Shown here one piece after another: positions 1 through 64,000 of a stretch of DNA of 64,000 nucleotides (the stretch's first letter is position 1; each line of letters opens with the position of its first letter). The stretch covers positions 31,372,001-31,436,000 of the forward strand of contig OZ024756.1 of NCBI GenBank assembly GCA_964016885.1, read 5' to 3'. The notes under the pieces are model-generated. The model worked only from the letters and a program-made list of their open reading frames with translations, searched no databases and was not told the origin of the DNA. Source of the DNA: Eledone cirrhosa. Lineage: Eukaryota. Position numbers and translations under genes: made by a program.

Positions 1-136
1 CAGTAAATTATTTTGGCTTTATGTTTTGTTTCTTCTTCTTGGAATACGAAGTCGTTATTTCCATCAAGGAGTGTTATCTGCTTCCATTGAATAAATATGG
101 AAATATGTTTGTCAATGGGGAAGGTGAGGGCCATGC

Positions 137-209
<73 letters not shown>

Positions 210-304
210 TATACATATACATATATATGAGAGTGTGTGAATACCTGTCTGTGAATATGTGTATTGAAGTCAAATTACTAATGTAAATAAATAAATTTAA
301 AAAA

Positions 305-335
<31 letters not shown>

Positions 336-427
336 GAGAGAGAGAGATAGAAACACAGAGAGAGAGGGAGAGATAGAGAGAAAGAGAGGTACATGTGTGT
401 ATATATACATATGTATCTATATATATA

Positions 428-458
<31 letters not shown>

Positions 459-479
459 GTGTGTATGTGTATATATATA

Positions 480-524
<45 letters not shown>

Positions 525-536
525 ATATATACAGAC

Positions 537-587
<51 letters not shown>

Positions 588-702
588 ATAAACAAAATAT
601 TATTAGGCATATTTTGTATAATTTGTTTATGTATTAAGTCGGGAGAAAATGTCTCTTGATATTGATTTTCAATTTACTTTGACTATCTCTCCGCTTCATG
701 TC

Positions 703-734
<32 letters not shown>

Positions 735-1061
735 ATGTGTGTGTGTGTGTGTGTGTGTGCGTGTGTGTGTCTGTGTGTGTGTCTGTGTGTCTGTGAGTCT
801 GTGTGCCTGTGTATGTGTGTCTGTGTGTGTAGATATCTGTGTGTGTTGTGGGGGTTGTGTGCCTGACTTTCAAGAGCCTTGATAAGAAAGCAAAATACCT
901 TATCTTCACTGGCATATCGCAAAACCCATATTTTTAGACATACTTTAAAGATAAACAACTAATAAACCAACAAGCCAACAAGAAATGGAATATAAATATA
1001 TATATATATTCCTTCCATATACTGTGTACCGATTGTCTTGTTATTTCTCTTTACCTTTTAC

Positions 1062-1121
<60 letters not shown>

Positions 1122-1122
1122 T

Positions 1123-1232
<110 letters not shown>

Positions 1233-1321
1233 ATTACATATATATATACATTTACATCAATATATATATATACATTTACATATATATATATATATATTTA
1301 CATATATATATATATATATAC

Positions 1322-1379
<58 letters not shown>

Positions 1380-1380
1380 T

Positions 1381-1493
<113 letters not shown>

Positions 1494-1509
1494 TTACATA
1501 TATATATGC

Positions 1510-1575
<66 letters not shown>

Positions 1576-2297
1576 GTATATAAATGTATAAATGTATAAA
1601 TGTATAGAAATAAAATACAATACAATAGTGTCTAACATGAACATTTTAAATGGCTGCTTTTACTTGCACAGTAATATAAGTAATTCTCATACTGCTAAAT
1701 CCCCAACACTGACAGCACCAAAGGGAAACAACCCAGAAATCAAGCAATAAAGATATAAAAAGTATATATCATGATTGTCATTTAACCAACGAATCGAGCA
1801 GCTGTAAAAAGAATTACCATGTAGAAAATCAATACAAAGTAATCATTTTTTTTATATACGAAAAAGCTTTAAGGAGAAAAAAGACACTCCTTAACGTAGT
1901 CGTCTGTTTTTATGTATTTTTGGTATGTTTTTTGAGTGTATGTGTGTGTATGTGTGTTTTTTTAGCTTTTAAGATGTCTATCTTAGTTTCGGAAGGAAGA
2001 GTTTGAGAAAGGAAAAGATGGAATTGGTGGAAAAAGAGAGAAAGTTAGAGGTAACAGTGAGACGAAGGGAAAAAAGTGGATTTTTTTTTTTTAAACTGGG
2101 TTTGTGAATAGTAATCTTTTTATGTATATGTAATTTCTTTTTAGTATTGTTGGTGGGTTTTGTTTTTTTTTTTGCTATTTTTTGTTGTTGCTGTTGTTGT
2201 TGTTGATATTGTTGTTTAGTTTCTACAGAAGACGCACCCTCGTCGAAAAGACCTGTTGCATACCAAAACCAATAGCTCGTCACTCAAATGATTAGAT

Positions 2298-2397
<100 letters not shown>

Positions 2398-2446
2398 TAT
2401 ATACATATAAACATATATACATCTATGTGTGTTGTTGTTTTGGTTG

Positions 2447-3191
2447 TCGGCCCTCCGTCTTTCCCAACGTCAAGTGCTCCAGTGCACTAGTTGATTCAAT
2501 CAATGGACCTGCCTGCTCAGATCAGTTAACATAGTCCTGATGACGATTAATCGTCACACACTGTATGACAGGGCTGGTTCCTCCAATTAAAAGTACAACT
2601 CATGTTTTGCCAGTTGAGGCCCCACTCGGTCACAAATGACCATCGTTTTGTACCTAGAAAGTTTCCCTCCGAGGCACAAGCCTGGGCAAGGTTTGTTTTG
2701 TGGAAGACCAGTAGTCCCCCCCCCCCCCGCCCGCCATACATACCAGTCTCATCTCTACACACCACCGATGATAGGCCAAGGGAAAGGTAATGACCGCTAC
2801 TGCTTGGCACCAGTGACGTCACAACTCATATATACATTATATGCACACTACTGCAGTATATATACACTATATATACATTATATGCACACTACTGCAATAT
2901 ATATACACTATATATATACATTATATACAAACTATATACAGTATATATACATTATATACATGCCATGTACAGTATATATACACTATTTATGATGTTGTCC
3001 AAGGGAAAGGCAATGACCGATACAGCTTGGCACCAGTGACGTCGCAATTCATTTCTACAGCTGAGTAAACTGGAGCAACGTGTAATAAAATGTCTTGCTC
3101 AAGGACACAACGCATCAGCCGGTCCGATAATCAAACTCACAACCTCTCAGTTGCAAACCAAATGCTCTAACCACTAAGCCATGCGCCTTCA
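2447..3191 (-). mobile_element. tRNA-derived SINE (cephalopod-type, CORE-like body), with internal duplication
   Basis: Minus strand from 3191 reads TGAAGGCGCATGGCTTAGTGGTTAGAGC (A box) ... GTGAGTTTGAT (degenerate B box) ... GTGTCCTTGAGCAAGACATTTTATTACACGTTGCTCCAGTTTACTCAGCTG. Related heads at 3195-3330, 19180-19315 and 32280-32403. The 3' boundary is approximate. Confidence 0.75.
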
Positions 3192-3334
3192 TATGCCAGT
3201 TGAGTTGACCGAATACAACGTGAAATAAACAGCTTGTTCAAAGACATATTGCAACTCCCGATTCACCGATTCAAGAATTAACCCATGACCTTACAATCTT
3301 AAATCCAGCACCTTAACTTACTACGTCACATGCA

Positions 3335-3946
3335 TACAAGGATCGGCTTAAAGGTTCATAAGCAGAAAAGTTCATAGGCTGGCCAAAATACTCACATGAA
3401 ATGACCAAAGAAGGTTTATTTTTCAACATAGTCCATGGAACGAAACAATAAAGTTATCAATAAGAAGAGTTGAAATTAATACATGTAAGATTTTACAGCT
3501 CTAACATCACTCGTTCATAGGCATGATCTTTTCAGCTGATCCTTGTACAGCACAGTAAGCTACAAACTACACCAAACATATATATTTCATAGCTCTAGCA
3601 TCACTCCTTCATAATCCTTCTATGAACTTTTCAGTTGATCCTGGTACACCACACTAAGGTTAAAACTACGCCAAATATATACATTTCACAGCTCTAGCAT
3701 CACTCCTTGAGAATCATCCTATGAATTTTTCAGCTAATCATGGTACACCTCACTAAAATTAAAACTACACCAAACATAGATTTAACAACTCTAGCATCAC
3801 TCCTTCATAATCATACTATGAAATTTTCAGCTGATCTTGGTATACACCACTAAGATTAAAATTAAAAACTACACCAAACAAAGATTTCACAGCTCTACCA
3901 TCACTCCTCCATGGTCATCCTTTGAAGGGTTCTGCTGATCCTTGTA
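3335..3946. mobile_element. mariner/Tc1-type MITE with tandemly amplified right end
   Basis: Left end TGCATACAAGGATC (3331) is a perfect inverted match to right end GATCCTTGTATGCA (to 3950). TA at both termini, mariner-like GAAAAGTTCATA subterminal motif, and five right-end copies ending at 3547, 3646, 3745, 3842 and 3946. Confidence 0.65.
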
Positions 3947-4269
3947 TGCAAAGCATAGAGTATTGAAGACAACACTTAAATTCAGTATAAAATAAAGTAT
4001 TGCAAATATAATATAAAATTGATATTTTTTCAAACCATCGTTAGTAATCTCCAATGTAAAATATAAAAGTAAAAATGGTAGTCAAAATCATGAAAACAAC
4101 CAGTTGTCGTAATGTTTCTGTTTACTAAATGTCACTGACAGCCTATTAGTTAAACTGAAGGTGGTTGTAGGAGGCATTTAGCAAATGTGAGAAGGCTCAC
4201 TGGGATCAAGCCTGAAAGCTCATGATTTCGAAACTAAGTTCATACACACATATGCACACATACATAAAC

Positions 4270-4327
<58 letters not shown>

Positions 4328-4355
4328 ATATATATATGTGTGTGTATATAAATGT

Positions 4356-4465
<110 letters not shown>

Positions 4466-4574
4466 ATATATATATATGTGTGTAAACGTATATGTATATG
4501 TGTGTATATAAATGTATAAATATATATATATATATATATATGTGTGTAAACGTATATGTATATGTGTGTGTATG

Positions 4575-4621
<47 letters not shown>

Positions 4622-4695
4622 GTATGTATGAATGTATGTATCTGTGTGTGTGTGTCATGTTTATATATGTATGTACATGAATGTATATATATATG

Positions 4696-4783
<88 letters not shown>

Positions 4784-4931
4784 TATATATACATTCATGT
4801 ACATACATATATAAACATGACACACACACACAGATACATACATTCATACATACATGTATGAATGTATGTATGTATCTGTGTGTGTGTGTCATGTTTATAT
4901 ATGTATGTACATGAATGTATATATATATATG

Positions 4932-5021
<90 letters not shown>

Positions 5022-5117
5022 CATATTATATATTAAAACATATATACATATACATACATATATATACATATATGCATACATATATATATAGAGAGATATA
5101 CACACACACACACACAC

Positions 5118-5227
<110 letters not shown>

Positions 5228-5447
5228 TATATAAGCATATACATTATCATGTTACTTATTTTTAAAACAAATCCAACTAATATAATGTAAGTGTACGTTG
5301 TGTTGTCGCTGCTCTGGACAGTTCATATACGTTGCCAAGTCCTTACAAAAGCTGTCTATTTGTTCAGAAGCTTAATCAAATGAAAGAATATCGGAAAAGA
5401 GATTTCTTTCCAACTTCATCCCTCTCCGCCCCCTTTCTTTCTCTCTC

Positions 5448-5507
<60 letters not shown>

Positions 5508-5656
5508 TCTCACTCATATTCTATATTCATTATTCTAGTTTCACTTTCAGTTTCGTTTTGACTTTGTTTCCTCTCTCTCTCTCTCTCGCTCTCTCTCTCA
5601 CTCATATTCTATATTCATTATTCTAGTTTCACTTTCAGTTTCGTTTTGACTTTGTT

Positions 5657-5792
<136 letters not shown>

Positions 5793-6414
5793 ACCTTAAA
5801 TCTGCATCTGAATAGAAGAGTCAAGCAACAATACGACCTCCCATTGATTCATCTGCCAAGTCTTTCTAGAGTCTCATCATTCATTTTCTAACGAAAAGTT
5901 GACATTGACTTTTTCCATTGAAGAAACTTTTGATTTTTTTTTTTTTTTTCCCATCTTTAATGTTGCTTTAGCGATTTTTTTTTTTTTTTGTCAATTTCAT
6001 TATATTTTTTTTATTTTCCTTTTATTTTTAATTTTATTATTCCCCATCCCATCCAATCCCCATCCCCATTTTTCTTTTGCTTTACTTTATATTTTTTGTT
6101 CGTTTTGTCTTTTGTTTTCTTTACTACTGTTTTCCATGTTGTATCACATAGATTGGAAGACAAAGACAAGTTTCTGTCAAGTAAAATCTGTCTTTTCACG
6201 TCGTATATTTTTCTCTAGTCTTACCTCTATCTTTCCTTCTCTGTCACACAGTCTCCCTCTATCTCTCTCTTTCTCTCTATATATTATATATATATATATA
6301 TGTGTGTGTCTGTGTGTGTGTGTGTGTGTGTGGTGTGTTTAGTGGAGTATGTATAGAGACAGATGTATATATTGTTAGATATGTAGATAGACAGATATAA
6401 TATTCAAATATATC

Positions 6415-6496
<82 letters not shown>

Positions 6497-6585
6497 TATA
6501 TAGATAGATATGTGTCTGTATATGTGTGCCCGCTCACATATATATGGGGGGTTAGTGAAGTGTGTTTGTACATATATATATATAT

Positions 6586-6670
<85 letters not shown>

Positions 6671-6787
6671 TATACATATATATATAGATAGATATGTGTC
6701 TGTATATGTGTGTCGGCTCACATATATATGGGGGGGTAGTGAAGTGTGTTTGTACATATGTATATATGTACATATGTATATATGTAC

Positions 6788-6935
<148 letters not shown>

Positions 6936-7303
6936 CATACATACATATGTTACAACTCTATGTGAATGTCTGTAATTTCGAGTTGATTTGTTTGCTATTG
7001 CTTTCTTCCTTATCTCTTGGTTCTATTGTTATTGAAATACGACTTAAGATGTTAAAGAATCGATGAGACGATCTTAGTAACAGAAGACTGGAGATCACCA
7101 GAGATATTGTCTTAGAGTATATTTATTTTGAACAATTCCAACGCAGCGTGGTTTGTGAAATTTTATACACGGAAACTGTGTAGGAGACAGCTGTATATAT
7201 ATATATAAATATATATCTATCTATCCGGGAGCTTCCAACCGACATGGTCGCATTCTTTAAGAGTATGTCAATATTTGTTTATAAAACTGATCTATATTAT
7301 ATT

Positions 7304-7357
7304 TTATCTGATGAAAGCGCACCATAATTTGCTTTGGTGTCCTTGAAATATGTATAA
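7304..7357 (+). ncRNA. degenerate type I hammerhead ribozyme motif
   Basis: CTGATGA (7308-7314), stem II AAGCGCACCA/TGGTGTCCTT, GAAA (7345), TATG, TA, with AATAAA at 7361. Stem I is weak. Confidence 0.55.
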
Positions 7358-7497
7358 TGAAATAAATATGGTTTTATAAATATAGTTTCCATTTGTTAAT
7401 ATATTGTATATTTACTCCAATTAATTTGTTGAGTGCTTTATATCAGTTATAAAAATATTTACTTGTTGTATCCCAACAAATTGAATATAACTTCTAC

Positions 7498-7621
<124 letters not shown>

Positions 7622-7898
7622 GTATAAGCATGAATATATATTTACGTAGTATACTCAACTGATACTGGTGTACCAAGTATAGGGCACTCAACTAAATATA
7701 CATATATGCCTGTGAACGCAGGGGCATTGGTACAACGATGAGATGGAAACCACTAGATTAGAAGTTAGCTCATTGACTACTTAAATACGGTAATACGTAT
7801 TTCGATGGTAACTGTTATGTAACAGACAGCTGTTCCTTGAATAAAAATAAAATAACCAAAATTTGTTCTCCCCTTCTCTCTCTCTCTCTCTCTCTCTT

Positions 7899-7960
<62 letters not shown>

Positions 7961-7962
7961 TA

Positions 7963-8020
<58 letters not shown>

Positions 8021-8444
8021 CTGCGGTTATGTCAACTTAATCAATCAATTGAAAGTTTTGAGTTCGCAAAAATCGATTAATAAATACAAGTGTAATCAGA
8101 GGTAAGCACTCGACGTCAGTATACCATTACTCGTATGATATGGTATCAATCAGGTCTTTGTATGTGGAATATTTGTATAATAATGAAGTAGACGGCAATG
8201 AGATTATATTTCACTGCATTTTATCTATTACTTAATAGCCGTTATACGCATTTTCTTGATATCAGTTACATAATTTTAAACATTCAGATACAAATTCATC
8301 AGGCAGTTCTTGTCTGAATGAATATTACTGATGTAATTTGTTGATATATTAACAAAGATTATATATATACAAACATATAAATACATATTTATCTTCATAT
8401 ATACGCATATTTATGTAAATATATATCCATTAAATACATATATA

Positions 8445-8482
<38 letters not shown>

Positions 8483-8570
8483 AGATGTGTGTATAACTGT
8501 TATGGCCAGTTACTACAAACGGCGTCATACTAGTGCTCATTCTCCGCTGTTTCATACATATGTATATGTG

Positions 8571-8661
<91 letters not shown>

Positions 8662-8797
8662 GCATGTATGTATATATATAAATATATATATATACATATG
8701 TATATATAGAAATATATATATATGTATATATATGTGTATATAAATGAATAAACATTTATATATATTATATATATAAATATATATAAATAAATAAACA

Positions 8798-8838
<41 letters not shown>

Positions 8839-9306
8839 TCTAAAATGGAGTTAATTGTCCGAGAAATTATAATTTTGTTAACAACAACCCTTCTCTGACA
8901 TTTATATATTCGCTGTATTATTCATGATTCCTATCCTCTGACATTCAAGTCCTTTGTGTCTAATGAACAAGAAACCAATAATTATATCTTGATAAAGCCA
9001 TAAACAAAATGGAGCAGACCTTTGAAAATCGAATTTGATGTCTTGTGGGTGTCATAGACGCGTGTATATCGATTCTCATTGATTTTCATCGACCAACTAA
9101 GACTTATGGTTTCTTTGTATTTCTCCAGAAAAACTTGATGTTGTTTCTATAAACGATATTTCTTCTAAGTGTAGAATGCAGTCGCTTGCAACGATTACAG
9201 TATATTATATTATTTACTCCAAGCACATGAACATTATTATCTTTGCTATGAATATATATGTATAGATAAAGTTCTCTCTCTCTCTCTCTCCCTGTATATA
9301 TATATT

Positions 9307-9455
<149 letters not shown>

Positions 9456-9477
9456 AAGTAGAAACAATTATTATTAT

Positions 9478-9632
<155 letters not shown>

Positions 9633-9639
9633 TATATAG

Positions 9640-9736
<97 letters not shown>

Positions 9737-9746
9737 AGTAGAAACA

Positions 9747-9778
<32 letters not shown>

Positions 9779-10267
9779 TATATATTTCACAGAGAGGGAG
9801 AGAGAACTGGATCTATCTATCGCACTCACTTTCTATTGAAGAAATCGGATCGGCTGTTGTCCGATCTGGAGGGCGATCCAATCTGCCAGGTTTGAAATGT
9901 TCATGGGTTTAGGATGGCGCCCCTAAGACTCCAACAGAATTTAAGTCCGCCCATAGACCTCCCATCCAGGAAGGAAAAAAGCAAATATGAAATAGATATT
10001 GCCGCACTCTTTATCAAGATTATGTTTTTGAGAAAGAAAAATGTAGTTAATATTCATCTCTGTGTGTAACTCGAAGCGTAGTACCACCGTATCCTTGCGT
10101 GATATCGGGTCATAAACCATTGCTTCAAAAAACGATGCCATATTGGAGAATGTATACTATCATGGGTTGTGAAACTCTAACCCCAGCTATCACAGATTGA
10201 AATAGTTTTTTATTTACTCAATGACGTGATAAACTGTAGGAACTAATATAATGCACAGCATAGGTTG

Positions 10268-10421
<154 letters not shown>

Positions 10422-10555
10422 GTAGATAAATCTACCAAAAGTTTACGGTAGTGTCCAATCCGTATGAAGAACTCAATGTAATCCGGATATCATGAAAAGA
10501 AGAGATGCATTCAAAGATCACTTCCGGTGAAAGATAAACGGAAAACAGAGTCAAG

Positions 10556-10560
<5 letters not shown>
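10422..10560 (-). mobile_element. 5'-truncated 3' end of the HHR element family at 34845-35188, in (TA)n
   Basis: Reverse complement aligns to ~35050-35189 (TTTATCTTGACTCTG...CATTGAGTTCTTCATACGGATTGGACACTACCGTAAACT...GTAGATTTATCTACA). (TA)n on both sides. Confidence 0.85.
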
Positions 10561-10644
<84 letters not shown>

Positions 10645-10649
10645 TATAT

Positions 10650-10815
10650 TTGAGCAAAAATCACGAGCGCTCTATCTCAAAATTATTTTTGAAAAGCATT
10701 AGAAATGCGCAACCGGTATAAACGTAAAACTGAAACTGAATACTAACTAATACTTATTACTCATTAAACTATTTTTCACTGGGAAAAATTTGCCACCATT
10801 TTCTTTTCCTTTTTA

Positions 10816-10820
<5 letters not shown>
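10650..10820 (+). mobile_element. short (TA)n-flanked dispersed repeat (second copy at 51580-51770, opposite strand)
   Basis: Shared GCTCTATCTCAAAATT..TTTTGAAAAGCATTAGAAATGCGCAACCGGT...TTAAACTATTTTTCACTG. Both copies are bounded by (TA)n. Confidence 0.75.
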
Positions 10821-10884
<64 letters not shown>

Positions 10885-10950
10885 TTATGTTGTATGTATG
10901 TATATGTGTAATATATATATGTATGTAGGTTCCACATACTCACACACGCC

Positions 10951-10982
<32 letters not shown>

Positions 10983-11067
10983 CTTACATTCATACATACA
11001 AATATAAATGCATACATACATTCAAACATATATACATAAGCAATGAATAACTTTAAAACTAAACAAA

Positions 11068-11112
<45 letters not shown>

Positions 11113-11262
11113 AAAGAAATAAGATTTCGCTTCAAGCTTTATACAATATGTATAGAAATTTCGTATTTCTAAAGAAATACGGTTTTAGGAAGCCGTAGCT
11201 ATGTAAACACCGGGGGGGGGGCTTACGCCTTCTGGTGGTGTCCAGCAGAAGCAAGGGGGACA

Positions 11263-11306
11263 ACCGTCTATGCATTTCAGGCTTAACTGGCCATCGTCAG
11301 GACAAT
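11263..11306 (-). ncRNA. type I hammerhead ribozyme motif
   Basis: Minus strand: ATTGTC CTGACGA TGGCCAGTTAAGCCT GAAA TGCA TA GACGGT. Stem I is 6 bp with two G-U pairs. Confidence 0.8.
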
Positions 11307-11539
11307 CCCTCCCCCTTTAGCTACGGCCTCCTAAAACCGTATTTCTTTAGAAATACGAAATTTCTATACGTATTGTATAAAGCTATGCTTGAAGCGAAAT
11401 CTTATTTCTTTTCTATTATGAGTTGAGCCAACTTATGCAGCTTCATATTCAAATGAGATTAATCACGTCTTTTGCACAGACGAGAAAACTATATATTCTC
11501 GCTTGTCTTCTAGTCCAGCAGTCGCCAACGTGTGGAGGG

Positions 11540-11583
11540 ACCGTCCTGACGATGGCCAGTCTAGCCTGAAATGCATAGACGGT
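11540..11583 (+). ncRNA. type I hammerhead ribozyme motif
   Basis: ACCGTC CTGACGA TGGCCAGTCTAGCCT GAAA TGCA TA GACGGT. Perfect 6-bp stem I, GGC/GCC stem II, palindromic ATGCAT stem III, AUA site. Distal pairing GTCCAGCAG/CTGCTGGAC extends stem I. Confidence 0.88.
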
Positions 11584-11702
11584 TGTCCCCCTCGCTTCTG
11601 CTGGACATCACCAGAGAGCGTTAGCCACCCCTCACCCCCCACCCCATCCCGGTGTTTACTTACCTACGGCTTCCTAAAACTGTATTTCTTTAGAAATACG
11701 AA

Positions 11703-11737
<35 letters not shown>

Positions 11738-11747
11738 TATGTATGTA

Positions 11748-11821
<74 letters not shown>

Positions 11822-12225
11822 CATGTGTATATATATATATATATGTGTGTGTGTGAGTGTATATATATATATATATATAAGAATGTATGTATATATTTTT
11901 ATGTGTATAGGTGTATATATACATCAAGAGAATCATGGAAATTTAATACTTTATTGTCAATACACTCATTAATAATTATTCATTAAAATCCAGTGGTATA
12001 TTCATAGTCAGTTTGTAAGAATTATAAGATGTAGTAGAAGCTGCACATCCGCACAGCTGCACAGCTGCAACACATACCTAGTAACTTTAATGTACTTTGA
12101 CTGGCAAATTACTTATAATTCTCTTTGGTAAGGCAGCGCACAGAAATCTCTACCTAATTGCAATTTCTCGTGTATTATATTTATTATATTATATCCTGGT
12201 ATATATGAATATTTGTGTATGTATT

Positions 12226-12262
<37 letters not shown>

Positions 12263-12269
12263 ATGTATT

Positions 12270-12445
<176 letters not shown>

Positions 12446-12551
12446 AATATAAGTGGGTGCGTGTATTAGAGCGATGCAATGTGGGGGGGGCGGCGTTGGT
12501 GTGTATTTGTGTGTGTATGTATTATTCATAAATACATACATATATGTATTA

Positions 12552-12617
<66 letters not shown>

Positions 12618-13113
12618 TGTGTATGAATATATAGATATATATAAATACATACATGTATAAATAAATAAATATATATATACAATAGCTAGATACATATATA
12701 TATATATATATATATATAAATGTGCATGTGTGGGTGTGTGAAGATGTATCTGCTCATAAGTGTGTGTATGTGTAATAGGTTCTGTAACACGTGTGTCAAT
12801 TATATAGCATCTTCAAAGCACACAGAGCTTAGTGAAGAAGAATTATTTATTTGTCGAATAAGATTTATCAATATAAAGATGAACCAATTAATGACACCTC
12901 GCGTTCGATTTCAGTGGATAGTCGCTTGCTTTCAATCATCAAAAGCCAATTGGTCGAATTATCACACATACAGATCTACTCACTAATTATATTTCATGCC
13001 TGCTATCAATTAATCAATATCATTTTTATTTTGTAAAGGAACGAGAGATAGTGACGTAAACCTGCATTGACAATTGTGGTTAAAATGAATGTGTGCATAC
13101 GTACATACGTACG

Positions 13114-13222
<109 letters not shown>

Positions 13223-13234
13223 ATGTATATATAA

Positions 13235-13265
<31 letters not shown>

Positions 13266-13277
13266 TGTATGTATATG

Positions 13278-13322
<45 letters not shown>

Positions 13323-13358
13323 ATGTGTATATATATATATATATGATATATATATATA

Positions 13359-13411
<53 letters not shown>

Positions 13412-13891
13412 TATACATGAAGTAACGGAGTCAGAAACTTGATAAACACACACTCTCTCTGGTGCATTTTCTTCTCTATATATGTCTATATATATATATA
13501 TATATATACGAGATATGATTACCAGATACATCATCTATTTGCTTAGGGGATTTACTTCTCAAGTACGTGGCTTCAGTTAGTTTAGTCCTGCTGCTTGGCA
13601 CCTATATCCAAATATAATTTACATAATTAAAACTAAAAATGGCCACCTGTAACATGACATTGAATGACAAAGAAAGGTCAACATGACTCCTTTTGGTCCT
13701 GTTTGTGATAGAAACACATAAATGCATAAATTATCTCAATATTCCGAACGAACTAAAATTGAAATAAATTCTACGTCATGCGCACTGAAACATGGCAGCC
13801 ATTTATATATGATATCTGAGAAGGTATCGACATTTGCTAGGAGGTTGATTGATGTAATCATTCTAAAGGTTTGGTGATAAGTGTATGTATG

Positions 13892-13925
<34 letters not shown>

Positions 13926-13927
13926 TG

Positions 13928-14541
13928 TTGTGTCAGGTCACCAGTTGGTGCTACTGGTAACATGTATCCCAGTACAACCTGTCTCATGGTCGGGTCGTTG
14001 GCGACTAAACTGGCAACCCCACCAAGGTTTCTTGGTGAGGAGGGTGGCTTTGGACATCCTGCAGGACTAAAAACAAAACCTGTCAAAAGGCAAAGGGGCT
14101 CTTAAGAGTCAATAGCCATCCAAAATCACCGGGAGAGATGACCCCTTAGCCTTTGTCAAGGCAGAATTCTAGGAGAAGGAAAACTCTGATATAACACCTG
14201 CAACCCTGATGGTATCCAATGATGTTGAATTGTTCTTCTTTTTGGTAAATATCATCTTGGTTAAGAGAGTGGGACTGGCTTTGTGCAGTGCCTTTGCTCA
14301 CTATAAAAGTTTCACAGCACAGGCATTGCTTTATATCTGGAGATCTCTCTGCACTTGTCGTCACATGGTACCATGGGCCCAGCACTATGTGTCAATAATT
14401 GTCACAAGTGTAGTGTTTGTACCAGAGTTTTCAAGTCGCTGGCTGGACTAAAAAGTCACATTCGTTCAGCGCATTGGTAGGGGTTCTCCTACATGGATAT
14501 AAAGTAGTGGCCGTACTCGAAAACGAGTTGGCAGCCACCAT
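13928..14541 (+). mobile_element. RTE-derived bipartite non-autonomous retroposon, copy 1 (apparently full length)
   Basis: The 3' part encodes an RTE-like C-terminal C2H2 finger HKCSVCTRVFKSLAGLKSHIRSAHW* (14403-14480). It ends GTGGCCGTACTCGAAAACGAGTTGGCAGCCACCA followed by (TGTA)n. No RT sequence between the UTR-like 5' part and this end. Confidence 0.75.
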
Positions 14542-14558
14542 GTATGTATGTATATATG

Positions 14559-15183
14559 TTGACTCTTAAGAGCTGCTTTGACAGGTTTTGTTTTTAGTCC
14601 TGCAGGATGTCCAAAGTCACCCTCCTCACCAAGAAACTTGGTGGGGTTGCCAGTTTAGTCGCCAACGACCCGACAATGAGACAGGTTGTACTGGGATACA
14701 TGTTACCAGTAGCACCAACTGGTGACCTGACACAAAGCAGCTCTTAAGAGTCAATGGCTATCCAAAATCACCGGGAGAGATGACCCCTTAGCCTTTGTCA
14801 AGGCAGATTTCTAGGAGAAGGAAAACTCTGATATAACACCTGCAACTCTGATGGTATCCAATGATGTTGACTTGTTCTTCTTTTTGGTAAATATCATCTT
14901 GGTTAAGAGAGTGGGACTGGCTTTGTGCAGTGCCTTTGCTCACTATAAAAGCTTCACGGCACAGGCATTGCTTTATATCTGGAGATCTCTCTGCACTTGT
15001 CGTCACATGGTACCATGGGCCCAGCACTATGTGTCAATAATTGTCACAAGTGTAGTGTTTGTACCAGAGTTTTCAAGTCGCTGGCTGGACTAAAAAGTCA
15101 CACTCGTTCAGCGCATCGGTAGGGGTTCTCCTACATGGTTATAAAGTAGTGGCCGTACTCGAAAACGAGTTGACAGCCACCAT
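14559..15183 (+). mobile_element. RTE-derived retroposon, copy 2, with inverted 5' segment
   Basis: 14559-14735 is the reverse complement of ~13928-14111. 14736-15183 matches ~14095-14541 in direct orientation. Confidence 0.85.
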
Positions 15184-15420
15184 GTATATATGTATGTATG
15201 TATGTGTGCACGTATGTATGTATGTGTGCATGTATGTATGTATGCATGTATGTATGTATGTATGTATGTATGTATGTATGTGTGCATGTATGTATGTATG
15301 TGTTTATGTGTGCATGTATGTATGTATGTATGTATGTATGTATGTATGCATGTATGTATGTATGTATATATGTATGTATGTGTGCATGTATGTATGTATG
15401 TGTGCATGTATGTATGTATG

Positions 15421-15451
<31 letters not shown>

Positions 15452-15631
15452 ATATGTATGTATGTATGTATACATGTATGTATGTATGTATATATGTATG
15501 TATGTCTGCATGTATGTATATATGTATGTGTGTGTGCAAGTATGTATGTATATATTTATGTATGTATGTATGCATGCATGTATGTATGCATGCATGTATG
15601 TATGCATGCATGTATGTGTGTATGTATGTAT

Positions 15632-16945
15632 GTTCGTTCTTCTGGTTTTATAATTTTATAAATTTTTAGCAATAGAGAGAGAGTCGGTTTCTAACATAGG
15701 AATTTACACATCAACTAGGTAGATATGTATGTATGTCTGCATGAATGTGTGTGTGTACAGGTATAGATGTTTTGTATGTGTAGATGTGGATGTTTTGAGT
15801 TATATGTGTGCATGTGTATATGCTTTGCATCTGTATATGTGTATATGCAGTTATTACATGCAAAATTTTTGGAATGTTTTACATATTTTTTACTGTTCCA
15901 TTAATGGATTGTACTTGTAATTTCCTAACTAGTTGTGTTCTTTCTGTTCCTGTGAAGCCTAGCTTCTCAAGATTTGTATTGAAGCAGTTACTAACATATC
16001 CCAGTGCCCCAATAATCACAGGCATAAATCTGAAGGTGTAATCAGTGTGGAATATCTGCAGATTTCTCATCAGTTCTGCATAAATGTTCTCCTTTTCATT
16101 AATCTTTGATATTATATTGGCATCTGCTGGGCAGCTAACTTCCACTACTGTGCATGCTTTCTTCTCCCTGTCCCATATCATAATATCTGGTCTGTTATGC
16201 CTGCAATTTATTGGGGGTTTTACTGGAACATTCCACCAGTACTCTTTCATATTATGTACATGGATGTCTTCCACATTGCGGTAGCTTTTAATGTGTTTAT
16301 TATCGGAGCTATCTTTTTTACGAACTGCATTGTACAGTGTTTTGGCCACTACATCATACCTCATAGGTAGATAGTACTGCGATGACATCTTTGGACAGCT
16401 GCTGATGACATGGGTGATATCCTCGATGTTAGTTCTGCAGAGTCTGCACTTGTTATCACATCTAGGTGTTTTGCCTGCATCTCTATCTCTTTTGTGAATC
16501 AGGTATTTCGTGCTAGTCTCCTGTTCCTGGATTGCAAAAGCGTATCCTTCAAAGTGGGAGCCAATATAGCGGTTGTTGGTTCAAGATAGACTACTGTCCT
16601 TATCTATATTACTCTCACTCTAGAGCTTCCTGGCAACATATCCATGCATGATTTTTTGCTGATAAGCATGCAGTTTTTCATCCATGGATTCACTGCGATA
16701 CTGCTGAGCGACATCCCTGGGTGTGAGTTTTTGATTATCACACAGGGAAAATCTCTCGAGGAGTTCCTTCCCAACTCTCATGATCTTATCTGTTTCATGC
16801 AGATAGACTTGCTCGAGAAACGGGCTCCTACGCTTCGAGGTTCGTAGATGATGTCGGGGAGATATGATGCGACATTCAAATGTTGTCTGGACTGCTTACG
16901 TTTCAAGTAAAGGCGGTCTATGTCACTGTTGATGTGGAAGTTATA
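15632..16945 (-). mobile_element. 5'-truncated R4/Dong-like non-LTR retrotransposon (RLE endonuclease), decayed
   Basis: Translation gives NFHINSDIDRLYLKRK ... MHGYVARK ... FEGYAFAIQEQ ... CRLCRTNIEDITHVISSC (CCHC) ... HNRPDIMIWD..KACTVVEVSCP ... EKENIY ... PVIIGALG (PD-(D/E)xK RLE). In-frame stops upstream of ORF 15879-16388. The 3' UTR runs into (CATA)n. Confidence 0.88.
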
Positions 16946-16955
16946 TTATTATTAT

Positions 16956-17032
<77 letters not shown>

Positions 17033-17148
17033 AATCTTTATAGCCTTCAGCTCAGATGTATGTATGTATGTATGTATGTGTGTGTGATTGTATGTATGTG
17101 TGTGTGTATGTATGAATCTATGTATGTATGTATGTATGTTTTTATGTA

Positions 17149-17204
<56 letters not shown>

Positions 17205-17326
17205 AGTTGCAGTTGTGGTAGTAGAAATAATAGTAGAACTGGTTGTAGTGATACTATCAGTGATAGCATTAGTAGTAGGTGTAGTAGTAGAATTAGTAGT
17301 ACTAGCAATAGTATAGAAGTCGCAGC

Positions 17327-17441
<115 letters not shown>

Positions 17442-17704
17442 ATTCTTTATAGCCTTCAGCTCAGATTATATTGCCAAAAGCAATGTAGATTACACCCAAT
17501 GTTTCTTTGTTTCTTTATTTCTTTGTTTCTTTCTCTCTGATATATATATATATATATATATACACACGCACACACAAACACATTCATAAGTATATAGATA
17601 TATTCAGAGGAGTCCTTTATAATCCTTCAAAATTGTACGGTCAGGTTTTGAAAGAGATTTGAATAATATTTCTACAAGATTCCCACCAGCATCAATTTCT
17701 AACT

Positions 17705-17893
17705 CTAATGCACACATACAACTCAAAACATACACATCCACACATACAATAACATCCATATATACACATGCATACATACATATCTACCGAGTTGATATTG
17801 TGTAAATTCCAATGAGAGAGTCTTGTGTCTATGTTAGAAACCGACTCTCTCTCTCTATTGGTAAAACTTTGTGAAATTATAAAACCAGAAGAA
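17705..17893 (+). mobile_element. second 3' UTR fragment of the same R4/Dong-like family
   Basis: Matches the reverse complement of 15632-15815 (CTATGTTAGAAACCGACTCTCTC...AAATTATAAAACCAGAAGAA), followed by (CATA)n. Confidence 0.85.
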
Positions 17894-18514
17894 CATACAT
17901 ACATACATACATACATACATACATACATACATACATACATACATACATACATGCACACATACATACATACATACAATCACACACATACATACAATCATAC
18001 ATACATAAATACATACATAAATAGATGCATACAATCAAACATACATACATACATACATACATACATACATACATACATACATACATACATACATACATAC
18101 ATACATACATACATACATACATACATACATACATACATACATAGTATAATAAAACTACACAGCGGAGATAAATGATTTATCAATGAACGATTCTGTCAAA
18201 AGGATTGACGTGCTTCAGTTGTGGTATTCGGCTATTCTGTTACCGTGTTAATCTCTTAATCTCTTATTCTGCTACAGTTTCCCTCCTTCCTATAAAACGA
18301 GTGGAAAAACTCTTGCAAGTCATCGTTCTATTGTATTTTACTGTACTGCATCCTATTGTATATGTATTCTATTGTATCGCATAGTATTGTATATGCATTC
18401 TATTGTATTGTATAGTATAGTATTGTATTCTATTGTATTGTATTGTATTGTACTGAATTTTCGTATGCATGAAGCATTTTCATCTGTTGATGCTTCAATG
18501 TAAATCATTTAGTG

Positions 18515-18790
18515 TAGTGGATTGGACGAATTGGTGGAGCGTCGGACACCCTGCTTCGCGGCAGAGTGTTACACTCCTTTACGGTCCCAGTTAAAATCCT
18601 GCTGAGGTTAAAATTGTCTTTCACCCTTACGAGGTCGATAACATAAAGTACCAGTCATTCACTTGGGTTTATTTAATCGACTTTCCCCTCCCCAAAAGTT
18701 GTTGGTCTTGTGCCTGAATCAGAAACCATTATTATTATAACTTGAAAGGGAAGGGCGGTGAATTGGCAGTATCGGTAGAGCATCGGATAC
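18515..18790 (+). mobile_element. tRNA-derived SINE with Deu/Nin-like central domain (plus 5' fragment of a second copy)
   Basis: GTCTTTCACCCTTACGAGGTCGATAACATAAAGTACCAG core, 3' end TTGTGCCTGAATCAGAAACC(ATT)n. Confidence 0.8.
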
Positions 18791-18794
18791 CAGA

Positions 18795-19160
18795 CTCCAC
18801 CAGATCCAGTTGGATCCCCAATTGAGACCAGCCAAGCTCATGGATGCTATGCAACCATTTTGCTCTGGGTCTACTCCTGATTCTTTTGTCGGTTGGTTTT
18901 TTGCTTGTAATGTCTACCCAGCCATTCTTTCCTGAGATATTCTAACCACATACCCATAATATTAGAGCTACGATCTCCCAATTCGGAGAAGTAGTGGCTC
19001 TACCTGGAGTGACTCTCTGATCTCCGGACTACAGATCTGTCAAGCGATTCTTTCCTGAGACATTCTATCCCCATGCTCATAGTGTCGGGGCTGTGATCTC
19101 TCAATTCGGAGAAGTAGTGGCTCTACTTGGCGTGATTCTCGGATCCTATCAAAGACCCTT
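18795..19160 (-). pseudogene. RTE LINE fragment (post-RT region) with 123-bp tandem duplication
   Basis: Minus translations EIRESLQVEPLLLRIGRS.L.YYGYVVR and KRIRSRPRAKWLHSIHELGWSQLGI resemble RTE motifs IERSQLRWYGHVVRM and RGRPRxRW. Confidence 0.7.
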
Positions 19161-19484
19161 CAGACGAATCCCATTTCGGTACAACTCATTTTACTAATTT
19201 TCTCAGCTGAGTGATGTAAATTTATTTGAAATAAAATGTCCTGATCAAGGAAAAAGGTTGACACTGGGAAAAGAACTAGCGATTCTAAGTCGAATTCCAT
19301 AACCGCTAAACCAGGTATCGTCACTTACAAAATAATACTACGATTCTCTCAAAAGAAATCAATATTTTAGTTTTCAGGCAGATTTCCTAACAAACTAAAC
19401 GATAACACACCAAGATTTTTAGATAGATGCAGGCCGGGAGGAGTCTGGCGTCATAAAATGAGACAGATTTATATATCTATATAA

Positions 19485-19588
<104 letters not shown>

Positions 19589-19702
19589 ATATATATTTAT
19601 GTGGGAGGGGGGGGGGGGGGGGGGGTTGTGTCTGTTTTTAGTTTGTACGTGTATAAATGTGTTTATGTATACATGAATGAATATATACGTATATCTATAT
19701 AC

Positions 19703-19739
<37 letters not shown>

Positions 19740-19743
19740 TGAA

Positions 19744-19826
<83 letters not shown>

Positions 19827-19896
19827 CTATTTACATTTATGTGAGTGTTTGTCGACCCGATCGGATAGAGACCATTAAGTTTGAAGTAAACAATAA

Positions 19897-19953
<57 letters not shown>

Positions 19954-20099
19954 ACAGAAAATGTAGTAAATATATTGAAATACATTAGAATACAGTAAAA
20001 TGTCAAATATAATAAAATGCATATTTCATATCTAATTATATTAAAATATAGTTAAATCTAATCAAATATTATATATGTGTGGGTGTATGTGTTTATTGT

Positions 20100-20161
<62 letters not shown>

Positions 20162-20332
20162 GTATATATACATATGTATATATATATATATATACATATG
20201 TATGTATATATATAAATATACACACATATATATATACACACATATATATATACACACATATATATATATATATATACACACATATATATACATATGTATA
20301 TATATATATATATATACATACATATGTATATA

Positions 20333-20643
20333 TTTTCTTCTTTTTGGTAAATATCATCTTGGTTAAGTGAGTGGGACTGGCTTTGTGCAGTGCCTCTGCT
20401 CATTATAAAAGCTTCACGGCACAGGCATTGCTTTATATCTGGAGATCTCTCTGCACTTGTTGTCACATGGTACCATGGGCCCAGCACTATGTGTCAATAA
20501 TTGTCACAAGTGTAGTGTTTGTACCAGAGTTTTCAAGCCGCTGTTTGGACTAAAAGGTCACACTCGTTTAGCGCATCGGGAGGGGTTCTCCTACATGGAT
20601 ATAAAGTAGTGGCCGTACTCGAAAACGAGTTGGCATCCACCAT
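20333..20643 (+). mobile_element. RTE-derived retroposon, copy 3 (5'-truncated)
   Basis: Near-identical to 14231-14541. Confidence 0.9.
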
Positions 20644-20721
20644 ATATATATATATATACATATATAGTAATAATAATAAATGTGAAGTCTAACATATGAA
20701 GCGGGCTCGATAAATATATAT

Positions 20722-20776
<55 letters not shown>

Positions 20777-21170
20777 TATTTCTTTATTAGCCACAGGGGC
20801 ACAAAAGAAGGGGACAAATACAAAGGGGGAAGTTTACATACAATAAAAACGTGTAAAATGTTATCACAGATGGAATTTAAAAGTTAGTCGATTTTCCCCA
20901 GTAGAGGGAGACAGTTTATATGGGTAACACATAACCCCGAAAAAAAATGTGCAACCCTCATCTCCAGGAGTACGAAGAGCTTGTACTCCTTTCCTCTCCT
21001 CCTCCTTTTCCTCAACCTACAGGCTGATATAGAGAGAAGGCCCATTCACTCGGGCCATTCTCGCCACTTTCACCCACCTTTCATAAAACTTGCTGGGGTA
21101 CAGCACCTCTCTCTCCATCCTGATTCTTCTTCCAAAGTGGTATTTGAAAAAAGAATCAGTTGTTGGCCGG
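20777..21170 (-). mobile_element. 3' end of a Tx1/L1-clade LINE inserted in (GATA)n
   Basis: Minus translation FKYHFGRRIRMEREVLYPSKFYERWVKVARMARVNGPSLYISL* resembles Tx1-type ORF2 C-termini. The 3' UTR has AATAAA then (TATC)n. (GATA)n on both flanks. Confidence 0.6.
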
Positions 21171-21174
21171 ATAG

Positions 21175-21282
<108 letters not shown>

Positions 21283-21900
21283 GATATGTCCTTCACTAAG
21301 ATACTATATATCACGTTATTCCTAACAGAAGTTACGTTCGGTGGATAGGATCAGCACTGGAAAGACCAATGGAAAGACCAACGGAAACCTTGTCTCCTGC
21401 GCCCGATTCGACGAGTTCTAACAGACGTGATAAGCAAATAAGGTCTGGGAAATTGTTGATCGATTTTAAGAGGGGTTCATAAATAAAGTACCAGAGCTAG
21501 TGTATCCCTTCCTAAATCCATCCCTCAATCCGCCCCTCCCCCATCTTTCATATCATGGATCAAAGGAAGGAGGGTTATGGCGGTGCCTGCTTCTGTTGGA
21601 GTCTGGATGGGTTACCTGAAATCTTTAATAAATGTGTGGCATAAGTTACCAAGTCATACTCAATTGGTAGTGACAGCTGTTGTAATATTTATATATTTAT
21701 ATATTTATTTATACTATATTGGCATAATAAATCATATGTGTATGTATGTATGTATGTCTATATGTATATATATATATATATATGGGTGTGTGCTATGTAT
21801 ATAAACATATCTATATATATATGTATTTTTACGTATATTGGCATAATAAATCCTATGTGTATGTATATATATATGTGTGTGTGTGTGGGCGTGTGGTATG

Positions 21901-21933
<33 letters not shown>

Positions 21934-22107
21934 TCATGTAAGTTTGCATGTATATATATATGCATGTAAATATTTGTGTATGTATGTATGCGTATGTATG
22001 TTTGCATTTATGTCGCTCTGTCTATTTATATGTATGTATGTATGTATGTATAGATTTGGACACGCAATGGGAGTGGAAATCTATATAAAAATATAAATAT
22101 TAATATA

Positions 22108-22191
<84 letters not shown>

Positions 22192-22846
22192 GGATAAAAA
22201 TAAAAGGTGGAAAGAAAAAATGTAGAAGTGTTCTTGATAGTTTACGGTAAATTTAGATTAGAATTTGGAAATATTCCTCGCAGTATTTCGAAGCTTGTTA
22301 CCTAGCAATGGAAGAGCGTAAAGATAAGAATTCAAAGAATAAAAACTACCAATCAGGTTTAAAGAGAGATAAAGTAAGAAGATTAAAGTATTCTCGCTCT
22401 TTTAGTAATGGCGGCTGCTTTTTATGTGAATGAAAATATCGCAGCTGTGCTTATTATTGATATGTTGGACTGTTTGTAGCTTGACACATAGCGTATGACG
22501 TTTGTTGCGTGCTATATTTAGTCTGAGCAAACTAGGTATTATGTACGTGTATGTGGTTTACTTGATTTTGCTAGATATGGCAACCAAATGGACCTCAAAT
22601 CACACACTGTGTCTTTTCATGAATAATGAAAGGGTCATGGGAGAAAAGTAGAAAGAGACGCTTGCGGTCAACTAACCACACGTCCAACATTTTTCCACCG
22701 CCAACATTTATTTACCAAACACCATCAAATGTTTTAGAGTTAGTATAAATGAATTGTAGAGGCTTTTCCTAATAAAATCAAATTATTTTCATACATATAT
22801 ATACACACATACATACATACATATATATATATTATATATATATATT

Positions 22847-22907
<61 letters not shown>

Positions 22908-22967
22908 ATATATATATATATATACATATTTATATATAGAGAGAGAGAGAGACTAGGAGAGAGAGAG

Positions 22968-23002
<35 letters not shown>

Positions 23003-23100
23003 CACATAAATATATATATGTATATAACCTTATATATACAGAGGTGTACTTCCTCACACGTATCTATGTATATGCCTATATTTGACTCTATATACATATA

Positions 23101-23184
<84 letters not shown>

Positions 23185-23193
<9 letters not shown>

Positions 23194-23360
23194 AGAGATT
23201 CTACAGGACTAGAACTGTTTCATTCGTGAGAAATCATCATTTCTCACGAATGAAACAGTTCTAGTCCTGTAGGAGCTCTTCTATATTAAAACTTTTATAC
23301 TCTGCTATGTATTGAGTACCTTACCTACTGTGGTTACCTCCGATTCAACCCGGACTAACT
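23185..23360 (+). mobile_element. (TA)n-flanked palindromic Penelope-like 3'-end insertion
   Basis: 50-bp arms (23185-23234 / 23239-23288, 2 mismatches) with a 4-nt loop, GAAACAGTTCTA after the apex hairpin, and a tail containing ATTGAGTACC. Confidence 0.7.
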
Positions 23361-23385
23361 TATATATATATATATATATATATGT

Positions 23386-23436
<51 letters not shown>

Positions 23437-24240
23437 TGTGTGTGTGTGTGTGTGTGTCTGTGTGTATGTATGCATATTTGTGTGCGTGTATATTTGTGTG
23501 CGTGTGTGTATGATTGTGTGTATGTATGCATGTGTATATATAAGTGTATATGTGTGTGTGTATGTGTATCTCCATAAATATGTTGGTTGTTTCATTGTTA
23601 ATACATATATAATATAATATATTGATATAGTCTGCTTTGTAGTGAGGGAAAATATGAATAGATAGAGGTCCGAGGACTTGCTATTATTAAACTATTATGA
23701 TTTAATGAATTTCAGATACCCCGAAATAAGAAAAGACATAAGAGGGTGGTAAAAAAAAAACCTAATGAATCAATTATACCCTACATTGAGATATTGATTA
23801 ATATCGATCTCTTATAGAATATAATAGCAACTAGTAAGATGTAAAGAACTCTTTAGATTTATATTGAACTTTTAAAGAGGTCACGGTGGTGTATAGTGGA
23901 GTTGGTGGATTGCGGAGTTGGGTAGAGATAGGTCTTCATTGATTCCTTCGTTGGTCAATAGGAAAAAGTATTTTTAGAATGAATTGTATTATGGTTTTTG
24001 ATTATATATTTGTTTCTTTCTTACTTTCTCGCTTTTTTTCTTTCTTTGACTGTTGGAAATATGTCAGAAAATATCTGAGTAAATTGTAAAGTATGTTTTG
24101 AAACATGGAAAATGGAAGAACTGTGGAAATTATGGGTGGAAATTATGGGCATGTATGAATATTGTAGAAAATATTGTCTGTTTAATGACCCTGTATCATG
24201 TAATATGTATGTTTAACCATCTGTGTGTGTAGGGGAGGGG

Positions 24241-24372
24241 GTAAAAGGTAAACAGAAGTAAGAAAAATAAGAAAACAAACGGCACAGTATATAGAAGAAA
24301 TATATTAGTTTAATGTTTGAAATAACAAGAAGAGAGTTTTAACGTTTCGGACATTTGTCAGCCATCATTGAG
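24241..24372 (-). mobile_element. HHR-bearing short element, decayed copy (family of 50804-50945)
   Basis: Shares the GTAAAAGGTAAACAGAA terminus. Minus strand ATGATGG C TGAC AAAT GTCC GAAA CG TT is a mutated HHR. Confidence 0.75.
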
Positions 24373-24523
24373 AGAGAGAGCGGGAGAGAGAGAGGAGGGG
24401 AGACAGAGAATGAAAGAGAGAAGGGGAGAGAGAGAGAGCGAGTGAAAGAGAGAGTGAGAGTCAGAAAGAGAATATTAAATAGAGCGAAGGTCATATGCAG
24501 TTGTATGTAAGTTTATTTTCACA

Positions 24524-24606
24524 TCAATGATGTATATTTCGCTAGGGTTTGACGACTCTGTACTGCTCTTCCTGCCGAAACCCTCGGTCCGAGCTCATCA
24601 GATGGT
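24524..24606 (-). ncRNA. type I hammerhead motif with branched stem II, partly decayed
   Basis: Minus strand: ACCAT CTGATGA GCT CGGACCG AGGGTTT...AAACCCT AGC GAAA TATACA TC ATTGA, with AATAAA shortly downstream. Confidence 0.65.
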
Positions 24607-25338
24607 ATAAAAATATTCAAAAAGCAATTTCAAACAACTTCAAAAGTGTTTATGATATGATGAGGCCGGAGGTTTGTGTTGTTGATTCTAGGCTTGCCGG
24701 GCATTTGACAGCAACGTAAACAAATATAAGCCAAACCCATGTTATTTACTAACTGAAACAAACGCAAACTATCAACCTTCTATCAACTCGACACTTCATA
24801 TTTATTCTTCACAGGACATACATTATCGAATATATTAGCTGAGCTTAGATCTGGAAAACGAATGGTCTGCGTCGGGTTAATCTGATCCATGGTTTAATTT
24901 GACTCAGTCGGATGATCAGAGCCCATAGAACATGGAACCATATAATACAACACCAAGTACTTTTAAAGAACACAAATACCTTGAAAACATTTCTCTTCCT
25001 TTCTTTATGTATTTGGATTTACAGTAATAATGTTGTAATGCATGAAAATATGTAAATATTAAACAAACTGAGCAAAGCTATATATGTGTGTGTGCGTTCA
25101 TATACACAGGCATACATACAAAATTGCATATAGATATATAGATATATATGTGTGTATATATTACATATATAGCTATGGGTATATATATATGTGTGTGTAT
25201 ATATATGTATACATTTACAGAAACCGAATTTCCATAATTCATTAGGGAAAAAGGCAGAGGTGAATAATATAAACATTTTCTACGCGATAAAGATAAATAC
25301 ATTTTTCTCGCAGAAAATATTTAAACCTATTCTGCTCA

Positions 25339-25384
<46 letters not shown>

Positions 25385-25426
25385 TTGTTGTGTGCGTACG
25401 AGTGTGTGTATATAGGTTTTCATATG

Positions 25427-25501
<75 letters not shown>

Positions 25502-25572
25502 TCATACATATATATGAATACATATGTATGTAAATATATGTTTATATAGATATATGTATACATACATATATC

Positions 25573-25608
<36 letters not shown>

Positions 25609-25620
25609 CATATATATATA

Positions 25621-25675
<55 letters not shown>

Positions 25676-25827
25676 TTGTATGTATGTATGTATGTATATG
25701 TATATAATATATGTATCATATATAAATATATAAATACACACGAATAAACACATATATATCATATATATGTGGAGAGAACGAGAGGGGGAGAAGGGGAGAG
25801 TGAAAGAGAGAGTGGGAGAGAGAGAGA

Positions 25828-25893
<66 letters not shown>

Positions 25894-26077
25894 AAGAAAA
25901 AAATCCTTTAAATATTTTCTTCGGGAATAGAAGATGGTGGCAGAGACAAAATGAACCAGCTTGGATAATAGAATTAAAATACAAAAACAGTAAAGTGATG
26001 AACTATAGAAAGGAAAGAAAAAATATAGACATCTCAACACAGCAAGACAACATATTCATTATGGTTTATTAATGATA

Positions 26078-26124
<47 letters not shown>

Positions 26125-26222
26125 GTGTCTGTGTGTGTATATATAATCTATACATACATATATATATATAGATGCACATATATATTTACACATATATTTA
26201 TGTATATACATATATATTTATG

Positions 26223-26322
<100 letters not shown>

Positions 26323-26375
26323 AATATATATATAAACACATGTATACACACATATATATTTATTCAGATATATAC

Positions 26376-26432
<57 letters not shown>

Positions 26433-26521
26433 GACATGTGTATATGTGTATACACATGAATATAAACATATATATATATATATATATATTTAGATATATA
26501 CATATATAGACATAAATATGA

Positions 26522-26558
<37 letters not shown>

Positions 26559-26561
26559 TAT

Positions 26562-26638
<77 letters not shown>

Positions 26639-26889
26639 TATATACATATAATATATATATATATACATGTATAATATTATGTGCACAAGAATATTTATGG
26701 CAAATAGAAAAATCGATGTGTGTACGTGTATTTGAAACTACCATTGTGATTATATTCACTAGAATTTGAACAGTGGGGATAACATAGCAGTTAAATATTT
26801 ATATAATATTGTATGAGAGAGATAGTAGAGAGAGAGGAAAGAAAGAGATGGTAGAGAGATAGGAGAGAGATAGAAGAGAGAGGAGAGAG

Positions 26890-26928
<39 letters not shown>

Positions 26929-27861
26929 GAGAGAGATAGGAGAAAGATAGGAGAGAGGAGAGAGAGAGATGGGAGAGAGATATGAGAAAGATAGGAGAAA
27001 GGAGAGAGAGATTGTGGTGGTGTTGGTGGTGGTGGTGGTGGTTGTGGTGATTGTGGTGGTTATGGTAGTATTGGAGGTGGTGGTTGTGGTGGTCATGGTG
27101 GTATTTGAGGTGGTGGTTGTGGTGGTTGTGGTGGTTGTGGTGGTATTGGTGATGGTCGTTGTGGTATTGGAGATGGTGGTTGTGGTGGTTGTGGTGATAT
27201 TAGAGCTGGTCGTTGTGGTGGTTGTTTTGGTAAGAAAGGGAAATGAGAAACGATTCGATTCATACTTTAGCAATCGTGAAACTATTATTTTAGTTTTATT
27301 TAATCACCCACCGGTATAAATCATAAATCATTGACTAGTCTACAACTAAACAGACAATCCAACGAGTCAAATGCATACATATATATGTAAATATATATAT
27401 ATATATATTACTTTATAATATATATATATATATATATTCGGCTGATATAGGGGTTGCCTCCCTTGCCGATCCCCACGTGGGGTCAGCAATAGTCAGTCCT
27501 TGTATTAACATTGAACTAAAACCTGTTAAGAAAGTGGCTTCCTTGTTCAATCATCTTACCAGAAGCCTGACATTATTTATGTAAGCGGGTAAGCGGACGG
27601 TACTTGATTTAGGAGCCGTAGAAACCCATATACTGGATTTTACCAATCTTCCAGGGGTCCGGGTAAATTTTCAATACCCGAATTACTTGATCGTTTTTTT
27701 GGGCTATGCGAATGATTGTTTAACCATCATCTCAGTGTGTTTGGTTTTTAACGTTTGTTATAGCTCTAGTTCACCTGAATCATTGAGCACTTGCCGCACA
27801 TCTCGTAAGTTGTTTTTCGTTATTTCGTGGGCCGAAATGCGAATCTCGATAATTTATGTTT

Positions 27862-27932
<71 letters not shown>

Positions 27933-27935
<3 letters not shown>

Positions 27936-28347
27936 TTTCTGAATTTGTTTAGCAAGATTCTTTATCTGAAATCGTGTGTTGAAACCGATATTGTTATACT
28001 TTGGGAGGGTCATGTTGCCAATAAGAAACACACGCACCAGTTGCTTTCACTTCAATTTATTATAATAAATGTATAATAAGTTTATAAATTTATAAATTTC
28101 TGGTTGGTTGGTTCCACAACCAGATAGTTGTTTATATATTGTCATAGTTCTTTCCAGTCACTGAAGAGGTCACAGAGTGTGTGACGAAAGAACTATGACA
28201 ATATATAAACAACTATCTGGTTGTGGAACCAACCAACCAACCAGAAATTTATAAATTTATAAACTTATTATAAATTTATCATAATAAATTGAAGTGAAAG
28301 CAACTGGTGCGTGTGTTTCTTATTGGCAACATGACCCTCCAAAGTAT

Positions 28348-28354
<7 letters not shown>
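27933..28354. mobile_element. (TA)n-flanked head-to-head palindromic element with HHR at apex
   Basis: ~167-bp arms 27988-28154 / 28186-28354 with a 31-nt spacer. Same family as 63118-63300. Confidence 0.85.
28157..28199 (+). ncRNA. minimal type I hammerhead ribozyme motif
   Basis: GTCA CTGAAGA G GTCAC AGAGTGT GTGAC GAAA GAAC TA TGAC: stem I GTCA/TGAC, 5-bp stem II, CUA site. Confidence 0.82.
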
Positions 28355-28427
<73 letters not shown>

Positions 28428-28554
28428 AAGTAAAATGACAGGAGGCCAAATATGTTGAATTTACTTAACTATATTTTTCTGCAAACAGTATGCACATTTC
28501 AGTGGCCAGGTTGCGTAAGAACCCGGTAACATCTTCAGGCGTAATTGCGCAATA

Positions 28555-28610
<56 letters not shown>

Positions 28611-28625
28611 GTATATATATATATA

Positions 28626-28829
28626 TAGGAACGAGTATGACCCCGACGGCTGAGCTCAAGCCGTTTCGACGGCTAATTCTGGACTAAAAAAAAGTCCAGA
28701 ATTAGCCGTCGAAACGGCTTGAGCTCAGCCGTCGGGGCCCTACTCGTTCCTATTACCCACTCTACTACCCTAAGTATTGAGTACTTTGGTGCGTTATGGT
28801 CCACCTGGTTCCTTACCACATTTCCTCCG

Positions 28830-28832
<3 letters not shown>
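28626..28832 (+). mobile_element. family A (TA)n-flanked element, palindromic copy
   Basis: 60-bp arms 28626-28685 / 28693-28752, then a tail to CCTCCGTT(TA)n. Other copies at 35217-35340(-), 51134-51197(+), 58457-58585(-), and a diverged one at 50577-50773. Confidence 0.85.
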
Positions 28833-28876
<44 letters not shown>

Positions 28877-29377
28877 TATTTGACATGGGATTACGATTTT
28901 GAGAGGGGCTACTCACACATTAATCTTTAGTTCTTTTATTCCGTTCTGTACGTACATCACTTTATACGTACATCACATACCTTAGATAAACAGGCATATA
29001 CCAGTAATCCATATACACATGATATACATAGTTAACTCTGATTATTAACATGAGTAAATTCAAATAACATCTATATTTATATCTGGCATGGTCATATTAC
29101 AAGCTTTATTTTTTATGCATATTATGTGTTTTTTGTGAAATTTTCTATAATGAAATTTAAAAAAGTTTCAAGATACAATAGGCCATCAAGTATGAAATTT
29201 GTAGAAATTTGTTTTTTTTCTTCTAGAAATTCCTACAAATTACATACTTGACGAGTAAATATATGATATAGGAACAATTGAGAAATAAAAACAGCATTTA
29301 CATGAAACCTACAAGACGGTGTAAAAATATATTGAAAAAATATTAAATACATATAAATTAAACTAATAAAATATTTC

Positions 29378-30023
29378 TTGTTCTTCTTCTTCTTCTCCCT
29401 CTTCTATTTCTTCTTCTTCTTCTTCGCCTTCTTCTCCTCCTTCTTCTTCTTTTTCTTCTTCTCCTTCTTCTTCTTCACCCTCTTCTATTTCTTCTTCTTC
29501 TTCGTCGTCGTCTAGTTCTTCTTCTTCTTCTTCTTCTTCTTCTTCTTCTTCTTCTTCTTCTTCTTCTTCTTCTTCTTCTTCTTCTCCTCCTTCTTCTTCT
29601 CCTTCCTCTTCTACTTCTTCTTCATCCTCTGCTATTTCTTCTTCATCCTCTTCATCCTCTTCTATTTCTTCTTCTTCTTCGTCGCCGTCTTCTTCTTCTT
29701 CTTCTCCCTCTTCTTCTTGTTCTTCGTCTTCTTTTCCTTCCTCTTATCCTTCTTCTTCTTCCTCTTCTTTCTCTCCATCATAGTTATTGTCATCGTCTTC
29801 TTCTACATCTCAAATTGTAAAAATGTGTTTCATTAATATCGTTGTTGATATTATTGTCATCTTATTGCTGTTCATCATCATCATCATTCTCTTCTTCTTC
29901 TTCTTCTTCTTCTTCTTCTTCTTCTTCTTCTTCTTCTTCTTCTTCTTCTTCTTCTTCTTCTTCTTCTTCTTCTTCTTCTTCTTCTTCTTCTTCTTCTTCT
30001 TCTTCTTCTTCTCTCTTCTTCTT
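29378..30023. repeat. (TTC)n-rich microsatellites
   Basis: Direct inspection. Confidence 0.95.
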
Positions 30024-30535
30024 CTTATTATTATTATTATTATCATTCTCCTCACCCCCCTCCTCCACCCTTCCTCTCCTCTCCCCATTCCTCACCTTTC
30101 TTCCCTCAACCTGTAAAAAAGGTGTTTCATTAAATACCTGCCATTGTTTCCATTTCTTCGCAGCAGTATGTACGACCACCATTTATTTTAGATTAATGCA
30201 TAAATATAACGAATGTTTTGAATATTTTTCTAGTTTTGCTATTTACAACGTAAAAAGAAAAAGATGTCTTGGTTTCTTTTCTTGCAATATAATTCTAATA
30301 CAATGATGACTTTACAATAGGAATTACCAAACTTCCTAAAGGCATCCGTGAATTCAATGGCGTCTCTGTCTCAGTGACTCTTCGTTGATATAAACAAAAA
30401 AAAAGAAAAGAAAAACGAAAGAAAAACGAAAGAAAAAATAAAAGCAACGAGAGAATGAAACTCTAAAAGTTGTGTTGAGTGTATTGATGTAAATATAGGA
30501 GAATATGAAAGGGGGACTGACACAGATAGAGATTT

Positions 30536-31093
30536 AGAAGAAGAAGAAGAAGAAGAAGAAGAAGAAGAAGAAGAAGAAGAAGAAGAAGAAGAAGAAGAAG
30601 AAGAAGAAGAAGAAGAAGAAGAAGAAGAAGAAGAAGAAGAAGAAGAAGAAGAAGAAGAAGCAGGAGGAGAAGAAGAAGAAGAAGAAGAAGAAGAAGAAGA
30701 AGAAGAAGAAGAAGAAGAAGAAGAAGAAGAAGAAGAAGAAGAAGAAGAAGAAGAAGGAGGAGGAGGAGAAGCAGGAGGAGAAGAAGAAGAAGAAGAAGAA
30801 GAAGAAGAAGAAGAAGAAGAAGAAGAAGAAGAAGGAGGAGGAGGAGGAGGAGGAGGAGGAGGAGGAGGAGGAGGGAGGAGGAGGAGGAGGAGGAGGAGGA
30901 GGAGGAGGAGGAGAGGAGAAGCAGGAGGAGGAGAAGAGGAAGAAGAAGAAGAAGAAGAAGAAGAAGAAGAAGAAGGAGGAGGAGGAGGAGGAGAAGAAGA
31001 AGAAGAAGAAGAAGAAGAAGAAGAAGAAGAAGAAGAAGAAGAAGAAGAAGAAGAAGAAAAAGAAGAAGAAGAAAAAGAAGAAGAAGAAGAAGA
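30536..31093. repeat. (GAA)n/(GGA)n polypurine tract
   Basis: About 560 bp almost entirely of purines. Confidence 0.97.
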
Positions 31094-31178
31094 ATCACCC
31101 TGTACTCAACAACAACAACCAACAAAGACAGACGCTCAAATGCGTGTCACAACAGAAGCCATTTATAAAATATGGAAA

Positions 31179-31240
<62 letters not shown>

Positions 31241-31659
31241 TTGATTGTGATTTTTATACTATATCAACAACTAGTGTTGATTTTTATACTATATCATCCA
31301 TTTTAGTAACGGATATCAGAAACTAATTCTAACGGAAAAGAAGATACTAAGAGAGGGGATGGGAGGGGGGTTGTGGTTGTGTGAGGCGGAGAGACAGTGT
31401 GGTGCGAGTGGGCGGTTGAGCGGTAGGGGCAGAGTGGGGAAGGGAGGGGAAGTGTGAGGGGTAAAAGTGTGAGGGGTAGAGTCAAAGACTAAGAGTTAGA
31501 GAGAGAGAGAGAGCAAGGTGTAAACCAGAGAGAGGAAGGAAAGGAAAGAGCAAGAGAAAGGTTAGCGAGAAAAAGAGGGTAGGAGACAGAGTGAGGGTGG
31601 GAGTGAAAGGTACGGGGAAGTGTTGGATGAAAGAAAGTGAAAAGAAAGTAGCGGCAGTC

Positions 31660-32058
31660 TGGTGCAGTCTGAGACCAACCAAGTACAACCCTGTACATGG
31701 TTGGAATCATCTGCAACTAAATCGGGAACCCCTCCAAGCTTACGTGGTGAGGAACGTGATTTTAGACACCCTGTAGGGATGAAAAAAAAAACCCGTCATA
31801 AAGTCAACCGCCATGCAATAGAGAGTTGTTTTTGTGTGGAGCGAAAGACTCCTAGTCATAATTAAGACATTTCTCTAGGAGAAGATCACTCTGATATAAA
31901 ACTGCGACTTCGTTTACATCCAATTATGGAGACCAGTTCTTCTTTTGGAGCAAATACATTTGATCGTCAGAGAGTGGGATTGGCCCCGTGCAAAGCCTTT
32001 ACTCACTTAAGTTAAGTATCAAGCGATGGCATTACTCGAAACCGAGTTGCAGTCCTCA
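31660..32058 (+). mobile_element. diverged relative of the RTE-derived bipartite retroposon
   Basis: Colinear blocks AGTACAACCCTGT, CTAAATCGGGAACCCC, GGTGAGGA, CTAGGAGAAG..ACTCTGATATAA, AGAGTGGGATTGG and 3' TACTCGAAACCGAGTTGCAGTCC. Lacks the zinc-finger segment. Confidence 0.7.
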
Positions 32059-32156
32059 TATATATACACACACACACACACATATGTATGTATGTGTGTG
32101 TGTGTGTGTGTGTGTGTCATCGGGGTCATACTTTTTCCTATATATATATATATTCC

Positions 32157-32192
<36 letters not shown>

Positions 32193-32194
32193 GG

Positions 32195-32403
32195 AACGAT
32201 CGACTTTCGTCAAATCGGACCGAGGGAACAATGTTTCCGTTGGTCTTTCCTATTGCTAATACTATCTATCGGTCGCAACTCCAGGTAGAAGGAGCAACGT
32301 GAAATAAAGTCTCTTGCTCAAGGACATAACGCATCGCCTGGTCCATGAATCGAACTCACAACCTTACGATTGCGAATCCAATTCTCTAACCGCTCAGCCA
32401 CAC
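32195..32403 (-). mobile_element. tRNA-derived SINE (head cut by gap)
   Basis: Minus strand TGGCTGAGCGG (A box), GAGTTCGATTC (B box), GTCCTTGAGCAAG. The body matches 21335-21420 and 55277-55342. Confidence 0.75.
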
Positions 32404-32603
32404 NNNNNNNNNNNNNNNNNNNNNNNNNNNNNNNNNNNNNNNNNNNNNNNNNNNNNNNNNNNNNNNNNNNNNNNNNNNNNNNNNNNNNNNNNNNNNNNNN
32501 NNNNNNNNNNNNNNNNNNNNNNNNNNNNNNNNNNNNNNNNNNNNNNNNNNNNNNNNNNNNNNNNNNNNNNNNNNNNNNNNNNNNNNNNNNNNNNNNNNNN
32601 NNN
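32404..32603. other. assembly gap (200 N)
   Basis: Run of N. Confidence 1.
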
Positions 32604-33350
32604 ATATATATATATATAGAGAGAGAGAGAGGGTAAATTTGTTTGTGCGTATGTATATATATATATATGTATATATGTGATATATATATATATATATATA
32701 AAAGAGATATTAACGTTATTAACTTTAATTTAGTTATACTGTAATTAATAATCTACTACTGTTTGACTTCAAAATTCTGCTTCAAATATTATAAACCTAA
32801 CTAATTTAAACCTTAGAAATCAATATGTTGACTATCTTTGGTTTAGTTAACATATGATTAATGGTATACTTATTTATTTTGAGATGCATAGATTTTGCCT
32901 TAGTTCTTGTTTGTCGTATTTCCTAGCACTGAAAATATGTAAGAACATACATTGAATAAAGATACGGAAAATATTATATGTTTCTTGAAACATATATTTA
33001 CTTTGATCCCCTTCTCCAAACCCCCCCTTTCCCCCATACTATTATCATCTATATTTGTAAGCGTCTATGTATGAATATATATGTAGGTAGGTGTCTATAT
33101 AGGTTTGGGTATTTATATCTAAATATAAAAATACATATATGCGCATGCAAATATGAATGTAAGATTGCGTGTGTATATATGAGTGTACATATGTATGTAT
33201 ATATATGTATATATATGCATTATATATGTATAATATAACTTATGTGTATATGTGTATAAGTGAGGTTGTGTATGTATATATAATATGTGTATATATAAGT
33301 GTAAAAAAATATATATATATATATATATATATGTGCATGTCTGTTTTTTA

Positions 33351-33419
<69 letters not shown>

Positions 33420-33508
33420 GTGGGTGTTTGTATGTGTATTTATGGTGGTATGAGTGTGTGGGGATATATATGTTTGTATATATATATATATATATATGTA
33501 TGAGTGTA

Positions 33509-33549
<41 letters not shown>

Positions 33550-33854
33550 ATATATATGTATATATATATATGTGTATGTATGTGTGTATATATATATATA
33601 TCTCGATTAATGCGTGTGTGTATGTATATACATATGCCTTTTTATTATTATTTTTATTTGTATGTCTGAGTTAGGTGAGGTTGTAGTGTTTTTTATGTAT
33701 ATACGCATATATGGAAGCGTATGTATTTATATATATGAGTATAAGTAGGTGCATATGTATGTATGATTATATATCTAATTCTATGTATGAATGTACATCT
33801 ATATATATATATATGTGTGTATGTAAGTTGTGTGTGTATGTATCTATATGTCTA

Positions 33855-33903
<49 letters not shown>

Positions 33904-33982
33904 CGATGTGCGTATATGTATGTACATGTATGTACATGTATGTGTGTATGTATGTGTATGTATATTTAGATGTATGTGTATG

Positions 33983-34025
<43 letters not shown>

Positions 34026-34699
34026 ATATATATATGGATATATATCTTTATTATTTATTTTTTATATATATGTGTATGTGTGTATGTGTTGCGTGTGTGT
34101 GTGTGTGTATATATATATCTTTATATATGTGTATGTGTATGTTCGTGTAAGTGTATGTGTGTGTATGACTGTATATGTATGTGTGTATGTGTGTATGCGT
34201 AAATATTTCTATGTGCGCGTACATGTATGTATGTGTATATATCTGTATGTGTATGTATATTATATTATATTTATTATATTTTATTGTTTTATTTTTTTAT
34301 TTTTCTTAATTTATAGATACATTTATATTAGGCAGTCTGCTCAGACAATTGAATACTGACCCCTCCCCCCCCCCTCCCACCTAATTTCTGTATCTTGATC
34401 TTGAAATGTGTGTGCCAGTGTTTTATGTGAGTGATTTAATATCCATGTGCTTATGATTTTATATCCACATATATAAATGTGAGTGGGGGTGTGTGTGTGT
34501 TTGTATGTTCGTGGTTATGTGTATATTTATGCATATACGCGCGTGTATGTGTGATTGTACTGATATGTGTGAGTATGAAAAAATATATTTATGTGCTTGA
34601 CTTCATAAGTATCAATGCGCATCTTATCAGCGCATTTTAAGCTTACAGAGATATTAACCTTGAAATTTTGTGTTTGCATCCATCTTTTTTAGTATGCGT

Positions 34700-35185
34700 A
34701 TACAAGTTATACATACATTTTTGTAAAATATGTGTAAGGATTTTACATGTATATACACACACCGAACTGCTTTTAACCCTTTGTGTTTTCATTGGTCAAT
34801 TTTGAACTGAAATTTTGAATTGTTGTTATTATCAATAAATATACTTCATTATTTCTGAAGACGGCGTATATATGTGTTAGGTATGTATATTTAATCTTGA
34901 TAATTTGTATAATTTTGTATAATTTTTGTACATAGATCTGTTGAATATGCATACCAATTATAACACATATATACCCTAGAAACGATCGTTAAATAATGAA
35001 CTTTTTTTGTTTAATATAAGGAATTGTTTATTCATTATTTGTTTAATATTTTATCTTGACTCTGTATACCGTTTATCTTTCACCGAAAGTGGTTTTTCAT
35101 TACATCTCTTCTTTCCATGATATCCGGAATACATTGAGTTCTTCATACGGATTGGACACTACCGTAAACTCTTGGTAGATTTATC

Positions 35186-35188
<3 letters not shown>
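34700..35188 (+). mobile_element. Penelope-like pLTR/3' end carrying the long-stem HHR (5' boundary uncertain)
   Basis: HHR followed by ~190 nt ending in (TA)n. The terminal ~140 bp has a second copy at 10422-10560. Confidence 0.6.
34845..35000 (+). ncRNA. type I hammerhead motif with ~117-nt stem II
   Basis: TTCATTATTT CTGAAGA (34855) ... GAAA (34979) C GATC G TT AAATAATGAA. Perfect 10-bp stem I. Stem II has GTATATATGTGTTA/TAACACATATATAC and GGTATGTATATTTAA/TTGAATATGCATACC. Confidence 0.8.
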
Positions 35189-35216
<28 letters not shown>

Positions 35217-35218
<2 letters not shown>

Positions 35219-35340
35219 CGAAGGAAATGTGGTAATAACGCACCAAAGTACTCAATATTTAGGGTAGTAGAGTGGGTAATAGGAACCAGTAACACCCCGA
35301 CGGCTGAGCTCAAGCCGTTTCGACGGCTAATTCTGGACTA
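35217..35340 (-). mobile_element. family A element copy
   Basis: Reverse complement of 28693-28832 with an internal deletion. (TA)n on both sides. Confidence 0.85.
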
Positions 35341-35356
35341 TATATATATATATATA

Positions 35357-35466
<110 letters not shown>

Positions 35467-36034
35467 TGTGTGTGTGTGTGTGTGTGTGTGTGTACATGCT
35501 ACTTTGTAATTAACCACTTTGGAGAAGGATCTCAAAAATATATAAAATATAATTTTAAAAAAACACACCCCAATTCAGATCAGGCGACTGCTTGGCAACC
35601 TTCTCCTTTCGCTCCTAGAGTAAGGTTTTGATAAATGTGTTATTAAAAATTGTTGAATTGCGAAATTAATTTTGCTGATATTTCGAGTAAAAATTCCTTT
35701 GTCGTAACTGAAAATAATTACAGTGTGATAATCGCCATAAATTTATATATAACTACAACAATTCAGATGCAGATCCGGAAATAAAATGGAACGTTTATTG
35801 GATTTTTAATAAATCTCCCGACCGAAATTCAATTTATTTTTTCATAATTATCTCCCTTATATGTATTCTCCGACTCGCTATCTCAACGCCCGTCGCCTCT
35901 AGTTTATATTTTTTTTTGTTTTCATTAAGTTTCAAGGTTTTTTTATTTGTATTTATTTAACTGACTCATCTAAATTCCAATTTTTCTTACGGCCACATCA
36001 GATAGGATCCTAAGATAGAACAACGCACATTAAC

Positions 36035-36112
<78 letters not shown>

Positions 36113-36129
36113 ATATATATACAAACATG

Positions 36130-36161
<32 letters not shown>

Positions 36162-36322
36162 TAACTATATGCGTATACACATAGCTATATAAAATATATA
36201 TATACGTGTACATACATATGTATATAAATTTATGTATATATATATATATATTTATATATGTTTATATATATATATATATTTATATATATATGTTTATATA
36301 TATATGTATATATATATGTATA

Positions 36323-36437
<115 letters not shown>

Positions 36438-36628
36438 TTATATATATATACTATATCTGCGTGTGTATATGTAAATTTCCTTCACATGAATATATAAAGA
36501 TATGTTTCTCTACATATACGTTTCAAATATTGGCTTACTTATAGCATCATTATTTTTAATGTGTGTATGTTTGTGTTTGAGACTGGCACGCAATTATGTT
36601 TATGTATACATATATATAAACATGTATA

Positions 36629-36727
<99 letters not shown>

Positions 36728-36827
36728 AGATATACATACATACACACATACACGCATGTGTGTATGCCTGCTTGCATGGGAGACTTTCCCTTTGTCCGTT
36801 CGTATGCATGTACGTACGTATGTATAT

Positions 36828-36892
<65 letters not shown>

Positions 36893-37383
36893 CATATATT
36901 CATGTGTTTCTTTGTTGTCTTTATTACAAACTTTGATGCATATAAATACGTATATACATACACATATATATATATAAACAGACATATATATGTATATATA
37001 TATGTGTGTGTGTATGTGTGTATGTGTCTGTATGTGTCTGTGTGTGTTTTATTATTGTTCTTAGTATCCAGACTGGACTTGTTTACATGCTAGAGTGGAC
37101 TTCGTTTCGTTGTTTGTATATTGAATAATCGATAAATATTAATTCAATTTTCGTTACGAGGAATTATCATGTTGTAAATTTCAATAATTCAATTTAGTAT
37201 ATTTCTTATCACGTTTGATCTCTTCCCCTTCACACACACACAAACGCACACAAACACACACAAACACTAACAAACAAGTACACACGCATACAGAGAAATC
37301 TGCATATATTCACGACACACCCATTCGTATATGATATGCCTAAATCTATTTCGTTGGGGTATTTATATAGTTATTACAATATA

Positions 37384-37476
<93 letters not shown>

Positions 37477-37544
37477 TTATATATATATATACTGTATATA
37501 TATTATATTATATATATATATAAATATATATACGGTATATATAT

Positions 37545-37669
<125 letters not shown>

Positions 37670-38236
37670 ATTATATATATATATAAATATAAATATTTAT
37701 ACCTACATAATTATATATGCTATGCAATTCTGTAACCCGATAGGCGTTTTGTTTCTAAATTGATACAATGTGTCTGGATTAATTACATTAAGGACCGATA
37801 ATACAAACTATGATTATAATTTTTTAATCATTATTTTACACAGAGAGAGAGAGAGAGACATACACACATACACTCACACACACACACATAGTATACTTAT
37901 GTGTGTATATGTGTATTAAATGTTGTAGTTACAGACAGTTTTTTGTTTAACGTTCCACAGCTTTTGTTTCGAATTCTTAGGTTATGTCTAAAGGGTATAT
38001 TCGCGGTTAAATTAAACAAAGATCGACGCCATTTGAATGTGCGAATCGAAAAGCAAGAATATTCACAGCTTATGCATTTTTCTATGTGTGTATGTGTGTG
38101 TCTGTATGTCCGTGTTTAGGTTTAGACATATATAAATTTCTATATGGATGTGTATAAATAAGTATATATATATGTATATATATAGACTACTATGAATATA
38201 TATATATGTATATATATATATATACATATATATATA

Positions 38237-38312
<76 letters not shown>

Positions 38313-38542
38313 CACACACACACAGACGCATATATATATGTATATATATATATAATTACAAATACATATATACACGCGTATACAGATAGGCCCACCCACA
38401 CATATATAAAGGCGTAGACATATATGCAATTACATACAAATATACGAACATACAAACATACGAACATACATACATACATACATGCAGACATACATACATC
38501 AAAGATACATACATACATATATACATACACGCACGTATACAT

Positions 38543-38890
38543 TGCATAAGTAATTGTGTTTATGTGAATTTCTTCATTTTTTTGCTATTATAAATTTTGA
38601 TTCATATTTTGGATTAAACTTTCATGTAACTATGATCTCGTAACTTACCATTTTGAAGCTCACATCTTGGTCTATTGATTTCTACCAATAAATTACTTGT
38701 GTCGTCAAAAATGGTATTTCATGTGATTTCTATGCGTTTAAAATGAAATGCTGTAACGGAAACTGAACGCAAAAAAATATGACTATTTGCCTACCAGCCT
38801 GTTACAGTACGCACAGCTAGACATTCGTTCCAGAAATTTCGTTTTAGAGAACTGAACTTCAAAGATGAGAAAAAGAGCAGGGAGAAAACT
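38543..38890 (+). pseudogene. mariner transposon left end and N-terminal transposase remnant
   Basis: TGCATAAGTAATTG resembles Hsmar1-type TIR sequence. Translation VTVRTARHSFQKFRFRELNFKDEKKS resembles the mariner HTH region VSERTxQRWFxKFRSGxFxLEDExRSGRP. Confidence 0.6.
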
Positions 38891-38903
38891 TCTGCGATGG
38901 CTA

Positions 38904-39730
38904 ATAATTGTTTCTACTTTTGGCACAAGGCCAGCAATTACTCAGTGTATTACTGGTACTTTATTTTATCGACCCCGTAAGGATGAAAGGCAAAGTTAAC
39001 CTTGGCGGGATTTGAACTCAGAATGGAAAGGGCCGTAACTCTTTGCGTCAAAGCATGGCGTCCGACCCTCTACCGATACTGCCAATCCACCGCTGTTTCT
39101 ACTTTTGGCACAAGGCCAGCAATTATCCCAGTTCATTACTGGTACTTTATTTTATCGACTCCGTAAGGATGAAAGGCAAAGTTAACATCGGCGGGATTTG
39201 AAATCTGAACGTAAAGGGACGTAACTCTTTACGTCCTTTTACGTTCAGAGTTCAAATCCCGCCGAGGTTAACGTTGCCTTTCATCCTAACGGTGTCGATA
39301 AAATAAAGTACCAGTAATACACTGGGTTAGTAATGATAATAATGATAATTTCTGATTTAGGCACAAGGCCAACAATTTTAGGGGAGAGGAAAGTCGATTA
39401 AATCGACCCCACTGCATTACTGGTGCTTTATTTTATCGACCCCGTAATGACGAAAGGCAAAGTTAACCGCCACGGGATTTGAACTCAGACCGTAAAGGGG
39501 CCTAACTCTATGCTGCAAAGCATTGCGTCCGACCCCCTACGGATACTGCCAATAATAATAATAATGATTTCTAGTATAGGCACAAGGCCAGTAATTTAGG
39601 CGAGGAGAAAGTCGATTAAATCGACCCCTATGAAGGGCGAAGTTAACCTCGCCAGGATTTGAACTGAGACCGTAAAGGGCCATAATTCTCTGCTACAAAG
39701 CATGGTGTCCGACCCTCTACCGATAACAAT
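38904..39730 (-). mobile_element. array of Deu/Nin-like SINE copies (about 4 minus, 1 plus)
   Basis: Repeated CTGGTACTTTATTTTATCGACCCCGTAAGGATGAAAGGCAAAGTTAAC and GGATTTGAACTC (B box, minus). Confidence 0.9.
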
Positions 39731-39979
39731 AATAGCAAGCTCTTTGGAATGAATGCGGAAAATGTAAACCACTTGGTAAGTGGATGTGAGAACCTTGCGC
39801 AAAAGGAATACACTGGTTTTTGTGTCGTGAATATTAATATGGGGTCATACAGAATTGGTGTGAGCAAGAAGAAGAAGAAGAAGAAGAAGAAGAAGAAGAA
39901 GAAGAAGAAGAAGAAGAAGAAGAAGAAGAAGAAGAAGAAGAAGAAGAAGAAGAAGAAGAAGAAGAAGAAGAACAGCAGC

Positions 39980-40022
<43 letters not shown>

Positions 40023-40442
40023 CCAACGCCAACAATATAGAATTCATATATTTCAATGTCTTATCGACGCTGTTGAAGATTTCAGATGAGAAAGTAAAAA
40101 AAAAAATCGGAACAAAAACAAAATGGCGATAGATTGAATGAAATACAATAAGATACATTGAGAACATTCCAATCATAGTGCATATAGCAATGTAGTATGT
40201 TTTGTTTTCCTGTTATGGGTATCATTTTCTTGTGATTTGTATATTTTGGACATGCTGCATCACCATCATCACCTATAGCAGTATTAATGACAGTAACGTC
40301 AGCAGCAGCAGCAGCAATTTATATTGTATCCCTCTATATACATGTAGGTAAAGTGAATATATAAATAATGTAGAGTGTTTGTTTTTTTTTGTTTTTTTTA
40401 GTTTTTTTGTTATACCCGCGTGTATTTGTATATATATATATA

Positions 40443-40529
<87 letters not shown>

Positions 40530-40592
40530 ATATATATATATATGTGTGTGTATATATATATATATATATGTGTGTGTATATATATATATATA

Positions 40593-40637
<45 letters not shown>

Positions 40638-40859
40638 ATATATATATGTGTGTGTATATATATATATATGTGTGTGTGTATATATATATATGTGTGTGTA
40701 TATATATATATATACATATATATATATAGTGAAAAATTGAACGGGAACAAAACAGAGAGGCAGTACAAACGAAGGTTTATTAATTTCACGCTCTTGAGAG
40801 TGGGGTATATATATATTTATATCTATCTATCTATATATATATGTATATATATATATATG

Positions 40860-40890
<31 letters not shown>

Positions 40891-40891
40891 G

Positions 40892-40999
<108 letters not shown>

Positions 41000-41062
41000 T
41001 ATATATATTTATATCTATCTATATATATATAAATATATATATAAAATTATATATATATACAT

Positions 41063-41146
<84 letters not shown>

Positions 41147-41373
41147 ATATATGTGTGTGTGTGTGAGTGTGTGTGTGTGTGTATGTGTATATATGTATGT
41201 ATGTATATATGTATGAATGGAGAGAGATTGTTTGTCCTTTGTCATCGACTGGATAGCCAACTGTTTGTTCTTACCATACAGGTGATCATAATAACTATTA
41301 TTTATTTGTCATTATTTATTGTTATTATTACTACTACTACTATTCCTACTACTACTCCTACTACTAATACTAC

Positions 41374-41462
<89 letters not shown>

Positions 41463-41564
41463 ATATTTTATTATGGGAGAAGCAAAACAAAACAAACGAA
41501 GAAGAAGAAGAAGAAGAAGAAGAAGAAGAAGAAGAAGAAGAAGAAGAAGAAGAAGAAGAAGAAG

Positions 41565-41607
<43 letters not shown>

Positions 41608-42018
41608 GCAACAACAACAACAGCAGCAGCAACAACAACAACAACAACAACAAGGACAGCGATAACAACAACAACAACAGGAAGATGACAGTAGAAGTTA
41701 TGTAAAATCCAGTCATAGGGTAAAAAACAAAGGGATGTCAAAAACAGAAGGTTTATATATATATATGTGTGTGTGTGTGTATGTGTGTGTGTGTGTGTTT
41801 GTGCTTGTTTGTATGTGTTTATGTGCATATATTTATTATGTATATGCATACATATTTAATATATATATGTATAATATATATATGCATACATACTTCTACC
41901 TAACTCGTCCCTTCGACTGAGTGCTCTGCCACTACGGATATTACCTTCCAGTGTTCCACCACTATATATATATATATAGAGAGAGAGAGAGATAAATATA
42001 AATACATAAATACATATG

Positions 42019-42049
<31 letters not shown>

Positions 42050-42494
42050 TTAATATATGCATATATGTATATATATGTACATACATATACATACATATAT
42101 ATATATGTGTGTGTGTGTTGGAGTATTTTGTGCTTATGTGATTGCGTATGAGAGTGTGTGTGTGTATGTGGTAGTGTGTGTTTGTCAGACACATCTCTAT
42201 AAATATGCAGGATATTTATAATATGACAGAAGATGAAGAATTGTGCTTTCAATGAAAGTTCTAGAAGCTTTCTTATAATACACTTTTGGATATGAACGTC
42301 GGTGTTAAGAATAATGGCAATCAATGTTATTTCCTGCTGTTATTTTCTTACAGGATAATTACTTTACATATATATATGTGTGTGTAGGAGGTGAGTTTTA
42401 TTGTAGTACAATAAAGCAATGCAGATATCGGATAAGTAGCACTCTACAGTTTGTGGGACTGGAGTATAAATAATATAAGATCAAATGATGGTTA

Positions 42495-42855
42495 TAGTAT
42501 CGGAGCTGTGATCTCCCAATTCGGAGAAGTAGCAGCTCTACCTAGACTGACTCTCTGATCTCCGAACTACAGATCTGTCCAGCAATTCTTTCTTGAGACA
42601 TTCTAACCACATGCTCATAGTATCAAAGCTGTGATCCCTCAATTCGGAGAAGTACAGACTCTGCCTGGAGTGACTCTCTGATCACCGAGCTACAGATCTG
42701 TCCTTGATTCTTTCCTGACACATTCTAACAAGATGTCCATAGTATCAGAGCTGTGATCTCTCAATTCGGAAAAGTAGAGACTCTACTTTGAGGGACTCCC
42801 TGATCTCAGAGCTACGCACTCTATCGAGTAACGTTACTCCAAAGACCCTTCGGAG
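42495..42855 (-). repeat. three tandem ~123-bp units derived from RTE coding sequence
   Basis: Same unit as 18923-19160 (GCTGTGATCTCCCAATTCGGAGAAGTAG...TACAGATCTGTC). Confidence 0.8.
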
Positions 42856-43110
42856 GAACAGCTATTTAAAAAACAAATCCTGCTTAGCCTGTTATCTCCC
42901 TTTACTATACTCCTCTGTGTCTGTTTATAATCTGAGTTCAGTTATATCTATCCCGTTTTTCCGTTCGCCTCTCTGTATATATTATAACTTATAATTTATA
43001 AGTCATAGACTCAACTTCACCTTTCTCTTTGTCTTCTTGTTCCCTCACACGACATAATTTAAATGATACACATAGTTTAATCTATTTTTCTCTCTCTCTC
43101 TGCTTCTCCC

Positions 43111-43183
<73 letters not shown>

Positions 43184-43389
43184 ACCCTAACTTCTACTTT
43201 CTCTATCTCTCTCTCGTTCTATCTATCTATCTTTCTTTATCTTTACATCTCATTCTCTTTCAATTCCCATCTCTCCTTATCTTTATATTTATTATAACCC
43301 ATAAACTAACAATTACTGTCTCTTTCTTAGTTCCTCTTCTCTCTCTCTATATATATCTCTCGCTATCTTTCTATCTCTCTATCTCTATC

Positions 43390-43465
<76 letters not shown>

Positions 43466-43486
43466 TCTCTCTTTCTATCTATCTAT

Positions 43487-43655
<169 letters not shown>

Positions 43656-43977
43656 TAGATATAGATATAGATATCTTTTTCTTTATAACGTTATGTAAAC
43701 AACTTGCTGTTAGATATATTTCATAGTTAATAATTAAATTTAGCATCCCTTACTTTTACGGCTTAATTACACCTTCATCACTTTCAGTTTACAGTATGGT
43801 ATTATGATATATAAGCAGTTTAGAGTATGTTGTTTAACTATGGTTTCCTCGCGATGCCCTTACGGAAAACCATTCTTAATATATACATATGCGTGTGAAA
43901 TTATCGGGAATGTATGTTCATATCTATAAGTATATGTGAATGTATATAAACATATAGATATGTACATAGATACATAC

Positions 43978-44027
<50 letters not shown>

Positions 44028-44114
44028 AAACATATATATATATGTTTATATATATATATATATATTATGGAATACTGTTGGCTTTTTGCTACAATATTTT
44101 CTATACCTTTCATT

Positions 44115-44210
<96 letters not shown>

Positions 44211-44236
44211 TGTGTCTGTGTGTGTGTCTGTGTGTC

Positions 44237-44350
<114 letters not shown>

Positions 44351-44440
44351 TGTGTGTGTGTGTGTGTGTGTTTGTTTGTATGTATATATACCCAGAGAGT
44401 TAGGTAGATAGGTAGATAGATGAATAGATAGATAGATAGG

Positions 44441-44493
<53 letters not shown>

Positions 44494-44619
44494 GCACTGG
44501 TTGATTGATTGACATGTGCTTATATATATATAGTTATAATAATAACCGGTTTCTACATTTATAACTTTGAAAACAATCCTTTAAACCTTTCCAAAGTTGG
44601 TCCTATTGTAAAATAGCTG

Positions 44620-44650
<31 letters not shown>

Positions 44651-45330
44651 AATATAAACGTAAGTATGTAAGTATATGTATATATATATATATTTACTTA
44701 CGTGCATACATATTTCATATAAATGCATATATATGCGTGAGTATGTTTGCTTCTGTGTCTGTGTGTTTGAGCGTTTATGTGTATGACCATATGTGTGTAT
44801 GTGTGTGTTTATGAGCGCGTGTGTGTATGTGGAGGTGTATGTATGCATGTATGTGTATGTCCTTGTGTGTATGTGTGTGTTTTTTCAAGAACTGATGATA
44901 TGAGAATTGAGTAAAGCGGCTTTTATTTTGATTCTTTCATTGGGATTTTTATTTCTATTTTTTTACATTTGTCATCTAATTATGTGCTTACTTGCTATTA
45001 CTTCGTTTGTATGGGGCTTATTCTAAAGTAATGATTGATTTTCATACTCATTCTACTGTCAATTAAATCAGCTTCTACCTTTTGATCTTAAGTTTCCGAC
45101 TGCATGTCTCTAAATTTACTACTTAGATTGATTCAATGGGAAATAAGTCAGCGCAATGAAAATTACAAATACAACAGTGAAAACTAGTGACAATAGTTTG
45201 CATTCTTTCCCCTATATTTCATATTTCGAAGCTAGAATTTCCTTTTTCAAAAAAAAGAAACAAAATAGTGGTGTGGTCTGATGTGGGCCAGGATATTCTA
45301 AATTTTTTTTTTTTTTTTTTACCCTTCAAA

Positions 45331-45615
45331 ACGATGTCATATCTCCGAAATATCATGGAATATAAAGTAAATGTGTAAACTGTTAAAATCTTTCTTTCCT
45401 TTTGAAAAAGATGTACTATGTCCGAAATATCATGGAATATAAATTAATTGTGTAAACTGTTAAAATATGTCTTTCCTTTTGAAAAAGATGTACTATGTAC
45501 GAAATATCATGGAATATAAATTAATTGTGTAAACTGTTAAAATCGTTCTTTCCATTTGAAAAAGAGGTACTATCTCCGAAACCTCGTGGAATATAAGGTA
45601 AATATGTAAACTGTT
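45331..45615. repeat. 77-bp minisatellite, ~3.6 copies
   Basis: CCGAAATATCATGGAATATAAA-like motif recurs at 45345, 45422, 45499 and 45576. Confidence 0.9.
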
Positions 45616-46152
45616 GTATTATTTTGTCCTTTTTTTTCTTACACTACCTTACTCTAGTTTTCATTCTTATATTTCTAATTTGCATTGCTGGACCTTTCCT
45701 AAAACAACCATAATCAAAATACTTCAAATTAACTAACACTGCTTTATACATCATAAAATCACATTTTTTTTTTTTATTATTCTTTCCTCTATTATTAACC
45801 ACCATCTTAGATACTTAAATTTTACGTTCATTTATTTTTATTTACTAATAATATTATCGTTTCGTACTTTGTAGCCATATTTTGTTGTTGTTGTTTTCTC
45901 TTTTAGTATTGACTTACATATATAAAGAGTCATTAATATGTATGTTCAATCAGTCGTAACACTGAACAAATAGGATAATGTATTGGAACAGTATTAATAT
46001 GTGTAAAGGTACCTTGATTTTATATATGGTGATTGTAGTAATGATGGTGATGGTTATGGTTATGTTGAGGAGTGGGGGGAGAAGGAGAAAGAGGATGATG
46101 ATGATGATGATGATAAGGACGTAGATGAAGATGATGACAATGATGATGAGTG

Positions 46153-46200
<48 letters not shown>

Positions 46201-46467
46201 GGAGGAGGAGGAGGATGAGGAGGAGGAGGAGGAGGGAGAACATGGTGGTAGGGGTGATTGTGATGATAATGATGATGATTTGAATAATAATACCAACAAC
46301 AACAATAACCACAACAACAACCACAACCACAACAACAAGAATGACGTATGACGTGAAAATGTAAAAGGTTGTTTTTTTTTAATGTATGCAAACAAATCAA
46401 AATTTAAATGAGAAAAAGAAAATTAAAAAAAAAAAACTATGAAAAACTTGAGAAGCTAAAATTTAAG

Positions 46468-46770
46468 CCAGACAAAACTAAAATATATTGCAAGACAAAA
46501 CTAAAAGATAAAACACATGAAAACAAAACTAAAAAAATACTGCAAGACAAAACTACAAGATAAAGCACATGAAAACAAAACTCAAAAGATACTGCGAGGC
46601 AAAACTAAAAGATAAAAACAAGAGAGAGAAAACTAAGTGATAAACACAAGACAAAACTATAAGATAATGCCAGACGTAAAAGATGAAAACAAGACAAAAC
46701 TGGATGATGAATGCAAGACAAGACAAAACTAAACGATGAAAAAAAATAAGACCAAACTAAATGATAAAGC
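46468..46770. repeat. degenerate ~21-bp A-rich tandem repeat
   Basis: Recurring AAGACAAAACTAAAAGATAAA-like unit. Confidence 0.7.
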
Positions 46771-47186
46771 AGACATTTTGTCATTGTCGTTTTGTTTGTT
46801 TGTTGTTTTTGTTGTCCTCCATATTAATGAAGTTTTTAAGAAATTATTAAAGGCAAACAAAAAGAAAGTAAATATCTTTAAATAGATTGAAAATGTTTCC
46901 TTTGAAATTGAAATTTCACATATTGCGTCTTCTTATAATAACGATGACATCATCATTATCATCATAAGGAAGAAGAAGAAGAAGAAGAAGAAGAAGAAGA
47001 AGAAGAAGAAGAAGAAGAAGAAGAAGAAGAAGAAGAAGAAGAAGAAGAAGAAGAAGAAGAAGAAGAAGAAGAAGAAGAAGAAGAAGAAGAAGACCAACAA
47101 CGACAACAACAACAACAGCAACAACAACAACAAGAAAAAGAAGAAATAAAAGAAAAACAATAACAACAACAATAATGATGATAATA

Positions 47187-47965
47187 ATGTTTCTACTTTT
47201 GGCACAAGGTCAGCAATTACCCCAGTGTATTACTGGTACTTTATTGTATCGACCCCCGTAAGGATGAAAGACAAAGTTAACCGGATTTGAACTCAGAACG
47301 TAAAGGGACATAACTCCATACTGCAAACCATGGCGTCTGACGCTCTTAACAGTTACCATGTTATGTCGCCGTAAATGTTGTTTGGGTAATATTTTGTTGC
47401 TTATGGTTGCTGTTGTTGTTAGTATTATTATTGTTGTTGATTGGCAGTATCGGTAGAGAGTCGGACGCCATGCTTTGACGCATAGAGTTACGGCCCTTGC
47501 CATTCTGAGTTCAAATCCTCTCGAGGTTAGCTTTGCCTTTCATCCTTACGGGGGGGTCGATAAAATAAAGTACCAGTAACGTACTGGGGCCGATTTAATC
47601 GACTTTCCCCTCGCCCCAAATTACTGGTCCTGTGCCTGGTGGATTGGCAGTATCGGTAGAGGGTCGGGCACCATGATTTGACGCATAGAGTTACGGCCCT
47701 TGCCATTCTGAGTTCAAATCCCGCCGAGGTTAACTTTTCCTTTCATCCTTACGGGGGGTCGATAAAATAATGGGCAGTATCGGTAGAGGGTCGGGCACCA
47801 TGATTTGACGCATAGAGTTACGGCCCTAGTCATTCTGAGTTCAAATCCCGCCGAGGTTAACTTTGCCTTTCATCCTTACAGGAGGGGGGGGGCGATAAAA
47901 TAAAGTACCAGTAATGTACTGGGATAATTGCTGGCCTTGTGCCAAAAGTAGAAACAATTATTATT
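47187..47965. mobile_element. Deu/Nin-like SINE cluster: one minus copy (47187-47345) and three tandem plus copies (47441-47965)
   Basis: GGCAGTATCGGTAGAG heads, GAGTTCAAATCC B box, GCCTTTCATCCTTACGGGG..GTCGATAAAATAAAGTACCAG core. Confidence 0.9.
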
Positions 47966-48119
47966 GTCGTTGATATTGTTGTTGTTGTTAGCGTGGCTCT
48001 TGCTGTTGTTGGTGTTGCTGTCGTTCTTGTTGTTGTTGATGTTGCTGTTATTGGTGAGGTTCATTTGTTCTTTTTGCTTTTGCTGCCGTTCCAGTTGTTA
48101 TAGATGTGCTTAGCCTTTA

Positions 48120-48505
48120 TGTTGTTGCTGTTCTTCTTGCTCTGGTTACTGATGTTGTCATAGTTGTTGTTGTTACTGTTGCTGTTATTGATGTTGTTGT
48201 TACTGTTGTTGTTGTTGGTGGTGGTGGTGGTGGCGTTACTGTTGTTGTTATTGTTGCTGTTATTATGGTTGTTGTTGGTGGTGGTGGTGTTACTTTTGTT
48301 GTTGCTGTTGGTAATGGTGTCACTGTTGTTGTTATTGTTGTTGTTGTTGTCGTTGTTGTTGTTGGTGGTAGTGGTGGTGGTGGTGGTGGTGGTGGTGGTG
48401 GTGGCGTGACTGCTGTTGTTATTGTTGCTGTTGTTATTGTTGTTGTTGGTGGTGGTGTTACTTTTGTTGTTGTTGTTGGTAACGGTGTCACTGATGTTGT
48501 TATTG

Positions 48506-48537
<32 letters not shown>

Positions 48538-50025
48538 GGTGGTGGTGGTGGTGGTGGTGTTGGTGGTGGCGTTACTGTTGTTGTTATTGTTGTTGTTGGT
48601 GGTGGTGTTACTTTTCTTGTTGGTAATGGTGTCACTTAGTTGTTACATTTGTTACTGTTATTGCTGTTGTTACTGTTATTGTTGTTGTTGTTGTTGTTAT
48701 AGTTGTTACTGTTTTTACTGCTGCTGTTGTTGTTGTTCCAGTCGATGTTTTTCTTTTCACCGCCCTCAGCCTGGTGCTCCTCTCCCCTCTTCCGTTTCCA
48801 TCCATGTTAGTTTTGTTTTTGTTTGTTTGTTTGTTTGTTTGTTTTTTCCATAATATTTTATTTTGGAAAACAAAATTATCCAACACTTTGCTTAGTGTTT
48901 GTTGTGTTGTTCTTGGCAGATCAAGAAAGGAAACGAAGTGAATAAAGTAAAAGAAAAAATATTATAACTAGACACATTAAACCACCATCTCCACTACCTC
49001 CACCACTACATCATCACTACCACCAACACGACCACCACCGTCACCACCACCACCACCACCATCACCACCACCACCACCACCACCTCCATCACTACCGCCA
49101 CCACCACCACTCCATCATCACTACCACCAACACCACCACTTCGACCACCACCATCACCACCATCATCACTACATCATCACTACCACCAACACCTCCACCA
49201 CGACTACCACCGTCACCACCACCACCACCATCACCACCATCACCACCACCTCCATCACTACCGCCACCGCCACCACCTCCATCACTACCACCACCACCAC
49301 CACTCCATCATCACTACCACCAACACCACCTCTTCGACCACCACCATCACCACCGTCATCACTACATCATCACTACCACAAACACCACCAACATCATCAC
49401 CACCGTCACCATCACCACCACCACCACCACCACCTCCAACACTACATCATCACTACCACCAACACCACCAACACCACCAACACCACCATCACTCCATCAT
49501 CATCACATTCACCATCACCATCACATTCACCATTATCATCATCATCATCATCATCATCATCGCCGTCATCATCATCATTACTATCACCATCATTGTCATC
49601 TTCATCATTACCAATATCATCATCATCATCATTATCATCATCACCATTATCATCACAAATATCATCATCATCGTTAACACCATCTTCATCACCATAAGGA
49701 TTATCATTATCATCATCACCATCATCATCCTCATCATCATCATCACCATCATCCTCGTCATCAACACCTTCTTCATCATCATCATCATCATCATTACAAC
49801 GACGAAAGTTACCAAGGGGACGTCTTCATCTTCAATATCATCAGCAGCAGCAACAGAAACCACGGCAGTAGCACCCTTAAAAACCTTATCATCGAAAATC
49901 ACATGGAAAATAACAACAACAGCAACAACAAAAATAACAATAATATAAAGAAGAAGAAGAAGAAGAAGAAGAAGAAGAAGAAGAAGAAGAAGAAGAAGAA
50001 GAAGAAGAAGAAGAAGAAGAAGAAG

Positions 50026-50099
<74 letters not shown>

Positions 50100-50110
50100 C
50101 GACAACAAGA
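48120..50110. repeat. compound trinucleotide microsatellites (GTT/GGT, CAC, CAT, GAA, CAA)
   Basis: Direct inspection. Confidence 0.9.
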
Positions 50111-50425
50111 ACCACAAAGAAAAAAAGGACTACAACAACGACAAAGAAAGAAAGTTGACAAAAACGTCAATAAAACCATTAATGATATAAAAATAAGAAA
50201 AGCAAAACACTTCAATAAGAATAAAAGCAGAGACATCTCGTATTGTCTTGTATTCACGTCCATAATATCATTGATGAGATATTGAAGAGGGAAAATGTAT
50301 AGATTCTATAGATGAAGTGAAAAATTAATGAATAGACATTCAAGTATTACTCTGTATGATAAAGGAGAAGAAATGAAAAAATAATGAAATATAAACTAAA
50401 ACAAACGTAGAATAGTATAGAAAAA

Positions 50426-50499
<74 letters not shown>

Positions 50500-50576
50500 A
50501 TATGTATGTATATATATATATACACATATATATATATATATATGGGTGTGTGTGTTTATGCATATTTACAACACTA

Positions 50577-50773
50577 TAGGAAAAGAGTCAGGACCCCAAC
50601 GGGTGAGCTTCGGTCGTTTCGACAGCTAGATCTGTTCGGAACTAGCTGGCAAAACGGCCGGAGCTCAGCCGTCGAGGTCCTGACTCTTTTCCTGTTACCC
50701 ACTCTACTAGCCTAAGTGTCGAGTACTCTGGTACGTTATGGTCCACCTGGTTTCTTACCACACTTTCTTTGTT
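50577..50773 (+). mobile_element. diverged family A-like palindromic element
   Basis: Imperfect arms TAGGAAAAGAGTCAGGACC...GACAGCTAG / CTAGCTGGC...GGTCCTGACTCTTTTCCTG. The tail is homologous to 28753-28832. Confidence 0.75.
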
Positions 50774-50903
50774 ATATATATATATATATGTATGTATGTA
50801 TATTGTAAAAGGTAAACAGAAATAACGAAAATAACTAAACAAGAGACACAGTACATGGAAGGAATATATTAGTTTCAGACTTAAAATAGAAGCAGGGAGA
50901 GTG

Positions 50904-50939
50904 TCTTAACTTTTCGGACATTAGTCCGTCATCAGAAGA
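50904..50939 (-). ncRNA. minimal type I hammerhead motif (in element 50804-~51065)
   Basis: Minus strand TCTT CTGATGA C GGAC TAAT GTCC GAAA AG TT AAGA. The sister copy at 24341 has palindromic AACGTT in stem III. Confidence 0.75.
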
Positions 50940-51067
50940 TAGAGTTAGAAATAGAAGAATGGAAGATAAATATAAAGTAAAGAGAGGGTGATAAGAGGAA
51001 AGAACGTGGTAAATGAGAGAAAGAAATTGGCGAGAAAAAACACACGTGAGTATTCAGTCGACCATAT

Positions 51068-51133
<66 letters not shown>

Positions 51134-51208
51134 TTTAGTCCAGAATTAGCCGTCGAAAAGGGCTTGAGCTCAGCCGTCGGGATCCTACTCGTTCCTATAT
51201 ATATATAT

Positions 51209-51415
51209 CCAGGCAGTATAACACGGAGTTACTGTAGGTTTACCCGAGTGAGCATTCGATGTTTAGGTTCACGTCTGTATCGAGATTTAGAGCTAGACAG
51301 AGTTAAAACGAGAACGAGTGGTTACTCCTTCATTACGTTTATTGGTTGCTGACGCGCGTTTCGCACGGCACCAACCAATAAACGTAATGAAGGAGTAACC
51401 AATCGTCCTAGTTTT
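51209..51415 (-). mobile_element. palindromic Penelope-like 3' end with half hammerhead at apex
   Basis: 44-bp arms 51305-51348 / 51372-51415. On minus the spacer reads GTGCCGTGC GAAA CGCGCG TC, then AATAAA. The 3' end runs into (TA)n at 51208. Confidence 0.7.
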
Positions 51416-51422
51416 ATTATAA

Positions 51423-51515
51423 AGTTAACTTTGCCTTTCATCCTTACGGGGTCGATAAAATAAAGTACCAGTAATGTACTGGGTATTTACTGGCCTTGTG
51501 CCAAAAGTAGAAACA

Positions 51516-51518
<3 letters not shown>
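51423..51518 (+). mobile_element. 5'-truncated Deu/Nin-like SINE
   Basis: Core and 3' end GCCAAAAGTAGAAACAATT. Confidence 0.85.
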
Positions 51519-51585
<67 letters not shown>

Positions 51586-51765
51586 TAAACGGAATAGAAA
51601 ATGCTGACAAATTGTTCGCAGTGAAAAATAGTTTAATTAGGAATAAGTGAGAATTAGTAATAGTATTGGTTAGTATTCAGTTTTGGTTTTAAGTTTTACC
51701 GGTTGCGCATTTCTAATGCTTTTCAAAATTAATTTTGAGATAGAGCGTCCGTGATGTTTGCTCTG

Positions 51766-51868
<103 letters not shown>

Positions 51869-52352
51869 TGCGGTGCTGAGACCCAGGAGGCCACTAATCA
51901 TGCGAGTACTCGATGCAGAATGGGTATAGAGCTATGTAAAATCACGACCTTTGCTCAAACTTGTTTCGGCTAGTCTGTTCAGCCTTCTTTTTTTTTTTTT
52001 TTTTTTTTTTTTCGTCTTCTTCATTCTTCTTTTTTATTCATTTCCTCTTCTTTTTCACCTTCTTCCTCCTCTTCATCTTCTTCGTCTATTTCTTTTCCTT
52101 ATTTTTCTTCTTCGTCTATATTCTTATTCTTCTCCTCTCCTTCCTTCTCCTTCCCTCTTTTTTATTATTTATTCTTGATCTCATCTCTTTGAACCACTTC
52201 ATAGGTTCCTTCAGCCTTGTTTCATTGAACAGTATAGAAAGCCAGGGTATTAATATTCGATAGCCATTTCTTCGATCACTTAAGCCCAATATGTCACAAA
52301 ACCACATTTTCTCGCCATTGTTGTTCAATTGTAGATTTTAAAAGAGAAATAA

Positions 52353-52419
<67 letters not shown>

Positions 52420-52599
52420 AATATATATACATACATACATTCATATATATATATATATATATATATACCCATTTTTTAATGAAGAGAATTTTTTTTAAAA
52501 AATAGTCTTAAACATATACAAAATGTAAGTACAAAACTCACAATGAATATACATACACTCATATATATATACATATATATATACGTATATATATCTATA

Positions 52600-52635
<36 letters not shown>

Positions 52636-52636
52636 C

Positions 52637-52681
<45 letters not shown>

Positions 52682-52701
52682 CGTATACGTATATATATAT
52701 G

Positions 52702-52935
<234 letters not shown>

Positions 52936-53516
52936 TTTATGCGTGCAACAACAATAAAATAAAATCGATATGTCATTCAAAAGAGCTTATTGCTTTAGCC
53001 CGTGGGTGATATTAGGGTTTATACAATATTCAAAGATGTTACAATAGCAAATTGAATCAGAAGAAGGAGAAACTTCGCTCTGCAATAAATTCACCAGTTC
53101 AAAAAAAGGAATAAAAATACGAAGAATTTAATACTCAAACACTTTCAATTCCATTTACGTGATATATACATTTCTACTCCAAGATGGTGTGGGCCTATTA
53201 TTCTTTCAACGCCTCTCTCACTCATCTCTAATTTCTCTTGCTTTATTTCTCCTTTTCTCTCTCTCTCTTCTTCTTCTTCTTCTTCTTCTTCTTCTCTCTC
53301 TCTCTTTCTCCTCTCTCCGTTGTTTCTTCTTTCTTTCTTGCTCCTTCTCACTCATTCTCGTTATCCACTGTCACTTGGCACAGCTCACCCATAATCATAC
53401 TCACACACACACATAAACATTAAATATATATATATATATAGAGAGAGAGAGGGAGAGAGAGATAGAGGGATAGAGAGGGGGGGAGAGAAAGAGAGAGGGA
53501 GACAGTTAGACAGATC

Positions 53517-53566
<50 letters not shown>

Positions 53567-53577
53567 CGCATATATTT

Positions 53578-53625
<48 letters not shown>

Positions 53626-53634
53626 TTATATATA

Positions 53635-53760
<126 letters not shown>

Positions 53761-53960
53761 CATACATATATATAACCACATGCCTACTTCATAAAGTTTT
53801 TATCACATAAGATCTGCATATATATAAACTATGCATATATGTGACTGTGAATGTGTTTATACTTGTGTATATATACATATATACATACACACACACGCGC
53901 GCGCGCATATATATACATATATATATACACATATATATATATATATGTATGTATGTATGT

Positions 53961-54025
<65 letters not shown>

Positions 54026-54526
54026 TATACATACGTATAGACATATAGTTACTCCATTCACGCCAACCTCTTATTGCGAACGAATGTATATAGGTTATAT
54101 TCGAATATTTTGAAAGCCCCTTAGCACATGAGGTGAAGTGGTAGCTCTCGAATGAATAAACACTTTGATAACAATGAACGGTTTGAACGATAAAACGCTA
54201 TCTGAGAAATTCAAGTTTAAGGAGATGGCTTCTATAAAATATCATATGTGTATCTGCATATGTATATATAAGTATGTCTATATTATAATATGAATGTATC
54301 TATGTATGTATTTACGTATATGTAATAAAATAAAAGACTCATACGTTTCTAAAAGCCGACACAAATGGCAAAGAATAAGAAATAAAACAAAGCAATTTAA
54401 TGTTTTACTCAGTATATTTCAGAACTTATACCCCCTTTTAAAATGCGGAGCAGAAACGGTTCAAGACAAAAACGAAGGATCAATGGGTTCTTCCTTAACT
54501 GGCCTACGTGTCTGAAATACTCATAC

Positions 54527-54706
54527 GTGAAGTCGTTATAGTAGAGAGTCGGACGCCATGTTTTGCAACATAGAGTTATGTCCCTTTTCGTTTCTGAGTT
54601 CAAATCCGGCCGAGGTTAACTTTGCCTTTCATCCTTACGGGGTCTATAAGATAAAGTACCAGTAATGCACTGGGTTAATTGCTGGCCTTGTGCCAAAAAT
54701 AGAAAC
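54527..54706 (+). mobile_element. Deu/Nin-like SINE
   Basis: B box GAGTTCAAATCC, core and 3' end as in the other copies. Confidence 0.85.
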
Positions 54707-54714
54707 AGTTATAG

Positions 54715-55140
54715 TATCCGCTTCGTATATTTCCAATCTATTATATATCTGTGGTTTTTCTGTTTGATGATAACGGCCTCTTTGATTCTCCAATTACCCA
54801 CATTCCTTTCCGTCTTCCTCTATGATGACATCAATGTCTTGGCTGCGGCATCTGTGAGGATGGGTTTTTTTACAGAAGATCTCGTCATCATGTGCTCCTT
54901 GATCCGTATGTGCAACATCCGGACGGTACTTCCAATATACGAGAAACTACATTTTTTTATGGGCAACCTTATCGTTGTTGATGGGACAATGGCTCGTCTG
55001 ATGGTAGTTGTCGTTTTCTCATAGAAATGTGGCAGCTTTAGGTAGCATATGTTACCTCTAAGCACGTGTTTTTCTCGTTAATTTAAATTTCAGTGTTTGG
55101 TGAGAGAAATAGGGTAGCCGTACTGATATATTTGTCGCTA
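54715..55140 (-). pseudogene. Penelope-like element GIY-YIG endonuclease fragment
   Basis: ORF 54820-55065 contains CSFSYIGSTVRMLHIRIKEH (YIG.T.R.L..R..EH). Past the stop the frame reads WRIKEAVII (conserved Glu). Stops and frameshifts present. Confidence 0.78.
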
Positions 55141-55938
55141 CCCTCTCTGCAATTGTGTTGCATATCCGGGAGATTACACACACACACACACAAACAAACA
55201 AACATATAAGATGACTGACTAGAATTTTCTCCTAGCTACTCTGTTTTTAACTTTAATATATAAATATATTGTAACTGGCAGATAGTATAAGTAATAGGAA
55301 TATCAATGGAAACATTATTTCCTTGGTCCGATCTGACGATCAGCTCCTTTAAGTTTTTCAATATAAACTTCCCACGAGGCTAATCTGAAATTGTTAAACC
55401 AGAACGACGTGGTTAGATGTTATAAAACGATCGTCTTAACCAGATTTAATTACACAGCCATGCCTACGTCCGATAATTTGAAAAAGCGCCAGCCTCAAGT
55501 CACCACCATTGATATATTTACAATAAGGGCATATTTGTTAGAAAATAGGTATATCCAGAAATAGTTTTGAACAAAGATCGATAATCGGAATGAAATATTT
55601 CAACTACTTGTGCAATTAAACTATCGGATTCAATGGTACTTCGGTTCTTTTAATCTCCTTCTATGGAGAGCATTCTGGGAGTTTGCAGCACCAGTCCAAC
55701 TTTTCGCATGAATTTGAAGAATCATAATGATAGCTAGGAGAGATTTATCACCACTTGTAGCGGACTAAAAACTATACTTTGCCGCTAATTAAGAAATCAA
55801 TATCCTAAATACAGAATTGATTGAAACTGAGAAAGACCGCTTATTATGTAAGTAGGGATTGATTTGGTATTACGAAAGGAGATAAATTATTTCTGAGACA
55901 AAGAGTTGCTTCTGGTGTTATTATTATCCGTTAGGGTA

Positions 55939-56665
55939 GGGCGGTGGATTGGCAGTATCGGTAGAGGGTCGGACGCCATGCTTTGCGATCTAAGTTCAAA
56001 TCCCGCCGAGGTTAACTTTTCCTTTCATCGTTACGGAGTCGATACAATAAAGTACCAGTAATGTACTGAGTAATTGCTGGCCTTGTGCCTATACTAGAAA
56101 TCATTATTATTATTGGCGGTGGATTGGTAGTATAGGTATAGCGTCAGACGCCATGCTTTGCAGCGTAGAGTTACGGCCCTTTATGATCTGCGTTCAAATC
56201 CCGACGAGGTTAACTTTGCCTTCATCGTTACGGGTTCGATAACATAAAGTACCAGTAACATACTGGAGTCAAATTAGCCAACTTTCCCCTCCCCGCTAAA
56301 TTACTGACCTTGTGCCTATATTGGCAGTTTCGGTAGAGGGTCGGACGCCATGCTTTCCAGCATAGTTACGTCCCTTTACGATCTGAGTTCAAATCCCGCC
56401 GAGGTTGACTTTGCCTTTCATCCTTACGGGGTCGATAAAATAAAGTACCAGTAATGCACTGGCTAATTGCTGGCCTTGTGCCTAAAGTTGAAACCATTAT
56501 TATCCTTTAGGGCGGTGGGTTTGCAAAGTTGGTACCACGTCGGACACTATTGCCTTTTATCAACCCTGGGTCGAGAAAGTAAAGTACCAAGCAAACACTA
56601 ATATCGATTGAATTGATTTTCCTCTCAACAAATAGATGGCTTTGTGGTTAAATTAGATACTCTTA
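55939..56665 (+). mobile_element. tandem array of four Deu/Nin-like SINE copies
   Basis: Heads near 55940, 56115, 56321 and 56510, with (ATT)n tails. Confidence 0.9.
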
Positions 56666-56890
56666 TTATGAGAGTGATTGATTTGTAGAATAGTTAGTGC
56701 GTCAACTTTTTTTTCCACTGTGGTGGTGGTGGTAGTAGTAGTAGTGGTGGTGGTGGTGGTGGTGGTGGTGGTGGTGGTGGTGGTGGTGGTGGTGGTGGTG
56801 GCGGTGGTGGTGGTAGTGGTGGTGGTGGTGGTGGTGGTGGTGGTGGTGGTGGTGGTGGTGGTGGTGGTGGTGGTGGTGGTGGTGATGGTG

Positions 56891-56951
<61 letters not shown>

Positions 56952-56956
56952 GGGGT

Positions 56957-57024
<68 letters not shown>

Positions 57025-57596
57025 CTGCTGGTAGCGGTGCTGGTGCTGGTGCCGGTGGTGCTGGTGGTGGTGGTGGTGGTGTTGATGGTGATGTTAGTGG
57101 TGTTGGTATTGGTGGTGGTGGTGGTGCTGGTGGTGCTGCTTGTGGTGGTGGTGGTGGTGGTGGTGGTGGTGGTGGTGTTGGTGTTGGTGTTGGTGCTGGT
57201 AGTGGTGCTGATGGTGGTGGTGTTGCTGGTGGTGGTGGTGGTGGTGGTGGTGGAGTTGGTGTTGGTTTGGTGCTTGACCATAGACAAACACTAATAAATA
57301 GTTTAAGCTACGTTTTGGAGAATTTTGTGGCAAATGTATTACTAAAAAGAAGGGTTTCTAGTTTGGCGCTTCAACCCACATCTTTTTCCAACACGGACTT
57401 GAAGGTAACAACCTTGGATTTCTACGTGGATGGGGTCAGATCCCAAACTACTTCATAGACACGTAGTCATCGTACTGCCAGTCAGATATATTGTAGATAT
57501 ATAGTCATTCACTCGTTGGATGTATTATTTAACCAACAACGCTTTAGTACAGGGAATGCGATATAAAATCAATGATTTCGCAAATATCTATATGTA

Positions 57597-57649
<53 letters not shown>

Positions 57650-57728
57650 ATCTATATATATATATATATATATAAATGACAGGTATAGAGATTGTTTTAG
57701 CGAGAAGCTATATATATATATATGTATA

Positions 57729-57840
<112 letters not shown>

Positions 57841-57880
57841 TGTATATATGTATATATGTATGTATGTTTGTATGTTTGTA

Positions 57881-57927
<47 letters not shown>

Positions 57928-58081
57928 AATATGATATATTACGACCTCAACCTCGTCAAAGTAACCCCGACATCTCTCTACTTATGTACTGACACTTCAT
58001 GTAAATATATATACATATACACATACACATATATACGTGTATCTATACATATATATGTATGTGTATACATATATATACACA

Positions 58082-58159
<78 letters not shown>

Positions 58160-58170
58160 TATACATATAT

Positions 58171-58268
<98 letters not shown>

Positions 58269-58456
58269 CGAACTTCCCACTCCTTTGACATTTGTGTCTG
58301 AGGTATGATATCCCTGTTTAGATTTTATAGTATACATTACATCACACAAGGTACATGTATATATACAACTATATACAAACACATACATACATACATACAT
58401 ATATATATACCACCTCCTCACCACCATATATATATATATATATATAAATATATATA

Positions 58457-58581
58457 ACGAAAGAATTGGGGTAAGGAACCAGATGGACCATAACGCACCA
58501 GAGTACTCAATACTTAGGGTAGTAGAGTGGGTAATAGGAAAAAGTATGACTCCGACGGCAGAGCTTAAGCCGTTTCGACGG

Positions 58582-58585
<4 letters not shown>
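58457..58585 (-). mobile_element. family A element copy
   Basis: Reverse complement of ~28702-28832. Confidence 0.85.
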
Positions 58586-58647
<62 letters not shown>

Positions 58648-59011
58648 TGGTGAGGAAGAGCTATAAAGTTCTATGTAAACGTGTGGGAAAGCTGCACGGT
58701 GTTTTGATGTAGATTTTAAAGTTAAAACAAGAAAGTTGAAAGATTATCACCAAAACGAATTCAAAGACGACAAAGAATAGAGAAAATAAAAAAATATTAA
58801 TAAATAAATATAAATATAAAAGTAAAACAATCAAACAATATGACTTGATAGAAGACAAAGGAATTACGTAAACACCCCGAAAACACTCTTATATAACCAT
58901 ACATACACGCATGCACTTATAAACATGAATACATATATAGATGTATATACATGCACACACTAACACGTAAACTCAAGTATGCAAGTACAAGCACCCGAAC
59001 ACAGAAACACG

Positions 59012-59180
<169 letters not shown>

Positions 59181-59248
59181 ATATATATATATGTATATAT
59201 ATGTATATATATATTTATATATATATATAAATATTTATATGTATATAA

Positions 59249-59279
<31 letters not shown>

Positions 59280-59301
59280 AATATGTGTGTGTGTGTATAA
59301 A

Positions 59302-59355
<54 letters not shown>

Positions 59356-59476
59356 GCACTCAAACACATATATCGATAGACACAGATATTGTATATAATC
59401 TACATCTACTCACACAGAAAAAACCCCACACATACACCCACAATCACATATCCTTTGACAGAGACACACTCACACT

Positions 59477-59559
<83 letters not shown>

Positions 59560-59635
59560 CTACCTCAATCAGGCTAACACATCAACTCAGTCACATGAAA
59601 ATCGATGTGTTGCATGAAAAAATTAATAACGGGGG

Positions 59636-59636
<1 letters not shown>

Positions 59637-59667
<31 letters not shown>

Positions 59668-61023
59668 GCAACAACATAATCACCACGAACGCCACCGCTG
59701 CCGACACCACCAACAACACCAGCAACAACACCATGGACACAAACCACCAACACCATCACTATCACCACCACCAACACCACCATTAGCACCACCATTTTAC
59801 AAACACAACCACCATCACCACCATTTTACAAACACAACCATCAGCACCACCAGCACCACCAACAACAACCAGCAACAACACCATAGACCCAAACAACAAC
59901 ACCATCACTATCACCACCACCAACATCACCATCAGCACCACCAACAACAACCAACAACACCAACAACAACACTATGGACACAAACAACAACACCATCACT
60001 ATCGCCACCACCAACACCACCAACACCCCCACCACCAACACCACCAACACTAACACCCCCACCACCAACACCACCAACACCACCAACACCACCACCACCA
60101 ACACCAACACCACCACCACCACCACCACCACCAACACCACCAACACCACCAACACCCCCACCACCACCAACACCACCAACACCCCCACCACCAACACCAC
60201 CACCAACACCAACACCAACACCAACACCAACACCACCAACACCACCACCAACACCTCCACCACCACCAACACCACCCCCACCACCAACACCACCACCAAC
60301 ACCACCAACACCCCCACCACCAACACCACCACCACCAACACCACCACCAACACCAACACCCCCACTCCCACCACCCCCACCCCCACCCCCACCACCAACA
60401 CCAACACCACCACCAACACCACCACCAACACCACCAACACCACCAACACCCCCACCACCACCACCACCACCAACACCACCAACACCACCAACACCACCAA
60501 CACCCCCACCACCAACACCAACACCACCACCAACACCACCACCAACACCACCACCAACACCACCACCAACACCACCAACACCACCACCACCACCACCAAC
60601 ACCACCAACACCCCCACCACCAACACCTCCACCACCACCACCACCACCAACACCACCACCACCACCACCAACACCACCAACACCACCTAACAGAACCAGT
60701 CAAGAAATTAGTCTAAATATAAAATAACACAATATAGATATTCTTTGTTAGTAGCAGAGAAAACTTTAATAAATAAATTACTAAATAAAATAAATAAAAA
60801 TATTCTTTGGTGGCGAAAATATTTGGGACGGGAGAGAGTTAATATTATTTTCAGAACAGTCAATTTATCTTTTGTGAAAACTTCAAGGAAACATAATTGT
60901 ATTGTTGTTGTTGATACTGTTGTTATTGTTGTTGATACTGTTGTTGATACTGTTGTTGTTGTTGTTGTTGATACTGTTGTTGTTGTTGTTGATACTGTTG
61001 TTATTGTTGTTGATACTGTTGTT

Positions 61024-61069
<46 letters not shown>

Positions 61070-61412
61070 GTGATTGTGGTGGGATGGTGAGGGTGGAGGA
61101 GGGAATTGTTGGTTAGTTGATGTTGGTTGATGTTCGTGGTATAGTGGTTATGGTGGTGGTGGTGGTTCTGGTGGTGGTTATGGTGGTGGTGGTGGTTATG
61201 GTGATGGTTATGGTGGTGGTGGTGGTGGTGGTGGTGGTGGTGGTGATGGTGGTGGTAGTGATGGTAGTGAATGTGGTAGTGGTGAGTGTGGTAGTAGTGG
61301 TGGTGGTGGTGGTAGTAGTGGTGGTGGTGGTGATGCTGGTGGTAGTGGTGGTGGCGGAGGAGGTGGTGGTGGTGGATATGATAATATTTGTAGTAGTAAT
61401 AGCAGTAGCAGC

Positions 61413-61489
<77 letters not shown>

Positions 61490-61508
61490 CAGCATCAGGA
61501 GCAGCAGC

Positions 61509-61558
<50 letters not shown>

Positions 61559-61565
61559 CAGCAAC

Positions 61566-61612
<47 letters not shown>

Positions 61613-62365
61613 AGGTGATGGCGGTGTTCTGGATATGGTATTGTTGTGGTACTGGTACTGCCTTTGTCGTTTGCAGTGTCGTTCCTCTTGGTGTTGTTGT
61701 TATTGGGTGGTAGGGGGTCGTTAACAATGGCGGCGGCGGCGGCGGTCCCGGTCACATCAATGGCGGTGGTGGTGGTGGTGGTGGTGAGAGTATTATTGAT
61801 GTTGTGTTTTTAGGCAATTTCGCATGTTAGTATATAAGACCTTTCATATTCTGTTGCTTTTTGTGTGTCCTTTGTATTTCTTATACAGCTGCTGTTGTTG
61901 TTGTTGTTGTTGTCTTGCTTCTTATTCTTCTTCTTCTTCCTGTTGTTATTGGTAATGAGGTTGTTGTGGATAGGGTTGTTGTTGTTGTTGTTGTTGCTGC
62001 TGGTATTGCTATTGTTGCTGTTGTTGTTATTTTTGTTTTTGTTTTTTCTTCTTCTTGCTGCTGTTATTTATAATGTACTTGTTGTTGCTGTTGTTGCTAT
62101 TGTTGCTTCTTCTTCTTCTTCTTCTTCTTCTTCTTCTTCTTCTTCTTCTTCTTCTTCTTCTTCGCTTTCTTCGTTTTCATTTTTCTTCTGTTTTCTTCTT
62201 CTTGTTGCTTTACTGCTTCTTCTTCTCCTCCTCCTCCTCCTTTTTCTTCTTCTTCTCCTCCTCATCCTTCTCCTCCTTTTTCTCCTCCTCCTTCTTCTTC
62301 CTCTTGCTGCTGCTTTTATTGATAATGAAGTTGTTGTTGATATTGGTAGTTGTTGTTGCTGCTGC

Positions 62366-62426
<61 letters not shown>

Positions 62427-62540
62427 GCTACTGCTGTTGCTGATATTTCTCAGTGTTATTGTTGTTGCTACTGCTGTTGCTGATATTTGTCAGTGTTATT
62501 GTTGTTGTTGTTTGTGTTGCTATTGTTACTGTTGTTGTTT
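59637..62540. repeat. large compound trinucleotide microsatellite field (CAC/CAA, GTT, GGT, GTA, TTC)
   Basis: Direct inspection. Source of the poly-T/N/V ORFs. Confidence 0.9.
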
Positions 62541-62933
62541 TTATGCAATTTTGCATGTTAGTATAAATATAAAACAATGTGTTATTTCTACTTTGATAAG
62601 ATTTTCCATAACAAAGCAGAGTTTTTTACTATATTTTTCTCAATACAAAGGAATTTTAAAGCATTGTCATAAAAATAATAATAACAATGAAAGTTATAAC
62701 GTGGTGATAATGATGTATATATGTATGTAAGTATGTATGTATATATGAATATATGTACGTATGTGAGTAAGTATGTATGTATGTATGTATGTATGTATGT
62801 ATGTATGTATGTATGTATGTATGTATGTATGTATCTATGTACGTATGTATGCGAGTATGTACGTGAATATGTATATATATATATATGTATATGTATGTAA
62901 GTGTTTATTATCTATTTATAAGTGTATGTATTT

Positions 62934-63003
<70 letters not shown>

Positions 63004-63089
63004 CATATATGTTGCTTAAGTACATCTCTCTATCTATCTATCTCTATCTCATATATAGACAGAGAGATTGACATGCCGACAGAAAGACA

Positions 63090-63117
<28 letters not shown>

Positions 63118-63124
<7 letters not shown>

Positions 63125-63300
63125 ATGCTTTGGGAGGGTCATTTTGCCAATAAGAAACACACGCACCAGTTGCTTTCACTCCAATTTATTATAAATTAAA
63201 TTTATAAATTCTTAAATTTATAAATTTAATTAATAATAAATTGAAGTGAAACAACTGGTGCGTGTGTTTCTTATTGGCAACTAGACCCTCCCAAAGCATA
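63118..63300. mobile_element. palindromic copy of the 27933-28354 family (no HHR retained)
   Basis: ATGCTTTGGGAGGGTC...CACACGCACCAGTTG / CAACTGGTGCGTGTG...GACCCTCCCAAAGCAT, flanked by (TA)n. Confidence 0.85.
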
Positions 63301-63391
63301 TATATATATTAAGAAGAGCAGAAACAAACAAACATTAAAGAATTTTTTTTTAATATTTTTTTTAATGATTTAAATATGTACCCGTTCATAT

Positions 63392-63471
63392 GCTATTACC
63401 GGCGGTTTCGCTTTACAAAAGGTTAGAGATTCGGAGAATTTCTAACAGAAAAGTAAAGTTCATCAGATAGC
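63392..63471 (-). ncRNA. type I hammerhead ribozyme motif (in element ~63310-63580)
   Basis: Minus strand GCTAT CTGATGA A CTTTAC...GTAAAG C GAAA CCGCCGG TA ATAGC. 5-bp stem I, two-part stem II, GUA site, A-C mismatch at the base of stem II. Confidence 0.82.
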
Positions 63472-63796
63472 TATTTCCATTCAGTAGGAAACTAGTTCCA
63501 CAGTTTGCAAATATATTGCCAACTACCAGCTGGTGTGAGTAAGGCCGTTAGAATGACCCACACATGAACTGGCCACTAGAAAAAAAAAAATATATATATA
63601 TATGGGGGTACTTAAATACCCTCCCTCTTTCTCTCTTTATATATATATATATATATATGTGTGTATGTGTGTGTGTGTGTGTACATACACACACACATAC
63701 ACACACACATAGACAGACAGACTGACGATCCGACAGACAAACAGATAGATATATGCATATATATATATATATAGGGTTGCTTAAGTACCCTCCCCT

Positions 63797-63840
<44 letters not shown>

Positions 63841-64000
63841 CTCACTCTCTCCATTTATATATTTATATATATATATATATACATACACACACACAGAGAC
63901 ACATAGACAGACAGACAGACTAAGACTAACAGACAGATATATACGCAAGCTGCCAAGTAGGCAGAGTAGATAACTATACAGATCAGTACAGATGATACGA

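What the first reader, a model, noticed from the sequence alone, without database searches (positions are those of the whole stretch)
11111..11706. Two-hammerhead locus with a possible 343-nt retrozyme-like monomer
Seen: HHRs on both strands (11263-11306 minus, 11540-11583 plus). Stem I differences between them are G-U compatible, and stem I extends through GGGAC/GTCCC and GTCCAGCAG/CTGCTGGAC. The forward part starts ~80 nt downstream of the HHR position, runs 343 bp and re-enters the same sequence (direct repeat 11321/11664), as a circularly permuted unit would. Established: metazoan non-LTR retrozymes are tandem units of a few hundred nt with type I HHRs that yield circular RNAs. Alternative: the TATATA at ~11490 joins two separate insertions. 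The base of stem II is U-U rather than canonical G-C.
Basis: partly seen in the sequence, partly recalled or inferred. Interest (0 to 1): 0.8.

Follow-up and report, generated by a model that had tools for sequence, protein, structure and literature searches.

The report
Hammerhead retrozyme copy with Penelope-style insertion
This is one slightly decayed copy of a very common, roughly 320-340-base non-coding repeat that carries a hammerhead ribozyme motif and sits in a TA microsatellite in the head-to-head layout typical of Penelope-like retrotransposons, so it is likely a known kind of parasite that those elements copy from a repeated or circular RNA.

Summary
There are two type I hammerhead motifs (C3 at 11546 on +, 11300 on -) and a 47-nt direct repeat at 343-nt spacing. 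Public DNA runs hold thousands of related contigs and reads. These bridge the TATATA at 11490, so it is internal to the unit and does not join two insertions. They also join the unit's end to its start, end mostly at 11410-11416 in TA runs, and show A10.1-U11.1 as the family norm; U.U is a minority allele shared by both arms. The locus reads as one insertion with a Penelope-type layout: an inverted 5'-truncated copy, a 1.1-unit partial tandem, a ~45-nt tail at one end and a (TA)n target. No RT or endonuclease frame was found. With one hammerhead per strand, this copy cannot release a monomer, so any circle would come from tandem relatives, of which family units run 307-343 nt. Cleavage, circles, arrays with two hammerheads and the autonomous partner were not tested. 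Verdict: new member of a known kind, a retrozyme-type non-autonomous Penelope-like element.

The parts
11071..11110 (.). (TA)n target, left flank
11111..11312 (-). Inverted, 5'-truncated copy (unit positions 218-343 then 1-95/97); its 3' end runs into (TA)n at the family's main 3' end
   Evidence: family 3' ends at 11410/11416-equivalent table 7
11111..11155 (-). About 45-nt extension ('tail') present at the left end only; the right end stops at unit position 47-57
   Evidence: tail concept from PMC3846280 and PMC8557442
11263..11306 (-). Type I hammerhead motif of the inverted copy (C3=11300, predicted cut 3' of 11269)
11313..11316 (.). 4-nt head-to-head junction between the inverted and the forward copy
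11317..11659 (+). One full 343-nt unit, 45% GC, longest ATG frame 44 codons when read as a circle
   Evidence: continuity in other copies
11476..11506 (+). Predicted hairpin (-7.9 kcal/mol) whose loop holds the TATATA; TATATATT at 11490 is followed at +30 by CAGT (A at 11520), a possible TATA box and initiator (untested)
11513..11606 (+). Predicted hairpin arm that carries the hammerhead; outer 9-bp helix 11513-21/11598-606
11540..11583 (+). Type I hammerhead motif (C3=11546; U10.1.U11.1; palindromic helix III; predicted cut after 11577; U1.7=11584; loop 2 ends in A11563)
11660..11706 (+). Start of a second unit (direct repeat of 11317-11363), forming the partial tandem; its 3' end runs into (TA)n
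11707..11734 (.). (TA)n target, right flank

Best explanation
The locus is one copy of a high-copy, non-coding repeat family with a 307-343-nt head-to-tail unit and a type I hammerhead motif, laid out as an inverted truncated copy plus a 1.1-unit partial tandem inside a TA microsatellite, and it was likely inserted in one event by the reverse transcriptase and GIY-YIG endonuclease of an autonomous Penelope-like element copying a likely circular unit RNA. Shown: unit, hammerhead motif, family abundance, head-to-tail joints, TA-bound 3' ends, inverted head, one-sided tail, no coding frame. Inferred: tandem relatives are transcribed; two hammerheads would pair through the palindromic helix III and cut; a host ligase would close the monomers; a Penelope-type enzyme would nick both strands of (TA)n and start reverse transcription at two internal sites (unit positions ~47-57 and ~95-100), running round past the cut site to give more-than-unit and inverted copies. 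This particular copy is predicted to be a dead end: it has one hammerhead per strand, and a read-through RNA would fold the two arms into one long duplex. The architecture part deserves about 0.85; the whole chain including a circular template about 0.55.
For: Family size: 3387 and 3468 contigs and 1539 and 1286 RAD reads lie on 11313-11706. Unit continuity: of 16 pieces shown (6973 more not shown), piece 14 (11450-11601, 85% identical, so another copy) bridges the TATATA with 40 and 106 letters. Piece 1 (11340-11525) runs from before the main 3' end through it (30 letters beyond). Sequence upstream of 11534 in 52 and 38 contigs is again the unit. Head-to-tail joints: 3 of 15 rows shown in table 5 (11597, 11623, 11626 back to 11318-21, up to 61-66 letters on the shorter side, in contigs and in both RAD runs), plus three more in table 5c. 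3' ends into TA at 11416 in 30 and 31 contigs; the left arm ends at the equivalent of 11411-13. Four opposite-strand joints at four other position pairs (table 5) show that inversions recur in the family. One event: both arms share U at 10.1 (family A in 73, 76, 86, 90% of depth) and A at 11658 (family G in 89-98%). Layout matches the typical Penelope insert with adjacent inverted pLTR and one-sided 31-bp tail (PMC3846280; PMC8557442); a purified PLE cuts AT-rich DNA on both strands and starts at two internal sites that bound the tail (PMC11167929). Both arms read through the cut site and keep the 5' half of the ribozyme, so the template was a circle or an uncut multimer. The unit folded as a circle: -84.9 kcal/mol, z -3.8, 0 of 200 shuffles as stable. 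The helix III palindrome self-duplex is -6.7 kcal/mol. A U.U stem II base with a short helix III cleaves and yields circles in axolotl HHR_Amex2 (PMC7229834).
Against: No record shown spans two same-strand hammerheads (longest listed piece 186 nt on the stretch), so true tandem arrays are unproven. No autonomous partner was found: 0 RT or GIY-YIG hits among 143 window frames, and no genome was available. In PMC11167929 uncut RNA was the dominant template and hammerhead mutants inserted normally, so a circle is not required. In the 2026 preprint only 1 of 9 predicted Xenopus retrozyme dimers cleaved in vitro. The forward hammerhead's best fold (-38.2) is not the active one (-34.3 with helix III open, -29.3 closed), and the left copy's fold is not better than shuffles (z -0.8). 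The tail is 40-50 nt against the published 30-40. The runs share at most 25% of sampled words with this copy, so organism A may be a relative and not the window's species. Only part of each table was displayed.
Confidence: 0.58

Rival explanations
1. The same non-autonomous Penelope-dependent element, but it moves through a linear, uncut more-than-unit transcript; the hammerhead is an inherited pLTR motif that cuts weakly or only with protein help, and no stable circle is made.
For: For Anolis PAc, uncut RNA is the dominant template, hammerhead mutants still insert, and cleavage needs protein (PMC11167929). 8 of 9 Xenopus dimers did not cleave. The shrimp PLE pLTR hammerhead has the same layout (A10.1-U11.1, 4-bp stem II, 6-nt palindromic helix III, A17; PMC4209133 Fig. 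S3), so the motif does not by itself imply circles. Every DNA feature found here fits this reading equally.
Against: The motif has the canonical proportions (6-bp helix I, 4-bp helix II, U1.7, loop 2 ending in A) and not the minimal PLE form. Related contigs that differ after the core still keep CUGA-N-GA (table 7, 11525 rows). The unit folds well as a circle. All three animal retrozyme families tested in PMC7229834 gave circles.
Confidence: 0.27
2. The locus is a pile of separate truncated pLTR ends of an autonomous Penelope-like element, each inserted into (TA)n, with the TATATA at 11490 as a target remnant between two of them.
For: Opposite-strand hammerheads 100-700 bp apart are described as truncated PLEs (PMC4209133). 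The forward start is closer to the left arm (4 differences in 91) than the forward end is (13 in 157). Most loose ends (561) were not displayed, so a minority running into an ORF could be hidden.
Against: Other copies bridge 11490 (pieces 14 and 1; 93 RAD reads at 11483 read on into the unit's next segment), and no displayed loose end shows a TA run there. The TATATA is the loop of a hairpin whose arms lie on both sides. The arms share two minority alleles.
Confidence: 0.07
3. A satellite-like repeat spread by DNA-level processes (unequal crossing-over, repair-associated inversion), with a vestigial hammerhead and no current retrotransposition.
For: The preprint proposes local tandem amplification by unequal crossover for retrozyme arrays. 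This copy differs from the family majority at 16 near-fixed sites among the 40 rows shown, so it is not very young.
Against: Dispersed copies end at defined unit positions in TA runs and show varied inversion joints, which is the footprint of target-primed reverse transcription. It is the only copy in 64 kb.
Confidence: 0.05

Closest known systems
Metazoan non-LTR retrozymes (Cervera & de la Pena 2020, PMC7229834; Li, Clavereau & Pollet 2026, bioRxiv 10.64898/2026.07.22.740005)
   Same: Non-coding unit of 150-450 nt, about 45% GC, one canonical-proportioned type I hammerhead per unit, head-to-tail organisation, short palindromic helix III. Axolotl HHR_Amex2 also has U.U at the stem II base. 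Solo 'monomer' copies are a recognised class.
   Different: Here the copy is 1.1 units plus an inverted arm in a TA target, with no two same-strand hammerheads. Arrays, cleavage and circles are not shown. The family sequence is not in Rfam.
Penelope-like element insertions (Arkhipova et al. 2013, PMC3846280; Craig et al. 2021, PMC8557442; Frangieh et al. 2024, PMC11167929)
   Same: Partial tandem forming a pseudo-LTR, adjacent head-to-head inverted 5'-truncated copy, tail at one end only, AT-rich or (TA)n target, hammerhead in the repeat, TATA-like motif with an initiator-like motif in the repeat (A. vaga Pen2a).
   Different: No RT or GIY-YIG frame; the whole unit is ~0.33 kb; the tail is 40-50 nt.
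Non-autonomous Chlamys elements such as MRC1 (Craig et al. 2021)
   Same: Non-coding PLE dependants that form pLTRs and head-to-tail multicopy insertions.
   Different: Green algal, target (CA)n or (C)n, and generally lack canonical hammerheads.
Marsupenaeus japonicus PLE hammerhead (PMC4209133 Fig. S3, AB686567)
   Same: Same layout as the family majority: no extra nucleotide after A9, A10.1-U11.1, 4-bp stem II, 6-nt palindromic helix III, A at position 17.
   Different: It lies at the 3' end of a partial coding PLE; the stem and loop sequences differ.

Membership tests
Non-LTR retrozyme | Type I hammerhead with conserved core and canonical helix sizes | tested here: met
   All core positions present; 6-bp helix I, 4-bp helix II in the family (A10.1-U11.1) and 3 bp plus U.U here; U1.7 and loop-2 A present
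Non-LTR retrozyme | Short (150-450 nt), low-GC, non-coding repeat unit joined head to tail | tested here: met
   343 nt here, 307-323 nt from five other joints, 45% GC, longest ATG frame 44 codons
Non-LTR retrozyme | [quoted passage not shown] | tested here: not met
   One hammerhead per strand. The locus is a monomer-type copy and is not filed as an active retrozyme.
Non-LTR retrozyme | Such arrays elsewhere in the genome | tested here: inconclusive
   Head-to-tail joints exist, but no displayed record spans two hammerheads; no genome held
Non-LTR retrozyme | Self-cleavage and accumulation of unit-length circular RNA | not testable with these tools
   Needs bench work or RNA reads; none could be laid
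Penelope-like element insertion | Partial tandem forming a pseudo-LTR | tested here: met
   47-nt direct repeat at 343-nt spacing
Penelope-like element insertion | Inverted 5'-truncated copy adjacent head to head | tested here: met
   11111-11312; four other opposite-strand joints in the family, orientation not given
Penelope-like element insertion | 30-40-bp tail at one end only | tested here: inconclusive
   A one-sided extension of 40-50 nt is present, but the right end is blurred by TA-like unit sequence and could have lost it by deletion
Penelope-like element insertion | AT-rich or microsatellite target | tested here: met
   (TA)n on both sides; family 3' ends run into TA
Penelope-like element insertion | Target site duplication | tested here: inconclusive
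   Cannot be read inside (TA)n
Autonomous Penelope-like element | ORF with RT and GIY-YIG endonuclease | tested here: not met
   No such frame in the unit or among 143 complex frames of the window
Minimal PLE hammerhead (min-HHR) | Extra nucleotide between 9 and 10.1, G10.1-C11.1, long helix II | tested here: not met
   No extra nucleotide; A/U10.1-U11.1; 4-bp helix II

The most novel reading that the evidence does not exclude
Each unit carries its own RNA polymerase II promoter (TATA at 11490, initiator at +30, 58 nt ahead of the cut site). The family, thousands of copies strong in what looks like an octopus genome, makes an abundant ~320-nt circular RNA. Its insertions preserve the two internal priming sites and strand-switch junctions of a Penelope enzyme working on that circle, which would be direct genomic proof that Penelope-like elements mobilise animal retrozymes.
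Probability: 0.2. Interest if true: 0.6.

Novelty: new member of a known kind. Interest (0 to 1): 0.36.

Why it matters
That Penelope-like elements move animal retrozymes has been proposed from shared ribozymes, co-occurrence and pLTR phylogeny (PMC7229834; the 2026 preprint, parts 1-3 of 5 read). A high-copy family whose individual insertions show the inverted head, one-sided tail and (TA)n targeting adds mechanistic footprints to that argument. It also gives a tractable set of ends for finding the autonomous partner. If the host is a cephalopod, no retrozyme from that group turned up in two searches. The class, the stem II variant and the insertion layout are each already described, so a specialist would find this a useful example and not a surprise.

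Tried and rejected
Rfam scans gave no hammerhead hit: whole window at gathering threshold, 0 hits; 11000-11800 at E<=10, 22 hits, none a hammerhead and most on TA runs. No whole genome is held. No RNA holder was listed among the 6 runs; this says nothing on expression. Pattern scans found 0 matches in viral contigs and metagenome contigs. Pfam on 143 complex frames found no RT or GIY-YIG, only C2H2 fingers at 14307 and 14949 and one sub-threshold hit. Pile-ups of read ends at 11359/11362 in run X5 were rejected as a biological end because they coincide with an AATT site, a likely restriction end in a RAD library. Summed contig depth was not used as a copy number. I rejected the idea that the two hammerheads act together: they are on opposite strands and would anneal to each other in a read-through RNA (-323.9 kcal/mol fold). 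A viroid-like both-polarity ribozyme pair was rejected because the minus-strand motif is simply the inverted copy of the same sequence. Earlier-scan look-ups by sequence and by place were empty. A pair count on the two-sequence alignment was not obtained and would carry little information. The supplement of PMC7229834 could not be read; its Fig. S6 lists more invertebrate retrozymes and may hold a related family. The preprint's supplements were not seen.

Full report
Observation. The sequence at 11111-11706 is flanked on both sides by (TA)n. A descriptor for type I hammerheads found 3 hits in the 64-kb window: C3 at 11546 (+), C3 at 11300 (-) and an unrelated motif at 7308. 200 block-shuffled windows gave 0.02 hits on average and none of 200 had a hit with 6 or more stem I pairs and a short helix III. 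All core nucleotides are present, the predicted cut is after 11577, helix III is the palindrome AUGCAU, and positions 10.1 and 11.1 are both U. Rfam does not detect either motif.

Anatomy. Number the unit u1-u343 from 11317. The forward part is u1-343 followed by u1-47. The left 200 nt are an inverted copy that starts at u218, crosses the u343/u1 junction and ends at u95-97. Both 3' ends point outward into TA. The left arm differs from the forward end at 13 of 157 aligned positions plus a 16-nt gap in a C-run, and from the forward start at 4 of 91 plus a 5-nt gap; the direct repeats differ at 3 of 47. The unit is 45% GC, its longest ATG frame is 44 codons, and as a circle it folds to -84.9 kcal/mol, better than all 200 dinucleotide shuffles (z -3.8). 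There is no other copy in the window and no RT or GIY-YIG hit among 143 complex frames.

Other copies. No genome was held. Six coded runs were listed, none on record as RNA, the best holding 25% of the sampled words. I laid four of the six on 11313-11706 at 80% likeness: two contig sets from one sample and two RAD read sets from another study. 3387 and 3468 contigs and 1539 and 1286 reads were laid, with depth in all 29 bins, so this is a high-copy family in organism A, which may be the window's species or a relative. The tool displayed only part of each table (40 substitution rows with 88 hidden, 15 joints with 30 hidden, 24 loose ends with 561 hidden, 16 pieces with 6973 hidden), and what follows rests on the displayed rows.

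The TATATA is internal. Piece 14 (11450-11601, 22 other letters in 151) bridges it with 40 and 106 letters; piece 1 (11340-11525) passes through both the main 3' end and the TATATA with 30 letters beyond; pieces 5, 6 and 15 cross it with fewer than 31 letters on the left. 93 RAD reads leaving the alignment at 11483 read on into the unit's next segment. Upstream of 11534, 52 and 38 contigs carry a variant of the unit itself, not new sequence. The TATATA is also the loop of a hairpin with arms on both sides (11476-11506).

The unit closes on itself. Three of the 15 displayed joints go from 11597, 11623 and 11626 back to 11318-11321, with up to 61-66 letters on the shorter side, in contigs and in both RAD runs; table 5c adds 11603, 11613 and 11630. 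Five of these imply units of 307, 308, 316, 321 and 323 nt, so 343 is this copy's length. No displayed record spans two hammerheads, so full arrays are not proven.

Ends and inversions. Loose ends run into TA at 11416 in 30 and 31 contigs, and RAD reads leave at 11410 and 11416, matching the left arm's end. Four displayed joints change strand, each at its own position pair and each in one contig per run; their orientation is not given. The read-end pile-up at 11359/11362 sits on an AATT site and is treated as a restriction end.

One event. At 11553 the family has A in 73%, 76%, 86% and 90% of depth, giving A10.1-U11.1; both arms here have U. At 11658 the family has G in 89-98%; both arms have A. 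Sharing two minority alleles points to one source lineage and fits a single insertion followed by decay. The forward part differs from the X1 majority (90% or more) at 16 of the 40 displayed sites.

Comparison with what is known. The typical Penelope insert has two direct pLTRs, an adjacent head-to-head inverted pLTR and a 31-bp tail at one end, with a TATA and initiator-like motif in the pLTR (PMC3846280, passages). PMC8557442 (passages) describes the same layout, (TA)n targeting by Naiads, and non-autonomous Chlamys elements with head-to-tail copies. PMC11167929 (parts 1-2 of 4) shows that a purified PLE cuts AT-rich DNA on both strands and starts reverse transcription at two internal sites that bound the tail, using mainly uncut RNA. 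PMC4209133 (parts 1-2 of 4 and supplement parts 1-2 of 3) reports opposite-strand hammerhead pairs 100-700 bp apart, proposes circular templates, and lists a shrimp PLE hammerhead with the same layout as this family. PMC7229834 (parts 1-4 of 6; supplement unreadable) defines non-LTR retrozymes, shows circles in coral, mussel and axolotl, and describes an active axolotl motif with U.U at the stem II base. The 2026 preprint (parts 1-3 of 5) argues that retrozymes are non-autonomous PLE derivatives, recognises monomer copies, and found cleavage in 1 of 9 dimers. PMC11875169 (passages) covers the U1.7 contact with the last A of loop 2, both present here. PMC5680766, PMC3124438 and PMC13282606 were seen as passages and do not describe this family in those passages; the last has no mention of ribozymes.

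Mechanism. Shown: the unit, the motif, the family, the joints, the ends. Inferred: tandem relatives are transcribed; two hammerheads pair through the palindrome (duplex -6.7 kcal/mol) and cut; a host ligase closes the monomer; a Penelope-type RT-endonuclease nicks both strands of (TA)n and primes at two internal sites, here u47-57 and u95-97. Both arms keep the 5' half of the ribozyme upstream of the cut site, which requires a circular or uncut template and does not tell the two apart. This copy cannot release a monomer, having one motif per strand. A read-through RNA would fold the arms into one long duplex (-323.9 kcal/mol), and the isolated forward motif prefers an inactive fold by 4-9 kcal/mol.

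A lead. TATATATT at 11490 is followed at +30 by CAGT, the spacing of a TATA box and initiator (spacing recalled). 18 of 5000 dinucleotide shuffles of the unit show such a pair; the motif was chosen after seeing the sequence, and I did not measure its conservation in the family. A start at 11520 would lie 58 nt before the cut site.

Host. An abundant repeat at 47440-47963 and the microsatellite load look like octopus to me; this is recalled and untested, and the protein look-alike search gave only eukaryote clusters. Searches for 'octopus' with 'hammerhead ribozyme' and 'cephalopod' with 'retrozyme' listed no description of such a family; the library lacks most subscription papers and Repbase could not be searched.

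Earlier notes of this scan describe similar Penelope-type layouts in other animals. They are unchecked AI notes; one pointed me to PMC3846280, which I then read.

Verdict. A real feature and a new member of a known kind: a retrozyme-type, non-autonomous Penelope-like family, seen here as one decayed monomer-type insertion. Interest 0.36.

Noticed in passing
window 7300-7364 (+): A second, unrelated type I hammerhead motif (C3=7308) with a long, bulged stem II, A10.1-U11.1 and A17, in a 570-nt island between TA arrays; no recognisable ORF in the flanking translation. Likely a remnant of another Penelope-type family.
   Followed up: partly
window 13934-15201; related copy 20335-20658: Another inverted-plus-tandem structure (179-nt inverted part, 642-nt spacing, 97% identical) between (ATGT)n runs; each repeat ends a short frame with a C2H2 zinc finger, as in the 3' end of some LINEs (recalled). 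No hammerhead found by my descriptor.
   Followed up: no
window 15882-16580 (-): 233-codon open frame resembling the C-terminal part of a non-LTR retrotransposon protein; Atlas look-alikes are eukaryotic clusters, some with zf-RVT on 11-25% of members.
   Followed up: partly
window 38899-39725, 47180-47963, 54541-54719, 55940-56521, 51304-51518, 18509-18787: An abundant short repeat family in tandem and inverted clusters; it resembles an octopus SINE (recalled, untested).
   Followed up: no
table 7, place 11525: 28 and 21 contigs match the unit up to 11525 and then carry a hammerhead core with a different position 7 and a different stem II start: a sister subfamily with the core kept.
   Followed up: no
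table 7, place 11370 (runs X4, X5): 106 reads in each run join the unit to a GC-rich hairpin-like end that resembles a Helitron 3' end (recalled), probably one locus.
   Followed up: no
window 27988-28355: A 368-nt near-perfect palindrome (92%), with related sequence at 63117-63300.
   Followed up: no
window 11338-11357 and 11162-11181: A near-palindromic 20-nt stem-loop early in the unit (u22-41), just before the right-hand 3' end; a candidate recognition site for priming.
   Followed up: no
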